Origin: Solirubrobacteraceae bacterium
Lineage (GTDB): Bacteria > Actinomycetota > Thermoleophilia > Solirubrobacterales > Solirubrobacteraceae
Direction of reading: 5' to 3'
Assembly (NCBI GenBank): GCA_035504435.1
Contig: DATJRV010000083.1
Location: 22,242 to 86,241, forward strand
Length of the DNA: 64,000 nucleotides
Shown here: positions 1 through 64,000 of the stretch, one piece after another
Position numbering within the stretch: the stretch's first letter is position 1
How the letters are laid out: every line of letters starts with the position of its first letter
Notes under the pieces: model-generated
What the model was told of the DNA's origin: nothing
Seen by the model: the letters and a program-made list of their open reading frames with translations, nothing else
Database searches by the model: none
Position numbers and translations under genes: made by a program

Positions 1-584
1 AAGCGCTCCAGCGCCTCCCCCACCTCCCGCCGGCGCAGCTCCGTTTCCGCGCCCACCCGCTCGCGGTCGAGCACTTCGCCGCGCGCGAGCACGCTGCCCT
101 TGCGCACGATCTCCGCGCGCGTGGGCCGCGGGCTCACGCCCAGGACGCGCGCCTGGGGCTCGTCTGCGGCGAGCGCGCGGATGACCAACGGGTCGCCGTC
201 GGCGAGCAGCTCGAACAGCGCGTCGTCCGGGAGGTCGATGAGCACGATGCCCGCCTCCACCAGCAGCTGGGGGCCGAGGTTGGGGTAGCTGCCGCTGGAG
301 GACGGGCTGCAGTTGAGGACCGCGACGGCGCCCGCGGCGATCAGCTCCTCGGCGGACACGCGGTCGATGTCGCGGTGGTCGATCAGCGCGACGTCGCCGC
401 GCACGAGATGCCTGACGAGCAGCTTCGTGCGCCGTCCCAGGCGCACCGAGCCGGCGACGCTCCACGCCCGCGCGCCGACGAGCGCGACCGGTTGCGCGCG
501 TGTCGTGGGCGAGGCGGAGGCTTCCGCACGCGCGGACTCGGGCGCCGATGCCGGCGGCTCCTGCGCGATCGGGCGCGTTGCCAC
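1..584 (-). CDS. steA: SteA-like cell-division/cytokinetic ring protein (partial, runs off window start)
   Basis: Manual translation gives GSVRLGRRTKLLVRHLVRGDVALIDHRDIDRVSAEELIAAGAVAVLNCSPSSSGSYPNLGP, the SteA N-terminal signature. Lies directly downstream of recN. Start (GTG 584) uncertain. Confidence 0.8.
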   Translation of the reverse strand, partial: MATRPIAQEPPASAPESARAEASASPTTRAQPVALVGARAWSVAGSVRLGRRTKLLVRHLVRGDVALIDHRDIDRVSAEELIAAGAVAVLNCSPSSSGSYPNLGPQLLVEAGIVLIDLPDDALFELLADGDPLVIRALAADEPQARVLGVSPRPTRAEIVRKGSVLARGEVLDRERVGAETELRRREVGEALER

Positions 585-641
585 AACTGCGAGGGTAACG
601 CCCGCGCCTGCGAAACGCGAAACGCGATGTTTGCAGGGCGT

Positions 642-2417
642 TCACGCCGCGCGGCGCAGGTCGCGCGCGTGACGGCGCGCGGTGGTGTCGTCGCTGTCGG
701 CGCCGAGCATGCGCACGAGCTCGCTGACGACGTCGCCCTCGCCGAGCTGCACGACGCTCGCGCGCGTGGGCAGGGCGGTGGTGTCCTTGACGATCGAGAA
801 GTGACGGGCGCCCAGCGAGGCGATCTGCGGCAGGTGCGTGATGCACAGCACCTGCCGGCGCTCGCCCAGCTCGCGCAGGCGCGCACCGACCACGCGCGCG
901 GTGTGACCGCCGATGCCGGCGTCCACCTCGTCGAAGACGAGCGTGGCGTCGTTCGGCGTGGCGTCGTTCGGCGGCTCTTCGCCGGCACCGTCTCCAGCAT
1001 CGTCGCCCGCGGCGCGGTCGCGAGACCGCGAGGGCGCTGCGCTGGCGACGCTCATGATCGCGAGCATCACGCGCGAGAGCTCGCCGCCGGAGGCGATCTC
1101 GCGCAGCGGCCCGGCGCCCACGCCGGGGTTGGGGGCGAGCATGAACTCGACCGCGTCGCCGCCGGTGGGCCCCGCGTCGCGCTCGTGCAGCAGCACCTCG
1201 AAGCTGGCCTCGCCCATCGCCAGCGCCGCCAGCTGCTCGCGCACGTCGCGCGCAAAGCGCTTGGCCGCCGCGTGGCGCGCGCGCCGCAGCGCCAGCACGC
1301 CCTGCTGGAGCTCCGCGCGGGCCGCCTGCAGACGTTCGCCGGTCTCGGCGAGCGCGCCCTCGACGCCGGCGAGCTGGTCGTGGCGCGCGCGGGCCTGTTG
1401 CGCGTAGTCGAGCACCGCGCGCACGCTGCCGCCGTGCTTGCGCGTGAGCCGCTCGACGGCCGCGAGCCGCGCTTCGAGCGCATCGAGCGACGCCTCGCCG
1501 TGGAGCTGGCCGAGGACCTCCTCGCCGGCGTGCTCGCCGGCGCGCTCGCAGTAGTCGTGCAGCTCACGCGCGAGATCCTGGGACTCGATCAGCAGCGAGC
1601 GCATGCGCTCGGCGAGGGCGTCGAGTGCAGGATCTATGGACGCGACCGCATCCATTCGCGCGCCCGCAGCCGCGAGCAGCTGGGCGGCTCCGACGGCCTC
1701 GCCGCTCTCCGGGGCGAGCGCGTCGGCGCCGGCGCCGGCGGCCGAGCACAGCGCGTCGAGGCTGCGCAGGCGCCCGCGCGCCGCCAGCAGCCGCTCGTGA
1801 TCTGACTCGTCGAGCGCGAGCGCGTCGATCTCGCCGAGCTCGAAGGCGAGCAGGTCGAGCTCGCGCTCGCGTTGCGCGGCGAGCTCGCGCAGCTCCTGCA
1901 GGCTCGCCTCGAGCGCGCGCGTGCGCGCGAACGCCTGCGCGCACGCGCTGAGCCGTGCGGCGTGCGCGCCAGCGCACTGCCCGTCGAGGATCTGCAGCTG
2001 GGCGCTGGCGAGCGTGAGCTTGCGGTGCTCGTGCTGGCCATAGAAGGCGAGCAGCGCCCCACCGATGTCACGCAGCTCGTGCGCGCTGGCCGCGCGGCCG
2101 CCGAGGTAGGCGCGTGTGCGCCCGTCGCTGGAGACGCGCCGCGCGAGCGTCAGCTCCTGGGCGTCGGCGCTGAGACGCTCGCCGAGCTGCCTGCGCAGCC
2201 CGTCAGGCAGATCGAAGGTCCCCTCGACGTACGCCTCGCTGGCGCCGGGGCGCACGATGCCGCTGCGCGCCTTGCCGCCGAGCAGCAGGTCGAGCGCGTG
2301 CGCGAGCACCGTCTTGCCGGCGCCGGTCTCGCCGGTGATCACGTTCAGGCCAGGGGCGAGCCGCAGCTGTGCCTCTTCGATCAGCAGCAGGTTCTCGACG
2401 CGAAGCTCTTGCAGCAT
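642..2417 (-). CDS. recN: DNA repair protein RecN
   Basis: MLQELRVENLLLI start, Walker A GETGAGKT, signature ASGGELSR, Walker B LVFDEVDAGIGG, CITHLPQIA. Confidence 0.97.
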   Translation of the reverse strand: MLQELRVENLLLIEEAQLRLAPGLNVITGETGAGKTVLAHALDLLLGGKARSGIVRPGASEAYVEGTFDLPDGLRRQLGERLSADAQELTLARRVSSDGRTRAYLGGRAASAHELRDIGGALLAFYGQHEHRKLTLASAQLQILDGQCAGAHAARLSACAQAFARTRALEASLQELRELAAQRERELDLLAFELGEIDALALDESDHERLLAARGRLRSLDALCSAAGAGADALAPESGEAVGAAQLLAAAGARMDAVASIDPALDALAERMRSLLIESQDLARELHDYCERAGEHAGEEVLGQLHGEASLDALEARLAAVERLTRKHGGSVRAVLDYAQQARARHDQLAGVEGALAETGERLQAARAELQQGVLALRRARHAAAKRFARDVREQLAALAMGEASFEVLLHERDAGPTGGDAVEFMLAPNPGVGAGPLREIASGGELSRVMLAIMSVASAAPSRSRDRAAGDDAGDGAGEEPPNDATPNDATLVFDEVDAGIGGHTARVVGARLRELGERRQVLCITHLPQIASLGARHFSIVKDTTALPTRASVVQLGEGDVVSELVRMLGADSDDTTARRHARDLRRAA

Positions 2418-2564
2418 CGTCAAGTGTGTAGCAGCACGTGGGGATGGATCGCGCCCGTGCACGACTTGCCTGGCGGCGTGGGAAGGAGCATAATCTTGGG
2501 GCCGGTCCAGGAAGGACAGCCGCAGGGAACCACCGGCTCGGCCGTACACTCGTCCGCTACAGGC

Positions 2565-3191
2565 ATGGCTGCCAGCGACCCCCATCAGCGCTCCGATCCC
2601 GCCGCCACGGGCGACGGCGACACGTATGCGCTGGGCAGCCTGGGCGAGCGCCTGGGCGAAGAGATCGCCCGCGCTGAACGCCACGGCACGGGGCTCAGCT
2701 GCCTGCTGGTGGCGTTCGACGACCTCGATCGGATGGCGGGCGGGCACCCCGACGAGCTGCGCGAGCAGACGCTCGAGTACGTGGTCGGGGCGCTGCGCAG
2801 CGAGCTGCGCTGCTTCGATCGTGTGGGTCGCACCGCGGAGGGGGATGTGCTGCTGCTGCTGCCCGGCGCGGACAGCCCGCGCGCGGAGGTGGTGGCGCGC
2901 CGCGCGCTGGAGCGCCTGCGCACGATCAAGGTGGAATCGGCGGGCACGCGCACGCCGTTGCAGGTCTCAGTTGGGCTGGCCGCGTGGCGCGACGGCCTGG
3001 GCGCCCAGGCGCTCGTGTTGCAGGCGCACGCGGCGCTGAGGAGCATCGGCGCGGAGCACGCCCACGACCCGGCGCTCGCGCCGGCACCGCCGTCGACTTC
3101 GGCCGAGCCGCCGGCGCAGGGAGCGCCGCCGGCGAGCGCGCGCGAGCGCACGGACCCGGCGACGACGCTGGGCTGCATGGGCGGGCAATAA
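2565..3191 (+). CDS. Stand-alone degenerate GGDEF-domain protein
   Basis: EEIARAERHGTGLSCLLVAFDDL, VGRTAEGDVLLLLP (GGDEF replaced by AEGDV), LQVSVGLA. Start ATG 2565 inferred. Confidence 0.8.
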   Translation: MAASDPHQRSDPAATGDGDTYALGSLGERLGEEIARAERHGTGLSCLLVAFDDLDRMAGGHPDELREQTLEYVVGALRSELRCFDRVGRTAEGDVLLLLPGADSPRAEVVARRALERLRTIKVESAGTRTPLQVSVGLAAWRDGLGAQALVLQAHAALRSIGAEHAHDPALAPAPPSTSAEPPAQGAPPASARERTDPATTLGCMGGQ

Positions 3192-3200
3192 GCTCCAGCT

Positions 3201-4334
3201 GTGCTGTCGGGATCGGAGTTGTGGCTGCTGCGGCTGATGGCCGACCGCGGCCTTGCGCTGCTGGACGCGAGCGCGCTGCTGGTGGTGATCGAGGAGCGCG
3301 GCGAGCTGCGCGTGGCTGCGGCCAGCGGGGCCTCGCCGCGCCTGCGCATCGCGCCCGTGCAGGGCAGCGCGCTGGGCTCGCTGTACCAGCAGCGCAAGCC
3401 GATCTCGCTGGATCGCCCGCGCGGCCAGGAGGCGGCGTGGCTGCACGAACTCGGCTTGGAGGCGCGCGCGGTGCTGGTGGAGCCGCTCGACATGGAGGGC
3501 CACGGCGGCGGGCTGGTGATCGCGCTGCGCGAGCACGGCGGTTTTCGCGACCCCGACCGCCAGGCGCTCGCCGCGTTCGCCTCGAGCGTCGCCCAGCGCC
3601 TGGCGGCCGAGCGCTCGGTGGAGATCGAACGCCTGCGCTACGGCATGGAGGCGCGCGAGCGCGAGCGCGCGCGCTGGGCGCGGGAGATCCACGACGAGAG
3701 CATCCAGGGCATCGGCGCGCTGCGCCTGCAGCTGGCGAATGCGCGTGACCTGGACGACCGCCGGGCGCTGAACGACGCGGTGGACACGGTGCTGGAGGGG
3801 CTCGGCACGGAGATCGACGGGCTGCGCCACCTGATCACCGAGCTGCGCCCGGCGGCGCTCGACGACCTGGGCCTGGCGGCCGCGCTGGAGGCGCTCGCCA
3901 GACGCGCCCAGGCGATCGACGGGCTGGAGGTCAAGACCGAGATCCAGCTCGGCGACCCGGCCGATCCGGGCGCGGAGGACGGGCGCCGGCGCCTTGACCC
4001 GGAGCTCGAGAGCACGATCTACCGGGTGGTGCAGGAGGCGCTCACGAACGTCAGCCGCCACGCGCAGGCGAACAGCGCGGTGATCACCGTGCGCGAGCGC
4101 GGTGGTGTGGTCGAGGCGTCGGTGCGCGACGACGGCCGCGGGATGCCGGGAATGGAGCGCTTGGGGCCGCGCGGCGACGGGCTGGAGGGCGGCTTTGGGA
4201 TGGGTGGCATGCGCGAGCGCGCCGAGCTGGTGGGCGGCGAGCTGGAATGGGCGCCGGCGCCGGAGCGCGGCACGGTCGTGCGCCTGACGGTGCCGCTGGC
4301 GGGACGCCCGGCGGCGGCCGCCCACCCGGCGTAG
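3201..4334 (+). CDS. GAF + HisKA_3 sensor histidine kinase (NarX/DevS-like)
   Basis: H-box ERARWAREIHDESIQ, N-box VVQEALTNVSRHA, G-boxes VRDDGRG and GFGMGGMRER, N-terminal GAF-like region. Confidence 0.9.
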   Translation: MLSGSELWLLRLMADRGLALLDASALLVVIEERGELRVAAASGASPRLRIAPVQGSALGSLYQQRKPISLDRPRGQEAAWLHELGLEARAVLVEPLDMEGHGGGLVIALREHGGFRDPDRQALAAFASSVAQRLAAERSVEIERLRYGMEARERERARWAREIHDESIQGIGALRLQLANARDLDDRRALNDAVDTVLEGLGTEIDGLRHLITELRPAALDDLGLAAALEALARRAQAIDGLEVKTEIQLGDPADPGAEDGRRRLDPELESTIYRVVQEALTNVSRHAQANSAVITVRERGGVVEASVRDDGRGMPGMERLGPRGDGLEGGFGMGGMRERAELVGGELEWAPAPERGTVVRLTVPLAGRPAAAAHPA

Positions 4335-4373
4335 GTCAGTGGCTGCACGCCCGCCTAGAGATCGTCGTTCTCG

Positions 4374-5426
4374 TTAGACGTCGCCCTCTTCGTCGGCGGG
4401 GAGATCGTCCTCCTCGCGGGACGCGTCGTCATCGGAGGTGGATGCGTCGTCGCGGCGCAGCCAGTCGGCGAGCTGCTTGCCGACGGAGTTGACCGACTCG
4501 CCGGCGTCGCGGAAGGCGTCGCGGATGCGCTCGGCGTAGAAGCTCACGGCCTCGCCGCCCTCCGCGCGGGCGTCGACGGGATCGCCGCGGCGGGGGTACT
4601 CGTGCGCGCCGACGATCCGGTCGAAGTCGCCCGAGCGCACCCACGCCATCAGCTCGTGCGTGCGCTTGACGGGCATCGGATGGGTGACGCCGAGGTCGAG
4701 CATCAGTCGCGTGAGGCGCTCGAGGCCGCCGCCCTTCTCTTTGTAGTCGAGCCCCTGGCGCATGAACGCGTCGAGGTCGAGCTCCTCGACCATCGCGCCG
4801 CCGGCGATCGACATCAGCGTGCGGCACACCGCCAGCGGGTCGCGCGTGACGAGCGCCGCGGCGCGGTCGGCGCTCAGCTCGGTCGCGCGACCCCACTCCA
4901 TCAGCGCGGTGCGCACCGGCGTCAGCGGCAGCGGCAGCCGCGAGCTGCGGGTGAGCAGCACGAGGATCAACAGGGCGGTGCGGTAGAGCTGGTGGTCGGA
5001 GAGGATGTGCGCGGCCTCGTGCGCGAACACCACCCGCCGCTGGGGGGCGTCGAGCAGCGAGAGCAGCTGGGACTGCACGACCACGATTGGGTGGCGCGCG
5101 CCGATGGCCATCGCGTTGGCGACCGGGAACTGGCTGAGATACAGGTCGGGCACGTCGGCCATGTCGAGCGTGGCGTAGGCGATCGCGTGCTCGCGCCAGA
5201 CGTCGCCGAGCTGCTCTTCGGAGAGGCGCACGGAGGAGCCGAGGAAGCTCTGGCGCAGTGCGCGCTCGTAGCCGAGCTCGATCAGCTTGCGTACGACGGT
5301 GTCGAGGTAGGGAATCGAGGACAGCGCGGCGGTGGCGGCGCGGTCGGCAGGGTGCTGGAAGGCCCGCGGCGAGATCCCGGTCAGCCGGTAACCCTCGGCG
5401 GGAACGGTCGAGCCGGACGCGTCCAT
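4374..5426 (-). CDS. M48 family Zn metallopeptidase
   Basis: FQHPADRAA N-terminus, HEAAH zincin motif, ELSADRAA, THP motif. Confidence 0.9.
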   Translation of the reverse strand: MDASGSTVPAEGYRLTGISPRAFQHPADRAATAALSSIPYLDTVVRKLIELGYERALRQSFLGSSVRLSEEQLGDVWREHAIAYATLDMADVPDLYLSQFPVANAMAIGARHPIVVVQSQLLSLLDAPQRRVVFAHEAAHILSDHQLYRTALLILVLLTRSSRLPLPLTPVRTALMEWGRATELSADRAAALVTRDPLAVCRTLMSIAGGAMVEELDLDAFMRQGLDYKEKGGGLERLTRLMLDLGVTHPMPVKRTHELMAWVRSGDFDRIVGAHEYPRRGDPVDARAEGGEAVSFYAERIRDAFRDAGESVNSVGKQLADWLRRDDASTSDDDASREEDDLPADEEGDV

Positions 5427-5581
5427 CGGTCCAGCGTACAGCTCCACGCGGAACCCTGTTGCGCGCAAGAGAATCGTCGGGGGCACCAAAAATCGGTGGC
5501 CGTGGAAGTGATGTACGCGTACGCCGACGCTGCGATCCGGGGCGACTGTGCCTGACCCTCGATGGCATACGCTCCCGCGCT

Positions 5582-6040
5582 GTGTCAGGGCCGATTCAAG
5601 TATCCGGTTCTTCGGGAGGCAACACCCGCATCACCGTGCGAGACTGGCCCGGTACGCGAGCTCCGTGGCGGGTGAGGACTCTTGACCACCGAGGACGCTT
5701 GCTAGAAGTCTTCGGTTGGCACGAATTTGAGCCGAACCAGTCTGTGGGGACACTGCGGCTGCATGTCGAGACCCGCAGGGCACTCCTGATCACGGGGTAC
5801 ACCTTGGCCGACACCCTTGTCACGACAGAGCGACCCGAAGCGTTGGCGGCCCTTGTCCTTTGCGCTCAGGACGTGGCAGCGCACCTGCATTCGACCCTCA
5901 AGGTGGGCAATGGATATCTCGAGTGGCGAATCGACAGCGACAAGGTGGGCAACATCTGTCGGCTGTTCCCGATGTTTCGGGCTACCAGCAAGCTCCACCG
6001 CTACAAGCGGGGCAAGCGGTATCTGAGGAGCTTCCCCTAG
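5582..6040 (+). CDS. Hypothetical protein (152 aa) in an atypical-composition islet
   Basis: Natural-looking aromatic-rich ORF. Codon style differs from flanks. Its stop overlaps the stop of a convergent ORF on a shared CTAG. Confidence 0.55.
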   Translation: MSGPIQVSGSSGGNTRITVRDWPGTRAPWRVRTLDHRGRLLEVFGWHEFEPNQSVGTLRLHVETRRALLITGYTLADTLVTTERPEALAALVLCAQDVAAHLHSTLKVGNGYLEWRIDSDKVGNICRLFPMFRATSKLHRYKRGKRYLRSFP

Positions 6041-6234
6041 AGACTCTGAGCAGACTGCTCAAACTCTTGGGGCGACATGCCGCGCCAAGAATCAACCAAC
6101 TGAGTTGCTGCCTCAGCTGTACGTGGCTCCATGTACTGCATACCAGACGCAAGCCGCTCCCCCGGCTCCGGGGCTCCCCCAGCCAGCGCCGGCAACGTCT
6201 GACGAGTCTCGGATGGGCGTCTCAGAAGCTCCAT
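6037..6234 (-). CDS. Small hypothetical ORF or remnant (65 aa)
   Basis: ATG start and convergent stop overlap with 5582..6040. No recognisable motif. Confidence 0.3.
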   Translation of the reverse strand: MELLRRPSETRQTLPALAGGAPEPGERLASGMQYMEPRTAEAATQLVDSWRGMSPQEFEQSAQSL

Positions 6235-6349
6235 AGCAGGCCCACTGTACCAATAAGGCTACGATGTCCACTGAGTAGCGACGGGAACCTTGTCGTGCTT
6301 GAAGCGGCTTCCCGTTGACATGGCGGCACGGTCGGTCCAGCGCTGGGCG

Positions 6350-6994
6350 CTACTCAGCGAGGCCGACGCGCCGCACGTACGCGGTGATCTCCGCGCGCGA
6401 GGAGAACCCGAGCTTCTCGATCGCGCGGGCGCGGTATGTCTTGACGGTGCGCTCGGCGACGTTCAGCTGCTCGGCGATCTCCGGGTTGGTGTAGCCGTTG
6501 GCGATTAGGCGCACGACCTCGCGCTCGCGCTCGGAGAGCACGACGCCGGCGGCGATGCCGTCCTCGCCGGTGGCCATCAGCGCGCCGAGGCGCGGATGCA
6601 GGTAGTTGCCGCCGGCGACCGCCAGCCGGAAGGCCTGCAGCAGCTCGGCGGGCTCGGCCTCCTTGAGCACGTAGCTGCGTGCTCCGGCGCGCAGCGCCTG
6701 GCGGGCGTACTCGGGGTCCTCGCGCATCGTGAGGATGGCGACGGCGAGCGTGGGATGGGCGATGAAGCACGACGGCAGGGCGCCCAGGCTCGAGCCGCCG
6801 GGCATCGTCAAGTCGAGCGTCAGCAGGTCGGGCTTGAGCTCGCGCACTTCGCGGATCATCGACGGGATGTCCGCGACCTCTGCGACGACGCGAAACTCGT
6901 CGGCCTCGCGGTGCAGCACGGCGCGGATGCCGTCACGCACCACCGCGTGATCGTCGGCGATGATCACGCTGATCGGGCGCGTCACCCCTGGCAT
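6350..6994 (-). CDS. NarL/LuxR-family response regulator
   Basis: IIADDHAVVR, DLLTLDLTMPG, LSEREREVVRLIANGYTNPEIAEQL HTH. Confidence 0.95.
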   Translation of the reverse strand: MPGVTRPISVIIADDHAVVRDGIRAVLHREADEFRVVAEVADIPSMIREVRELKPDLLTLDLTMPGGSSLGALPSCFIAHPTLAVAILTMREDPEYARQALRAGARSYVLKEAEPAELLQAFRLAVAGGNYLHPRLGALMATGEDGIAAGVVLSEREREVVRLIANGYTNPEIAEQLNVAERTVKTYRARAIEKLGFSSRAEITAYVRRVGLAE

Positions 6995-7194
6995 GCCCGT
7001 GTCTGGCGGATGTGTGGCTAGCGACTGCACTTGACCGATCCACCCGAGCATCGGCTGCAGAGGCCGTCCACCTTTAGGGCGGCACGATCGGCACCAACGG
7101 GCCTACGCGCGGAGCGTCGGGCAAACGGATCGTGTGGGCGTGCGGCGCAGGTTGCGCGCTCGACGCCATCCCAGCCAACCGCTAGCGTGGCGCC

Positions 7195-8550
7195 GTGTCA
7201 TCGACGCTCTCATCGGCGCTCTCTTCGCCGCGCCTGCGCCGCATCGTGGCGGCGTACACGATCAACCGGCTGGGCACGTGGATCGCGGAGATCGCCTTGG
7301 CGCTGGCGGTGTACGACCACACGCACAGCGCGCTCGCGGTGTCCGCGACGCTGATCGCGGCGCAGGCGCTGCCGGCGTTCGCGGTCCCGCCGCTGGTGGC
7401 CAAGGTCGAGGCGTCCCGCCGGCGGCGGGAGCTCAGCGGGCTGTACGTGTTCGAGGCCGTGTGCACGCTCGCGCTCGCCGGCATCCTGCTGTGGCAGTTC
7501 TGGCTGCCGGCGGTGCTCCTGCTGGTGGCGCTCGACGGCACCGCGGCGCTGACGGCCAGCGCCCTGCTGCGTACGGAGGCAGCACGGGCGGGACGGGAGG
7601 CGCTGGCCGTAGACGCCCGCGGCGGTGGCGATCGCCAGACATCGAGCGCACGTGACCCCCACGTCGGCGAACGGCAGGCCACGGCGGCGATCAACGTCGC
7701 CTTCTCGGTGACGTTCGTGCTCGGGCCCGTGCTCGGCGGCGTGATCACCGCCGGCGCGGGCGCCCCGGTGGCTTTGCTGGTGGACGCGGTCACGTTCGTG
7801 GCCTGTGGCCTGTTGCTCGTCGATCTGCACCCGGGCGTGGAGGAGGCGCGCGGCGAGTCCGTGCGTGCCCGCCTGGGCGCCGCCTGGGAATACGTCAGAG
7901 GCACGCCCACGCTGCGCGCCATCCTGCTCACGCAGGCGATCGCCTTCCTGTTCTTCGCCGCCGGCGAGCCGATCGAGGTGGCGTATGCGAAGGCCACCCT
8001 GCGGGTGGGCGACAGCGGCTTCGGACTGCTCGTCACCGTGTGGGGCGCGGGGACGGTGGTGGGCGCGGCTGCTTTCGCCCGTGCCCACAAGCAGCCATTG
8101 GGCGCACTGGTGAGCGCGGGCACGCTCGCGGCGGGCCTCGCGTACATCGGCTTCGCCGCCGCCCCTTCCCTGCTACCGGCGTGCGTGGCGGCGCTCGTGG
8201 GCGGCGTCGGCAACGGCATCCAGTGGGCGCCGCTGGTGAGCGCGGTGCAACGGCTCACCCCTGCGCAGCTCCAGGGGCAGGTGATGGGCGGGCTGGAATC
8301 GATCGGGGCGATATGTCCGGCGCTCGGCCTGGCGTTGGGTGGCGCCTTGGTGGCGCTCGGCTCGCCGCGCGAGGCGTTTCTGATCGTCGGCTCGGGCGCG
8401 GCCTTCACGACGGTGGCGTTCGCGAGCGTGATGCTCAGCGACAGCTCCGGCCTGGAATCCGGGCGCGATGACAGGGGACTCCGCGGCGGGCTTGCCGCAA
8501 GCAGGGACGACAGCGATCTGCCCGCGGAGATGCACGCCTCGACACCTTAA
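7195..8550 (+). CDS. MFS transporter (DHA3/H+ antiporter-like)
   Basis: About 12 hydrophobic segments, LRRIVAAYTINRLGTW, QRLTPAQLQGQVMG. Confidence 0.9.
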   Translation: MSSTLSSALSSPRLRRIVAAYTINRLGTWIAEIALALAVYDHTHSALAVSATLIAAQALPAFAVPPLVAKVEASRRRRELSGLYVFEAVCTLALAGILLWQFWLPAVLLLVALDGTAALTASALLRTEAARAGREALAVDARGGGDRQTSSARDPHVGERQATAAINVAFSVTFVLGPVLGGVITAGAGAPVALLVDAVTFVACGLLLVDLHPGVEEARGESVRARLGAAWEYVRGTPTLRAILLTQAIAFLFFAAGEPIEVAYAKATLRVGDSGFGLLVTVWGAGTVVGAAAFARAHKQPLGALVSAGTLAAGLAYIGFAAAPSLLPACVAALVGGVGNGIQWAPLVSAVQRLTPAQLQGQVMGGLESIGAICPALGLALGGALVALGSPREAFLIVGSGAAFTTVAFASVMLSDSSGLESGRDDRGLRGGLAASRDDSDLPAEMHASTP

Positions 8551-8574
8551 GTCCGACATCGCGTCGGTCGATAC
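8547..8574 (+). promoter_or_regulatory. Sigma28/WhiG-type promoter upstream of HD-GYP gene
   Basis: TTAA(8547-8550)-N16-GTCGATAC(8567-8574), 12 nt before ATG 8587. Confidence 0.6.
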
Positions 8575-8586
8575 GTACGGCGGGAC

Positions 8587-10089
8587 ATGCGTCTGCAACT
8601 CCCCGCAAGGCAAGGCAAGGATGCAGCCGCCGATCGCGCGGTCACGGTTGCGGATGTGACGCGAGCGCTGCGCGCGCAGCTCGGGGGAGTGCTGTCTGCT
8701 TCGCTCGCGCAGCAGCTCTTCTGGCTGGCCGAGGCGCTCCTGTTGGGCGGCGCCGTGACGGCGGCGACACTCCTCTCGCGCGCCGAGGAATGGCAGCCGC
8801 TGGTGCTCGTGGGGATGCTGCTCGTGCTCGCGCTGGGCGGTGACTGGCTGAGCATCGAGATCCGGATCGGGCAGCTGAGCGCGTCGATGGTGGCGCTCGT
8901 GCTCGCGATGAGCCTGCTGGGGCCGGCTCCCGCGGTGGCGTTCGGGCTCGCCGCGATCACGCTCACTTCGGCGATCAGGCGCCTGCGCGCAAGTCAGTGG
9001 CTGAACAACTTGGCGATGTTCGCCGTCGTCCCGCTCCTGGGAGGCCTGATGGTGCGCGCGCTGGCGGGCGACGTGCACAGCCCCCACGACCAGCACCTGA
9101 CGCACAGCGTCACGTTCGGGTTGATCGTGATGGGCATGTTCATGGCAATGGTCATATTGAACTTCCTGCTGTTTGCGCTGGACCACCAGTTCGCCGGCGG
9201 CCGCTCGGCCATTCGCCAGACGCGGGAGACCTTCTTTCCGATGCTCCCCGGACAGCTCGCGACGGGCGCGATCGCGACGATCCTCGTGGTCGCCTACACG
9301 AACTCCGGGCTCCCGGTGCTGTTCGCGTCGGTCTTCGCCGTGCTGATCTTCCGCCACCTGACGGTGGCGCTGCTGCGCTCTGAGGACCGCGCCGACCAGC
9401 TCGAAGCGCGCACCATCCACCTGGTCTCGCTGCAGCTCGGCGTGCTGCGAACGCTGGTGAGGGCGCTGAGCATGCGCGACGAGACAACGGGACGCCACGC
9501 GGCAGCGGTCGCCCGCTACGCCCGAGAGCTCGCGAAAGAGGTCGGCGCGGGCGAGGACGAGCAGGACACGGTGCACACCGCCGGCCTGCTGCACGACATC
9601 GGCAAGTTCACGTGGCCCGACCAGGTGCTGCACGCCGAGGTGGTCGGCCAGGAGGACCAGGCGATCGTGCGACGCCACCCTCAAGACGGGGCGGAGCTCG
9701 TGGGGGCGCTCGACGGCTACGGACCTGTGGCGGACACGATTCTCTACCACCACGAGCGGGTTGACGGGAGCGGCTACCCAGCCGGGCTGATCGGCAAGGA
9801 GATCCCACTCGGCTCGCGCATCCTCGCGATCTGCTGCACGTATGACACGATGACCCAGCGGGGCAGCTACCGGCCGCCGATGAGCCCGGCGGAAGCGATG
9901 GGCGAGTTGAGGATCGCGGCTGAACGCGGACAGCTCGATCGTGAGCTGGTCGAGACCTTCATCGGCATGCTCGAGCGCGAGGGACCCACATTCGGACATC
10001 GCGAGAGCACCGACTTCGACACCGAGCTCGCGTTCGGCCGGCGCGTGCGCGAAATGGCCTCGCCGTCGGGCCGGCACGACAAAGCATAA
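8587..10089 (+). CDS. Membrane-anchored HD-GYP c-di-GMP phosphodiesterase
   Basis: Multi-TM N-terminus, then RDETTGRH, HDIGK, HHERVDGSGYPAGL, IPLGSRILAI..YDTMT. Confidence 0.92.
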   Translation: MRLQLPARQGKDAAADRAVTVADVTRALRAQLGGVLSASLAQQLFWLAEALLLGGAVTAATLLSRAEEWQPLVLVGMLLVLALGGDWLSIEIRIGQLSASMVALVLAMSLLGPAPAVAFGLAAITLTSAIRRLRASQWLNNLAMFAVVPLLGGLMVRALAGDVHSPHDQHLTHSVTFGLIVMGMFMAMVILNFLLFALDHQFAGGRSAIRQTRETFFPMLPGQLATGAIATILVVAYTNSGLPVLFASVFAVLIFRHLTVALLRSEDRADQLEARTIHLVSLQLGVLRTLVRALSMRDETTGRHAAAVARYARELAKEVGAGEDEQDTVHTAGLLHDIGKFTWPDQVLHAEVVGQEDQAIVRRHPQDGAELVGALDGYGPVADTILYHHERVDGSGYPAGLIGKEIPLGSRILAICCTYDTMTQRGSYRPPMSPAEAMGELRIAAERGQLDRELVETFIGMLEREGPTFGHRESTDFDTELAFGRRVREMASPSGRHDKA

Positions 10090-10507
10090 GGACGTCCGCA
10101 GCGGATCACATCCCGCCGCGAAACGCCCTTACGTGGCACAACGGTCACTCGTGACCATTGCTACAAACTCCCTTTAGTGCTTGTAAAATTCCGCCATCGG
10201 GATTCTCCTTCTCGTTGACGAAAGGCGGTCACCAGCGACTCCATCCCCAGGACGACCGCTAACCCTTGAGTAGGTTTGGCAAGACTAGCGTACCTGCGAC
10301 TGAAATGTCCAGTTTGCGCACCTTTGTGCAGGGGTACTGTCAATTGAGGCGCTTTCCCTTTGCTGGACAGGGAAAACTGGCTGCCCAGCTGGCGCCGGCA
10401 CCGCCGGGCGTGGGCGCCAAACGTCCGCAAAAGTGCGCGGTGCTCAAGTTTTGGGTGGGCAAGGACGACACATAACGCAGCGATCCCCAACCGACTTGAG
10501 GCCAGTC

Positions 10508-10771
10508 ATGTCACTTCCCGCCCCACCCCCACCCCGCCGCAGCGAGCGCCAGCTGGTGTTCACGAGCTCTCAGGCAGCCCGCTATCTGGGCGTGTCGCTG
10601 GCGACCGTCCGCCGCTGGACGGACGCCGGGCACGTCGCCTGCTACCGCACGCCGGGAGGCCAGCGGCGCTTCTCGCGCGCGCAGCTGGACGACTTCATCG
10701 CGTCGATGCAGCGCACGGGACCTGTGGCGGAACCGCAGGTGACCGACCGGCGCGGCGCGCGTGTGGCGTAG
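10508..10771 (+). CDS. BldC/Xis-like MerR-type winged-HTH protein
   Basis: FTSSQAARYLGVSLATVRRWTDAGHVACYRTPGGQRRFSRAQL matches the BldC/HTH_17 pattern. Confidence 0.88.
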   Translation: MSLPAPPPPRRSERQLVFTSSQAARYLGVSLATVRRWTDAGHVACYRTPGGQRRFSRAQLDDFIASMQRTGPVAEPQVTDRRGARVA

Positions 10772-10772
10772 C

Positions 10773-11735
10773 TCAGCTGGCGAGACGCCCGAACTTCTCG
10801 CGCAGCCGCCGATAGAAGGAGGAGCCGGGCAGCTGGGCGATGGTGCCGACGTCGTTGACGAAGCGCGCGTGGATGTGCCCGGCGGGCGGGATCTCGCACG
10901 CTGGGCGCCCGTCGACGGCGACGTCGAGCGGCTCGCGCGAGCGGTTGAAGATGGTGAGCCGGTCGTCGGGGGCGACGACGAGCGCGCGCGCGCTCATGGA
11001 GTGGGGCGCGATGAACGACACGACGAAGCCCTCGACGCCCCACGCCATCACGGGCCCGCCGTTGGCGAGGTTGTAGCCGGTGGAGCCGGCGGGCGTGGCG
11101 ACGACGAGGCCGTCGCAGCGCACGCTGCCGGCCTCCTCGCCGTCGAGCGCGTACGCGAGCTCGGCCACCCGCTCGCCGACCTTGCGGTGGATGGCGACGT
11201 CGTTGACGGCGGTGAGGCCGTCGACGCAGCCCGCGCCGCCGGCTGGCGGGCCGCTGGATGCGGGGCCGCCGCCTGCCTGGCCGCTGGACGCCGGGCCGCC
11301 GGCCGACGCGTCGCCGGCTGGCGGGCCGCCGTCCGCCGGGCTGGGCGGGTCGAGCACGATGGCGGGCAGGCGCAGCAGCTCGAACTCCCCGCTGAGCGCG
11401 CGGCGCACGCCGTCCTCGATGTCCGTCGGCTCGACGGTGGCGAGGAAGCCGATCTCGCCGAAGTTGATGGCGAACACGGGCACTCGGGTGTGCGCGTAGG
11501 CCTGCAGGGCGCGCAGGATGGTGCCGTCGCCGCCGAGCACGACGCACAGCTCGACGTCGTCCTTGGTGGGCGCGTTGACGAACATCCCAGGGCCGTTCAC
11601 GAGCTTGTGCTTGAGCGTCTCCTCCGCGTCGAAGCGCAGCGTGACGCCGGCTTGGATGGCGCGCGTGACGAGCACGCGCAGCGCGGCGGCGGTGTCGTCG
11701 GCGCGGCGGTGCGTGAGCACGGTCATTTCTCTCAT
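10773..11735 (-). CDS. nadK: NAD kinase
   Basis: LGGDGTILRA, INFGEIGFL, NDVAI, DGLVVATPAGSTGYNLANGGP. Confidence 0.96.
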   Translation of the reverse strand: MREMTVLTHRRADDTAAALRVLVTRAIQAGVTLRFDAEETLKHKLVNGPGMFVNAPTKDDVELCVVLGGDGTILRALQAYAHTRVPVFAINFGEIGFLATVEPTDIEDGVRRALSGEFELLRLPAIVLDPPSPADGGPPAGDASAGGPASSGQAGGGPASSGPPAGGAGCVDGLTAVNDVAIHRKVGERVAELAYALDGEEAGSVRCDGLVVATPAGSTGYNLANGGPVMAWGVEGFVVSFIAPHSMSARALVVAPDDRLTIFNRSREPLDVAVDGRPACEIPPAGHIHARFVNDVGTIAQLPGSSFYRRLREKFGRLAS

Positions 11736-12622
11736 GGCTCGACCTGGCGGACGATTGCGTGCACCGCTGCAGCATCGCGCACGCCGCGCATGCTCGCGGG
11801 GTCCCCCTCCGGGGGCGCTGCGGTGAGCCACAGGAAGCTCTCGCGGTTGCCCTTCGGGCCGGGCAGGCCGGAGGAGTAGCAGCCGACGACCGCGGCGCCC
11901 AGCGCGAGCGCGGCCTCGCCGACGCCGATCAGCGCCTCGCGCCGGTCCTCGCTGGAGCGCACGACGCCGCCTTTGCCCACGCGCCCGCGCCCAAGCTCGA
12001 ACTGCGGCTTGACCAGCGCGAACACGTCGTAGGGGGGCGCGAGGCAGCTGAGCACGGCGGTGAGGACCTTATTTATAGATATGAAGGAGACGTCGATCGT
12101 GGCGAGATCCGGCGGTTGGTGTGCTGGAGCGTGTGCCTTGGCGCTCACGGCGCCGAGCAGCGCGGGTGAGAGAGCGCGGGCGTTGGTGCGCTCGAGGACG
12201 AGCACGCGGGGGTCGCTGCGCAGGCGGTAGTCGAGCGTGCCGTAGCCGACATCCACGGCGATCACCGAGCGCGCGCCGCGTTGCAGCAGGCAGTCGGTGA
12301 AGCCACCGGTGGAGGCGCCGACGTCGAGCGCGCGCCGGCCGCGCACCTGCAGGCCGCTGGCGTCGAGCGCGTTGGCGAGCTTGATGCCGCCGCGCGAGAC
12401 GTACGCAGGGCGGGTGGCGAGGCGCACGCGGGCCTCTACGTCCACGAGCTCCCCCGGCTTCTGTGCGCGCCGCTCGCCGGCGGCGGCGTCGCCGACGGCG
12501 GGGCGCGCGGACTGCACGAACACCTCGCCGGCCATCACCGACGCGGCGGCGCGGCTGCGCGACGGGAACAGCCCGCGCTCGGCCAGCAGCGCGTCCAGAC
12601 GGAGCTTGCGCGCGCCGGTCAT
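11732..12622 (-). CDS. tlyA: TlyA family rRNA 2'-O-methyltransferase
   Basis: RLDALL S4 domain, YVSRGGIKL, LDVGASTGGFTDCLLQRGA, LVKPQFE, GPKGNRE. Confidence 0.96.
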   Translation of the reverse strand: MTGARKLRLDALLAERGLFPSRSRAAASVMAGEVFVQSARPAVGDAAAGERRAQKPGELVDVEARVRLATRPAYVSRGGIKLANALDASGLQVRGRRALDVGASTGGFTDCLLQRGARSVIAVDVGYGTLDYRLRSDPRVLVLERTNARALSPALLGAVSAKAHAPAHQPPDLATIDVSFISINKVLTAVLSCLAPPYDVFALVKPQFELGRGRVGKGGVVRSSEDRREALIGVGEAALALGAAVVGCYSSGLPGPKGNRESFLWLTAAPPEGDPASMRGVRDAAAVHAIVRQVEP

Positions 12623-12790
12623 GCCTGCTCTCTGTGATCGATCTCACACACGCAAACGGACAACGCAGGCATCATGATCGGTGATCGAGAGGGCAGCATC
12701 GACTCTCCTGAATCCCTCCTCCCCGAAACGGCCCGCTTTCCCCGGCGGGTCGTTTCATTTAAGCGCCTCGACGTGGCCGCCGCGGCTCGC

Positions 12791-14911
12791 TCAGGCGCCG
12801 ACGATCGCGGGGCCGGCCCCCTGCTCCTGCGAGCCCCCGGCGCGCGGCGTGCCGCCGAGGATGCGCCCGCCGCTGCGCGCGCCGACGGCGGCGCTCACGC
12901 GCTCGACGATGCGCGCGGCGGTGAAGCCGACCTGCTCGTGCAGCAGCGCGGGCTTGCCGTGGGTCACGTACTCGTCGGGCAGCCCCACGCGCAGGACGGA
13001 GGTGCTGCCGGCGCCGGCGTCGCCCAGCGTCTCCAACACGGCCGAGCCGAAGCCGCCGGCGAGCACGCCCTCCTCGACCGTCACCAGCAGGTCGTGCTCG
13101 GCGGCCAGCTGGGCCATCAGCCCGGCGTCGATGGGCTTGGCGAAGCGCGCGTCGGCGACGGTCACGGCGATGTTGCGCAGCACGAGCTCGTCGGCGGCTT
13201 CCAGCGCCTTGCCGACGCCGGTGCCGTAGCCGATCAGCGCCACCCTGGGCGCCTGGGCGCCGGCGCCCACGCGGTTGGCGCGCGCTGCGGGCGTGGCGGC
13301 CTCGCGCAGGATCTCGCCGGTGCCGATGGCGATCGCGTGCGCCACTGTGGGCAGCGGCGTGCCGGTCCCCTCGCCGCGCGGGTAGCGCAGGGCGATCGGG
13401 CCGGCGTCGTGGTCGACGGCGGTGCGCAGCATGTGCACGAGCATCGCCTCGTCGCGCGGGGCCATCAGCACGATGTTGGGCAGGCAGCGCAGGTAGGCGA
13501 TGTCGAAGGCGCCGTGGTGGGTGGGGCCGTCGTCGCCGACGAGCCCCGCGCGGTCCATGGCGAACACGACGTTCAGCTTCTGCAGGCACACGTCGTGGAC
13601 GATCTGGTCGTAGGCGCGCTGCAGGAACGTGGAGTAGATGGCGGCCACCGGCTTGACGCCCTCCAGGGCGAGGCCGGCGGCGAACAGGATCGCCTGCTGC
13701 TCGGCGATGCCGACGTCGAAGTAGCGCTCGGGCATCGCCTTCTGCAGGAGCGACAGGCCGGTGCCGGAGTTCATGGCGGCGGTGATGCCCACGACGCGCT
13801 CCTCACGTTCGCATTCGCGCACGAGCGCCTCGCCGAACACCTGCGTGTACTGCGGCGGCGGGGCGGGCGCGCCCTTGCGCGCGCCGTTTCGCGCGGGGCG
13901 GGTGGGCGTGCCGTTGAGGATCGACTTGGGCTTGGCGGCGTGCCACTTCTCCATGCCCTCCAGCCCGCCTTCCTCGGCGGGCGCGAAGCCCTTGCCCTTG
14001 ACGGTGGCGATGTGCACGACGACGGGGCGCTCGGCGGCGAGCGCCTCGCGCAGCGCCTCACGCAGCGCGCGCGTGTCGTGCCCGTCGATCACGCCCATGT
14101 ACGCCCAGTCGAGCTCCTCCCACCACAGGCCGGGCGCCCAGAAGGCCTTGATCGACTCCTTCAGGTGCGGCCCCAGGCGCTCGAAGGCGGCGCCGATGCC
14201 GATCGGCAGGCGGGTGAGCCCGCCCTCGATGTCCGCGCGCGCGCGCCACAGCTTGGGGTTGAGGCGCACGCGGTTGAAGTAGCGGGAGATGGCGCCGACG
14301 TTGGGGGCGATGGACATGCCGTTGTCGTTGAGCACGACCACGATCGGCGTGCCGAGGCCGCCGGCCTGGCTGATCGCCTCGAAGGCCACGCCGCCGGTCA
14401 TGGCGCCGTCGCCGATCACGGCCACCACCTTGCCGGCCTCGGCGCCGCCCACCTGGCGCATGCCCTCCTTGATGCCGACGGCGTAGCCGATGGAGGTGGA
14501 GGCGTGTCCGGCGCCCATGATGTCGTGCTCGGACTCCGCGCGTGAGCAGAACGGCGCGAGCCCGCCATACTGGCGGATCGTGCTCAGCTGGTCGCGCCGG
14601 CCGGTGAGCACCTTGTGCGGGTAGGCCTGGTGGCCGACGTCCCACAGGATCTTGTCCTTGGGCGATTCCAGCACGGAGTGCAACGCGACGGCGAGCTCGC
14701 AGGTGCCGAGGTTGGCGCCGAAATGCCCGCCGATCTCGCCGACGGTGTCGATGATGTGCTCGCGCACCTCCTGCGCGAGCTGGGCGAGCTCCTGCTCGGA
14801 GAGCCCGTGCAGGTCTGCCGGCCCGTTGACGCGCTGCAGCAGCGTGCGCCGGGCGAGCGTCTGCCCGGTGGCGGTCGCGCCTGCGTTCGTGTCTGGGTGC
14901 TTGCGGCTCAT
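12791..14911 (-). CDS. dxs: 1-deoxy-D-xylulose-5-phosphate synthase
   Basis: GGHFGANLG, WDVGHQAYPHK, GDGAMTGG..FEA, LNDNGMSI, DVGIAEQ, DRAGLVGDDGPTHHG. Confidence 0.98.
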   Translation of the reverse strand: MSRKHPDTNAGATATGQTLARRTLLQRVNGPADLHGLSEQELAQLAQEVREHIIDTVGEIGGHFGANLGTCELAVALHSVLESPKDKILWDVGHQAYPHKVLTGRRDQLSTIRQYGGLAPFCSRAESEHDIMGAGHASTSIGYAVGIKEGMRQVGGAEAGKVVAVIGDGAMTGGVAFEAISQAGGLGTPIVVVLNDNGMSIAPNVGAISRYFNRVRLNPKLWRARADIEGGLTRLPIGIGAAFERLGPHLKESIKAFWAPGLWWEELDWAYMGVIDGHDTRALREALREALAAERPVVVHIATVKGKGFAPAEEGGLEGMEKWHAAKPKSILNGTPTRPARNGARKGAPAPPPQYTQVFGEALVRECEREERVVGITAAMNSGTGLSLLQKAMPERYFDVGIAEQQAILFAAGLALEGVKPVAAIYSTFLQRAYDQIVHDVCLQKLNVVFAMDRAGLVGDDGPTHHGAFDIAYLRCLPNIVLMAPRDEAMLVHMLRTAVDHDAGPIALRYPRGEGTGTPLPTVAHAIAIGTGEILREAATPAARANRVGAGAQAPRVALIGYGTGVGKALEAADELVLRNIAVTVADARFAKPIDAGLMAQLAAEHDLLVTVEEGVLAGGFGSAVLETLGDAGAGSTSVLRVGLPDEYVTHGKPALLHEQVGFTAARIVERVSAAVGARSGGRILGGTPRAGGSQEQGAGPAIVGA

Positions 14912-15855
14912 GAGGTGCGGGTGAAGATGAAGTCGGCGATGCCCTCGAGCTCGGCGGTGGAGCTCCCGGCCGGTGCTCGCTCGGCCACCTCGGCGAGCGC
15001 GGCGCGCGCGGTGCGGTGCGACTCGCCGGCAAGCTCCCTGGCGCGCTCGATCCCGAACACGCTCACGTACGTACGCTTCCCGTGGCGCTCGTCACTGCCT
15101 CGTGGCTTGCCCAGTGCATCATCGGTTCCGGTCACGTCAAGTATGTCGTCAACGATCTGGAACAAAACGCCCAGCTCAGCGGCGAAGCGCTGAAACGGGG
15201 CGACGTGCGCTGGATCGTCGATCCCCGTCAACAGTAGTACGCAGAGCACGGACGCGCCGATCAGACGTCCAGTCTTGAGCTCGTGCAGCCGCCTGAGCGC
15301 GGTGGGACCGGGATCTTCGGGGGCCTTCACGTCGGCGTACTGGCCGCCGACCATGCCGTCCACGCCGGTGGCCGCGGCGAGCTCGGCGGCGGCGGCGAGC
15401 ACCCGCTGGGGGGCGGATCGGCGGCTGGAGAGCAGGTGGTGGAAGGCCTCCGCGTACAGGCCGTCGCCGGCGAGGATGGCGACGTCCTCGCCGAACTTCA
15501 CGTGGCAGGTGGGCGCGCCGCGGCGCAGCTCGTCGTCGTCCATCGCCGGCAGGTCGTCGTGGATCAGCGAGTACGTGTGGATCAACTCGATCGCGCCGGC
15601 CAGCGGCAGCACCGCGGCCTGGTCGAGGCCGACGGTGCGCGCGGTCGCCAGCGCGAGCACCGGGCGGATGCGCTTGCCGCCGGCGAGCAGCGAGTAGCGC
15701 ATCGCCTCCTCCAGGCCGCGCGTGATCGACTCGGCGGAGAAGCGCATGTCCGCCAGGTAGCGCTCGACCTGCTCGCGCAGGTGTTCGGGGAAGCCGGCGC
15801 TCCCGGCGGGGAAGCCGGCGCTCCCGGCGGGGAAGCCGCCGCTCGCCTCGCTCAT
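14908..15855 (-). CDS. ispA: Polyprenyl (farnesyl/geranylgeranyl) diphosphate synthase
   Basis: GGKRIRP, HTYSLIHDDLPAMDDDELRRG, FQIVDDILD, GKRTY. Confidence 0.96.
   Translation of the reverse strand: MSEASGGFPAGSAGFPAGSAGFPEHLREQVERYLADMRFSAESITRGLEEAMRYSLLAGGKRIRPVLALATARTVGLDQAAVLPLAGAIELIHTYSLIHDDLPAMDDDELRRGAPTCHVKFGEDVAILAGDGLYAEAFHHLLSSRRSAPQRVLAAAAELAAATGVDGMVGGQYADVKAPEDPGPTALRRLHELKTGRLIGASVLCVLLLTGIDDPAHVAPFQRFAAELGVLFQIVDDILDVTGTDDALGKPRGSDERHGKRTYVSVFGIERARELAGESHRTARAALAEVAERAPAGSSTAELEGIADFIFTRTS
15787..15838. repeat. 21-bp tandem repeat (about 2.5 copies) encoding GFPAGSA in the IspA N-terminus
   Basis: ggggaagccggcgctcccggc at 15787 and 15808, partial copy at 15829. Confidence 0.9.
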
Positions 15856-15916
15856 CCCCGCGCACGCCCGTTTCGCTGGGCTCGGGCGCGCGGCGAGTGC
15901 AGCCGGGCGGCCACCT

Positions 15917-16123
15917 CTAGAGCAGCGTGTCCTGGCCTGGCGCGGGCGCCGGGACCTCGACGCGCGTGAGCTGCTCGAGCTCGGCGGCCGCCTGCGTGGC
16001 CAGTGAGGCACAGTCCTCGACCATCGTCGCCGCGGCGTCTGGCGAGAGCTCGCCGGAGCGCAGCTGCTCGCCCGCGCGCTCCAGGCGCGCGATCAGCTCG
16101 TCCAGGCGCTCGACGCTGCTCAT
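15917..16123 (-). CDS. xseB: Exodeoxyribonuclease VII small subunit-like protein
   Basis: ERLDELIARLERAGEQLRSGELS coiled coil, in the canonical nusB-xseB-ispA-dxs position. Confidence 0.7.
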   Translation of the reverse strand: MSSVERLDELIARLERAGEQLRSGELSPDAAATMVEDCASLATQAAAELEQLTRVEVPAPAPGQDTLL

Positions 16124-16136
16124 TGCACGGGGTTGG

Positions 16137-16550
16137 TCATTGGACACGCGCATTCTCGCGCACCTCGCGCAAAGCTGCGGCGAGCACGCCGTTGACGAAC
16201 GCGGGCGCCTCGGAGCCGCAGAAGGTCTTGGCGCTCTCCACCGCCTCCTCGATCGCCCCCTCGGCGGGTATCGGCTGCTCGGCGGGGACGGCGTCGGGAT
16301 GCAGCATCTCGACGAGCGCCACGCGCATGATGCTGCGCTCGAGCGGTTGGATGCGCGTGACCGACCAGCCGTGGGCGTGACGGTCGATCACCTCGTCGAG
16401 CTCCTCGCAGCGGTCGGCGGCGGCGTGGGCGAGCGCGCGCACGAACAGCGACGCGTCCGGGCTGAGCGTCTGCGCGAGCGGCCGGCCGGTGAGGTCGTGC
16501 TGGTAGAGCGCGATCACCGCGGCCCGGCGCTGCTCGGAGCGGCGCGGCAT
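16137..16550 (-). CDS. nusB: Transcription antitermination factor NusB
   Basis: RRSEQRRAAVIALYQ, IDRHAHGWSVTRIQPLERSIMR, FVNGVL. Confidence 0.95.
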   Translation of the reverse strand: MPRRSEQRRAAVIALYQHDLTGRPLAQTLSPDASLFVRALAHAAADRCEELDEVIDRHAHGWSVTRIQPLERSIMRVALVEMLHPDAVPAEQPIPAEGAIEEAVESAKTFCGSEAPAFVNGVLAAALREVRENARVQ

Positions 16551-17114
16551 CTACGCCCGCGCTACGTATTCGCCGGAGCGCGTGTCCACGCGAATGCGCT
16601 GCCCCGGCTCGACGAACAGCGGCACGTGGACCACCGCCCCCGTCTCGAGCGTCGCCGGCTTGGTGCCGCCGCTGGAGACCGTGTCGCCGCGCACGCCGGG
16701 ATCGGTCTGCGAGACCTCCAGGTCGACGGCGCTCGGCAGCTGCAGGTCAGACGGCTGGTCGTCGATGAACAGCACGTCCACCTCGCTGCTCGGCGTGATC
16801 CAGCGCAGCGCGTCCGCGACCGCCGACTCGGGTATCGCGATCTGCTCGTAGGACTGGCTGTCCATGAAGTGCGCGTCGGAGCCGTCCGCGTACAGGAACT
16901 GCATGCCGCGCGACTCCGTGCGCACCGCGCGGAACTTCTCGCCCGCGCGAAACGTCTTGTCGATCACCGCCCCGTCGGCGGCGCGGCGCAGCTTGGTGCG
17001 CACGAACGCCCCGCCCTTGCCGGGCTTCACGTGCTGGAACTCGAGGATCTTGAAGACCGTGCCGTCGACCTCGATGTGGTTTCCGTTTTTGAATTGATTT
17101 GTTGAGATCGCCAT
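16551..17114 (-). CDS. efp: Elongation factor P
   Basis: [36 protein letters not shown]. Confidence 0.98.
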
Positions 17115-17165
17115 CTTCCCTGCAAATCGGCTAGTTTCGATTTGGTTCGGACGGAGCCGCAGCCA

Positions 17166-17606
17166 TCACGCGGAGGGATCGTCTATCCAGAGCGTGCGTA
17201 CGCCCAGCAGCTCGCCGAGACGCTCGAAGTGATGATCGTAGTGCAGTACGTCCAGCCCTGACGCTTGTGCCGCGACGGCGACGGTGATGTCGGTCAGAGG
17301 CAGGCGGTGGGCTCCATGAGAGCCTTCGTCTGCCAACTCGCGCATCGCCGAGAGCACATCTCGCTGCACGGCGCGATCGACCGCTATCTCCCGCAAACCC
17401 GCCAGCGTCCGATCGACTGAGGCGATTCGCTCCGGGTTTGGGGCATCAAAGGTCAGCTCGTAGCGCACGGGCCAGCACCAGGCGAGCTCGCCACGCTCGG
17501 CGGCGGCGAAAAGCAGCTCCCGCGCGCGTGGAACCCGGCGCGCGAGCATCCATGCAGAGGTGTCGGCGAGCACCGCGCCCCGTCCGTCCCACAGCTCGAC
17601 GCTCAC
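17166..17606 (-). CDS. vapC: VapC/PIN-domain toxin
   Basis: VLADTSAW, ELTFD, DITVAVAA, VLHYDHHFERL acidic PIN pattern. Confidence 0.9.
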   Translation of the reverse strand: MSVELWDGRGAVLADTSAWMLARRVPRARELLFAAAERGELAWCWPVRYELTFDAPNPERIASVDRTLAGLREIAVDRAVQRDVLSAMRELADEGSHGAHRLPLTDITVAVAAQASGLDVLHYDHHFERLGELLGVRTLWIDDPSA

Positions 17607-17869
17607 ACGCTGCTCGGAGGTGAGTTGAGCCGATCGATATCCGCCAGATCGAGATCGAACCCGTCCCGGTCCATCGCGGCGAACAGCGCCTCGATCGCCT
17701 CACGACGTCTGCGCCCCGCCTGTAGCTCGACCTCGGCTCCCTCCACCGCAAGCCTCCGCACGAGCGACGCATCGGCCTCCCGCGTGCCCGTCACTGCGCG
17801 CACGCGCTCCAACGCCTCTCCGAGCTCAGGGTCCGCTGTGACGGCGATTCGTGGGTGCTTACTTGGCAT
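17603..17869 (-). CDS. Putative VapB-type antitoxin (RHH-like)
   Basis: MPSKHPRIAVTADPEL..LVRRLAVEGA, 4-nt overlap with the downstream PIN gene. Confidence 0.8.
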   Translation of the reverse strand: MPSKHPRIAVTADPELGEALERVRAVTGTREADASLVRRLAVEGAEVELQAGRRRREAIEALFAAMDRDGFDLDLADIDRLNSPPSSV

Positions 17870-18030
17870 CGCACCCATAGTGTAGCTCGCAGGGGTTACT
17901 CCGGGGCGCCCGATCGACAACGCCGGACATACGAATATTTGGATTCAGCTCTCAACGCCTGGCGGGTGGCTGCCGAACAGGACCGGACGGAATGGTGGCG
18001 AGGGATCGCTGGTCAGGCAACATGGTCCAC

Positions 18031-18329
18031 ATGTAGTTCGTTCACGTGCGCGCCCAACGTCGCGAACGCAGCGACGCTGCAGCCCTCGGCAGCGACTACA
18101 TCGACTTGCTTGCGCCGCTGCTCGCGGTCACAGATGAGCACCTGCGCCGTGGACTGTCGCTGTTCGAGAGCAACGAACGCCTCGGGGCGTTCGACGCCGT
18201 GCTGGCCGCGACCGCGATGGACGTCGACGCCAGCGCGCTGGTGTCCGCCGACGGCGCGTTCGCCGAGATCGCCGGACTCCCTCACGTCCTCCCCGACGAC
18301 GACGGCGTCGAGAAACTCATCAAAGGCTG
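18031..18329 (+). pseudogene. Truncated VapC (PIN) gene
   Basis: ATG TAG then FVHVRAQRRERSDAAALGSDY..LGAFDAVLAA..LVSADGAFAEI. TAG sits where the Glu of QEFVHVR is expected. N-terminal DTT half not found. Confidence 0.75.
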
Positions 18330-18459
18330 ACCGCCGAGCAGCGGGCCTACCGCCTGGACGCTCGGATCTGCCAGCTGAGCTTGCAGCGCCCCGCCCGACG
18401 GATAGGCTCTCGCTGGCCGTGTCCGGCAATCCGCACCCACCCCCGGGAGACACCACGGG

Positions 18460-19332
18460 ATGTGCCGCCTCTTCGCGATGAGCGCCGGCAGCGAGCCGGC
18501 GCGCGCCACGTTCTGGCTGCTCGACGCCCCGGACAGCCTGCGCGCGCAGAGCCACCGCGAGCCGGACGGGACGGGCCTCGGGTGGTTTGACGCCGACGGG
18601 GCGCCCGTCGTGCGCAAGCAGGCGCTCGCCGCGTACGCGGACAGGGCCTTCGCGCGCGAGGCCCACGAGATCTCCTCGCGCACCTTCGTCGCCCACATCC
18701 GCTTCGCCTCAACCGGCGCCGTGGAGCTGCGCAACACCCATCCCTTCCAGCAGCACGGGCGCCTGTTCGCCCACAACGGCGTCCTGGAGGACCTGCCCAC
18801 GCTCGACGCGCAGCTCGGCGCCGCGCGCGAGCTGGTGCAAGGCGACACCGACTCCGAGCGGCTGTTCGCGCTGATCACGCGCGAGATCGACGCCCGCGAC
18901 GGCGACGTCGACGCGGGCCTCCAGGCGGCGTGCTCGTGGGTGGCCGCAAACCTGCCGCTGCTGGCGATCAACTTCGTGCTCGCCACAGCTGACGACGTGT
19001 GGGCGCTGCGCTACCCCGCAACCCACGAGCTGCACCTGCTGGAGCGCCCGCCAGGGCAGCCGCTCGTGCACACGAGCAGCCTCGGCAGCAGGACTCGCTC
19101 CGAGCACGGCACCGACCACCCGCTGGTGGTGATCGCCAGCGAGCCGATGGACGACGACCCGCACTGGCGCGCGCTGCGCTCCGGCGAGCTGGTGCGCATC
19201 GCGTCCGACCTGCAGGTGAGCACGCGGCTGATGCTCCCCGACCCCCCAGCGCATCCGCTGACGCTCGCCGACCTCGGCAGCCGCGCGCGGGCATCCCAGG
19301 CGCCGGCGAGCGCCGACGCCGGCGGGCGATAA
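18460..19332 (+). CDS. Class II glutamine amidotransferase (EgtC/YafJ-like)
   Basis: MCRLF N-terminal Cys, PDGTGLGWF, AHIRFAS, NTHPF, FAHNG, GDTDSE. Confidence 0.92.
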   Translation: MCRLFAMSAGSEPARATFWLLDAPDSLRAQSHREPDGTGLGWFDADGAPVVRKQALAAYADRAFAREAHEISSRTFVAHIRFASTGAVELRNTHPFQQHGRLFAHNGVLEDLPTLDAQLGAARELVQGDTDSERLFALITREIDARDGDVDAGLQAACSWVAANLPLLAINFVLATADDVWALRYPATHELHLLERPPGQPLVHTSSLGSRTRSEHGTDHPLVVIASEPMDDDPHWRALRSGELVRIASDLQVSTRLMLPDPPAHPLTLADLGSRARASQAPASADAGGR

Positions 19333-19357
19333 AGCCAGCGCCCGCGCGTGCCGATAC
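19330..19357 (+). promoter_or_regulatory. Sigma28/WhiG-type promoter (probably leaderless)
   Basis: TAAA(19330-33)-N16-GCCGATAC(19350-57), ATG 6 nt later at 19364. Confidence 0.75.
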
Positions 19358-19363
19358 GAACGC

Positions 19364-21169
19364 ATGGGCCGAGTCCGTGCCCACGCTCGCCGTCAGCTGA
19401 TCGCGCTCGCAGCCGTCTTCGCGTTGTGCACCGCTGGCCTGTTCGTCCTCCACGCACAGACCAAGCATCGCTACCGGCTGTCCGCCGCCGCCGCGATCGC
19501 CGACGCCCGCGCGAACGCGAGCGACCGCGCGTTCCTCGCGCGCAACCCCACCAACCACGCGCGCGTGATTCCCCTCGACGGGAGCCTGCAGCGCGTCACG
19601 TTCTTCGCCGGCGCACAGGTGGTGCTCGACGCGGCGGTCGACGAACGCGGCGAAGTCGTGGCGATCGAGCAGCACGACGCCGGCGTGCCCGCCTCCGGCG
19701 CCTCGCTGGCCAACGCCCCCTGGCTGCTGGTTCTGCTGAGCGCGGTGTTCCTGGCGGCCACCACGGTCGTGCCGCTGCGCCGCATCCGCAACCTCGACGC
19801 GCTCGTGCTCGCCAGCTTCACCGTCACCGTGCCGCTCATCAACGCACGCCTGGCCGGCGCGAGCGTGATCTGCGCGTCAGCCGCGCTGCTGTACCTCACG
19901 CTCAGGTGCCTCGCGGTCGGCCTGCGCCCCCACCGCCAGCCCGCCGCCCCGAGCACACCGCTGCTCGCCCACATGTGCAGCAGCTGGCAGCCGCGCCGGC
20001 GTACGCGGCTGCTGCGCCTGCTGCTGGCGGCCACCGTGTTCATCTTCGTCACGATCACGCTCACCTCCGCCGGCTACACCGACGTCGCCGCCGCATCGCT
20101 GCAGGGAGCCACCGAGCTGGTGCATGGCGTGCTGCCCTACGGCCACATCACGCTCGCGCTGCACGGCGACACCTACCCCCTGCTCAACTACGTCCTCTAC
20201 ATCCCCGGCGCCCTGTGGCAGCCGGTGACCACCGCCTTCAGCAGCCTGGAAGGCTCCCTCGCGACCACCACCGCCGCCGCCCTGCTCGCCGGTCTCGGCG
20301 TCCACCGCCTCGCCGCAGCCCCCGGCGCGTCTCACCGACGGCCCGCCAGCGCCACCCAACAGACCCGCTCGGAGCGCGACCGCGCCCTGCGCACCACGCT
20401 CGCCTGGTTCGCCTTCCCCCCCGTGCTGCTGGCCGCCTCCGGAGGCGCCAACGACCTCCTCCTGGCCGCCTGCCTGGCGTGGATGCTCGCTCTGCGCAAG
20501 CACAAGACGTGGTCCACCCTCGCCCTGGCAATGGGCGTGTGGGTCAAGCTCGTCCCGCTGGTGCTCGCAGCGATCTGGCTCCCCTGCCGCCGCAGCGAGC
20601 GGCGCGAGCTGATCCGCGCGTGCGCCGGCGCAGCCGCCCTGTCACTCGCCCTCACCGCCCTGCTCATCGCCCTCGGCGGCCCAGCCGCCATCCCGGCGAT
20701 GATCAAAGCCATGGCCTTCCAGTTCCAGCGCGGCTCGTTCTTCGCCCCCTGGTACACCTTCAACGTCCAGTGGCTGCAGCCCCCAGTACAGGCCGCAGCG
20801 CTAACGATCGTCCTCCTGGTCGCCGTGCGCGCGCAAGCCGACCGCCCCCTGCGCCACGACCTGGTGCGCGTGAGCGCCCTGGCCGCCGCCCTGCTCCTAG
20901 CCCTGCAGCTGAGCGCCAACTACTGGACGTGGTCCTACCTCCCGTGGGTGCTCCCGCCGTTGCTGGTCGCGCTGTTCATGATCGACGGCGATCAGCCGGC
21001 GAGCACGAACGGCGCAGCCCACCACGCCCGAACCAGCACCCCGACAGCGCGCCGCCTCCAGACAGCAGACGCCGCCGCGCCCACGCGGCAGCCGCGACCC
21101 CTGGCTGGTGAGATCGAGCAGCGAGGGCATGTCAGGACACTACGGTCAACGCGCGCGGCAGTCCAGTGA
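19364..21169 (+). CDS. Multi-pass membrane protein, GT-C fold / GT87 (DUF2029)-like glycosyltransferase
   Basis: YTDVAAAS..GVLPYG..DTYPLLNYVLYIP, GGANDLLLAAC, VWVKLVPLVL, NYWTWSYLPWVLP, many TM segments. Confidence 0.7.
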   Translation: MGRVRAHARRQLIALAAVFALCTAGLFVLHAQTKHRYRLSAAAAIADARANASDRAFLARNPTNHARVIPLDGSLQRVTFFAGAQVVLDAAVDERGEVVAIEQHDAGVPASGASLANAPWLLVLLSAVFLAATTVVPLRRIRNLDALVLASFTVTVPLINARLAGASVICASAALLYLTLRCLAVGLRPHRQPAAPSTPLLAHMCSSWQPRRRTRLLRLLLAATVFIFVTITLTSAGYTDVAAASLQGATELVHGVLPYGHITLALHGDTYPLLNYVLYIPGALWQPVTTAFSSLEGSLATTTAAALLAGLGVHRLAAAPGASHRRPASATQQTRSERDRALRTTLAWFAFPPVLLAASGGANDLLLAACLAWMLALRKHKTWSTLALAMGVWVKLVPLVLAAIWLPCRRSERRELIRACAGAAALSLALTALLIALGGPAAIPAMIKAMAFQFQRGSFFAPWYTFNVQWLQPPVQAAALTIVLLVAVRAQADRPLRHDLVRVSALAAALLLALQLSANYWTWSYLPWVLPPLLVALFMIDGDQPASTNGAAHHARTSTPTARRLQTADAAAPTRQPRPLAGEIEQRGHVRTLRSTRAAVQ

Positions 21170-21571
21170 GCACTTCACAGCCGGTGTCCGTCACCACCGC
21201 CAGCTCCTCGACACGCACCCCCAGCACGTCGGGGATGTACACGCCCGGCTCGCCTCCTCGAAGCCCAGCCGCCCGCCGGCGTCCGCGAGCGTCTGCGCCA
21301 GCTCGCCCAGCAGGTCTTCCGTGACGATCTCGCGCGCGAACGCCTCCGGCACCTGCGCCGCCGACTGGGTGGCATGGCGAAAGTCCGACAGGAAGCGGTG
21401 CGCGCCCAGGCGCGCCGCCGCCGACGCAGCGACCGCCAGCACGAGCGCGTTCGAGCCCGTGAAGCCGCTCAGGTAGCGGATGTCCACCAGCGCGTCCACC
21501 AGCAGCGCGTCCACGCCAAGCGCGTCCAGCTCGGCGGCGAGCCGCTGCGCACGCGTCGCGTCCGCGCTCAC
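21132..21571 (-). pseudogene. pepQ: Xaa-Pro aminopeptidase (M24) with a large internal deletion
   Basis: Creatinase_N part (DIRYLSGFTGSN..SDFRH..LGFEEA) joined out of frame near 21252 to the C-terminal EPGVYIPDVLGVRVEELAVVTDTGCEVLT..VS*. Confidence 0.85.
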
Positions 21572-22026
21572 GCAGCGCCCTCGTCGAGCCTCTCGCGCAG
21601 CAGCGCCAGCGCGTCTGCGTAGCCCGCCGGCCCGCGCCCGGAGATGGTGGCGAAGCACAGCTCGCGAATCACCGACACCCGCCGCCACGGCTCACGGTGC
21701 TCGACGTCCGACAGGTGGATCTCCAGCGCGGGCAGGCCGGCGATCTCGAGCGCGTCGCGAATCCCCCACGCGTAGTGCGTCCACGCGCCCGGGTTCAGGA
21801 TCAGCGCGTCGGCCCGATCGCGCAGGGCGTGCAGGTGCTCCACGAAGTCACCCTCGTGGTTGGTGTGGAAGAAGCGCGTCACGAGCCCCAGCTCGTGGGC
21901 CTGCGATTCGATCTGGCGCTCCAGCTCGACCAGCGTGAGCGTGCCGTACAGCAGCGGATCGCGGCGTCCGAGCTGGTCCAGGTTGACCCCGTGCATCACC
22001 TCGATGCGCCACGCGCGCGCGCTCAC
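21568..22026 (-). CDS. aroQ: Type II 3-dehydroquinate dehydratase
   Basis: HGVNLDQLGRRDPLLYG, NHEG, NPGAWTH, EIHLSD. Confidence 0.97.
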   Translation of the reverse strand: MSARAWRIEVMHGVNLDQLGRRDPLLYGTLTLVELERQIESQAHELGLVTRFFHTNHEGDFVEHLHALRDRADALILNPGAWTHYAWGIRDALEIAGLPALEIHLSDVEHREPWRRVSVIRELCFATISGRGPAGYADALALLRERLDEGAA

Positions 22027-23639
22027 GGCAGGAGCTCCGCCACCGCTGCGCGCACTTCCGCCTCAGACACCGCGCAGCCATGCTGCACCTCGCCGGGGGC
22101 TCGCACCAGCACGAACGGGACCGTGTCGGTCGAGGTGCGCTTCTTGTCCTTCGCCATCGCCCCCAGGATCGCATCCAGCGACACCCCCTCATCATCTTTG
22201 TCGTTCTCGAGCGTCACAGGCAGGCCGCGCGCGAGCATCAGCGCGCGCAGCTGCTCACGCAGCTGTGGCTGCCCCGAAAGGGTCAGCGCCGCGAGCAGGC
22301 CCAGGCCGACGGCTTCGCCGTGGCGGTAGCGCGCGTAGCCGCTGGCGGTCTCGATCGCGTGCCCTACCGTGTGCCCCAGGTTCAGCACCTGGCGCACCCC
22401 TCCGTCGCGCTCGTCGGCCGCCACCACCGCCAGCTTCGTGCGCGCGCACGCGAGGATCGTGCGCTCGTCCACCTGGTCCGCATCGAACGTGGCGCCGCCG
22501 GCGCTCACCGTCTCCCACAGCCAGCCGCCGGCGATCAGCGCCGTCTTCACCACCTCCACCCAGCCGGCCGCCAGCTCCGCGGCCGGCAGGCTCGCAAGCG
22601 TGTCCGGGTCGACCAGCACCCCCGCCGGCTGGTGGTAGGCGCCCACGTAGTTCTTCGCCTGCGGCAGGTCCACGCCGGTCTTGCCGCCGTACGCCGAGTC
22701 CACCTGCGCCACCAGCGTCGTCGGCACCTGCACCACCGGCACGCCGCGCTGGTAGCAGGCCGCGCAGAAGCCCGCCAGGTCGCCCACCACCCCACCGCCC
22801 AGCGCCACCACGTGGTCGGCGCGCGTCACGGCCGCGTCGACCATCGCCTGCCACACCCGCTCCGCGCTCGCGAGCGTCTTCTGCGACTCGCCCGCCGGGA
22901 TCGTCGCCGCGCCCGCCAGCTCGCCGATCCGCCCGCCGTACAGCCCGTGCACCGTCTCGTCGCTCACGCAAAATGCGCGCGAGCGCGCGCGGTCGAGCGG
23001 CCAGATGGCATCCAGCCACCGCGCGTCGTCCGCGCCGAGCAGCCCGCGTCCCACGAGCACCGGGTAGGACCCGGAGGCCGCGCTCGCCCACAGCATGCGC
23101 GTGCCCGCCGGCGCCGCCGCCAGCGCGCGCAGCGCGCCGAGCGCGCGCACGATCCCGCCGCGCGGCAGGCTCGGCAGGATCGCGTCGGCCAGCGACTCGT
23201 ACAGCTCCTGGCGCGCGGCATGCAGCGCAAGGAAGGCCGCACGGTCGCGCGCCAGCGGGCGCTCGGACTCCCCCGCCGCCCGCGAGGCGTCCCCACCCGC
23301 CGCGCCCACCCGCTCCCACGCCGTCTGCGCGTCCACGTCCAGCAGCACCGTCACGTGCCCCGTGAGCGCCTCGCGCACGCGCCGCGAGAGCACGCTGCCG
23401 CCGCCGAGCGCGATCACCGCGCCCGGGCGGGCGTCCGCCAGCATGCCGCACACCAGCCGCTCCTCGCGCGCGCGGAACGCCGCCTCGCCGTGCAGCTCGA
23501 ACTCGCGCGCCACCGGGTGGCCGAGCTGCTCCTCCAGCAGCGCGTCGCTGTCCAGCGCAACCACGCCCAGCGCCTCTGCTAGCTCGCGGGCGGCCGTCGA
23601 CTTGCCCGCGCCCATGAAGCCGATCAGGACGTACGCCAT
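22023..23639 (-). CDS. aroKB: Bifunctional shikimate kinase / 3-dehydroquinate synthase
   Basis: IGFMGAGKS, ALGGGSV, RPL; then GGGVVGDLAGF, PTTLVAQVDSAYGGKTG, LNLGHTVGHAIE. Confidence 0.96.
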   Translation of the reverse strand: MAYVLIGFMGAGKSTAARELAEALGVVALDSDALLEEQLGHPVAREFELHGEAAFRAREERLVCGMLADARPGAVIALGGGSVLSRRVREALTGHVTVLLDVDAQTAWERVGAAGGDASRAAGESERPLARDRAAFLALHAARQELYESLADAILPSLPRGGIVRALGALRALAAAPAGTRMLWASAASGSYPVLVGRGLLGADDARWLDAIWPLDRARSRAFCVSDETVHGLYGGRIGELAGAATIPAGESQKTLASAERVWQAMVDAAVTRADHVVALGGGVVGDLAGFCAACYQRGVPVVQVPTTLVAQVDSAYGGKTGVDLPQAKNYVGAYHQPAGVLVDPDTLASLPAAELAAGWVEVVKTALIAGGWLWETVSAGGATFDADQVDERTILACARTKLAVVAADERDGGVRQVLNLGHTVGHAIETASGYARYRHGEAVGLGLLAALTLSGQPQLREQLRALMLARGLPVTLENDKDDEGVSLDAILGAMAKDKKRTSTDTVPFVLVRAPGEVQHGCAVSEAEVRAAVAELLP

Positions 23640-24802
23640 CCGATGCGCTTCGTGTACGCGCTCAGCGCCTCGCGCACGTCGTCGATGTGGTCGCCGCCGA
23701 ACTTGCGCCGGTAGGCGTCCGCCAGCACCAGCGCGATCATCGCCTCCCCCACCACGCCCGCCGCCGGCACCGTGCACGAGTCGGTGCGCTCGCGCAGCGC
23801 CTGCGCGGGCGCGTGCGTGGCCGTGTCCACCGAGCGCAGCGGCTTGGTGAGCGTCGGCAGCGGCTTCATCGCGCCGCGCACGATCAACGGCAGGCCCGTG
23901 GTCATGCCGCCCTCCAGGCCGCCCGCGCGGTTGGTCTCGCGGAAGTAGCCGCGCTCCTGCGAGTAGAAGATCTCGTCGTGCGCCTGCGAGCCCGGCAGCC
24001 CCGCGATTGTGAACGCGTCGCCGATCGACGCGCCCTTGACCGCCTGGATCGAGCACATCGCGCCCGCCAGGCGCCCGTCCAGGCGCTCCTGCCAGGATAC
24101 GTGCGAGCCGAGCCCCGGCACCAGGCCGAAAGCCTGCACCTCGAACACGCCGCCCAGCGACTCGTTGGCCTTGCGCAGCCTGTCGATCTCCCGCACCATC
24201 GCCTGCGAGGCCTCCGCGTCCAGACAGCGCACCGGCGACTCGTCCACGTGCGCGAAGTCCGCCGCGCCGAGCGCCCGCTCGCGCGTGGGCGCGTGCACGG
24301 AGGCGATCTGGATCACGTGCGAGTGCACGCTCACCCCCAGCGCGCGCAGGAACGCCTTGCACACCCCGCCGCCCGCCACGCGCGCGGCCGTCTCGCGCGC
24401 GGACGCCCGCTCGAGGATGTTGCGCACGTCCGTCTGCTTGTACTTCAGCGTGCCCACCAGGTCCGCGTGGCCGGGGCGCGGCAGGTGCACCTCGGCGGTC
24501 GGCTGGGCGGCGTCCGCCACCGGCCACGGGCTCATGCGCTCTTCCCAGTTGGCGAAGTCGCGGTTTGCGACCTGCAGCGCGATCGGCCCGCCGAGCGTGC
24601 GCCCGTGGCGCACGCCGCCGGTGAGCTCCGCGCTGTCGCGCTCGATCTTCATGCGCCCGCCGCGGCCGTGGCCGAGCTGGCGGCGCGACATGTCGCGGTT
24701 GAGGTCCTCCGGGGTCAGCTCGATCCCCGCGGGCAGACCCTCGACGATGCACGTCAAGCCGGGGCCGTGCGACTCACCGGCAGTTGTCAAACGGAGCTCC
24801 AC
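23624..24802 (-). CDS. aroC: Chorismate synthase
   Basis: TTAGESHG, RPGHAD, ERASARETA, NRAGGLEGG, KPLPTL. Confidence 0.98.
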   Translation of the reverse strand: MELRLTTAGESHGPGLTCIVEGLPAGIELTPEDLNRDMSRRQLGHGRGGRMKIERDSAELTGGVRHGRTLGGPIALQVANRDFANWEERMSPWPVADAAQPTAEVHLPRPGHADLVGTLKYKQTDVRNILERASARETAARVAGGGVCKAFLRALGVSVHSHVIQIASVHAPTRERALGAADFAHVDESPVRCLDAEASQAMVREIDRLRKANESLGGVFEVQAFGLVPGLGSHVSWQERLDGRLAGAMCSIQAVKGASIGDAFTIAGLPGSQAHDEIFYSQERGYFRETNRAGGLEGGMTTGLPLIVRGAMKPLPTLTKPLRSVDTATHAPAQALRERTDSCTVPAAGVVGEAMIALVLADAYRRKFGGDHIDDVREALSAYTKRIGWRTS

Positions 24803-24828
24803 GGCTCCTTAGCTTATTTGCCGGCGAT

Positions 24829-25767
24829 CTAGCGCCCGCGAGAACGCCCGTCACGGCCGCCGAACGGCGCGCGGCCGGCGAGCACGAGCACGCCCTGCTT
24901 GGCGGAGTAGCGCAGCCCGGGGATCTCCGTGAGCCCATCGTGCTTGAGCAGCTCGCGACCCGCCTTCGACGCGCCGCGCAGCTCGCTTTCCACCTTCGCG
25001 CTCGCTTCCTTGCTCACCGTGATGCTCACCAGCTCCAGCTCGTACACCAGCGACTGCCCGGAGGAGGCGTATTCGAGCGTCTCGATCTGCCCCGGCGTCA
25101 GTTCGATCGCTTCGCACTGGGAATCGCTCGGCAGGCACTTCGCGGGGCCGTGCAGGATCGCTTCGCTGACGAGCGTGAAGGTCGCGCTCTTGCCGCCCGC
25201 CGTGACGCCGCGGAAGACGATCAGCGCCTGCGTGGAGGACGGCAGCGGCGTGAGCAGCTGCAGGTTCTCGTACGGCGTCAGCTGTTCGACTTCCGGCGTT
25301 TCCGCCGGTGGCAGCAGACCGAACAGGATCGCCGCGTGGTACGCGGTCTTGGTCGCAGGCGGCGCGGGCGGCGCGGACGGCGCGGGCGTGCTGGAGCTCG
25401 GTTCCGAGGCGGTCGAGCTGCTCGAGCCGGACGAGCTCGTGCTGCTCGGGGCGCTGCTCTTCGCGGTCGAGGTCTTTTCCTTCGCTTCCGGCAGCGGCGT
25501 GAACGGATTGCGCGCCTTCCCGCCGCGCTGCTGGGAGACCCCGCCGGTCGTCTCGGCCACCGCCTTGTTCGGGGTGACGCGGCTGACCGACAGTCCGGTA
25601 GTGGCAGGGGCGCCCGCGGACGCGCCCGCCGGCGTGCTCGTGTTCGAGCCGCCGCCCAGCACCACGTAGCCGATCGCCAGCGCAAAGCCGACCACCACGA
25701 CGACCACCAGCGGCAGCAGGCGCCGGTCGAGCAGATCGGCCTTCAGGGAGCTGAAGAAGCTGCTCAT
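24829..25767 (-). CDS. Pilus-operon hypothetical membrane-anchored protein (after PilO)
   Basis: Overlaps the pilO stop. N-terminal TM helix, ARNPF motif, Ser-rich linker, C-terminal domain with a Cys pair (CLPSDSQC). Confidence 0.75.
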   Translation of the reverse strand: MSSFFSSLKADLLDRRLLPLVVVVVVGFALAIGYVVLGGGSNTSTPAGASAGAPATTGLSVSRVTPNKAVAETTGGVSQQRGGKARNPFTPLPEAKEKTSTAKSSAPSSTSSSGSSSSTASEPSSSTPAPSAPPAPPATKTAYHAAILFGLLPPAETPEVEQLTPYENLQLLTPLPSSTQALIVFRGVTAGGKSATFTLVSEAILHGPAKCLPSDSQCEAIELTPGQIETLEYASSGQSLVYELELVSITVSKEASAKVESELRGASKAGRELLKHDGLTEIPGLRYSAKQGVLVLAGRAPFGGRDGRSRGR

Positions 25768-26507
25768 GGCGTGCTCGCTTTCACGACTGCGGGCGTCGTT
25801 GGCGCGCCCGCGGAGCTACTCGACGCCGGCGTCGCACTCGCGGCGCCCGGCGCGCTCGGGCTCGCTCCGGCGGTGAGGCCCTGGCCGGCCGGCAGCACGT
25901 AGGCGTCGGCCGTGATCGTGCCGGTCAGCTCGTTGGAGTTGCTGAAGCCATCGCCGCTGGCGAGCGCGAGCTTCACGCTCTGGACGGTCAGCAGACGACC
26001 GCTGACGTCGATGTTTCCAGGCCCGCTCATGGTCGTGAAGTCCGCGAGCTGGCGCAGCAGGTGTTCGAGTTCGAAGAAGCCGCCGTTGAAGGTGAGCGTG
26101 AAGGGCAGCTGCGTGAACGCACTGGCGGCCGTGCCGGCAGCCGGGCTGCCCGACGCGCTTGTCGTGCTCGCGCCGCCGCTGGTGCCGCTGGAAATGGCCG
26201 CGAAGTTAACCCGCTTGCTGTCGGAGGCCTGAGCGACCTGGTAGATCAGCGACGGGACTTCCTGGGTCGGCGGCACGGCTTTGCCGAGGTTGACGATCGA
26301 TTCGTAGGCGGCCGCATACCGGCTCTGGGCGCCGCGCGCTTCGCCGAGCTGCTTTTCGGCCGTGCTGAGCTGTGCCTGTGCGGTCGCGATCTGCGCGTTC
26401 AGGTTGCTGGCCTTCTTGCGCTCGGGCGAGACGACCTCCAGCCACACGCCGCCAAGCACCACGACGAGCGCGACGAGCATGATCACTGTGCGATCGCGCG
26501 TGGTCAT
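25764..26507 (-). CDS. pilO: Type IV pilus assembly protein PilO-like
   Basis: MTTRDR + TM helix, coiled coil, AVPPTQEVPSLIYQV, LPFTLTFNGGFFEL. Confidence 0.85.
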   Translation of the reverse strand: MTTRDRTVIMLVALVVVLGGVWLEVVSPERKKASNLNAQIATAQAQLSTAEKQLGEARGAQSRYAAAYESIVNLGKAVPPTQEVPSLIYQVAQASDSKRVNFAAISSGTSGGASTTSASGSPAAGTAASAFTQLPFTLTFNGGFFELEHLLRQLADFTTMSGPGNIDVSGRLLTVQSVKLALASGDGFSNSNELTGTITADAYVLPAGQGLTAGASPSAPGAASATPASSSSAGAPTTPAVVKASTP

Positions 26508-27331
26508 CTCGCCTTGACCTCCCCACCAGCGGTGCTCGTCTGGGTGTGGGTGCTCGCCGCCGCGCCACTCTTGTCCGACACCGTCGCAGCCGGCGCGCTC
26601 GCCGCAGCTACCGCCGACGCGCTGGGGAGCGCTTCGAAGGTGACCACGATGCTGTACGCGGGGTCGTTTGAGGGGCAGCCGCCGCTGCTGCCTCCACCAC
26701 CGCTGGTGGCGGACGTGGTGGAGCTCTCCAGTTCGTCTTCCTTCACGCCGTCGATCAGCCGCAGACGCTCGAGCAGCTCCGCCACGGACTTCTGCCCGGT
26801 GGCGCAGCCGGAGATCGTGAACGCCGGCACCGCGCCGGGCGGCGTGCTGGACGCCACGGTCGCACTGCTCGAGCTCGCGGAAGCGCTGGAGCTGGCGGAG
26901 GTAGTCGAGCTGGGAGAGCTGGCGGAGGTCGCGGCGGCTGTCGATGACGAGCCGCCGACGGAGCCGTCGAGCGAGGAGATCGACGTGCCCGGCGGCAGCA
27001 CCCGGCCGAATTCGTGAAACACGTGCGCCCAGTCGAAGCGTGACTCCAGCAGCGTTTCCACCGCCTGCAGACGCTGTTGCCGCAGCGCAGCGAACGCCGT
27101 GTAGGACGTCAGCCGGTTGGCCTGCGCTTCCGCGCGCTGCGCCTGCGCGGCCAGCGACGCAGCCTGCGCCTGCTTGGAGGAGATCGCGTGATCGGCTTTG
27201 CCGTACAGCACGGCCATGATCGCCAGGCCGGCGATGATGGCGAGCAGCGTGTACGCACCGCCCTGCGAGCGCCCGGCGCCGACCGGCGCACCTGTGCGCT
27301 GCTCAGCGGGGATCAGGTTCACGGCTCTCAT
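26504..27331 (-). CDS. pilN: Type IV pilus assembly protein PilN-like
   Basis: MRAVNLIP, TM helix, RFDWAHVFHEFGRVLP, ELLERLRLIDGV. Confidence 0.87.
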   Translation of the reverse strand: MRAVNLIPAEQRTGAPVGAGRSQGGAYTLLAIIAGLAIMAVLYGKADHAISSKQAQAASLAAQAQRAEAQANRLTSYTAFAALRQQRLQAVETLLESRFDWAHVFHEFGRVLPPGTSISSLDGSVGGSSSTAAATSASSPSSTTSASSSASASSSSATVASSTPPGAVPAFTISGCATGQKSVAELLERLRLIDGVKEDELESSTTSATSGGGGSSGGCPSNDPAYSIVVTFEALPSASAVAAASAPAATVSDKSGAAASTHTQTSTAGGEVKAR

Positions 27332-28647
27332 TGCGGCGCCTCCGCAGCCGACAGGCCGGTTGCCACAGCGAGCCGGTGCAGCGAGACCGTCTCAGCGAGG
27401 CTCGCGTCGAGCACGCCCACCTCCGCGCAGCGGACCTCCACGCCCAACGTGGCCTTCAGCGCGTCGGCGAAACCCGGGATGTCCTGGGCGCAGCCGCTCA
27501 TCACGACGTGCGAGACCTCGCCGCCGCCGTCCTGGGAGCGGTGGAAGTCGAGGGAGTTGCGCACCTCGCCGGAGATGTCGCGGATGCCGTTCTCCAGCAC
27601 CGCCCACAGGTCGGCGTCCGACTGCGCGGTCGCGGCCGGCGCGGGCGCCTCTTCCAGCGCCGTGAGCTCCTCGTAGCTCATTTCACGTTCGCCCTGCTCG
27701 GCCTCCTCAGCGCTCAGCGGCTCGCGCTCCTCACCGGGCTCTGCGGCTATCTCGTCATCGTGGGAGCTCGCCTCGTCCGCGCTCGGTGCGACCGCGTCGC
27801 TGCCATGCATGCCTGGCGCCGGGGCGGTCAGATCGACGCCCATCAGCAGCGCCCGCGCGTCGGTCAACGCGATGCTGCGCCGCTCGGCGAGCTCGCTGGC
27901 CATGCCCTCCAGGCCGGTGCCGACGACGCGTGTGAAGCGACACACGGTGCCCTCGGCGATCGCCAGGTTGGTCAGGCCGTCGACGTTCAGGTACAGCACG
28001 CGGCCGGGCTGCTCTCCCTCCGCGGGCGGCGCTGGCTCGGGACGGTACAGCGAGCGGATCAGCGCGAACGCGGACAGGTCGACGCCTTCCGCGCTCAACC
28101 CCGCTTGGCGCACCGCCTTCAGCAGCCGTTCGATCATGTCGCGTTGGGCAGCCACCAGCACCACCCGCTGGCGCGGTCCCGCGGGGGTGTCGACGATGCC
28201 CAGCGGGTGGAAGTCCATGACGGCGTTGTTCAGCGGCATCGGCACCTGGTCCTGGGCCTGGAAGTTGACGGCCGCGGCGAGCTCTTTGGGGTCTGTGACC
28301 GGTGGCAGCTCGAGCGTGCGCAGCACCGTGCGCTGGTTGGCGACGCCAACGCGCACGCGCTTGGACAGCCCGCTGCCGGCGAACAGCTCGCGCAGCGTCT
28401 CCGCGAGCGCCCCCTCGTCGAGGACTTCCCCGTCGCGCATCGAGTCCGCTGGCAGCGCCATCGTGGCTGCTCGCTCGGCGAGGATGCGCCCGTTCACGCG
28501 CGCCTGCACGGCGGCCACGAACCCCGGCTGGATGTCGAGCCCCACGAGGCTCTTGGCGGAGCCGCGGCCGAGCAGGGACGGAAGCCTGAGCTTCAGCGCC
28601 GGGACCTTGAGCTCCGGCGAGGCGATTCGTGAAGGAAGGATCTGCAT
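27328..28647 (-). CDS. pilM: Type IV pilus assembly protein PilM
   Basis: VGLDI, FQAQDQVPMPL, VDLSAFALIRSL, EVRNSLDFH actin-like fold. Confidence 0.93.
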   Translation of the reverse strand: MQILPSRIASPELKVPALKLRLPSLLGRGSAKSLVGLDIQPGFVAAVQARVNGRILAERAATMALPADSMRDGEVLDEGALAETLRELFAGSGLSKRVRVGVANQRTVLRTLELPPVTDPKELAAAVNFQAQDQVPMPLNNAVMDFHPLGIVDTPAGPRQRVVLVAAQRDMIERLLKAVRQAGLSAEGVDLSAFALIRSLYRPEPAPPAEGEQPGRVLYLNVDGLTNLAIAEGTVCRFTRVVGTGLEGMASELAERRSIALTDARALLMGVDLTAPAPGMHGSDAVAPSADEASSHDDEIAAEPGEEREPLSAEEAEQGEREMSYEELTALEEAPAPAATAQSDADLWAVLENGIRDISGEVRNSLDFHRSQDGGGEVSHVVMSGCAQDIPGFADALKATLGVEVRCAEVGVLDASLAETVSLHRLAVATGLSAAEAPQ

Positions 28648-28692
28648 CTGAGTAGGACGCTTCGGGCGGCGGGCAGATCGCCCGCATCAGCG

Positions 28693-28720
28693 ATATCGGC
28701 GCAATGCCTGCGGCGCTTTA
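28693..28720 (-). promoter_or_regulatory. Sigma28/WhiG-type promoter of pilMNO
   Basis: Minus strand TAAA(28720-17)-N16-GCCGATAT(28700-28693). Confidence 0.8.
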
Positions 28721-29470
28721 GTGCAGGAAGTGGTTGACGTAGACGCTCACCAGCTGCGGGCCGACGAACACCGCCACCACCGCTCCCAGCGCCAGGAACG
28801 GCCCGAACGGGATCGCCGTCTTGCGCCCGGCATGCGCGCCGTTGCGCGCGATCACCACCGCGCCCAGCGCCACGCCGCTGAGCAGCGCCGTCAGCAGCGC
28901 GGGCGCCACCGCGGAGCCCAGGAACAGGCCCATCACGCCGGCGAGCTTGACGTCACCCATGCCCATGCCGCGCGGGTAGGCGAGCGCCGCGAGCAGGAAG
29001 AAGCCGCCGGCGGCGGCGGCGGCGATCAAACGTCCAGGCTCGCCCGCCGGGTCGAGCGCGAGCCCGAGCGCCAGCGCGAGCGCGGCGCCCAGGCCGGTGA
29101 GCTTGTTGGGGATGATGCGGTGCTCGAGGTCGATCAGCGCGATCGGCACCACCAGCAGGATCAGCGCGATGCCGAGCGCGATCTCCGAGGCGGAGTGGTG
29201 CACGAGCACGACGCCCACGCACAGCGCCGCGGTCAGCGCCTCGACGAGCGGATAGCGCGGCGAGATCGGCGCGCCGCAGCTGCGGCAGTGCCCGCGCAGC
29301 AAGAGCCAGGAGAGGATCGGGATGTTGTCGTAGGGCTTGACCGGCGTGCCGCAGCGCGTGCAGTGCGAGGCGGGCTTGACGATCGACTCGTGGCGCGGCA
29401 GCCGGTAGGCGACGACGTTCAGGAACGAGCCGAAGACGGCGCCGAGCACTCCCGCCAAAGTGGCCTCCAT
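28718..29470 (-). CDS. pilD: Prepilin peptidase / N-methyltransferase
   Basis: GSFLNVVAYRLP, two CxxC pairs, IDLEHRIIP, GMGDVKL, PFGPFL. Confidence 0.96.
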   Translation of the reverse strand: MEATLAGVLGAVFGSFLNVVAYRLPRHESIVKPASHCTRCGTPVKPYDNIPILSWLLLRGHCRSCGAPISPRYPLVEALTAALCVGVVLVHHSASEIALGIALILLVVPIALIDLEHRIIPNKLTGLGAALALALGLALDPAGEPGRLIAAAAAGGFFLLAALAYPRGMGMGDVKLAGVMGLFLGSAVAPALLTALLSGVALGAVVIARNGAHAGRKTAIPFGPFLALGAVVAVFVGPQLVSVYVNHFLH

Positions 29471-29477
29471 GCGCAAT

Positions 29478-29505
29478 TGATCGGCCGCTACGGGATCGGG
29501 CTTGA
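29478..29505 (-). promoter_or_regulatory. Sigma28/WhiG-type promoter of pilD (probably leaderless)
   Basis: TCAA(29505-02)-N16-GCCGATCA(29485-78), ATG 7 nt later at 29470. Confidence 0.75.
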
Positions 29506-29530
29506 GCGGTGGCGCAGAGCGCGGGCGATC

Positions 29531-29562
29531 AAAGAAGAGAGGCGGCCCGAGGGCCGCCTCTC
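29531..29562 (-). terminator. Intrinsic terminator after pilin gene
   Basis: GAGAGGCGGCCC-TC-GGGCCGCCTCTC followed by TTCTTT on the minus strand. Confidence 0.8.
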
Positions 29563-29603
29563 AGTCTCTGGAGCTCGTCCAGAGCCCGTTGCGATCGGGG
29601 GAA

Positions 29604-30059
29604 CTACCAGCTTCCGGTCGGGCAGCCCTTGTCGTTGTTGTTTTCAGTACAGCTGCGGGTCACGACACCTTCGGAGTTCCGGGTAATCGTGAACGTGTCA
29701 CCTGTCTTGTGGGCTTTGACGGTGACCGAGTATTCGTTGGCTCCAGGCGATGTCCCCGAGAGCCACGCGCCGCCGCCCGATGTTTCTTCGCTTATCGGGA
29801 TGGCTTTTTCGTAAGCGTGGATTTCTTCGGGGGTCACCTTCAAGTATTCCCCGTTGTTGTCGGTGGCGATCGTCTCCGCGGTCGTCTGCGCAGACTGGGC
29901 CAGCGACTTCGCCGACGCGTCGTAGGCCTTGTTCTTCTGGCTCAGCAGCGACGGGATGGCAATGGCGGCGAGGATGCCGATGATGAGAATAACGACCAGC
30001 AGTTCGATGAGCGTGAAACCACTCTCATCCGTTGAGCGCTGGCGCAGTCGGTACAACAT
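29604..30059 (-). CDS. pilA: Type IV major pilin
   Basis: Class III signal DESG|FTLIELLVVILIIGILAAIAIP, C-terminal Cys pair, AGGAGG RBS. Confidence 0.95.
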   Translation of the reverse strand: MLYRLRQRSTDESGFTLIELLVVILIIGILAAIAIPSLLSQKNKAYDASAKSLAQSAQTTAETIATDNNGEYLKVTPEEIHAYEKAIPISEETSGGGAWLSGTSPGANEYSVTVKAHKTGDTFTITRNSEGVVTRSCTENNNDKGCPTGSW

Positions 30060-30093
30060 TGCTTGATCCTCCTAGGATCCGGTTTGGGCGCCA

Positions 30094-30190
30094 GCCCTTG
30101 GTAATCGCCTCTTGCGGCGATGCGTCCCCCTTCGGTGAGGGCCGCCGGCTTTGCTACGCACCTGTCGATGCTTTGCCATGGCACCTCGGC
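30094..30190 (-). ncRNA. Candidate c-di-GMP-I (GEMM-I)-like riboswitch in the pilA leader
   Basis: GGCAAA-GCAUC-GACA-GGUGC-GUA-GCAAAGCC (30177-30147), then a P3-like stem and GAUUACC. Tetraloop and 3' half are non-canonical. Confidence 0.55.
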
Positions 30191-30209
30191 GCTGGCTCTG
30201 TCAGCGGCT

Positions 30210-30237
30210 GGATCGACCGGCGCACGGCGAACCTTTA
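30210..30237 (-). promoter_or_regulatory. Sigma28/WhiG-type promoter of pilA
   Basis: TAAA(30237-34)-N16-GTCGATCC(30217-10). Confidence 0.75.
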
Positions 30238-30285
30238 CGGCTGCACGGGGCGTTGGACGGATGGCCTGACGCCGCAGCGGGGGGC

Positions 30286-30546
30286 TCAGGCGGCCGGCTC
30301 GGGCGCCTGACTCGTCGCGTCCTCGCCCGTGTCGTTCCCGGCCCAGTGTGCCTGCGCGTCGACACCCGGCACACGTACGCCGCTGCCCTCGCACCACGGA
30401 CACCGGAGCGCGCTGGGGCTGGCGCCCAGGTTCGAGATCACTTGGCCGGTGCCGCGGCAGGCCATACACTCCCGCGGCTCATGGGATGCCGACTCCTGAC
30501 CGCCGCTGGAGCCGCTCTGGCCGTTGTCGGTGCTGTCGCTCGCCAC
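30286..30546 (-). CDS. Small protein with DnaJ-type CxxCxGxG zinc-finger repeats
   Basis: CMACRGTG and CPWCEGSG. Confidence 0.75.
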   Translation of the reverse strand: MASDSTDNGQSGSSGGQESASHEPRECMACRGTGQVISNLGASPSALRCPWCEGSGVRVPGVDAQAHWAGNDTGEDATSQAPEPAA

Positions 30547-30572
30547 GAGCCGACCACACTAGCGTTCCGCGC

Positions 30573-32585
30573 GTGAGCACACCCAGACGCATGGCGGAGT
30601 GGGCGCTCGTGGCTGCGATCACGGTGGGCGCGGCGGCGCTGCGCCTGGTGCACATCGGCCAGGTTCCGCCCGACCCGTTCTACGACGCGGCGGTGCGCAG
30701 CATGTCACTGTCGTGGCACAACTTCTTCTTCGGCGTGTACGACCCCGGCGGCAGCCTGTCGATCGACAAGCCGCCCGTGGACCTGTGGCTGCAGGTGATC
30801 AGCACGCAGCTGCTGGGGTACAGCTCGACGACGCTGAAGCTGCCGGAGGCGTGCGCGGGCATCGTGTCGGTGCCCGCGCTGTACGTGGTCGTGCGCCGCA
30901 TGTGGAGCGCCCCCGCGGGCATCGCCGCCGCGGTCGCGATGGCAGTGCTGCCGATCGAGGTGATCACCGCGCGCAGCGACACGATGGACGCGGTGATGAT
31001 GCTCGTGATCGTGCTCGCGCTGTGGCTCGCGGTGCGCGCGGTCGAGAGCGGGCGTCTGGCGTTCCTGCTCGCCGCCGCCGCGGCGCTGGGCGTGGCGTTC
31101 GACGTGAAGCTGCTCGAGTCGCTGATCGCGCTGCCGGGGCTCGCGGCGTTCGCCTACCTCGGCATGCCCGGCTCGCGCGTACGGCGCCTGCTGGGCCTGA
31201 CCGCGGCCGGCGCCGTGTATGTGGCGGTGGCGCTCGCGTGGCTCACCGCCACGCTGCTGTTCCCCGCGCACGACCGCCCGTACGCGATCGGCTCGACCAA
31301 CGGCAGCGCGTGGAACGCGGCGTTCGTGTTCAACGGCACAGACCGCCTGGCCGGCAAATCGCCGGAACCCGGGGCGACCGTGTACGAAGCCGGCCACCAC
31401 TACCCCGTGGCGACCCAGGAGGAGCGCGACCACATCCCGATCGTGCCGCCCTCGCCGACGCGGCTGCTGGCCACCGTCGGGCCGCTGTCCGGCGAGCGTC
31501 TGGGCCTGGAGGTGCTGGTGGCGCTGTTGCTGGGGATGCCGGCGCTCGCCTGGGGGCTGTGGGCCGAGCGCAACGGGCCGGAGCGAGATGAGGCCGAGCG
31601 GTACGGGGCCGAGCTCGGTGTGGCCGGGCGCGACGGGACCGGGCGCGGTGTGACCCCGAGCGAGAGTGTTGGGCGGCGCCGGCGCATGCGCCGGGCGTGC
31701 GCGGGCGGCCTCGGCGTGTGGATGCTGACGGGCATCGTGCTCTACAGCCACATGATCCGTCTGCACCCGCGTTACGTCGAAGCGTTCACGCCGGTCGTCG
31801 CCGCCATGCTGGGCATCGGCCTCGCGTGGGCGGCCGTCCCGGACCGCCCACCGCGAGGCTCTGGGGCGGCGAGTGGACGCCCGGCGAGCGGCGCGTCCCA
31901 GCGACCGCTGGGTTGGGAGCGTGCGCGCGTGTTGCTCCTGGTTATCACCCTGGCGGTCGTCGTGTACTACGCCGAGCGCCTCCTCTACGGCGTCGCGCCC
32001 GTGTGGTGGGTGACGCTCGCGGCGGCGCTGTGCGCAGTTGCGCTCGCCGCGCTTGCGTGGTCGCGCGGCGCTCCCTCACCGCGCGGCTCGCTGCTGACGA
32101 GCGCCGGCGTGATGGCGCTCAGCCTGGTGGCGGTGCTGGCGATCCCGTTGAAGGCGGACTTCACGGCGATCGCCGACCGCGTCAGCGACGCCGGGCTCGT
32201 CGGTCAGCTGCCGGGCGCTCAGCAGCACCCGCTGAGCGCATACCTGATCGCCCACCAAGACGGCGCCTACTACGAGGTGGCGTCCGAGTCGGCGACGGCG
32301 GTCGGCTCGCTGATCGTCCAAGACGCCCGGCCGATCCTCGCACTGACAACCTACGACGCGCGCGTGTTCACCTCCATACCCCAGCTACGGCGCCTGATCG
32401 CGCACGGCAAGGTGCGCTACGCGTTCCTGAACACGTTCTGCGTCAAGGAAGCGGCGACGTCGGTGAACCCCGCGTGCGCAGCGCCCGTGCAGTGGGTGCG
32501 CGCGCACGGCACCGACGTCTCGCTGCAGGCTGGCCTGGGGCAAGGCGGCCTCTTGTACCTGCTGCCGGGAGCCAAGACGGGATGA
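30573..32585 (+). CDS. GT39/ArnT-like (PMT_2) membrane glycosyltransferase
   Basis: DPFYDAAVRSM..SIDKPPVDLW, ITARSDTMD, GVAFDVKLL, multi-TM. Confidence 0.88.
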   Translation: MSTPRRMAEWALVAAITVGAAALRLVHIGQVPPDPFYDAAVRSMSLSWHNFFFGVYDPGGSLSIDKPPVDLWLQVISTQLLGYSSTTLKLPEACAGIVSVPALYVVVRRMWSAPAGIAAAVAMAVLPIEVITARSDTMDAVMMLVIVLALWLAVRAVESGRLAFLLAAAAALGVAFDVKLLESLIALPGLAAFAYLGMPGSRVRRLLGLTAAGAVYVAVALAWLTATLLFPAHDRPYAIGSTNGSAWNAAFVFNGTDRLAGKSPEPGATVYEAGHHYPVATQEERDHIPIVPPSPTRLLATVGPLSGERLGLEVLVALLLGMPALAWGLWAERNGPERDEAERYGAELGVAGRDGTGRGVTPSESVGRRRRMRRACAGGLGVWMLTGIVLYSHMIRLHPRYVEAFTPVVAAMLGIGLAWAAVPDRPPRGSGAASGRPASGASQRPLGWERARVLLLVITLAVVVYYAERLLYGVAPVWWVTLAAALCAVALAALAWSRGAPSPRGSLLTSAGVMALSLVAVLAIPLKADFTAIADRVSDAGLVGQLPGAQQHPLSAYLIAHQDGAYYEVASESATAVGSLIVQDARPILALTTYDARVFTSIPQLRRLIAHGKVRYAFLNTFCVKEAATSVNPACAAPVQWVRAHGTDVSLQAGLGQGGLLYLLPGAKTG

Positions 32586-33802
32586 GCGCAGCAGACGATC
32601 CGCACGGGCTGCACGCGCTGGCCGACGGGGCACGCGCGGCCGGCCGTCTGGCGCTTGACACGGAGTTCATGGGCGAGGGCCGCTACCGCACGCTGTTGTG
32701 CCTCGTGCAGCTGGCGATCCCCGAGGGCGCACACGCCGCGGGGCGCGCGCCGGAGGGCGAGCGCATCGCCGTCGTCGACCCGCTCGCCGAGGACCTCGAC
32801 GGCGCGCCGCTGGCGGGCGTGCTGGCGGACCCGGCCGTGCAGATCGTCGTGCACGCCGGGCGCCAGGACGTGGCGCTCGTGCGCCGCCGCTTTCAGACGG
32901 AGGTGACCAACGTGTTCGACACGCAGGTCGCCGCTGGTTTCGCGGGCCTGGGCGCGCAGAGCTCGTACGACTCGCTGCTCACGGAGCTGCTCGGCCTGCG
33001 GGTGGCGAAGACCGCGAGCTTCACCCGCTGGGACGTGCGCCCGCTCTCACCCGAGCAGCTCGCGTACGCGCGCGAGGACGTCGTGCACCTGGTCGAGCTC
33101 GCGGATGAGCTCGAACGCCGCCTGGTAAGGCTCGAGCGGCTGCAGTGGGCGCAGGAGGAGTGCCAGCCGCTGGCGCTCGCCAACGACGAGCGCGACCCCG
33201 AGACGATCTTCGCGCGCCTGCCGCGCATCGGCAGCCTCGCCGCCGCCGCGCGCCCGGTGGCGCGCGAGCTCGTCGAGTGGCGCGAGCGCACCGCCGCCCG
33301 CCACGACCGCCCGGTGCAGAGCGTGCTGGGCGACGCGACGCTGCTGGAGATCGCCAAGCGCCGCCCTGCCTCGCGCGAGGAGCTCGAACGCATCCGCGGC
33401 GTGGGCACATCCGCTGGCGCCCGCCGCTTCGAGGAGCTGCTGGAGGCGATCCGCCGCGGGCGCGAACGACCGCCCGAACCACCGCCGCAGCACTCGCGCG
33501 GCCCCACGCCCAAGCCGGACGACGCCCCGCTGGTCGCGCTCGGCGAGGCGCTGCTGCGCGCACGCGCACGCGAAGCCGGCCTCGCCTACGAGCTGCTGGC
33601 CGCGCGCGCCGACCTGCAGGCGATCGTCGCCGCCGCGCGCGGCGGGGGCGAGGAGGCGGATGTGCGCACGCTGCGCGGCTGGCGGCGCGAGCTGGCGGGG
33701 GCCGAGCTGCTGGAGCTGCTCGACGGGAGGGTGGCGCTGTCGGTGGCGCACACCGACGGCGGGCGGCGGGTGCGGATCAGCGAGGCGCCGGAGCGGGGAT
33801 GA
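32582..33802 (+). CDS. rnd: Ribonuclease D
   Basis: ALDTEFM, VHAGRQD, FDTQVAA, YAREDV, HRDC-like VLGDATLLEIA. Confidence 0.95.
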   Translation: MSAADDPHGLHALADGARAAGRLALDTEFMGEGRYRTLLCLVQLAIPEGAHAAGRAPEGERIAVVDPLAEDLDGAPLAGVLADPAVQIVVHAGRQDVALVRRRFQTEVTNVFDTQVAAGFAGLGAQSSYDSLLTELLGLRVAKTASFTRWDVRPLSPEQLAYAREDVVHLVELADELERRLVRLERLQWAQEECQPLALANDERDPETIFARLPRIGSLAAAARPVARELVEWRERTAARHDRPVQSVLGDATLLEIAKRRPASREELERIRGVGTSAGARRFEELLEAIRRGRERPPEPPPQHSRGPTPKPDDAPLVALGEALLRARAREAGLAYELLAARADLQAIVAAARGGGEEADVRTLRGWRRELAGAELLELLDGRVALSVAHTDGGRRVRISEAPERG

Positions 33803-33852
33803 GCGTTTGTAGCCCTCGGCGAGCCCGCAGAGCTCGCAGGCCGAACCGGCTT

Positions 33853-34098
33853 CTATCTAAGAGGCCACCACGAGAAGATCGTGCAGAGCCCGACATGGGC
33901 CAGGAAAGCACCGGCCAGGATATTCAACGCACATGCCATCAATCGAAGTCGATGTACCCGACGACAGCCCGGCCCAGATGTCGCGATCAGGTCCTCTGAG
34001 GACACATGGAGTGATACGCGAGCGCGCGCGAAACGAGGAGCAAAGCCAATCAGTGACACTCCGACCACAACAAAGAGAGCGCCCAAGAGGTCTTTCAT
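33853..34098 (-). CDS. Small 2-TM hypothetical protein (81 aa)
   Basis: ATGA overlap with the upstream ORF stop. Two hydrophobic helices. Confidence 0.55.
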   Translation of the reverse strand: MKDLLGALFVVVGVSLIGFAPRFARARVSLHVSSEDLIATSGPGCRRVHRLRLMACALNILAGAFLAHVGLCTIFSWWPLR

Positions 34099-34340
34099 CC
34101 TGAGCACCCACACGCGGAGTTCTGGTTCGAGCTGAGCCCTATCACCGCAGTCTCTGACGGACCGCCTCCGGCGTCAACCCCAAAGCCTGCGGTAACGCCG
34201 CCGGTCCCACCGATAACGGTGCGCCCATGTCCGGGGATTCCCGCATTCGAGAACCCCGTCCCATAGCCGGCGGACAGCCAGACGCACGCGAAGAGCCCCA
34301 TCACCGCCAGGGCCGATCTCAGCTCCAGCCTCGTCCTCAT
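34095..34340 (-). CDS. Small secreted Gly-rich peptide (81 aa)
   Basis: GAGG RBS, signal-peptide-like MRTRLELRSALAVMGLFACVWLSAG, Gly-rich body, C-terminal CGC. Confidence 0.5.
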   Translation of the reverse strand: MRTRLELRSALAVMGLFACVWLSAGYGTGFSNAGIPGHGRTVIGGTGGVTAGFGVDAGGGPSETAVIGLSSNQNSACGCSG

Positions 34341-34528
34341 TGCAACCTCACGATCGTGACTCGATGGACAACGCACCGTGGCAATCGCAAGCCGATCGCG
34401 GCAGACACGAGGCCGTGGAGACGAGGGCAGCCTACGCATTCCACGGAGCAGCCGTCAAGTGCGATCGACGAAAAGTCCGCTTCTTGGAACTGAACGCGTG
34501 CGCGCGCTCGACGGCATCTGCGCGCGGG

Positions 34529-35092
34529 TCAGCGACGCGCCGGGCTGAGGCCGAGCACATCCGCGGCTTCGAGCACCACCGGGTGCGACGGCGCCAGCGG
34601 CGTCGCACCTTTGAATTGCAGGCGAGGCGCCGCTCGGTCGTACAGCGTGACGTTGATGAAGCTCGCCTCGAGCGTCGACCACCAGCGCAGTCCGAGCGCG
34701 TCCGGGCGTTCGCCGAAGATCCGCTGCGCGTAGGACTGCGTCAACGCGCGCACACCGGTTGCTACCTGCGAGGGCCGTAGAGCGGCATCCGCGAGCACGG
34801 CTGGGCTGTCGAGATCGATGAGCACGCTCGTGTCGTCCAGCTGCAGCTCGACGAGCGCAAGCGGGATCCCACCCCGTACGAGCATCGCCGCCGAGAGCTC
34901 ACCCGTGCCACGAAACGGCGCCAAGCCCTCGGCAACTGCCGACACCGACCGCTCAGCGGCATAAAGGCATCCGTAGAGCGCGGGGTTGTCGTGACGTCCC
35001 GCGCCCTGGAGCTCACGCGGAAACCACAGTCCCCCGCCGGGGCCGCCGACGGGCGCATCGGCCACCCAGGGCAGCAGCCGCCACAGGATCAC
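34529..35092 (-). CDS. RES-domain toxin (NAD+-targeting family)
   Basis: GAGRHDNP, LYAAERSVSAVAE, GLRWWS. Confidence 0.9.
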   Translation of the reverse strand: MILWRLLPWVADAPVGGPGGGLWFPRELQGAGRHDNPALYGCLYAAERSVSAVAEGLAPFRGTGELSAAMLVRGGIPLALVELQLDDTSVLIDLDSPAVLADAALRPSQVATGVRALTQSYAQRIFGERPDALGLRWWSTLEASFINVTLYDRAAPRLQFKGATPLAPSHPVVLEAADVLGLSPARR

Positions 35093-35421
35093 GCGAAGCT
35101 ACCGGCGCGCTCCTGTGCGATCGCGTCCAGGAGCTCCTGCGAGCGCCCGGCGCGGATCACGTCCACCGGGCGGCGTCCACCGAGATGCGGGTTCATCCCC
35201 CGCAGCCACAGCTCCGCCGCCTCGGGCGAATACAGCCGCAGCAGGCTCGACATCGCCAGCTCGAGCAGATCGACGCGACTGGCGTTGGTCTCATCGATGC
35301 CCTGCCCACGCCGCCAGCGCGTAACCTGAGCCGGGCTCACCCCCAACAGCTCGGCGAGCCGCCGCTGCGAGCGAAAGTCCTCGCTCAGAGCGGCCACCTT
35401 CTCGGCAGTGCTCACCGGCAT
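35089..35421 (-). CDS. Xre/MbcA-type antitoxin (DUF2384)
   Basis: N-terminal HTH LAELLGVSPAQVTRW, C-terminal WLRGMNPHLGGRRPVDVI. Confidence 0.9.
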   Translation of the reverse strand: MPVSTAEKVAALSEDFRSQRRLAELLGVSPAQVTRWRRGQGIDETNASRVDLLELAMSSLLRLYSPEAAELWLRGMNPHLGGRRPVDVIRAGRSQELLDAIAQERAGSFA

Positions 35422-35433
35422 ACCTCGATCCTA

Positions 35434-35454
35434 GCGCAACGTTTTACGTTGCGC
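35434..35454. promoter_or_regulatory. Palindromic operator upstream of Xre-RES
   Basis: GCGCAACGT-TTT-ACGTTGCGC, a perfect 9-bp inverted repeat 12 nt before the antitoxin start. Confidence 0.65.
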
Positions 35455-35475
35455 ACTGCCCGCCGCGGAGGAGTG

Positions 35476-35503
35476 CTCGATCGGGTCGAAAGACCGGATC
35501 GAG
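35476..35503 (-). terminator. Hairpin after pilC
   Basis: CTCGATC-G-GGTC-GAAA-GACC-G-GATCGAG, 11 nt past the pilC stop. Confidence 0.6.
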
Positions 35504-35514
35504 AATCTCTGCAC

Positions 35515-36723
35515 CTATTCAATCTGATTGTAAACTTCGAACAGCGGCAGGTACATCGAGATCACGATGAACCCGACGATGCCGCCGATGAGGATGATCA
35601 TGATCGGCTCGAGGATGGAGGTGAGCGCCTTGACCGAAGCCTCCACCTGTTCCTCGTAGAACTCAGCGACCCGGTCGAGCATCTGGTCGAGCGCGCCGGT
35701 CTCCTCGCCGACGCCCACCATGTGCGTGACGATCGAGGGGAAGATCGGCTGCTGGGCGAGCGGTGCGGAGATCGTGCCGCCGCGCTTGACCGAGGCGATC
35801 ACGTCTTCCATCGACTCTTCGACCACGACGTTGCCACCGGTGCGTCCTGTGATCTCCAGGGCCTGCAGCAGCGGCACGCCGGCGGCGGTCAGCGAGGCGA
35901 GCGTGCGCGACCAGCGCGCGACGGCGATCTGCTGCACGATCGTGCCGATCTTCATCGGTATGTGCAGGCGGAAGCGGTCCCACTGCTTGCGCCCCCAGGT
36001 CGTTTTCTTCCACTTGAGGAAGGTCACGACCGCCAGGATCGAGCCGCCGATCATCGCCCACCAGTCGTGGAGCACGATGTGAGACATGTCAACCGACACC
36101 TGTGTCATGGCGGGGAGCTTGCCGCCGAATTCCTTGAACACGCTCTCGAACACCGGCACCAGGAAGGCGACGAGCGCCATCATCACGCCGACCGCGAACA
36201 CGATCACCATGACGGGGTAGATCATCGCGGATTTGATCTGTTTGCGCAGGCCGGCGTCCTTCTGCAGCTGGTCGGCAACCCGCATGAGCGCGTCCTCGAG
36301 CACACCGCCGGTCTCCCCCGCCTGCGCCATCGACACGAACAGCGGGCTGAACACCTTCGGGTGGCGCGCGAGCGAGTCGCTCAGCGAAAGGCCGGCCTCG
36401 ACGTCCTTGCGCACGGCGATGATCGTTTCCTTGAGGTATTTGCTCTCGGTCTGCTCCTCCAGCACGTACAGCGCGCGCAGGATGCTCATGCCCGAGGAGA
36501 TCATCGTGGAGAGCTGGCGCGAGAAGATCGCCAGCTCATTCGGCGTAACGCGCTTGAACAGCGAGATCTCGATGTTCGCCGAGGAGTGCTTGTCGGCGAT
36601 GTCGAGGACGATCAGCCCGCGTTGCTTGAGCTGGTCGGAGACGGCCTGCTTGGAGTCCGCCTCCATTTCGCCGCGGGCCTTGCCCCCGGCGACGTCGAGC
36701 GCCTTGAAGACGTACGTGCTCAT
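35515..36723 (-). CDS. pilC: Type IV pilus platform protein PilC
   Basis: MSTYVFKA, FSRQLSTMISSG, AGETGGVL, AMIYP, VGEETGAL. Confidence 0.96.
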   Translation of the reverse strand: MSTYVFKALDVAGGKARGEMEADSKQAVSDQLKQRGLIVLDIADKHSSANIEISLFKRVTPNELAIFSRQLSTMISSGMSILRALYVLEEQTESKYLKETIIAVRKDVEAGLSLSDSLARHPKVFSPLFVSMAQAGETGGVLEDALMRVADQLQKDAGLRKQIKSAMIYPVMVIVFAVGVMMALVAFLVPVFESVFKEFGGKLPAMTQVSVDMSHIVLHDWWAMIGGSILAVVTFLKWKKTTWGRKQWDRFRLHIPMKIGTIVQQIAVARWSRTLASLTAAGVPLLQALEITGRTGGNVVVEESMEDVIASVKRGGTISAPLAQQPIFPSIVTHMVGVGEETGALDQMLDRVAEFYEEQVEASVKALTSILEPIMIILIGGIVGFIVISMYLPLFEVYNQIE

Positions 36724-37802
36724 GCCGCCGCCAGCGATGTGGCGCCGAGCAGACGCCTGAGCTCCTCCGGCGTGGAGGAGCGCGCTTCGGCGAGTTTCTG
36801 GGAGATCTTGCCCTGGCGCACGAGCGTGGCCAGCGACGCGTCCATCGTCTGCATGCCCACCGAGGAGCCGGTCTGCAGCACGGAGTAGATCTGGTGGGTC
36901 TTGCCCTCGCGGATCAGGTTGCGCACCGCCGGGGTGGGCACCAGGATCTCGGTGGCCACCACGCGCCCGGAGCCGTCGGCGTTGGGCAAAAGCTGCTGGG
37001 TCATGATCCCCTGCAGCGCTACCGACAGCTGCACGCGAACCTGGCCCTGCTGGTGGGAGGGGAACACGTCGATCACGCGGTCGATCGTCTGCGCGGCGTC
37101 CTGGGTGTGCAGCGTGGCGAACACCAGGTGGCCGGTCTCCGCGGCGGTCAGCGCGGTGGAGATCGTCTCCAGGTCGCGCATCTCGCCGACCAGGATCACG
37201 TCGGGGTCCTGACGCAGGGCGGCGCGCAGCGCGTCCCCGAAGCTCTGCGCGTCCGAGCCCAGCTCGCGCTGGTTGACGATGCACTTCTTGTGCCCGTGCA
37301 GGAACTCGATCGGGTCCTCGATCGTCATGATGTGCTCCTCGCGGGTGGAGTTGATCTCGTCGATCATCGCCGCCAGCGAGGTGGACTTGCCCGAGCCGGT
37401 GGGGCCGGTGACGAGCACGAAGCCCCGTGGCTTGCGCGTGAACTCGTGCACCGCGGCCGGCAGCCCCAGCTCGTCGATGGACGTCAAGTTGAACGGGATC
37501 AGGCGGAAGGCAGCGCCGAGCGCGCCGCGCTGGAAGTAGGCGTTGACACGAAAGCGCGCGTGGCCGGGCACCGAGTAGGCGAAGTCGAGCTGCCAGTCGG
37601 TCTCCAGGCGCTGGCGCTGGTCGCCGGTGAGGATCGAGTAGATGATCTCCCGCGTGTCCGTCGGCGAGAGCTTGGGGTAGTCCTCGAGCGGCGTGAGTTT
37701 GCCGCGCACGCGGACCGTCGGGTGCGCGCCGGAGCTGAGGTGAAGGTCGGATGCACGGCGGTGTACGACCTCCATCAGGAGATCCGCGAAATCGATGTCC
37801 AT
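36720..37802 (-). CDS. pilT: Pilus retraction ATPase PilT
   Basis: ASDLHL, GPTGSGKST, TIEDPIE, AALRQDPDVILVGEMRD, AAETGH. Confidence 0.97.
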   Translation of the reverse strand: MDIDFADLLMEVVHRRASDLHLSSGAHPTVRVRGKLTPLEDYPKLSPTDTREIIYSILTGDQRQRLETDWQLDFAYSVPGHARFRVNAYFQRGALGAAFRLIPFNLTSIDELGLPAAVHEFTRKPRGFVLVTGPTGSGKSTSLAAMIDEINSTREEHIMTIEDPIEFLHGHKKCIVNQRELGSDAQSFGDALRAALRQDPDVILVGEMRDLETISTALTAAETGHLVFATLHTQDAAQTIDRVIDVFPSHQQGQVRVQLSVALQGIMTQQLLPNADGSGRVVATEILVPTPAVRNLIREGKTHQIYSVLQTGSSVGMQTMDASLATLVRQGKISQKLAEARSSTPEELRRLLGATSLAAA

Positions 37803-37929
37803 GCGCCCCAGATCGACCGCCGGAGGTGCCCCCGCGCGCCCCGTGGTGAACCGTGGACGAAGGTTCTAGCGCCGGCCGTGCATTGCAACGCGGCTGTCAA
37901 AGGCCAGGCCAGCCGCGCCCGCCAAGCGA

Positions 37930-37982
37930 AGGTCGTCTCGCACGGGACGCCCACGCAGTCGGCGTCGCGTGCGAGACGACCT
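37930..37982. terminator. Long perfect hairpin between pilB and pilT
   Basis: AGGTCGTCTCGCACG / CGTGCGAGACGACCT (15 bp) enclosing GACGCC/GGCGTC. Confidence 0.65.
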
Positions 37983-37987
37983 GAGCG

Positions 37988-39910
37988 CTAATTGGTGCCG
38001 ATCACCCGCGCGATCTCCGCCATCGAGGTGCGCCCCAGGCGCACCTTGTTCAGCCCGTCGTCGCGCAGGCGCATCATGCCCTGCTTGACCGCAATGTCGC
38101 GGATCGGCTCCGCGGGGCTGCGTTCGAGCGCGAGCGTCTGGATCTCGGGCGACATCTTCATCACCTCATACAGCCCCACCCGCCCGCGGTAGCCGCTGCC
38201 GCCGCAACGCCGGCAGCCCACGGCTTCGTAGGCCTCGAGCTCCATGCGTGCCCGGTAGCCGTTCTCCTGCAGCACCTTCGCGGGGATGATCGTGCGCTTC
38301 TTGCAGTTGGGGCAGAGCATGCGCGCGAGGCGCTGGGCGACCACGCAGTCGAGCGCGGAGGCGACGAGGAACGGCTCCACCCCCATCTCCACCAGGCGCG
38401 TGATGGCGGAAGGCGCGTCGTTGGTGTGCAGCGTGGAGAGCACCAGGTGGCCGGTGAGCGCCGACTCGACGGCAATCTGCGCGGTCTCGCGGTCGCGGAT
38501 CTCTCCCACCATGATGATGTCCGGGTCCGCGCGCACCATCGCGCGCAGCCCCGCCGCGAAGCTCAGCCCGACCTTCGCCGAGACCTGCACCTGGGTGAGC
38601 CCCGCCATTTCGTACTCGACGGGGTCCTCGACGGTGATGATGTTCTTCTCCGGCGTGTTCAGCAGCTGCAACGCGGCGTACAGCGTCGTCGACTTGCCGG
38701 AGCCGGTGGGGCCGGTGACGAGCACCGCGCCGTGGGTCTCTTTGCACGCGCGTTCGAAGCGTTCGCGCTCGGCGTCGGCCATGCCGAGCTTGTCGAGCGC
38801 CACCACCACGTTGTCCTTGTCCAGCACGCGCATCACGACGCCCTCGCCGTGCACGCTCGGCAGCGTCACCACGCGCAGGTCCACGTGGCGGCCGTCCACG
38901 ACCAGCCCCACGCGCCCGTCCTGGGGCAGGCGCTTCTCGGCGATGTTCAGCTCGGCCATGATCTTGATGCGCGAGATCACGCCGGCGGCCATCCGCCGCT
39001 GCACGGTGGTGACGTCCTGCAGCACGCCGTCCACGCGGAAGCGCACCCGCAGTTCCTTGCCGTCTGGCGCCAGGTGGATGTCGGAGGCGCCGCGCTCGAT
39101 CGCCTGTGCGACGACCTGGTTGACGAGCTTGACGACGGGCGCGTCTTCGGAGGTCTCGTGCAGCGCGACGACCTCGCCGCCGTCGTCTTCCTCGGGCTGG
39201 TCGATCGCGGTGGAGGTCTCCCCGACGACGTCTTCGAGCCTGTCCAGGCGCGCGATCAAGCCGGTGATGTCGTCGGGCGGCGCGACCGCCACGCGGATCT
39301 CGTAGCCGGTCATGATCGCGATGTCGTCGACCGCCAGCACGTTCGAGGGGTCGGCCATCGCCACCAGCAGCGTGCGCTTGTCGGCGAACGCCACCGGCAC
39401 CGTCTGGTAGCGCTTGGCGACGGTCGTCGAGACGAGGTTGGCGGCGTTCATGTCCACCGCGAACACGCCCAGGTCGAGGTGGTCGAGGCCGTAGCGCTCG
39501 GCGAGCGCGCGCGCCAGCGCGTCCGGCGTGAGCACGCCCTGCTCGAGCAGCACGCGCTCGGGCGTGGTGCCCGACACGCGCGAGCTGGCGATCGCGTCGT
39601 CCACCTGCCGGCGCGTGGCCAGCTCCATCTCGACGATCACGTCGGTGAGGAAGCGCTGCGAGGAGCCACGCCGCGTGGGCTTGGTGATCCCGTTGTAGTC
39701 CTTCGCCTGCTCGGGCTTGGCGACGGGCGCGGCGGCGTGTGCCTGCTCGGCCGGCTCGACCTCCACGTGCAGGCCGCCGTCGTCGCCCGGGCTGAGCGCG
39801 CGCTCCACGGAGATCACGCCGTCGCCCTGGTCGAGGCCGGGTGCTCCCGGCCCGTCCATGCCGAAGATCGCGTGCAGGTCGGGGTCGGTCTGCTGCGGCA
39901 GATCGCTCAT
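37988..39910 (-). CDS. pilB: Pilus extension ATPase PilB (GspE family)
   Basis: ASDIH, GPTGSGKST, VEDPVEY, RADPDIIMVGEIRD, CxxC..CxxC, GRVGLYE. Confidence 0.97.
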   Translation of the reverse strand: MSDLPQQTDPDLHAIFGMDGPGAPGLDQGDGVISVERALSPGDDGGLHVEVEPAEQAHAAAPVAKPEQAKDYNGITKPTRRGSSQRFLTDVIVEMELATRRQVDDAIASSRVSGTTPERVLLEQGVLTPDALARALAERYGLDHLDLGVFAVDMNAANLVSTTVAKRYQTVPVAFADKRTLLVAMADPSNVLAVDDIAIMTGYEIRVAVAPPDDITGLIARLDRLEDVVGETSTAIDQPEEDDGGEVVALHETSEDAPVVKLVNQVVAQAIERGASDIHLAPDGKELRVRFRVDGVLQDVTTVQRRMAAGVISRIKIMAELNIAEKRLPQDGRVGLVVDGRHVDLRVVTLPSVHGEGVVMRVLDKDNVVVALDKLGMADAERERFERACKETHGAVLVTGPTGSGKSTTLYAALQLLNTPEKNIITVEDPVEYEMAGLTQVQVSAKVGLSFAAGLRAMVRADPDIIMVGEIRDRETAQIAVESALTGHLVLSTLHTNDAPSAITRLVEMGVEPFLVASALDCVVAQRLARMLCPNCKKRTIIPAKVLQENGYRARMELEAYEAVGCRRCGGSGYRGRVGLYEVMKMSPEIQTLALERSPAEPIRDIAVKQGMMRLRDDGLNKVRLGRTSMAEIARVIGTN

Positions 39911-40828
39911 GGCGCGGCTCCCGCCGCCGAATGGCTAGCCGGTCGCGTCCTCCCCGTCGCGCGCGGCGGCGCGCATGAGCGCCAGCGGCGCCGCGCGGCC
40001 GGTCCACAGCTCGAAGCTGAGCGCTCCCTGGGCGACCAGCAGCTCGAGCCCGTCGACGGTGCGCGCGCCGTGCGCCCTGGCTGCCGCGAGCAGCGGCGTG
40101 GGCTCAGATCTGTACACGAAGTCGACGACATAGGCGTAGTTACCGACTTGATCGAACGCCATTCCGAGTTGGTTGAGCGCGTCCTTGTCACTGGCCGAGC
40201 GTTGTACGCCGGCGGGCGAATGGAGCCCCACGGAGGTGCAGTTGACGAGCAAGTCGGCGCGCTGTGGCGTGCTGACGGCGCGCGCTCCCAGCTCGTCTGC
40301 GAGCGCCTGTGCGCGCTGGGGGGTGCGGTTCCACACCATCACCTCGCTCGCGCCCGACTCGCGCAGTGCCCACACGGCGGCGCGCGCGCTGCCGCCCGCC
40401 CCGAGCACTAGCGCGCGCGGGTGGGCGGGCATGGCGGGCAGGGCGCCGAGGATCGACGCGAGCGCCGGGGCGTCGGTGTTCTCGGCGGCGATCGCGCCGT
40501 CGGCGGCGAACGTCAGCGTGTTGGCGGCGGCGATCTCGCGCGCCGCGCGCGAGGCGCTGTCTGCGAGCGCGAGCGCGGCCTGCTTGTGGGGGATGGTGAC
40601 GTTCGCGCCGAGGAAGCCCGATAGCCGCAGCGCGCGGGTGATCTCGTCGAACAGCGCGGGCGGCACCGGCAGGCGCTGGTAGCGCCAGCCCGCCATCCCG
40701 AGCGCCGCCAGCGCCGCGTTGTGCATCCCCGGGGAGCGGCTGTGCGCGACGGGCCAGCCGAGGACGCCGAGGCGCGTGCGTGCGTGCGTGGGCGCCGCGC
40801 TGCGCTGGGGATCGGCCGCGGCGCTCAT
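39907..40828 (-). CDS. aroE: Shikimate dehydrogenase
   Basis: GWPVAHSRSP, GANVTIPHK, ENTD, LGAGGSAR, NRT, DGLELLVAQG. Confidence 0.96.
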
Positions 40829-41778
40829 GGCCTGTGCTTGCACACCGGTGGGTGCCCGCCGTTGCGCGCGACCGCTTCGCGGTAGGCGGCTGCGTTGCTT
40901 TCGAATTCGGCGGCGGTGTCGGAGAACACCTGCTCGCCGCAGCCGTCCGCGCCGGCGACGTAGTACAGGTAGGCGACGTGTGCGGGGTGCGCGGCGGCTT
41001 CGATGGAGGCGACGCCGGGGTTGGAGATCGGCGTGGGCGGCAGGCCGACGTGCGTGCGCGTGTTGTAGGGCGAGTCGATGTGCAGCTGCGCTTGTGTGAG
41101 TTCGCCGGTGTAGGTGGGCATGCCGGTGGCCTGCTCGACCGCGTAGTAGATGCTCGCGTCGATGCCCAGCGGCATGCCGGCGGCGAGCCGGTTGTAGATG
41201 ACGGCGGCGATCTTCGGGCGGTCGCCGGGGATCACCGCCTCGCGCTCGACCATCGAGGCGACGATCAGCAGCTGATATGGGGTCACGTGCAAGGCACGGG
41301 CGGCGGCGATGTCGTGGGGCCCGAAGTTTTCCTTGAACGCCACGAGCTGCTCTTCCACGAGCCGGCTGACGGGGGCGCCCTTGAGCATGTCGTAGGTGGC
41401 GGGGAACAGGAAGCCTTCGAGGCTCGGTGTGCCGGCGGGCGCGCCGTAGGCCGCGGGGTCGAGCAGCGGCGAGCGCGTGGAGGCGGCGAGGTAGTCGCCT
41501 GTCAGGCCGTCGGCGGCGACCACCTGGGCGATCTGCGCGCGCGTTTTGCCCTCGGTGACGAGCACCCTGACTTCGGGTGGCGGGGCGAGCGTGGGCTTGG
41601 GCGCGGGCTTGTGGTGATGCGTGAGCGCCGCCGCCGCCACGAGCGCCGCCGCGAGCGCCACCACCAGCCACAGCCGTCCGCTGCGCCGCCGGCGCGCGCG
41701 CGGACGGGATCTAGCGCGTGCGGGCGGCAAGCCAGTTCTCCAACAGGTGGGCGGCGGCGCGCGAGTCCTCGCTGGCAT
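40825..41778 (-). CDS. mltG: Endolytic transglycosylase MltG (YceG)
   Basis: LEGFLFPATY, ASMVERE, VIYNRL..MPLGIDA, DSPYNT, GLPPTPISNPG. Confidence 0.95.
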   Translation of the reverse strand: MPARTRAPPPTCWRTGLPPARARSRPRARRRRSGRLWLVVALAAALVAAAALTHHHKPAPKPTLAPPPEVRVLVTEGKTRAQIAQVVAADGLTGDYLAASTRSPLLDPAAYGAPAGTPSLEGFLFPATYDMLKGAPVSRLVEEQLVAFKENFGPHDIAAARALHVTPYQLLIVASMVEREAVIPGDRPKIAAVIYNRLAAGMPLGIDASIYYAVEQATGMPTYTGELTQAQLHIDSPYNTRTHVGLPPTPISNPGVASIEAAAHPAHVAYLYYVAGADGCGEQVFSDTAAEFESNAAAYREAVARNGGHPPVCKHRP

Positions 41779-42127
41779 GGCTCGCGCCGCCCGCCACGCT
41801 GAGCCGCTGGGCGATGCGCGTGGTGAAGCGCTCGTCGTAGAGCTCCACGGGGATGCTGTCCCCCAGCTGCTGGGCGAGCACGCGCGCGAACGCGCGTGTC
41901 TCGTGCGTCTGGGCGCTGTCGCTGCCGTCGAGCGACAGCGGCAGCCCGACGATCACGCGCTGCACCTCGCGCTCGCGCACGAGCTGGCGCAGGCGCGCGA
42001 GGCCGCGTTTGCTGGTCGGGCGCACGACGGTGTCGATCGGTGTGACGATCGTGCCGGTGGGGTCGCTGAGCGCGCAGCCACAGCGCGCGCTGCCGTAGTC
42101 GAGCGCGAGCACCCGCAACGCGCTCAA
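41711..42127 (-). CDS. ruvX: Holliday junction resolvase-like RuvX/YqgF
   Basis: LALDYGSARCGCALSDP, VGLPLSLDG, DERFTT, DSRAA. Confidence 0.93.
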   Translation of the reverse strand: MSALRVLALDYGSARCGCALSDPTGTIVTPIDTVVRPTSKRGLARLRQLVREREVQRVIVGLPLSLDGSDSAQTHETRAFARVLAQQLGDSIPVELYDERFTTRIAQRLSVAGGASHASEDSRAAAHLLENWLAARTR

Positions 42128-44883
42128 GCGCCGAGCACGGACTCGATCTCGCGGCGCGCCAGCTCGATCGCCTCCGGCAGGCGCTCCGGTTCGCGCCCGC
42201 CCGCCTGGGCGATCGTGTCGCGCCCGCCACCGCCGCCGCCGACGACCGCGGCGGCGGCCTTGACGATCGCGCCCGCCTTCACGCCGCGTCCCACGAGCTC
42301 CGGTGCGACGCTGGCAACCAGGTGCACGCGCCCGTCGGCCGCCGCGCCGAGCACGATCGCCGCGTCCGGGAGGCGCCCCTTCAGCCGGTCGAGCACGTCC
42401 AACAGGGCCTTCGCGTCGGCGACGTCGACGCTGGCCGCGAGCACGTTCGCGCCATCCGCGCGCGTGGCGCCCGCGGCGAGCGCGTCGAGGTCCACCGAGG
42501 CGGCGCCGTCCTGCGGCGTGCCCCCCTGCTTGAGCTCCTTCTCCAGCCGCCTGCGCTCCTGCATGAGCGTCGCTACCGCCGTGGGCGCGTCCTCGGGGCG
42601 GGTGCGCAGCTGGCCGGCGAGCTCGCGCAGCAGCCGGTCGTGCTCGCGCAAGAGCTCCACCGCCACCGGGCCGGTGACCGCCTCGATGCGACGCACGTTG
42701 GCGGCGCTGGAGGTCTCGTGCAGGATGCGAAACGCGCCGATCTCGGCGGTCGAGCGCACGTGCGTGCCGCCGCACAGCTCGCGCGAGTATTGATTCTCCC
42801 CGCCGCCTCCCCCGTCGCCGACCTCGACCATGCGCACGACATCCCCGTACTTTTCGCCGAACAGCGCCATCGCGCCGAGCCGCTTGGCCTCCTCCAGCGT
42901 GGTGGTGAGCGCGCGGACGGGGTCGTTGCGGGCGATCCAGCCGTTGACGCGATCCTCGACGTCGCGCAGCTCCTCGGCGCTGAGGGCGTGCCCGTGGCTG
43001 AAGTCGAAGCGCAGCTTGTCGGGGCCGACGTAGGAGCCGGCCTGGCGCACGTGGCTGCCGAGGCGCTCGCGCAGCGCCGCCTGCAGCAGGTGCGTGGCGG
43101 TGTGGTTGCACTCGGTCTGATGGCGGGTGAGGTGGTCGACGCGCGCGAGCACCTGCTCGCCGACCTCCAGCGCTCCGGCCTCGACGATCACCTCGGGGAT
43201 ACGGTCCTGCCCGATCGCGAGCACGTTCTCGACGCGCGCCACACAGTCGCCGTGCGCGCATTCGATCGTGCCGACGTCGGAGACCTGCCCACCGCCGGCC
43301 GCGTAGAAGGGGGACTCGGCGAGCTTCACCAGCATGCGCGCCGGCGCGCCGCCGTTGCCCGCCCCGCCGTTCTCGCCCACGGCGCTGTCCAGCGCGCGGA
43401 CGGCGACGACGCTCGTCGGCTGCACCTCTGTCTCGTAGCCGGTGAACACCGTGGGCGCGCCGTCGTCGAGCGGGCCGAGCGTGCCGGCGCCCGCTCCGGC
43501 GCCGGCAGCCGGCGGTCCGCTGACGGCCGCCTCGGCGGCCGTGCTCCCGCGCAGAGCGGCCCCGCGGCCCCGCGCGCGCTGCTCCTCCATCAGCTCGTCG
43601 AAGTCGCCCTCGATGTCGAACCCCTGTTCGGCGAGCAGCTCGCTGGTCATCTCGTAGGGAAACCCGTGCGTGTCGTGCAGCGTGAACACGTCCTCGGCGG
43701 CCACCGACGTGCTGCCGCCGGCGCGCGCGGCTTCGATGTGCTCCTGCAGGATCTGCAGGCCCTGGGCGAGCGTGCGCCCGAAGCTGTCCTCCTCGGATGA
43801 CAGCCACATGTCGGTGACCTCGGCCTGCTCGCCGAGTTCGGGGTAGACGCCGCCCATGACCTCGCGCACGCGCTGCGCGTAGCGCGTGAGGAACCCCGGC
43901 GCGAGCTCGAGCGCGAGGCCCTGCTGGATGGCGCGGCGCATGATCCTGCGCAGCACGTAGCCGCGGTCCTCGTTGGAGGGGACGACGCCGTCGGCGGTGA
44001 GGAAGGTCATCGCGCGCGCGTGGTCGGCGAGGATGCGCAGCGCACGGTCGCCCTCGAAGTCGGCGCCGTAGCGGCGCCCGGAGAGCTCCTGGCCGAGCTC
44101 GATGAGCGGCCGGAACTGGTCGGTCTCGAACACGGACTCCTTCTCCTGGAGGATGGCGGCGGCGCGGTTGAGCCCGAGGCCGGTGTCGATGTTGTTGGCG
44201 GGCAGCGGCTCCAGGGCGCTGCCGGGCTCATCGGGCGCGGGCCGCTGGTCGTACTGCATGAACACGAGGTTCCAGTACTCCAGGAAGCGCTCGTTCTCGC
44301 CCCCCGGCAGGTCGTCGGGCGAGCCGTGCTGGACGCCGCGGTCGATGTACAGCTCAGAGCACGGGCCGCACGGGCCGGTGGGGCCGGCCTGCCAGAAGTT
44401 CTCGGAGCGCGGGCAGCGCACGATCCGCTCGGCGGGCAGCCCGAGCTCGCTCCACAGCGCGATCGCCTCCTCGTCGGGGCCGAGCTGCAGGCCGTCGTCG
44501 CCTGCGAACACGGTCACCCAGATGGCGTCGGCGGGGAAGCCGAACACTTCGCGGGAGAGGTCCCACGCGTAGCGGATGGCCTCGCGCTTGAAGTAGTCAC
44601 CGAACGAGAAGTTGCCGAGCATCTCGAAGAACGTGAGGTGGCGCGCGGTGTTGCCGACGTTGGCGATGTCGACGGTGCGGAACACCTTCTGGCAGTCGGT
44701 GAGCCGCGTGGCGGGCGGGGTCTCCTGCCCGAGGAAATAAGGCTTCAGCGGGTGCATCCCGGCGACCGTGAGCAGCGCCGAGGGGTCGTGCGCGGAGGGC
44801 ACGAGCGAGGCTGACGGTATGCGCTTGTGGCCGCGTTCCTCGAAGAAGCTGAGGTAGCGCTCGCGGATCTCGTCGGTGGTCAT
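42124..44883 (-). CDS. alaS: Alanine-tRNA ligase
   Basis: ARHLTFFEMLGNFSFGDYFK, GPCGPCSE, DTGLGL, HTATH, ELCGGTH, GGGG C-terminus. Confidence 0.99.
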   Translation of the reverse strand: MTTDEIRERYLSFFEERGHKRIPSASLVPSAHDPSALLTVAGMHPLKPYFLGQETPPATRLTDCQKVFRTVDIANVGNTARHLTFFEMLGNFSFGDYFKREAIRYAWDLSREVFGFPADAIWVTVFAGDDGLQLGPDEEAIALWSELGLPAERIVRCPRSENFWQAGPTGPCGPCSELYIDRGVQHGSPDDLPGGENERFLEYWNLVFMQYDQRPAPDEPGSALEPLPANNIDTGLGLNRAAAILQEKESVFETDQFRPLIELGQELSGRRYGADFEGDRALRILADHARAMTFLTADGVVPSNEDRGYVLRRIMRRAIQQGLALELAPGFLTRYAQRVREVMGGVYPELGEQAEVTDMWLSSEEDSFGRTLAQGLQILQEHIEAARAGGSTSVAAEDVFTLHDTHGFPYEMTSELLAEQGFDIEGDFDELMEEQRARGRGAALRGSTAAEAAVSGPPAAGAGAGAGTLGPLDDGAPTVFTGYETEVQPTSVVAVRALDSAVGENGGAGNGGAPARMLVKLAESPFYAAGGGQVSDVGTIECAHGDCVARVENVLAIGQDRIPEVIVEAGALEVGEQVLARVDHLTRHQTECNHTATHLLQAALRERLGSHVRQAGSYVGPDKLRFDFSHGHALSAEELRDVEDRVNGWIARNDPVRALTTTLEEAKRLGAMALFGEKYGDVVRMVEVGDGGGGGENQYSRELCGGTHVRSTAEIGAFRILHETSSAANVRRIEAVTGPVAVELLREHDRLLRELAGQLRTRPEDAPTAVATLMQERRRLEKELKQGGTPQDGAASVDLDALAAGATRADGANVLAASVDVADAKALLDVLDRLKGRLPDAAIVLGAAADGRVHLVASVAPELVGRGVKAGAIVKAAAAVVGGGGGGRDTIAQAGGREPERLPEAIELARREIESVLGA

Positions 44884-45007
44884 TGGAGACTGATCTTACG
44901 GCGCTGCTGACGGGGCCGAGGGTCGAGCCGGACAAGGACGCAGCGAGCGAAATGTGCTCGGCACATGAGCGAACGAGGACACCGTCCGGCGAAGGCCATC
45001 GGCTCCG

Positions 45008-46546
45008 TCAGGCGATGGTGCCGTGACCGACGACGAGATCGCCGGCGTACAGGCAGGCGAGCTGGCCGGGTGCGGTGCGCTCGGCGGGCGCCTGCAGCTC
45101 GATCGCCAGGCTGGCGTGCGCGCCGGCGCCGGCCTCGCCGCGCAGCGTGCAGGCGAAGCGCCGGCCGTGGGCGCGCACGCGCACGCTGTCCACGCAGCGC
45201 CCGTCGCGGTGGAGCGTGGCCTCGCGCACGCTGAGCTCGCGGGCGAGCAGCGACTGGCGTGGCCCGACGGTGACGGTGTTGGCGTGCGTGTCGGTGGCGA
45301 GCACGTACAGCGGCGCCGGCGCGGAGAGGCCGAGGCCGTGGCGCTGGCCGACGGTGTACGCGTGCGCGCCGGCGTGCTCGCCGAGCACGCGCCCACGGGC
45401 GTCGAGGATCGCGCCGGGGCGCGCGCCGAGCGCTCCGTGGCGCTGCAGGAAGTCGCTGTGGCGGGTGCCGGCGAGGAAGCACAGGTCCTGGGAGTCGCGC
45501 TTGCGCGCCACCGCGAGGCCCGCCTGTTCGGCGAGCGCGCGCACCTGCGGCTTGTGCATGGCGCCGAGCGGGAAGCGCAGGCGCGCGAGCGACTCGGGGG
45601 CGAGCGCGGCGAGCACGTAGCTCTGGTCCTTGCGCTCGTCGGCGGCGGCCTGCAGCAGCGGCGTGTGCCCGGCGCGCTCGGGGCGCGCCTGCGCGGCCTG
45701 CTGTGCCGGGGAGGTGGCGTCTGAGTCGAGGCTGCGCTCGGCGACGCGCGCGTAGTGGCCGGTGGCGAGCGTCTCCGAGCCGAGGCGCCGGGCGAGCTCG
45801 AGCATGGCGTCGAGGCGCACGTGGCCGTTGCAGCGCACGCACGGGTTGGGCGTGAGCCCGGCGGCGTGGTCGGCGAGCCAGTGCTCGACGACGCCGGCGC
45901 GAAACTCGGCGCGCAGGTCGATCGACAGGTGCGCCATGCCGAGCTTGTGGGCGAGCGCGCGCGCGCCGCGCACCGCGTGGGCGGAGCAGCAGCTGGCTTC
46001 GCCGTCGTTCTCGGGGTCCGACCACAGTTCGAGCGTGACGCCCACCGCCTGGTGGCCGGCGCGCGCGACGAGCAGCGCGGCGACGGCGCTGTCGACGCCG
46101 CCGCTCATCGCGACGAGCGTGCGCTGCGGGTTGGCCGCGAGCGTGGCGCGCTCGCGCGCGGCTGCGCCGAGCGCCCGGTGCAGCGCGTCGGCGGCGAGCT
46201 CCGCGGCGTGGCGCTTGGCGGGGGCGAGGCCGCCGAGCTCCGCGGCGATGTCGCCGGCCCCGAGCTTGGCGGCGTCGAGCAGTGGCGTGCCGCGCACGAG
46301 CGCCACGCACGCGCTGCCGGCGGCGATGCTCGCACCGCAGCCGCTGGCGTCGAAACCCACCTGGTGGATGCGCCCGTCCGGGTCTGCGTCGTCGAGTGCG
46401 AGCGACACGCGGATCAAGTCGCCGCACGCGGCCCCGCCGGCGGCGCCGGTGAAGGCGCCCGCGGGTCGCTGGCCGCGTCCCAGCGGGTGTTCGAGGTGGC
46501 TTTGCAGCCGCTCTCCCTGCGGGGAGGATGCGTGGGTGGCGCTCAC
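45008..46546 (-). CDS. mnmA: tRNA 2-thiouridylase MnmA fused to an N-terminal IscU/NifU_N-like domain
   Basis: N-terminal ACGDLI..FDASGCGASIAAGS..KRHAAELA; then AMSGGVDS, SCC, PNPCVRCN, ATGHYAR, DQSY, SQDLCF, TVGQR, PGQ. Confidence 0.93.
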   Translation of the reverse strand: MSATHASSPQGERLQSHLEHPLGRGQRPAGAFTGAAGGAACGDLIRVSLALDDADPDGRIHQVGFDASGCGASIAAGSACVALVRGTPLLDAAKLGAGDIAAELGGLAPAKRHAAELAADALHRALGAAARERATLAANPQRTLVAMSGGVDSAVAALLVARAGHQAVGVTLELWSDPENDGEASCCSAHAVRGARALAHKLGMAHLSIDLRAEFRAGVVEHWLADHAAGLTPNPCVRCNGHVRLDAMLELARRLGSETLATGHYARVAERSLDSDATSPAQQAAQARPERAGHTPLLQAAADERKDQSYVLAALAPESLARLRFPLGAMHKPQVRALAEQAGLAVARKRDSQDLCFLAGTRHSDFLQRHGALGARPGAILDARGRVLGEHAGAHAYTVGQRHGLGLSAPAPLYVLATDTHANTVTVGPRQSLLARELSVREATLHRDGRCVDSVRVRAHGRRFACTLRGEAGAGAHASLAIELQAPAERTAPGQLACLYAGDLVVGHGTIA

Positions 46547-46583
46547 CTGAGCGAGTGTACGACCCGCTGGCGAGAGTTTTGCG

Positions 46584-47567
46584 CTATGCGGCGCGGGCTT
46601 CGTCGATCGCTTGTTCGATCGAGAATGCGTCCTGCAGCCCGGTGAGCACGATGGTCTTGCCTTGCTTGTTGATGACGAGCAGCGTGGGTGTGGAGTAGAT
46701 CTGCAGCCCGGCGGTGATCGTGCCGTAGGAGGTGACCTGGCTGGCGGTGGCCTTGAAGATGGCGAAGTTCTTCGTCAGTTCCTCACCGCTCTTTTCCAGC
46801 ACGCGCCGGACACCGGGGACCTTGGCGTAGGGCGCTACGAGGTGGTGGATGGCCTGTAGGCGCTGGAGTTCGACGGCGTCGACCGTGTCGTCGGCGCCCT
46901 TGGGGTTCCAGAACAGGATGACGGCGATCTTGCCTCCCTTCAGCGCCTGTTCGACGAGCACCTGGTTTGCGGGTGTGCGGGCGCTGTTGAGATGGGATTT
47001 GACCGGCTGCGCCTTGACGCTCGTGCTGGCGGTCCTTGGCGGGGTGGATGTACGGGCGTGAGCGCTGGCGCTCGTACTCGGGTGCGCGGTGGTGGTGGTG
47101 ATGGTGGTGGCGGAGCCGTGCGCGGCGGCGGTGGTGGTGCTGGGCGCGGCGGTGGAGCTCTGGTGGGTCGGGCTCACCGAGGTGTGCGCGCCGCTGGGGG
47201 CTTGGCTGGGGGCTTCGCTGGTTCCGGCAGCGGCCTTCGCTTGGACTTCGCGTGCTTCGCGCTGCGGGGTCGCCGCCGCTTCGCGCGCCTTGGCGACATC
47301 GCGCGTGAGCCCCTGCAATCCGGGGACTGAGCTGTGGTGGGCTCCGGCGGCGGGGTGCGTCGCGCTGGTGCTCGGCTTGGCGCTGGCGGAGCGGCTGTGG
47401 GCGGCGGACGTGGAGCCGGTCGAGACGGTGCTGGTGACGACGGGCGTGGAGGTGGAGCTTGTGGTGCTGGGGCTGTTGGAATGCGGTTGGAGCGCGAACA
47501 GCCACACGCCTGCGAGCAGCACGACGACGACCAGGGCGAGCTGAAAAGGACGTGGGATCTGCGCCAT
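46584..47567 (-). CDS. Membrane-anchored protein with Ser/Thr-rich stalk and C-terminal thioredoxin-like domain lacking CxxC
   Basis: N-terminal TM helix, long S/T/A linker, IAVILFWNPKGADD..STPTLLVINKQGK. Confidence 0.75.
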   Translation of the reverse strand: MAQIPRPFQLALVVVVLLAGVWLFALQPHSNSPSTTSSTSTPVVTSTVSTGSTSAAHSRSASAKPSTSATHPAAGAHHSSVPGLQGLTRDVAKAREAAATPQREAREVQAKAAAGTSEAPSQAPSGAHTSVSPTHQSSTAAPSTTTAAAHGSATTITTTTAHPSTSASAHARTSTPPRTASTSVKAQPVKSHLNSARTPANQVLVEQALKGGKIAVILFWNPKGADDTVDAVELQRLQAIHHLVAPYAKVPGVRRVLEKSGEELTKNFAIFKATASQVTSYGTITAGLQIYSTPTLLVINKQGKTIVLTGLQDAFSIEQAIDEARAA

Positions 47568-47574
47568 CGCCCAT

Positions 47575-47602
47575 GTTTCGGCATCTGCGGTGCAGAAGTT
47601 GA
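47575..47602 (-). promoter_or_regulatory. Sigma28/WhiG-type promoter (probably leaderless)
   Basis: TCAA(47602-47599)-N16-GCCGAAAC(47582-75), ATG 7 nt later at 47567. Confidence 0.7.
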
Positions 47603-47640
47603 GCGGCCAATCGCGCGTTGGACGCGCCGTTGGCGTGCCT

Positions 47641-48942
47641 TCAGAGGGCGTGGTGGCGGCGCAGCACGGCGTGCACGACGGCGTCCGCGGCCATCGGCTC
47701 CTGGCCGCCGCCCTGCATGTCCTTGAGCACGGCGCCGTCCGCGTCGAGGATCGCCACGTAGCGTGCCCCGAGCGCGTCCGCGTGGCTCAGCTGACCCTTG
47801 AGCGAGCGTCCACCGAGGTCCATCTGCGCGGAGAGCCCGGCCGAGCGCGCGTCGCCCAGCAGGCTGAAGGCGCGCGCGCGCAGCCGAGTGTCGCGATCTT
47901 CGCCCTCCGGCGAGGATGCGAGCGCGACGAACAGCTCCAGCGGAGCGCTCGCGGCAGCCGCGCGGTGGCGGCCGTCGCCACCGGCCTGCTCGCCGGCGAG
48001 CAGGATGCGCTCGATGCCCGCCGCCCAGCCGACGCCGGGGGTGGGGGGCCCGCCGAGCTGCTCGACGAGGCCGTCGTAGCGCCCGCCACCCCCCACGCCG
48101 CTTTGTGCGCCGAGCGCGTCGGAGGTGAACTCGAAGACGGTGCGCGTGTAGTAGTCGAGACCGCGCACGAGCGTGTGGTCGAGCTGGTAGGCGACGCCGG
48201 CGACGTCCAGCAGCTGGCGCACCTGCGCGAAGTGCTGGCGGTCATCGGCGCTGAGGTGGTCGGCGAGCTGCGGCGCGCTTTGCATCACCTGCACGGTGCC
48301 GGGATGGTCGGAGTCGAACGCGCGCAGCGGGTTGAGCTCGATGCGGTCGATGACCTCCTGGGAGAGGCTTGCTTGGTTGGCGCGCAGGTGTGCCTGCAGC
48401 TGCTCGCGGTACGCGCGCCTGCTGTCCGCGGTGCCGAGGCTCGCCAGGCGCAGCCGCAGGCCGCGCACGCCGAGATCGGCGAGCAGGCCGGTGAGCAGCA
48501 CGATCAGCTCGGCGTCGACGGCCGGGTCCTCGGAGCCGATGGCCTCGGCGCCGACCTGCCAGAACTGGCGGTAGCGTCCGGCTTGCGCGCGCTCGTGGCG
48601 GAAGAAGCTGGACAGGTACCACAGCTTGACCGGCTGGCGGCGCTTGTGCATGCCGTGCTCAACGTAGGCCCGGCACACGGGCGCGGTGCCCTCGGGGCGC
48701 AGCGTGAGCGAGCGCCCGCCCTGGTCCTGGAAGGTGAACATCTCCTTGCGCACGATGTCGGTGGACTGCCCGACGCCGCGGGTGAACAGCTCGGTGGCCT
48801 CGAACACGGGTGTCTCGATGCGCTCGTAGCCGGCGGCCTCGAGGATCGCGCGGGCGCGTGCCTCGAGCGCGCTGCGCCGGGCGGCGTCGGGGCCGAGCAC
48901 GTCGAAGGTGCCGCGCGGGGCTTTGATCTTGGGGGCGCTCAA
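47641..48942 (-). CDS. hisS: Histidine-tRNA ligase
   Basis: APRGTFD, LRPEGTA, FRHERAQAGRYRQF, RGLDYYT, GGGRYDGL, GIERI. Confidence 0.98.
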   Translation of the reverse strand: MSAPKIKAPRGTFDVLGPDAARRSALEARARAILEAAGYERIETPVFEATELFTRGVGQSTDIVRKEMFTFQDQGGRSLTLRPEGTAPVCRAYVEHGMHKRRQPVKLWYLSSFFRHERAQAGRYRQFWQVGAEAIGSEDPAVDAELIVLLTGLLADLGVRGLRLRLASLGTADSRRAYREQLQAHLRANQASLSQEVIDRIELNPLRAFDSDHPGTVQVMQSAPQLADHLSADDRQHFAQVRQLLDVAGVAYQLDHTLVRGLDYYTRTVFEFTSDALGAQSGVGGGGRYDGLVEQLGGPPTPGVGWAAGIERILLAGEQAGGDGRHRAAAASAPLELFVALASSPEGEDRDTRLRARAFSLLGDARSAGLSAQMDLGGRSLKGQLSHADALGARYVAILDADGAVLKDMQGGGQEPMAADAVVHAVLRRHHAL

Positions 48943-49640
48943 CTGGCGGGTGCCGGCGAGGGCGCGGCGCCGACGCGCGGGAGGCGTGCGCGTATCTCCG
49001 CGAGGAACGGGTTGACGTCGCGCTCGCGCCCGAGCGTGGTGACGCCCATGTGGCCGGGGTAGACGACGGTCTCCGGCGGATAGGCCTTGAGCAGAGCTTC
49101 GATCGAGCGCTCCAGCGTCGCCCAGTCGCCGCCGGGGAGGTCGACGCGCCCGACGGAGCCCTGGAAGAGCACGTCGCCGGAGAGCAGCGCCGGGTGGGTG
49201 GGCGATTGGAGGGCGTAGGTCAGGTGCCCGGGGCTGTGTCCGGGGGTGAAGATCACCTCGATGTCGAGGCCGGCGAGGCTCAGACGCTCGCCGCCGGAGA
49301 GCGTGTGCTCGGCCTGGTAGCTCTCGAACGGCCCGAAGCCGGGCGGCACCCAGCTCATGACGTCGGCGAGCACGGGGCGCTCGATCTGCGGGCAGTACAC
49401 GGGGGCGCCGGTGGCGCGCGCGAGCGGGGCGACGGCGCCGATGTGATCGAAGTGGCAGTGGGTGATGAGGATCGCCTCGATCTGCACGCCGAGCGCGTCG
49501 ATCGCGCGCTGCAGGCGCTCGGGCTCGTCGCCGGGGTCGATCAGCAGGGCGCGCTGTGCGTCGCTGCTGGCGCGCACGATGTAGGAGTTCTCCTGCACGG
49601 GCCCGACGGTGAAGGCGCGTACGTCGAGCGCGCTCGTCAT
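48939..49640 (-). CDS. MBL-fold metallo-hydrolase (glyoxalase II-like)
   Basis: THCHFDHIG, TPGHSPG, SGDVLF, YPGH. Confidence 0.93.
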   Translation of the reverse strand: MTSALDVRAFTVGPVQENSYIVRASSDAQRALLIDPGDEPERLQRAIDALGVQIEAILITHCHFDHIGAVAPLARATGAPVYCPQIERPVLADVMSWVPPGFGPFESYQAEHTLSGGERLSLAGLDIEVIFTPGHSPGHLTYALQSPTHPALLSGDVLFQGSVGRVDLPGGDWATLERSIEALLKAYPPETVVYPGHMGVTTLGRERDVNPFLAEIRARLPRVGAAPSPAPAS

Positions 49641-50023
49641 GACGGCGCCCTGCGTGCGGCAGCCTGTTCGGCTTTCTTGCGCTGGCGGCGGCTGTAGACG
49701 AACTTGTCGCTGTAGTAGCTGATCAGCGTGTAGAGGATGAGCACCACCGGGAACAGCGCAAGCACGCTGCCCGACTGGTGCAGCAGGAGCACGAACACCA
49801 CGATCAGCCCGATCGCCGCGAGCATCCCCTTGATGAACGCGCTGCCCCACGTGGGGGGCCGGTCGCGTCTGTCGAGCTTGCTCTCGCGCTCGCGCGCGAT
49901 CTGGCGCGCATCGCCGCTCTTCTCGCCGGCGGTCGGCTTGCGCCCGGTGCGCCCGCGCGACTCGATCACGCCGGCGGCGTTGCCGCGGTGCTTGGTCTGT
50001 CGTTTGCGTCTGGTTTGCGCCAT
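49637..50023 (-). CDS. Hypothetical 2-TM membrane protein
   Basis: Basic N-terminus (RRKRQTKHRGNAAG), two hydrophobic helices, operon-coupled. Confidence 0.75.
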   Translation of the reverse strand: MAQTRRKRQTKHRGNAAGVIESRGRTGRKPTAGEKSGDARQIARERESKLDRRDRPPTWGSAFIKGMLAAIGLIVVFVLLLHQSGSVLALFPVVLILYTLISYYSDKFVYSRRQRKKAEQAAARRAPS

Positions 50024-50029
50024 CGTCAC

Positions 50030-51067
50030 TCAGGAGCCTAGTGCGTTCTCGAGCAGGTGGCGAGCGGGATCGAAGCCGGGAATCGGCAGGTCCTCGGGAA
50101 ACCCCGCGAACGCGGCGGCGGGCGCGAGACCGACGAGCTCGGCGCTGGCGATGGGCGCGTGCGTGCGCACCGCGTCGACGACCCGCGCGAGCGCCGTCTC
50201 GTTGGGGCGCTCGACGTTCGTCGACACCTGCGCGCTGCCGTCGCGGAGCGCCACCGCGATCGCCCGCACGCCGGGCAGGCCCTCCTCGCCGCCCTCGCGG
50301 ATGCGGGCGGCGATCGCGCGCGCGTCCGCGATCGTCGCGGGCGGCGCGAGCTGGAGGTTGAACGCCACCAGCGGTGGGCGCGCGGCGACGAGCGCGGCGC
50401 CGGCGCGGGGATGCAGGCTGTGGGGGCCGAAGTCGGGGACGAGCGGCGTGGCGGCGGCGGCGTCGTTCGTGCGGCCGCGCGCACCCTGCGCGCCGGCTGG
50501 TGCGAGCCCATCGGCGATCTCGACCTCGCCCACCATGCGCGCCGCCAGCCCGGCGATGCCGCCTCGCCGCAGCTGCGCGCGCGTGCGCTCCGACCCAGGG
50601 TCGGCGCCGGAGAGCTCGCCGTAGAGGAACACGGGTAGGTCCAGCTCGCTGCCGAGACGGTCTGCCACGACCAACGCCTCGGCGCACGCGGCGCCACGGT
50701 CGCTCTGGCTGAGGTAGACGATCGGCACCACGTCGATTGCGCCGACGTGCGGGTGCTGGCCGGCGTCGTCAGCGTGACCGTGCGCGCGCTCCATCACGTT
50801 GAGCTGTTCGACGGCCGTGTGGGCGCCGCGCAGCAGGGCGTCGGCGAGCTTCACAGGCGGTCCGGCGAGCGTGAACACCGAGCGGTGGTGGTCGCGGTCG
50901 GTGTGGACGTCGAGCAGGCGCACGGCCGCCGCGGCCGAGCCTGCGAGCGCTCCGGTCACGCCGTCGGCTGCGGCGGTGCCCACGAACGCGGCGGCGAGGG
51001 CGGCGACAGCCGTCTCGTCGCGGCCCTCCGACACGTTGGGCACTGCCAGCAGGATCGGCGGCTTCAT
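50030..51067 (-). CDS. ftcD: Glutamate formimidoyltransferase-like protein
   Basis: VPNVSEGRD, DVHTDRDHHRSVFT, HPHVGAIDVVP, HPRAGA, LVAFN, QVSTN. Confidence 0.88.
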   Translation of the reverse strand: MKPPILLAVPNVSEGRDETAVAALAAAFVGTAAADGVTGALAGSAAAAVRLLDVHTDRDHHRSVFTLAGPPVKLADALLRGAHTAVEQLNVMERAHGHADDAGQHPHVGAIDVVPIVYLSQSDRGAACAEALVVADRLGSELDLPVFLYGELSGADPGSERTRAQLRRGGIAGLAARMVGEVEIADGLAPAGAQGARGRTNDAAAATPLVPDFGPHSLHPRAGAALVAARPPLVAFNLQLAPPATIADARAIAARIREGGEEGLPGVRAIAVALRDGSAQVSTNVERPNETALARVVDAVRTHAPIASAELVGLAPAAAFAGFPEDLPIPGFDPARHLLENALGS

Positions 51068-51177
51068 CGCGCCAGCAGGCTACCCGCGCCCGGCTCGCCC
51101 CGCCGCCGCGACGGCCCGCGCCTCGGCGGCGGCGCCGGGTCGAATCCGCCGCTCGACGGCTACACTCGGGCGTCCCT

Positions 51178-51251
51178 GCCGGAGTAGCTCAGCTGGTTAG
51201 AGCAGCGGAATCATAATCCGCGTGTCGGGGGTTCGAGTCCCTCCTCCGGCA
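51178..51251 (+). tRNA. tRNA-Met(CAT), elongator type
   Basis: Acceptor GCCGGAG/CTCCGGC, TAGCTCAG D arm, anticodon arm GCGGA-ATCATAA-TCCGC, GTTCGAGTC T loop. G1-C72 pair argues against initiator. CCA not encoded. Confidence 0.95.
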
Positions 51252-51456
51252 TCGTGAAAGGCCTGCAAATACGGTGGTTTGCAGAGTATCAAGGCGGCGG
51301 CGGATTTCCCCAGGGATTTCCCTGGAGGGCCGCGCTGAGGGCGCTACACGGCAAATAGCCGCCGTCAAGGCAGCAAGGTACGGAATCAGAACACCCTGTC
51401 CGATGCGGGAGTCCTGCGTCGCCTATGGATGAATTGGCAGCAGGCTGCTGCCAAAT

Positions 51457-52596
51457 TCAATCTGGGCTCGTATCGAGCCTTTCGTCGTCGTAGATCACGT
51501 TCGCCGCATCAGAGATCCCGGCCAGCTCTGCGGCGAGCTCAGGCAGCTCGGGCAGGGCCGGCCTGAGCGCGGTGGGGGTCTCGTCGGTCATGGTGGTGTC
51601 ACCAACCGTGTACCGAGCGACCGCGACCGGAGTATCGAGGCCGCGCAGAGCCCACTGAGTCACGGTCTTGTTGCGTCCCGGGCACAGCACGAGACCGATC
51701 GTCGCTGCGTCGCCCTCCTGGCGCTCAAGCTCGTCGACGGCATTGAGGTAGAAGTTCATCTTGCCCGCGAACTCCGGCTTGAAATCCTCAATCTTCAGGT
51801 CGATGACAACAAAGCGGCGCAGCCTGTAGTTGTAGAACAGCAGGTCGAGGAAGAACTCGGACTCCTCGCCGCTCTCTCCGTCGGGAACCCGAAGCGGGAA
51901 CTGCCGTCCGACTAGGGCGAACCCTCGGCCCATCTCCATTAGGAAGCTCTGCACGTCGTTCAGAAGCGCTGCCTCCAGGTCACGCTCCTTCGCGTCGGCT
52001 GAGAGACCGAGGAACTCGAAGTTGTAGGGGTCCTTGATCGCGTCACGGACGAGCTCGGAGTCAGGCGCCGGGAGGGCGTGATCGAAGCTGGTGAGGGCTG
52101 CTCCCTGCCGGCCGCGAAGATCGCTGGCGATTTGGGCCTCTAGGACCTTGCGTGACCAGCCATGCTCTACGGCCGCACGCGCGTACCACGTGCGTGCGTC
52201 GGCGTCCGCAACCTTGTCGAGCAGCACCATGTGATGCCCCCACGGCAATTTGGCAGCAGGTTGCTGCAACATTTCGCTGGCGCTCTGCGCCGGCCATGCG
52301 CGCGCGAACTCGCGCATGTAGCGAAGGTTACGAGCCGACAACCCTCGCATATCGGGAAACTCCCGTCGCAGGTCTGCGGCCAGTCGCTCGATCACCTTGG
52401 CGCCCCAGCCCTCTCGGTCCTCACGCGCGATGATGCCGGTGCCGATCTCCCAGTAGGCAGCGAGCACAGCCGCGCTGACTGCCAACGCAGCCTGCGACCG
52501 TGCAGCCGAGACGGCGCGCTTGACCTCCTCGAGGAACCGCGGGTACTCGGTCGGCAGGGTTTCGCCGCGGCGCACGGGCACATTGCGTCTTGCCAT
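51457..52596 (-). CDS. YhcG/DUF1016 PD-(D/E)XK nuclease-domain protein
   Basis: YWEIG, GWGAKVIERLA, SARNLRYMR, LPWGHH, KDPYNFEFL, DLLFY, IDLK, GKMNFY. Confidence 0.93.
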   Translation of the reverse strand: MARRNVPVRRGETLPTEYPRFLEEVKRAVSAARSQAALAVSAAVLAAYWEIGTGIIAREDREGWGAKVIERLAADLRREFPDMRGLSARNLRYMREFARAWPAQSASEMLQQPAAKLPWGHHMVLLDKVADADARTWYARAAVEHGWSRKVLEAQIASDLRGRQGAALTSFDHALPAPDSELVRDAIKDPYNFEFLGLSADAKERDLEAALLNDVQSFLMEMGRGFALVGRQFPLRVPDGESGEESEFFLDLLFYNYRLRRFVVIDLKIEDFKPEFAGKMNFYLNAVDELERQEGDAATIGLVLCPGRNKTVTQWALRGLDTPVAVARYTVGDTTMTDETPTALRPALPELPELAAELAGISDAANVIYDDERLDTSPD

Positions 52597-52627
52597 TCGA
52601 ACGATCGTATCCCCACGATCGGGGGGC

Positions 52628-52821
52628 GACGACAGGGATGAACCGCTCGCGATCGTCGACCCGAGACCGGGGAGCGCATCACGCGCGCCGATGGCGCCGA
52701 GTGCCGGGCACGGCTGCTGCCTTTCGGCTACCGCAGCGGAGACCTCCACGTCGAGGTCATCGAGGTCGCCGCGGCCGAGCCGGTCACCGCCAGCTTCCAC
52801 TACTCCACCGCCGCCACGTGA
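52628..52821 (+). pseudogene. Frameshifted gene remnant coupled to the XRE gene
   Basis: DEPLAIVD|PETGERITRADGAECRARLLPFGYRSGDLHVEV reads through with a single-base correction near 52660. Ends in a GTGA overlap with the XRE start. Confidence 0.4.
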
Positions 52822-53087
52822 GCCCCGTGCCACGAACGGCGATATCTGAGCTCCACACGAAGGTCGTTGGCCGAGAGATCAAAGACACGCGCCAAGCGCT
52901 CGGACTGACCCAAACCGCGGTCGCCGAGTGCCTGGGAGTCTCCCCCTCCTACATCTCGGCCGTCGAAGCCGATCGTCGCAACCTCACGCTCGGCCAGCTG
53001 GCCAACATCGCCAACGCCATGCGACTTGGGATCGACATCTCGTTCATCCGCCCGGATGGTACGCCTGTCCGCGTCCCCCGAACGTGA
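52818..53087 (+). CDS. XRE-family HTH regulator
   Basis: VGREIKDTRQALGLTQTAVAECLGVSPSYISAVEADRRNLTL. Confidence 0.85.
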   Translation: MSPVPRTAISELHTKVVGREIKDTRQALGLTQTAVAECLGVSPSYISAVEADRRNLTLGQLANIANAMRLGIDISFIRPDGTPVRVPRT

Positions 53088-53778
53088 CGGCTGCGATGAG
53101 GCATTGACGCGGCAAACGTCGGAGGCGCTCTCCAAAAACACAATTCTTGAGCCTGTCTACGCATGTATGTGGGAGCAATTGGGGAGCGCTTTTGGCCTGT
53201 TCCGCGACTACGCAGCGAGATAGGCCACCTCGGAAGCTCGCATCGTTGTCCGGTGGAGTGCCACTCGCGTAGGGAGTGCCTGAAAATCGGTCAAAACTGC
53301 GAGATTTTGTGCGTAGACTAGACCGGGCGATTGTGCCTGCTGTTTCGTCAAAATACCTCCCACTATGACAATACACTCACATTCGAGCGTACAGCACACA
53401 TGCTCCGTCGATCGGTTCACGACCACACGACCATCGTTCCATTCGAGTGAACGTGTCGGCGGAGAGCAACAGGACTTCACCGGAACACATGAACACCGCA
53501 CGCGACGGAATGACTCACCGTCGCATAACGCAAGCACCGCGCAACCCGGTCGTGCCGGTTGTCGCGTACGCTCGCTGCGTGACCGGCTCGTCGGTCGTGT
53601 CTGCGGGACGCGCCGACTCACCGTTGGGTTGGTTCACGACTACACAGCGGCGCCGGGGTCAGCGGGAAGATGTCCCCAGGTCCGACGCGGGGATCAGCGG
53701 CTTGTCGCCGAGCCGGAGGACGTTGTTCTTTAGCGAGTCATTCGGCTGCATTCGAGTAGGCTGCATTCGCGCGGCATC

Positions 53779-54197
53779 CTACTCGGCGGCGCGCCAGAGC
53801 TCCCGCAGTCGTTGCAGGCGACGCGCCAGCTCGCCGGAAATGACACTGGGGTCTCGTAGAGCATCGAGGTCTCGCCAAGCGTTGGTTTCATCCCTACGTC
53901 CGCGAAGCTCGGCGAGCTCCAAGCCGAAGGTGGCAAGCTCGGCGATGTAGTTGTAGAGCTGGTCGACGCCTCGCTCGACAGCCTTCACGCGGTTGAGCTC
54001 GACCGGATCCTCCGAAGCGTAGGCTGCGCGAAAGGCATCCAGCTCGAAGTCCTCGCCGAGCTCCGCCATCGCCGTGCGCAGCGCGAGCAGATGGCAGCGC
54101 ACGTCGCTCACCCGGTCGCTGATCTTGGCCTTCAACGCCCGCGCACGCGGAGGATCGTTAGCCTCGAGCGGGGCGGGACGGGATCGGGCGCCGTCAT
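53779..54197 (-). pseudogene. HEPN/DUF86-like partner of the MNT, apparently disrupted
   Basis: AVERGVDQLYNYIAEL..DLDALRDPSVISGELARRLQRLREL; stop where the RxxxxH(EY) motif is expected. The ATGA-coupled start is out of frame with the body. Confidence 0.6.
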
Positions 54198-54745
54198 GCG
54201 GCGTGATCGTCGAGGTCGTGCTCATCGATCGCGGCGGGCGAGGAGCGTTCGACGCGACGCGCGAGACGCCGCCACCTCGCGGCGACCTCGCGCAAGCCAG
54301 ACCAAAGGTCATCTCGATCGACCAGCACGCGCCCGCGCTCGATCACGTCAACCATGAGGACAGGAGAGCTCCGCGCGTCGGAGAGTCGAACCAGCTGCAC
54401 TTCGCGACCGATGCGCCGGGAGAGCCGCTCCGCCAAGTCGGCAAGGCGGCCCACGCCCGGGTCGTGCAAGACGACGAGGACATCGACATCCGAGCGCTGG
54501 TGATCGCTCCCGGTGGCTGTCGAGCCGAACAACACCGCGAGCCTGACGTTCGGCTCCGTACGCAACGCCGCCCGGAGCGCCCGCAACAATTTCCAATGGC
54601 CACGAAGGTACGCCTCCTCCCAGAACGTGACCCGAAACCGGCGCGGGCTGACGCGCTCTCCCCGCACCAGGCCTTCGGAGGCCGCGCGACGCAGCGTCCG
54701 CTCCGGGATCGAAAGTTCGGCCGCCACTCGTCGCAGAGAGTCCAT
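54194..54745 (-). CDS. Minimal nucleotidyltransferase (MNT) with N-terminal HTH
   Basis: LAVLFGSTATG..SDVDVLV, N-terminal LRRVAAELSIPERTLRRAASEG. Confidence 0.88.
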   Translation of the reverse strand: MDSLRRVAAELSIPERTLRRAASEGLVRGERVSPRRFRVTFWEEAYLRGHWKLLRALRAALRTEPNVRLAVLFGSTATGSDHQRSDVDVLVVLHDPGVGRLADLAERLSRRIGREVQLVRLSDARSSPVLMVDVIERGRVLVDRDDLWSGLREVAARWRRLARRVERSSPAAIDEHDLDDHAA

Positions 54746-54763
54746 GGATCCATCGACATTACA

Positions 54764-54824
54764 CCGTATGGCCGATAAATCCAGCCCGTATGGCCGATAA
54801 ATTGTGCCCGTGTGGCCGATACAT
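54764..54824. repeat. Three 17-bp direct repeats at 22-bp period upstream of the MNT
   Basis: CCGTATGGCCGATAAAT at 54764 and 54786, CCGTGTGGCCGATACAT at 54808. Confidence 0.9.
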
Positions 54825-55068
54825 CGCGGTGGGCGAGCCTTGACGCTGGTCATCGAAAAGACCCTCGACCCGACATCCTGGCTGAGCTGCGAGATAGCCG
54901 GTAGCGCGACTGGCACTCGCGCGTCGCACACGTACATATCTGCTCGCGCTCGACTGGCCCGCGATCGACGCTGCCGAGAAAGCCCTGGCGCTGCTTGAGC
55001 GCGAACCGCTCGCAACGGCGCCCACCCCCAACTCACGGTGTTCTGCTCAAATACCGATAGATGGCCTT

Positions 55069-56352
55069 GTGAACGGCACGGACATCGAACCGACGACAAA
55101 CCCAGCCGAGCACTCCCCCGCCCCCGCCCCGGCGCCGGCCGCCGACCCGACCGTGTTGCGCGTAGCGCGCCAGCCGATCCTCGACGCCAGCGCGCGCGTG
55201 ATCGGCTACGAGCTGCTGTTCTGGGCGCCCCAGGCGGACAGCGCGGTGCTGCTCGACGACCGCGCGACGACGGCGGCGGTGATCCTCGACGGGCTGCTCG
55301 ACGTCGGCCTGTCCGACCTGGTGGGCGAGAGCGTCGCCTATCTGAACGTCTCCCGCGACTTCCTGCTCAGCGTCCGCCCGCTGCCGCTGCCGGCCGACCG
55401 GGTCGTGCTGGAGGTGCGCGAGGACCAGCTGATCGACGAGCAACTGCTGGACGTCCTGCAGGAGCTGGTCGAACAGAGCTTCACGATCGCGCTCGACGAG
55501 TTTCGCCTGACCGCCGACACCGAGCAGCTGCTGAAGTACGCGCGGATCGTGAAGATCGACGTGCTCGAGTACACCGGCCAGGCGCTGGAGGACCTCGTCG
55601 CCGAGCTGCAAGCGCACCCGTCCGCGCCGACCCTGCTCGCCGAGAAGGTCGAGACGCGCGAGCTGTTCGAGCATTGTCGCGCGCTCGGCTTCCACGCCTT
55701 CCAGGGCTACTTCTTCGCTGCCCCGTCGCGTGTGCAGCAGCAGCGCCTGCCGTCCCGCGGCCTCACCGCGCTGCGTTCCATGACCGACCTCAGCGCCACC
55801 GAGGACATGGACGAGCTGCACCAGATCATCACGCGCGACGCCGGCCTGAGCATGCGGCTGCTGCGCTACGCCAACTCCGCCTACCTGTCCATACCGCGGC
55901 GTGTCGGCTCCGTCCACGAGGCGCTCGTGTGGCTCGGCGCGCGCGAGGTGCGGCGGTTCGCGCTGATGGTCGCGCTCGCAGGCGCTCCCGACATCCCCGA
56001 CGTGCTGCTCGTGACGGCGCTCGTGCGCGCCAACATGTGCCAGCTGCTGTCCGGCGCCGGCGACAGCCCCACCGGGGACTCGTACTTCACGGTCGGCCTG
56101 TTCTCCGTCGCCGACGCGCTCGTCAACGCGCCCATGGAGCACGTGATCGAGCAGCTCCCCTTCCGCGAGGACATCGCCGCCGCGCTGCTCGACCGCAGCG
56201 GCGAGCTCGGCGAGCTGCTCGGCGAAGTGATCGCCTACGAGCGCGGCGAGTTCGACGCCGCCGGGACGCTGATCGAGCGCAACCCCAACGTCGAGCAGAC
56301 CTACCGCGAGGCGACCGCCTGGGCCGACCTCAGCATCCGTGGGCTGATCTGA
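55069..56352 (+). CDS. EAL + HDOD domain protein (YuxH/PdeH-like)
   Basis: ARQPI..GYELLF, ALDEF, KID, AEKVET, FQGYFF, then IITRDAGLSMRLLRYANS..FTVGLFS. Confidence 0.92.
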   Translation: MNGTDIEPTTNPAEHSPAPAPAPAADPTVLRVARQPILDASARVIGYELLFWAPQADSAVLLDDRATTAAVILDGLLDVGLSDLVGESVAYLNVSRDFLLSVRPLPLPADRVVLEVREDQLIDEQLLDVLQELVEQSFTIALDEFRLTADTEQLLKYARIVKIDVLEYTGQALEDLVAELQAHPSAPTLLAEKVETRELFEHCRALGFHAFQGYFFAAPSRVQQQRLPSRGLTALRSMTDLSATEDMDELHQIITRDAGLSMRLLRYANSAYLSIPRRVGSVHEALVWLGAREVRRFALMVALAGAPDIPDVLLVTALVRANMCQLLSGAGDSPTGDSYFTVGLFSVADALVNAPMEHVIEQLPFREDIAAALLDRSGELGELLGEVIAYERGEFDAAGTLIERNPNVEQTYREATAWADLSIRGLI

Positions 56353-56375
56353 GCGCCGCAGCCGGCGCCGGCCTC

Positions 56376-56603
56376 CTACGGGGCTTCGACTTCCGCAGCC
56401 AGCTCGACCAGCGTCACTTCCAGCGCCGCCGCGATGCGGCGCACGGTCGTCCACGCGGGGGTCGCCTGGCCGAGCTCGATCCGCGCGAGCGAGCCGGTCG
56501 TGATGCCCGCGCGGTACGCGAGCGCTTCCTGTGTTGACCCCCGCTCAACGCGCAGCCGGCGCAGCACCGCAGCTAGCGCGAGATCAGGGCCCCCGGATGA
56601 CAT
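56376..56603 (-). CDS. XRE-family HTH regulator
   Basis: LRRLRVERGSTQEALAYRAGITTGSLARIELGQATP. Confidence 0.88.
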   Translation of the reverse strand: MSSGGPDLALAAVLRRLRVERGSTQEALAYRAGITTGSLARIELGQATPAWTTVRRIAAALEVTLVELAAEVEAP

Positions 56604-56690
56604 GTTGAAAACATGTCACGCGATGCACGTCTAGGTCTATACGGTCAACTATCCATTGTTGACAGGGTATTGTAGACAACTGTACGCTGA

Positions 56691-56909
56691 ATGCAGATGT
56701 CCGGTAGCCCGTTGCACGTGGTCCAGCTGCGCTTCACCCACGACGAGTGGAGCCACATCAGCGCCATCGCCCGCCTGCGCAATGTCACCGTCGAGGAGCT
56801 GCTGCGCGAGGAGCTGCGCCTGAGCAGCCGGCAGGCCGAGCCACCGGAGCGCCAGCGCTCGCACCTGCAGATCGTGGCGCCCCGCCGCGAGCCCGACCGG
56901 GGAGCCTGA
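56691..56909 (+). CDS. Small RHH-like protein
   Basis: VQLRFTHDEWSHISAIARLRNVTVEELLREEL strand-helix-helix pattern. Confidence 0.6.
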   Translation: MQMSGSPLHVVQLRFTHDEWSHISAIARLRNVTVEELLREELRLSSRQAEPPERQRSHLQIVAPRREPDRGA

Positions 56910-57053
56910 AGCAAGCGAACCGCCCGCGTTCATCGCGTCGGCGCGGCGTGCCGGGTGTGCGGCGCGCTCGCCGGAGGAGCTTTTAGCCGCAAGGTGCGCG
57001 ATCGGCAAGCGCGGGCTCTTGCAATCGACGAGCGAGCCGCCTAAGTTGACTAC

Positions 57054-57182
57054 AGACGCGGTTCCGAGCCGTCAAGAGCGAGGCCACTGAGGTGTGAGGC
57101 CGTGCCACCAGAACCGGAGGGCCCTCGGGCCGGAAGGGGACAGGTTCCTCGAACGGCCCGGAGCCGCGTCGCTTTGTTGTTC
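57054..57182 (+). ncRNA. Candidate stand-alone structured small RNA
   Basis: TTGCAA-N17-TAAGTT promoter (57019-57047), 11-bp closing stem 57055-65/57160-70, inner stems, U-rich tail. Lies between convergent genes. Confidence 0.6.
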
Positions 57183-57258
57183 ACGCGGCCCCGCGCCGCT
57201 CTGCCGCTGCGAGAACGTCTCCTCTCGCCCATGCTCTCGCACGCAGCGCGGCGCGCCG

Positions 57259-57328
57259 GGTCAGAAGCAGGGCTTGCGGCGCGCCAGGTCAGAAGCAGGG
57301 CTCGCGGCGCTCCGGGTCAGAAGCAGGG
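57259..57328. repeat. 28-bp tandem repeat (3 copies) containing the GH114 gene 3' end and stop
   Basis: GGTCAGAAGCAGGG at 57259, 57287 and 57315. Confidence 0.9.
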
Positions 57329-58123
57329 TTCGTAGCGGCGGCCGTTGAGCGCCAGGTTGAAGCGCGCGCCCATGATTCCCGCGGCTTCATCGGCGGCGCA
57401 GAAGCGGCGCTTCTTCAGCTTGTACTCAGCGTTCAGCACCGGCTTGCCAACCGCCAGATACGGGTCGAAGTCGGAGCATTCGTCGAACTGGTTGCATTCC
57501 TCGGACAGCGCGCCGTCGAAGTACGGCTCCTGTTCGACGGTCTGTTCGCCGTCGTTCTTCTGCAACACCGCCATCCCCAGCGAGTGCACCTCGCTGGCCA
57601 CCCACAGGTTGTAGGTCAGCTGCTCCTGCGCGGTCAGCGGGAAGCCCGTCTTGTTGGCGTAGCCTTCCATGTTGTCCGGCTCCACCGCGTCGAAGCCCTT
57701 TTCCTTGCACATTTCAAAGCGCTTGGTCATGATCGGCTCGAGGACGCTCAGCTGGCGAATGTCGAGCCAGCGCTCGCCCGGCCAGCCGTTGGGCTTCCCC
57801 AGCACCGACTTGGGGAACTCGTCGTAGTCCGGGCGAAACTTCTCGGCGGTGCCGACATCGATGTAACACACCACGTGCTTGCCCTGCGCGTGCAGCAGCG
57901 CGACCTCTTCGGCGCTGTTTTCAAAGCCGTCGATGTCGTAGATTTCGACCGGCTCGTTGTTGTTGACCGTGCCCGTGAGCTGCCAGTACCAGGTGGGGTG
58001 CGCTGGCAGCGTCCACCAGCTCGCCGCGCGCGCCTGGCCGACGGCGAGCAGCAGCGCAGCGCACGCCAGCAGCGCCGCCGCCACCACCGCCCTCCTTGAC
58101 ACGCCACGCGCGAGCGTACCCAT
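57317..58123 (-). CDS. Secreted endo-alpha-1,4-polygalactosaminidase (GH114-like)
   Basis: Signal peptide, WYWQL, YDIDGF, CYIDVGTAE, DAVEPDNMEG, KN, EECNQF. Confidence 0.9.
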   Translation of the reverse strand: MGTLARGVSRRAVVAAALLACAALLLAVGQARAASWWTLPAHPTWYWQLTGTVNNNEPVEIYDIDGFENSAEEVALLHAQGKHVVCYIDVGTAEKFRPDYDEFPKSVLGKPNGWPGERWLDIRQLSVLEPIMTKRFEMCKEKGFDAVEPDNMEGYANKTGFPLTAQEQLTYNLWVASEVHSLGMAVLQKNDGEQTVEQEPYFDGALSEECNQFDECSDFDPYLAVGKPVLNAEYKLKKRRFCAADEAAGIMGARFNLALNGRRYEPCF

Positions 58124-58221
58124 CGGCCAACGATGGTAGACGACCGCGTCCTCAGATGTCGCAGGTGCTCTTACGGCAGCCTTACCCACGGGTAAGCGAC
58201 CGTTCACGCCCGCCAGCCAGC

Positions 58222-58821
58222 ATGCACGGCATGCTCGCCACCGCCACCGGGCCGTACCTGCTCTGGATCACCAGCCGCGCAGCCGGCAGCGCCGCGCTGA
58301 TCCTCTCCAGCCTGACGGTGTGCGCCGGCCTGCTGATGGGCGGGCGCACCGTGAGCGGCCACCGCCACGAGCTGCGTGTGACCCACGAGGCGCTGTCGCT
58401 CGCGGCGCTTGCGGCGCTCGCCGTCCACGGCCTCAGCCTGCTCGGCGACGGCTATCTGCACCCGAGCCTCGCCGACGTGTCGATCCCTCTCGTGAGCAGC
58501 TACAAGACGCTGTGGACGAGCATCGGGATCGTCGCCTTCTGGATGCTGCTCGTGCTCGGCCTCTCCTACTACGCGCGAGCGCGCATCGGCGTGCAGCGTT
58601 GGCGCAAGCTGCACCGCTTCGCCGCGCTCGCATGGCTGCTCGGGCTCGTCCACGCCCTCGGCGAGGGCACCGACGCCGGCCAGGCTTGGTTCCTGGCGAT
58701 GATCGCGCTCGCCGCGGCGCCCGCGCTCCTCCTGCTGCTTGCGCGCCTGCTCGACACCCAGCCGTTCGCCCACGCGCGCGCCCAGCCCACCCAGACGACC
58801 CAGCCAGGGGTCGCGCGGTGA
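58222..58821 (+). CDS. Ferric reductase-like (MsrQ-like) heme membrane protein
   Basis: LWITSRAAG, HEALS..AVHG, WRKLHRFAALAWLLGLVHALGEGTD (paired His). Confidence 0.88.
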   Translation: MHGMLATATGPYLLWITSRAAGSAALILSSLTVCAGLLMGGRTVSGHRHELRVTHEALSLAALAALAVHGLSLLGDGYLHPSLADVSIPLVSSYKTLWTSIGIVAFWMLLVLGLSYYARARIGVQRWRKLHRFAALAWLLGLVHALGEGTDAGQAWFLAMIALAAAPALLLLLARLLDTQPFAHARAQPTQTTQPGVAR

Positions 58822-59252
58822 GCGCGCGCGCCCCCGCCCCCCGGCCGCGAGCCGCCGCGGGGTCGGCTGACGCGAGGACGCTCGCCCGCGCCCGCCGCGC
58901 GGCCCTGCGCCGGCGCACACGCCGCATTCGCCGATCCGTCGCCGCGCTGTCGGTCACGCTGTTCATGCTGGTCTTCGCCGTCGTCTACGCGCAACTGGCC
59001 TCCGGGCATGACCCGGCGCTCGTCGCCGCCGCGCGCCGGCGCGCCGCGCTCGCGTCCAGCCAAGCGCGCTCGCAGGCGAGCAGATCATCGACGGCGTCGA
59101 GCGCGGGGGCCGACAGCACACAAGCTGGCGGCACGGAAACGGGCGGCGCGAGCTCGAGCGAATCGAGCAGCACCGAAACGGGCAGCACGAGCACCTCTGG
59201 CGGCGAAGAAGCGAGCACGGGCGCTTCGGCGGTGACCACGTCGCAGTCATGA
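58818..59252 (+). CDS. Small TM-anchored protein with Ser/Thr-rich tail ending TGAS..TTSQS
   Basis: GTGA/ATGA coupled on both sides. Arg-rich N-terminus, TM helix, low-complexity tail. Confidence 0.75.
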   Translation: MSARAPAPRPRAAAGSADARTLARARRAALRRRTRRIRRSVAALSVTLFMLVFAVVYAQLASGHDPALVAAARRRAALASSQARSQASRSSTASSAGADSTQAGGTETGGASSSESSSTETGSTSTSGGEEASTGASAVTTSQS

Positions 59253-60214
59253 GCGGACTGGAGGCGAGCGAGGAGTTCGAGTGCTTCGGCGCGCGTTGCC
59301 TGGCGCTCGTGACCGGGTCGGGGCGCGCGGGGTCGGCCTACGAAGCAGCGGCGCTATCGCGCGACACGCTGCTCGCCTGGCACACGCGCTTCTCGCGCTT
59401 CCTGCGCGGCAGCGAGCTCTCGCGCCTGAACGCCGACGCGCGGCGCACGGTCCCGGTCAGGCCGCTGATGGCGCACTTCGCGCGCGCGGTGCGCGACGCG
59501 GGCACGCTGACGCGCGGGCTGGTCGATGCGACGCTCGTGCGGGAGATCGAGCTCGCGGGCTACCGCGAGGATCTGCGCGGCTCGCTCGCGCTGGCCGACG
59601 CGCTCGCGCTCGCTCCCCCGCGCCGGCCGGCGGCGGCGTCGGCTGCGCGGCGCTGGCGCGCGATCGACGTGGACCTGGACGCGCGCACCGTCACCCGCCC
59701 GCCGGGCGTGCGCCTGGACAGCGGCGGCCTCGCCAAGGGCCTGTTCGCGGACACGCTCGGCGCGACGCTCGCCACGCACGCGAGCTTCGCCGTCAACTGC
59801 GCCGGCGACCTGTTGCTCGGCGGCACGGCGGGCACGAGCCGCCAGGTGAAGGTGGAGAGCCCGTTCGACGGGCACACGCTGCACACGTTCGAGCTCGCCG
59901 CCGGTGGCGTCGCCACCAGCGGCATCGGCCGGCGCAGCTGGCTGGACGCGGACGGCGCGCCGGCCCACCACCTGCTCGATCCCGCCAGCGGACGCCCGGC
60001 GTTCACGGGCGTGGTGCAGGTCACCGCGCTCGGGCCTACGGCGTTGGCCGCGGAGATCAAAGCCAAGGCCGCGCTGCTCAGCGGGCCCGAGCGCGCGCCG
60101 CAGTGGCTCGCGCAGGGCGGGGTGATCGTGTTCGACGACGGCTCCCAGCGGGTGCTCGAGCCGCCGCCGACGGTCACGCTCGCCCAGCTGTCGGCGTTCG
60201 CGCGGGCGCGCTAG
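59249..60214 (+). CDS. apbE: FAD:protein FMN transferase
   Basis: FSRF..SELSRLN, LDSGGLAKG, VATSG, HHLLDP. No signal peptide visible. Confidence 0.93.
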   Translation: MSGLEASEEFECFGARCLALVTGSGRAGSAYEAAALSRDTLLAWHTRFSRFLRGSELSRLNADARRTVPVRPLMAHFARAVRDAGTLTRGLVDATLVREIELAGYREDLRGSLALADALALAPPRRPAAASAARRWRAIDVDLDARTVTRPPGVRLDSGGLAKGLFADTLGATLATHASFAVNCAGDLLLGGTAGTSRQVKVESPFDGHTLHTFELAAGGVATSGIGRRSWLDADGAPAHHLLDPASGRPAFTGVVQVTALGPTALAAEIKAKAALLSGPERAPQWLAQGGVIVFDDGSQRVLEPPPTVTLAQLSAFARAR

Positions 60215-60289
60215 GCGGCGCGCACCGCGGCCAGCGCACGCGCGGGCACGCGGATGAGACGAGCGGGCGCCGGAGCGGGCGCGACGCCG

Positions 60290-62308
60290 CTACGCGGCCG
60301 GCGCGACGGCGAGCGGCACGGCGGCGGGGATCGCGAACTGCGCGCTCAGCCGTTCGGTCAGCTCGTGGGCGGGCAGCGGGCGCGAGAAGAAGTAGCCCTG
60401 GCCGGTGTTGCAGCCGAGCTCGGCGAGGTGCGCCATCACGGCCTCCGTCTCGATGCCCTCGGCGACGAGCGTCAGGCCGAGGTTGCGGGCGAGATCGACG
60501 ATCGACTGCACGATCGCCTGCGTGCGCGCGTCGGTGAGCATGTCGGTGATGAACGTGCGGTCGATCTTCAGCTCGCTGGCGGGCAGCGCGGCGAGGTACT
60601 CGATGGACGCGTTGCCGGTGCCGAAGTCGTCCACCGACACGCCCACGCCGTGCGCGCGCAGCGCCTGCAGCGCGGCGATCGCCCGCTCGGGGTCGGCCAG
60701 CGCGGCGCTCTCGGTGACCTCCAGCGTCAGCCGCTGGGCGGGGATCGCGTGGCGCGCGAGCAGCTCGGCGACCCGCGTGGGCAGATCGGGGTCGAGCAGG
60801 TTGCGGGCGGACAGGTTGACGGACATCTCCATGTCGATGCCGCGCCAGCGCCAGGCGACCATCTGCACGAGCGAGCGCTCGATCACGTACTCGGTGAACG
60901 GGCGCACCAGCGCAGTGGGCTCGATCAGCGGGATGAACTCCCCTGGCGCGAGCAGCCCCCGCTCGGGGTGCTGCCAGCGCACGAGCGCCTCCACGCCGCT
61001 GACGCGGCCCGCGCCCTGCAGGTCCACCTTCGGCTGGTAGTGGACGACGAACTCCTCGCGCTCCAGCGCCTGGCGCACCTGGCCGAGCAGCAGCAGCCCC
61101 TGGGCGTTGAAGTAGTCGCAGCGCTCGGAGTGCACGTGCACGCTCGTCTGGCGCGAGCGCGCACGCGCGAGCGCGGTGTCGGCGCGCTGCAGCAGCAGCT
61201 CGGGGCCGTCGTCGTAGGCGCTGCTGAGCGCGATGCCGATGCTCGCCTCGATGTTGACCGCCACATCGCCCACCGCCACCGCCGGCTCGAGGCTCGCCTG
61301 CACGAGCTCCGCCGCGCGCCGCGCGCCGTCCTCGCCGTCCGCGCCGAGGCACACGAGCGCGAACTCGTCGGCGCCCAGGCGCGCGACATGGGCATCGTGC
61401 GGGAACGCGCGGCGCAGCCGCTGGGCGACCTCGTGCAGCACCCGGTCGCCGTTGGCCTGGCCGAGCGTGTTGTTGATCTCGGTGAAGCGGTCGATGTCGA
61501 TCAGCAGCACCGCGATGTCGTCGGGCCGTGAGCGGCGCGCACCCAGCCCGCGGCGCAGGGCCTCGACGAGCAGCATGCGGTTGGGCAGGCCGGTCAGCTG
61601 GTCGTAGCGCGCGAGGCGGTAGTTCTCGCGTGCCTGCAGGCGCAGCCGGCGCGAGGCGCCGACGACGATCGGGCACAGCAGCGCCCACAAGAGCGCCAGC
61701 CCGATGGCGACCAGCAGCGCGATCGTGCGCTTGTCGTTCGCGATCGCCGCGGCGATCGGGCGGTAGCTGAGGTAGATCTCAAACGCGCCTTCCGGCGGGC
61801 CGGAGGCGGCGAGGCGCAGCGGCACGTACACCTCGACCAGCTGCCCGAGGCCCACCTCGCTGGCGGTCTCGGTGCCGGCCATCGGCGTCACCACCTCCGC
61901 GTCGTCGGGACGCCCGGCGAGCGCGTTCAGCAGGTCGTCGCTCGGTTTGAGCGTGCGCCCGATGAGGCGGTGATCGTCGGAGTAGATGACGCGGTAGTGG
62001 GAGTTCCAGATCTTGATGCGCGCGAGGTCGTCGTTGACCGACCGCCACATCAGCTGCTCGTCGAGCGTGCGCACGCCGGCGGGCGACAGGCCCGTCTGCA
62101 GGTCGCGCTTGGACAGATGGGGCTGGATCGCGAGCTGGGCGATGATGCGCGCGGACTGCGTGGCGTCGGCGAGCGTGCGCGAGACGATCTGCGCCTGCAG
62201 CACGCGCGCGAGCACGAACCCCAGCACGACCATCGGCAGCAGGCTGAACAGCGCGACCTGCCGCGTGAGGCTGGGGCGCCTGCGGGAACGGCCGACGGTT
62301 ACGCGCAT
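60290..62308 (-). CDS. Membrane GGDEF-EAL protein
   Basis: [24 protein letters not shown]; [37 protein letters not shown]. Confidence 0.95.
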
Positions 62309-62435
62309 GCCGAACGCTTCGAGTGCGGGCCGCGCAAACTGGATAGCGAGTGCGGAAAAATGGACCGATTGCGCGGGCACAAGCGCCCTGCCGCACGCTT
62401 GCGCGGGCGCCAAGCGCCCTGCGATACTCGCGGGC

Positions 62436-62915
62436 ATGCGCGCGCTCGTGCAGAGGGTCAGCCGCGCGGCGGTGCGCGTGCACGAGGAGACGGTCGCCGA
62501 GATCGGGCCCGGCCTGCTGGTGCTGCTGGGGGTGGCGCGCGAGGACGACGAGGCGGCGGCCGACCGCCTGGCGGAGAAGGTGCGCGCGCTGCGCGTGTTC
62601 GCGGACGCCGACGGTCACATGAACGCGCCGCTGGGCGCCCGCGAGATCCTGTGCGTGAGCCAGTTCACGCTGTACGGCGACACGCGGCGCGGCAACCGCC
62701 CGAGCTTCATCGCCGCCGCCGCCGGCGAGCAGGCCGAGCGGCTGTACGAGCGCTTCTGCGAGCGCGCTGGAGCGCACGCGCGCGGCGTGTTCGGCGCGCA
62801 CATGGACGTGGAACTAGTCAACGACGGCCCCGTCACGCTGCTGCTCGAAGTGCACGCGGGCGGCCGGCCCCCGCGATCGCGCCGGGCCGGCCTCTGGCCT
62901 AGAAGCCGAACTTGA
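62436..62915 (+). CDS. dtd: D-aminoacyl-tRNA deacylase
   Basis: [33 protein letters not shown]. Confidence 0.96.
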
Positions 62916-62940
62916 CTTGAGTTCGGCTTAGAACTAGCGT
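62903..62940 (+). promoter_or_regulatory. Promoter with a perfect inverted repeat over its -35, upstream of lipase
   Basis: AAGCCGAACT-N7-AGTTCGGCTT overlapping TTGACT(62912-17)-N17-TAGCGT(62935-40). Could also terminate dtd. Confidence 0.55.
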
Positions 62941-63031
62941 TGTACGCGAACGCCAGGGGAGCTGATGCCGTGCAGCTCGCACGGGCAGCCGGCTCGGCGC
63001 TCGTTCAAGGCAACTTCGAGGGAGGAATGAG

Positions 63032-64000
63032 ATGCATCGCATGGCTGTGGCGCGGGCTGCGCTCGCGCTTTCGATCTTGGCGGCCCTGGCGCTCGCCGCC
63101 ACGGCGTCGGCGGCGCCGGTGGAAGGCCCGGCGGGGTCCGCGTTCTACACACCGCCGTCGCCCACGCCGACCGGCAGCGCCGGCGAACTGGTGTGGTACA
63201 GGCCGGCGACGATCGACCTCAACGTGACGCTGCCCAGCGTCAAAGCGTGGACGGTCCTCTACCAGTCGACCGACCAGCACGGCAACCCCGACTGGGTGAC
63301 GGGCACCGTGATCGTGCCCACCGCCAAGTGGAGCGGCAAAGGCGAACGGCCGCTCGTCACCTACGCCGAGGGCACCCAGGGGCTCGCGCACCAGTGCGCC
63401 CCCTCGATCCAGATGGCGGAAGGCACCGAGTACGACGGCGGCGCGATCATCGAATCGCTGAAAAGGGGCTACGCGGTCACGGTCACCGACTACCAGGGCT
63501 ACACCAACGGCGCGATCCCGACGTACACGGCCGGCAAGGCGGAGGGCCAGGCGGTGCTCGACGTGGTGCGCGCCGGCCGGCAGATCCCCGGCTCGGGGAT
63601 CGGCGAAAAGGACCCGGTGATCGTGTGGGGCTACTCGCAGGGCGGCCAGGCCGCCGGCTGGGCGGCGGAGCTGCAGCCCACGTACGCCCCGGACGTGAAG
63701 ATGATCGGCCTCGCCGCCGGCGGCGTGCCGGCGAACCTCCAGGCGGTGCGCGAATTCGACAACGGCTCGGTTGGCACCGCGTTCGGGCTCGACGCGCTGA
63801 TCGGGCTCGACGCGGCGTACCCCGAAGAATTCGGCCTCACCGCGCAGGAGGACGAAGCCGGCCTCGCCGCGGGCGAGAAGCTGCTGGGCGAGTGCGCAAT
63901 TCAGTCGCTGGCGGAATTCCGCGACATCAACATCGACGAATACACGCTCGGCCACAAGACGCTCGCGCAGGAGGAAGCCGAACACCCGGCGATCGAACGG
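63032..64000 (+). CDS. Secreted lipase (LIP / secretory lipase family), partial
   Basis: GGAGG RBS, signal peptide, VLYQST, VTDYQG, WGYSQGGQA nucleophile elbow. Runs off window end. Confidence 0.9.
   Translation, partial: MHRMAVARAALALSILAALALAATASAAPVEGPAGSAFYTPPSPTPTGSAGELVWYRPATIDLNVTLPSVKAWTVLYQSTDQHGNPDWVTGTVIVPTAKWSGKGERPLVTYAEGTQGLAHQCAPSIQMAEGTEYDGGAIIESLKRGYAVTVTDYQGYTNGAIPTYTAGKAEGQAVLDVVRAGRQIPGSGIGEKDPVIVWGYSQGGQAAGWAAELQPTYAPDVKMIGLAAGGVPANLQAVREFDNGSVGTAFGLDALIGLDAAYPEEFGLTAQEDEAGLAAGEKLLGECAIQSLAEFRDINIDEYTLGHKTLAQEEAEHPAIER

What the first reader, a model, noticed from the sequence alone, without database searches (positions are those of the whole stretch)
57019..57182. Stand-alone ~125-nt structured small RNA candidate with its own promoter and terminator
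Seen: a near-consensus housekeeping promoter TTGCAA-N17-TAAGTT places a TSS near 57054. The 5' end GACGCGGUUCC pairs with GGAGCCGCGUC (57160-70), followed by GCUUUGUUGUU. Inner stems are GCCGU/ACGGC, CGAGG/CCUCG, GAACC/GGUUC and GGCCC/GGGCC. Both flanking genes point into this region, so it is not a leader of either. I could not match it to SRP, 6S, tmRNA, RNase P or a known riboswitch by eye. Short words (GCGAGGCCA, GCCGGAAG) faintly recall actinobacterial Ms1.
Basis: partly seen in the sequence, partly recalled or inferred. Interest (0 to 1): 0.7.

Follow-up and report, generated by a model that had tools for sequence, protein, structure and literature searches.

The report
New conserved small RNA gene family
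The flagged stretch is very probably a real, independently transcribed ~120-nt structured small RNA gene; it belongs to an undescribed family found in hundreds of soil Solirubrobacterales genomes, where one copy almost always sits just upstream of the ribosome-rescue tmRNA gene, and its function is unknown.

Summary

Comparative evidence makes this a gene. More than 300 homologous copies were recovered, all but two chance hits from Solirubrobacterales genomes. Each has a conserved promoter, mostly with an upstream T-tract/TGCGGG box, and conservation stops about 12 nt after the closing stem.

Covariation in two independent sets supports a three-way junction: a long closing rod (P1/P1b) and a variable arm (P3/P3b/P4). 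A 35-nt core is invariant. It contains a hairpin (P2) whose loop always carries GAGGUG, a perfect Shine-Dalgarno hexamer, plus an invariant CCUC in the junction.

No Rfam 15 family matches, including 6S, SRP, 5S, tmRNA and RNase P. No paper was found.

In a sample anchored on smpB, 68 of 70 ssrA loci carry the sRNA 37-1182 nt upstream of tmRNA (most under 150 nt). tmRNA has its own -10 element. The window copy is a stand-alone paralogue beside a GH114 gene.

Function is inferred only: a trans-acting RNA working through the invariant core. Pairing with the 16S anti-SD is my leading but weak guess. Transcript evidence is weak because it rests on metatranscriptome contigs.

The parts
56981..57000 (+). 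Upstream box: T-tract (TTTT 56981-84) followed by AGCCGCAAGGTGCGCG. Family consensus is TTTTTT at -73..-68 and ccG.AAggTGCGGGa at about -67..-53. Probably a regulator or UP-like site.
   Evidence: Position logo of 124 copies. Every regex match to box plus promoter in 2.68 Mb of held sequence lies upstream of an sRNA copy, none elsewhere. The box is absent in one divergent clade.
57019..57024 (+). -35 hexamer TTGCAA
   Evidence: Sequence. TTGCAA in 60 of 121 copies and TTGnnn in all of them; spacer is 17 nt in 114 of 121.
57042..57047 (+). -10 hexamer TAAGTT (family TAnnTT)
   Evidence: The distance to the conserved A/G start is 6 nt in 115 of 122 copies.
57054..57181 (+). Predicted sRNA transcript, about 118-nt body plus U-rich tail. 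+1 is predicted at A57054 and the 3' end near 57175-57181.
   Evidence: Covariance model R1 scores 130.2 bits (E 4.6e-31) on the + strand and 27.1 bits on the - strand. Conservation boundaries. Ends are inferred, not mapped.
57055..57072 (+). 5' strand of the closing rod. P1 is GACGCGG (57055-61), the internal loop is UU (57062-63), and P1b is CCGAGCCGU (57064-72).
   Evidence: Pairs with 57153-57170. P1b has 6-8 of its 9 pairs with compensatory changes in two independent alignments.
57073..57077 (+). Junction strand J1/2 (CAAGA; family AAAGA), with the 3' part invariant (AGAG with G57078)
   Evidence: Invariant columns in alignment A1.
57078..57105 (+). Invariant P2 hairpin: GCGAGGCCAC / GAGGCCGUGC with loop UGAGGUGU (57088-95). 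The GAGGUG hexamer is at 57089-57094.
   Evidence: No variation in Watson-Crick positions across more than 300 copies. Changes occur only at loop flanks, at the two predicted mismatches, and as G-C to G-U. The helix itself is therefore untested by covariation. GAGGUG was unchanged in all but one of the 68 smpB-anchored copies; that one could not be read at the motif.
57107..57145 (+). Variable arm. P3 is 57107-11 with 57141-45. P3b is CC 57114-15 with GG 57136-37. A purine-rich symmetric internal loop follows (GAG / GGA). P4 is GGCC 57120-23 with GGCC 57128-31, loop CUCG.
   Evidence: Compensatory changes in P3, P3b and P4. A56-U104 changes to G-C in L271, L273 and L025. The arm tolerates a tandem duplication of the P4 module.
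57146..57152 (+). Junction strand J3/1 (UCCUCGA), with invariant CCUC at 57147-57150
   Evidence: CCUC is unchanged in nearly every copy examined; the bases after it vary.
57153..57170 (+). 3' strand of the closing rod (ACGGCCCGG, AG, CCGCGUC)
   Evidence: Pairs with 57055-57072.
57171..57181 (+). U-rich tail GCUUUGUUGUU. Together with the G+C-rich P1 stem it reads as an intrinsic-terminator-like 3' end.
   Evidence: Two of the tail's T positions are more than 90% conserved. Similarity between copies ends here. Some copies have U7-8. Termination itself was not tested.

Best explanation
Shown by comparison:
- Window 56981-57181 is a self-contained gene unit: upstream box, sigma-A-type promoter, an RNA of about 118 nt, and a stem plus U-tail terminator.
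- It encodes a structured small RNA of an undescribed family.
- As far as sampled, the family is confined to Solirubrobacterales (class Thermoleophilia, Actinomycetota).
- Nearly every genome has one copy just upstream of, and on the same strand as, the tmRNA gene ssrA. Some genomes have one or two further stand-alone copies. The window copy is one of these and is conserved next to a GH114 gene.

Model:
- The RNA folds as a three-way junction.
- The long closing rod and the variable arm are supported by covariation.
- The 35-nt core (AGAGCGAGGCC-ACYGAGGUGUGA-GGCCGCGCCACC) and the 3' GGUUCCUC are essentially frozen in sequence.

Inferred:
- The RNA acts in trans through this frozen core.
- The core most likely presents the GAGGUG hexamer in the P2 loop to a partner carrying CACCUC. 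The universal candidate is the anti-Shine-Dalgarno tail of 16S rRNA in 30S subunits. A sequence-specific protein of the translation or ribosome-rescue machinery is about equally possible.
- Expression is set by a factor that recognises the T-tract/TGCGGG box.

My probabilities:
- real independent sRNA gene: about 0.9
- acts in trans through the invariant core: about 0.7
- partner is the 16S anti-SD: about 0.2
For: - Family size and range: the 31-mer is present in 13 species genomes.
- Promoter and box are conserved at fixed distances and are exclusive to this gene in 2.68 Mb.
- Structure: 92-93% of cells are paired, against 26-48% when partners are slid. 15 and 19 pairs carry double changes, and 0 of 500 shuffles reach the observed values, in two independent alignments. 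Further compensatory changes appear in divergent copies.
- Strand: G-U pairs and the model score, 130 versus 27 bits.
- Not any known family: Rfam 15 at gathering thresholds and at E<=10.
- ssrA linkage: 67 of 124 copies lie 33-189 nt upstream of tmRNA. In the smpB-anchored sample, which does not depend on the RNA's own sequence, 68 of 70 tmRNA loci have it.
- Separate gene from tmRNA: tmRNA has its own conserved -10 (TACACT or TAGAAT) about 21 nt before its mature 5' end. No metatranscriptome contig bridges the two.
- GAGGUG stays fixed while its loop flanks vary.
- RNA-derived contigs containing the core occur in at least 8 metatranscriptomes.
Against: - No transcript ends are mapped. Some metatranscriptome contigs containing the RNA run upstream past the predicted +1, which means DNA carry-over or read-through.
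- The P2 helix has no covariation because it never varies.
- Single-sequence thermodynamics do not favour the model. P2 probability averages 0.32 and P3 0.15, and the constrained model lies a median 3.8 kcal/mol above the minimum free energy.
- Nothing tested here links the RNA to ribosomes. The 16S sequence of this lineage is not in the held data, so the anti-SD argument rests on general knowledge that the 16S 3' tail contains CACCUCC.
- Neighbourhood with ssrA may be historical rather than functional. tmRNA has no conserved CACCUC site.
- The taxonomic outer boundary is unknown because every scan saturated on in-group genomes.
Confidence: 0.6

Rival explanations
1. Protein-sequestering or protein-scaffolding sRNA. 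The frozen core and the purine-rich internal loops are a sequence-specific binding site for an RNA-binding protein, and the RNA titrates or delivers that protein. Candidates would be a translation, rescue or RNA-decay factor such as SmpB, RNase R or S1.
For: Absolute sequence invariance of 35 nt across hundreds of species, while adjacent helices covary, is typical of protein or tertiary contacts. Conserved purine-purine internal loops occur in P1 (AA/GA) and beside P4 (GAA/GGA). The family shows regulated, duplicated genes, a pattern also seen in Csr/Rsm-type sponge RNAs. It lies in the smpB-ssrA neighbourhood.
Against: No partner protein gene is consistently adjacent to the stand-alone copies. 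There is only one copy of the motif per RNA, unlike the repeated sites of known sponge RNAs. No binding data exist.
Confidence: 0.25
2. Classical base-pairing sRNA acting on mRNAs. Either the single-stranded CCUC junction (anti-SD-like) occludes ribosome-binding sites, or the GAGGUG loop pairs with C-rich mRNA or sRNA sites.
For: There are invariant short motifs predicted to be unpaired: CCUC in J3/1 and GAGGUG in L2. The RNA has a Rho-independent-like 3' end and its own regulated promoter. By my recollection, pyrimidine-rich seeds that target SD regions are known in Actinobacteria, for example 6C RNA.
Against: Seeds of 4-6 nt are short for specific targeting. In single-sequence ensembles CCUC is mostly paired, with unpaired probability about 0.3. 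No target search was possible with only fragments of each genome. The invariant block is 35 nt, much longer than a seed.
Confidence: 0.2
3. Cis-acting part of ssrA expression: a 5' leader, processing module or insulator of the tmRNA precursor. Stand-alone copies would then be decaying duplicates.
For: 97% of sampled ssrA loci have it directly upstream on the same strand, with gaps as short as about 35 nt. The interrupted U-tract could allow read-through.
Against: Stand-alone copies, including the window copy and its 13 or more orthologues, keep the promoter, box, core and terminator intact with no tmRNA downstream. tmRNA has its own conserved -10. Metatranscriptome contigs for tmRNA stop at its 5' end, with zero depth across the spacer.
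Confidence: 0.07
4. RNA-polymerase-binding RNA of the 6S/Ms1 type.
For: It would be a stable structured RNA with paired ends and a strong promoter. I recall that some Actinobacteria lack a recognisable 6S RNA.
Against: No Rfam match to any family even at E<=10. The RNA is about 118 nt and forms a three-way junction, not a rod of 180-300 nt with a central open-promoter-like bubble.
Confidence: 0.04
5. Not an RNA gene: a bidirectional terminator or repeated palindromic DNA element sitting between convergent genes.
For: It lies between convergent ORFs. Both strands fold about equally well as single sequences, with z-scores of -2.05 and -3.38.
Against: A conserved oriented promoter lies upstream. 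G-U pairs are valid only on the + strand. The frozen core is non-palindromic. Only 1-3 copies were seen per genome (lower bounds), in varied contexts and mostly not between convergent genes.
Confidence: 0.02

Closest known systems
Orphan structured sRNA classes found by comparative genomics (the kind of candidate that is later curated into Rfam)
   Same: Defined by conservation, covariation, its own promoter and terminator, and lineage restriction, with no assigned function.
   Different: The sequence core is unusually frozen at 35 nt. Synteny with ssrA is near-universal, extra paralogues exist, and a dedicated upstream box is present.
5S rRNA
   Same: About 120 nt, a three-way junction, paired 5' and 3' ends, and a purine-rich loop-E-like internal loop in one arm.
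   Different: No match to the Rfam 5S model even at E<=10. It has its own promoter and terminator and was found beside ssrA or stand-alone; no 16S gene lies in any held locus. I saw none of the conserved 5S loop sequences.
Csr/Rsm-type sponge sRNAs (CsrB, RsmY/Z)
   Same: Duplicated sRNA genes driven by promoters with a dedicated upstream activating sequence. They are thought to work by presenting conserved purine-rich loop motifs.
   Different: There is one GAGGUG loop rather than many GGA hairpins. I do not expect CsrA in this lineage, though that was not checked. There is no sequence or model similarity.
6S RNA and Ms1 (RNAP-binding RNAs)
   Same: Stable RNAs with paired termini.
   Different: Size, topology and sequence all differ, and there is no Rfam hit.
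Protein factors that block or protect the 16S anti-SD (RMF-type hibernation factors; RNase R attack on the 16S 3' end, PMC10901742 title and abstract)
   Same: Only at the level of my hypothesis: an exposed perfect SD hexamer could occupy the same anti-SD tail.
   Different: Those are proteins, and nothing here shows ribosome binding. To my knowledge an RNA doing this in trans would have no described precedent.

Membership tests
Ms1 (actinobacterial RNAP-core-binding sRNA) | Match to the curated covariance model or sequence family | tested here: not met
   cmscan against all 4227 Rfam 15 families found no credible hit at gathering thresholds or at E<=10 on the window copy and an ssrA-linked copy. 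I did not verify that an Ms1 model is in the library.
Ms1 (actinobacterial RNAP-core-binding sRNA) | Length of about 300 nt | tested here: not met
   The conserved unit is about 118 nt plus tail. The Ms1 length is from my memory.
Ms1 (actinobacterial RNAP-core-binding sRNA) | Binds RNA polymerase core | not testable with these tools
   Needs RNAP co-immunoprecipitation.
6S RNA | Rfam 6S model; a rod of about 180 nt with a large central bubble that mimics an open promoter | tested here: not met
   No Rfam hit. The covariation-supported fold is a three-way junction of 118 nt.
Bacterial SRP RNA (4.5S) | Domain IV: GNRA tetraloop closed by a conserved stem, with symmetric and asymmetric loops; match to the SRP models | tested here: not met
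   No Rfam hit. The GGAA word at 57132-35 is not conserved in relatives, which have CGAA, GGAC, CGAU and others, and it is not a hairpin loop in the model.
Bacterial SRP RNA (4.5S) | Single essential copy per genome | tested here: not met
   Up to 3 distinct copies per genome were seen, some in tandem.
tmRNA | tRNA-like domain plus tag reading frame; Rfam or ARAGORN detection | tested here: not met
   The element is not called. A complete standard tmRNA (160-175 bits, tag ADSHEYALAA) lies downstream of most copies as a separate gene.
5S rRNA | Rfam 5S model | tested here: not met
   No hit at E<=10.
5S rRNA | Location in an rRNA operon | tested here: not met
   Copies sit beside ssrA or beside unrelated genes. 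No 16S 3' end was found in any held locus.
Riboswitch or cis-regulatory 5' leader | Lies upstream of, and is co-transcribed with, a regulated gene on the same strand | tested here: not met
   The window copy faces a convergent GH114 gene. A terminator-like end follows the structure. Downstream genes differ between stand-alone copies. tmRNA has its own -10.
Independently transcribed bacterial sRNA gene (generic kind) | Own promoter, conserved in position and sequence | tested here: met
   The -35, 17-nt spacer, -10 and 6-nt discriminator are conserved in 124 copies.
Independently transcribed bacterial sRNA gene (generic kind) | Conserved secondary structure with compensatory changes | tested here: met
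   two independent sets, with 0 of 500 shuffles reaching the observed values. This holds for P1b, P3, P3b and P4, not for P2.
Independently transcribed bacterial sRNA gene (generic kind) | Discrete transcript with defined 5' and 3' ends | tested here: inconclusive
   The core is present in contigs of at least 8 metatranscriptomes at depth about 10-23. Contigs give no ends, and some extend upstream of +1.
Independently transcribed bacterial sRNA gene (generic kind) | Not protein-coding | tested here: met
   The only ORFs through it are window-specific. The GUG at 57102 is GCG in nearly all relatives, and 1-2-nt indels are frequent in the arm.

The most novel reading that the evidence does not exclude
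The RNA is an RNA-based occupant of the 16S rRNA anti-Shine-Dalgarno tail. Its frozen hairpin loop (GAGGUG) would pair with CACCUC of idle 30S subunits. That pairing would park them or shield the 16S 3' end, for example from RNase R. Its own CCUC would act as an internal competitor or switch. This would be a trans-acting RNA counterpart of protein hibernation factors, genetically lodged in the rnr-smpB-ssrA ribosome-rescue locus.
Probability: 0.12. Interest if true: 0.85.

Novelty: new member of a known kind. Interest (0 to 1): 0.55.

Why it matters
Solirubrobacterales turn up repeatedly in the soil, peat and wetland metagenomes that hold this sequence, and to my knowledge no regulatory RNA has been described for them. 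This would be a lineage-wide, extremely conserved sRNA with a clean gene structure, a testable fold, a dedicated promoter box and a striking genomic partner, ssrA. It is a ready candidate for a new Rfam family and a marker for annotating these MAGs. The exposed perfect SD hexamer beside the ribosome-rescue genes gives a concrete hypothesis that an experiment could disprove. If it proved right, it would add an RNA to the list of factors that act on the 30S anti-SD tail.

Tried and rejected
- Rfam at gathering thresholds and at E<=10 on two copies gave only chance-level hits to miRNA, snoRNA and VA models.
The fifth CGAGG/CCUCG pair is C-A in most copies. The ensemble probability of GAGG1:CCUC is 0.02.
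- A pseudoknot between the L2 loop (UGAGG) and J3/1 (CCUCA): the loop U/C polymorphism shows no matching change in J3/1, so this stays untestable and is sterically doubtful.
- sRNA-tmRNA pairing: RNAduplex was no different from shuffles and uninformative for G+C-rich RNAs. CACCUC is present in only 5 of 158 tmRNAs.
- A start-stop mini-ORF (GAGG-N8-GUG-UGA): UGA becomes CAA in one clade and the spacing varies, so I rejected it.
- Hammerhead-like core (CUGANGA): A9 is missing and U4 varies to C. I judged a k-turn unlikely because the internal loop is symmetric 3x3. Both judgements are by eye.
- The box as a general stable-RNA promoter feature: it is absent upstream of the window tRNA and absent elsewhere.
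- Plasmid, phage and viral-contig searches found no match.
- Attempts to reach outgroups with smpB-anchored loci and an SmpB homologue search returned only in-group sequences at 82-98% identity. The taxonomic boundary is therefore unresolved, and the protein search was poor value.
- Literature searches found nothing relevant to this RNA.

Full report
**Observation.** The sequence is as described. TTGCAA is at 57019-24, followed by a 17-nt spacer, TAAGTT at 57042-47, and 6 nt to A57054. GACGCGGUUCC...GGAGCCGCGUC closes the element, and GCUUUGUUGUU follows at 57171-81. A GH114 glycoside hydrolase gene (PF03537, E 4e-76) converges from the right and ends at 57317. A 72-aa ORF with no Pfam hit ends at 56909 on the left.

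Taken alone, the sequence is not compelling. The fold z-score is -2.05 on the + strand and -3.38 on the - strand. The strict consensus scanner reports no promoter or terminator here. Rfam 15 finds only a tRNA in the whole window, and nothing credible at E<=10 in the region.

**It is conserved as a gene.**
- The first 31 nt occur exactly once in each of 13 Solirubrobacteraceae species genomes.
- Aligning these shows similarity starting in the promoter, running through about 118 nt, and stopping about 12 nt after the closing stem. Flanks are unrelated between groups of loci.
A forced variant (U to C in the loop) hits another 120 or more. All are Solirubrobacterales MAGs except two chance hits.
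- nhmmer finds 321 hits in 313 held loci.
- The window contains only this one copy.
- Plasmid, phage and viral-contig collections have none.

**Promoter.** Across 124 copies the following are conserved:
- a T-tract at -73..-68;
- ccG.AAggTGCGGGa at about -67..-53;
- a -35 hexamer TTGCAa;
- a 17-nt spacer in 114 of 121 copies;
- a -10 hexamer TAnnTT;
- a 6-nt discriminator before a conserved cA.

Every match to the box-plus-promoter pattern in 2.68 Mb of held sequence is upstream of a copy of this RNA. The window tRNA lacks the box. One divergent clade (L248, L260) also lacks it.

**Structure.** RNAalifold and a hand-refined model give a three-way junction. Its parts are:
- P1: 7 bp, closing the 5' and 3' ends.
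- P1b: 9 bp, separated from P1 by a purine-rich internal loop.
- P2: a hairpin, GCGAGGCCAC / GAGGCCGCGC with an 8-12-nt loop.
- P3-P3b-P4: a variable arm ending in GGCC-YYCG-GGCC, with a symmetric GAA/GGA-type internal loop.
- Junction strands AAAGA and UCCUCAA.

On 123 distinct copies, 92% of cells are paired, 15 pairs have compensatory double changes, and 0 of 500 shuffles reach the observed values. Slid controls give 26-40% pairing. An independent set, gathered with the loop-variant pattern and aligned to covariance model R1, gives 93% paired, 19 pairs with double changes and 0 of 500.

Divergent copies add further support. A56-U104 becomes G-C. CCGC/GCGG becomes CUAG/CUGG in P1b. Some copies carry a tandem duplication of the P4 module.

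Many G-U pairs, the oriented promoter and the model score (130 bits forward, 27 bits reverse) fix the strand.

P2 is a different matter. Its Watson-Crick positions never vary, so it is neither supported nor contradicted by covariation. The changes that do occur fall on loop flanks, on the two predicted mismatches, and as G-C to G-U, which is at least consistent with the helix. Single-sequence thermodynamics do not particularly favour the model: P2 probability averages 0.32, and the constrained model lies a median 3.8 kcal/mol above the minimum free energy.

**Genomic partner.**
- Rfam and ARAGORN find a complete tmRNA gene (160-175 bits, tag ADSHEYALAA) 33-189 nt downstream, on the same strand, of 67 of the first 124 copies. 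Ten more copies have one within 2.6 kb.
- To remove the bias of selecting loci by the RNA's own sequence, I anchored on smpB. The query is the 161-aa ORF of L110, and its close homologues carry PF01668. Of the 70 recovered loci that contain tmRNA, 68 have the sRNA upstream on the same strand. The two exceptions are L283 and L293; in L283 a short-unit tandem-repeat array stands there instead.
- A typical arrangement is L110: smpB, a divergent gene with an HEMGH motif, box and promoter, sRNA, ssrA. I read the divergent gene as an M50-type protease and an upstream ORF in L069 as RNase R; neither was tested.
- tmRNA has its own conserved -10 (TACACT, TAGAAT or TACAAT) about 21 nt before its mature 5' end. 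In four metatranscriptomes, tmRNA contigs (depth 100-1500) stop at its 5' end, with zero depth across the spacer. The sRNA core has depth about 10-23. The sRNA is therefore a separate gene, not the tmRNA leader.
- Genomes show 1-3 distinct copies, which are lower bounds, and some copies are in tandem.
- The window copy belongs to a stand-alone orthologue group. Of the 124 copies from the first two scans, 20 have a homologue of the window's convergent GH114 gene downstream.

**Expression.** The core is present in contigs of at least 8 metatranscriptomes. These are assembled contigs without ends, and some extend upstream of the predicted +1. Transcription is supported only weakly, and the ends are inferred.

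**Mechanism.** What stands out is a 35-nt block frozen across hundreds of species, flanked by helices that evolve freely. Within it, the hexamer GAGGUG persists while its loop flanks change: ACU, ACC, AAC, GAC, AUU, A or G before it, and UGA, UAA or CAA after it. GAGGUG is the exact complement of CACCUC, the core of the 16S anti-Shine-Dalgarno tail. That identity is general knowledge; no 16S gene lies in the held data. The junction also holds an invariant CCUC.

My leading reading is a trans-acting RNA that presents an SD mimic to 30S subunits or to a sequence-specific protein of the translation or rescue machinery. A factor binding the upstream box would regulate it. I give the anti-SD version about 0.2. 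A protein-binding RNA and a conventional mRNA-pairing sRNA are roughly as likely.

I consider four alternatives unlikely, for the reasons given in the rival explanations and rejected ideas: a cis role in ssrA expression, an RNAP-binding RNA of the 6S/Ms1 type, a start-stop mini-ORF, and a plain terminator or palindrome.

**Comparison and novelty.** No Rfam 15 family matches, and six literature searches found nothing on such an RNA. In architecture it is closest to 5S rRNA: about 120 nt, a three-way junction, and a loop-E-like internal loop. In gene organisation it recalls Rsm/Csr-type sRNAs, with duplicated genes and a dedicated upstream sequence. It is a member of neither.

I class it as a new family within the known kind "structured bacterial sRNA". 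The taxonomic boundary beyond Solirubrobacterales is unresolved, because every collection scan saturated on in-group genomes.

Noticed in passing
window 57247-57332: A 28-nt unit is repeated 3.1 times (89% matches). It is the last ~9 codons plus stop (..EPCF*) of the convergent GH114 gene, duplicated twice more downstream of the real stop at 57317-19. The cause is unknown; replication slippage or a relic of 3'-end remodelling are possibilities.
   Followed up: partly
window 51178-51251 (+): A tRNA gene with a CAU anticodon (67 bits) is the only Rfam hit in the window. Its upstream region has no sRNA-type box or promoter.
   Followed up: partly
L283:6437-6766: An ssrA locus where the sRNA is missing. 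In its place a tandem array of a short unit (ccggttgcggtcttggcgtcttg...) sits directly upstream of the tmRNA promoter.
   Followed up: no
L312 and L320 (sRNA copies upstream of tmRNA): The P4 hairpin module, with its GAA/GGA-type flanks, is duplicated in tandem inside the variable arm. That arm is therefore expandable.
   Followed up: no
L248, L260 (sRNA copies upstream of tmRNA): A divergent clade. The loop is shortened to A/G-GAGGUG-CAA and the A-G mismatch becomes A-A. There is no T-tract/TGCGGG box upstream, so regulation there may differ.
   Followed up: no
L022, L129, L133, L138, L178, L002: Two sRNA copies lie within 0.3-2 kb of each other on one contig, in tandem or in opposite orientation. 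These look like recent local duplications of the whole promoter-to-terminator unit.
   Followed up: partly
ssrA loci, e.g. L110:4773-4808: tmRNA genes of this order share a conserved -10 (gcTACACT or TAGAAT) and a leader of about 14 nt ending ..ACAUCCCC before the mature GGGGACGACAGGCU 5' end. In short-spacer loci the tmRNA promoter must overlap the sRNA terminator tail.
   Followed up: partly
window 55069-56603: Upstream neighbours are an EAL-HDOD protein (+ strand) and a 75-aa XRE-type HTH protein (- strand). The 72-aa ORF at 56691-56909 has no Pfam match and may not be a gene.
   Followed up: partly
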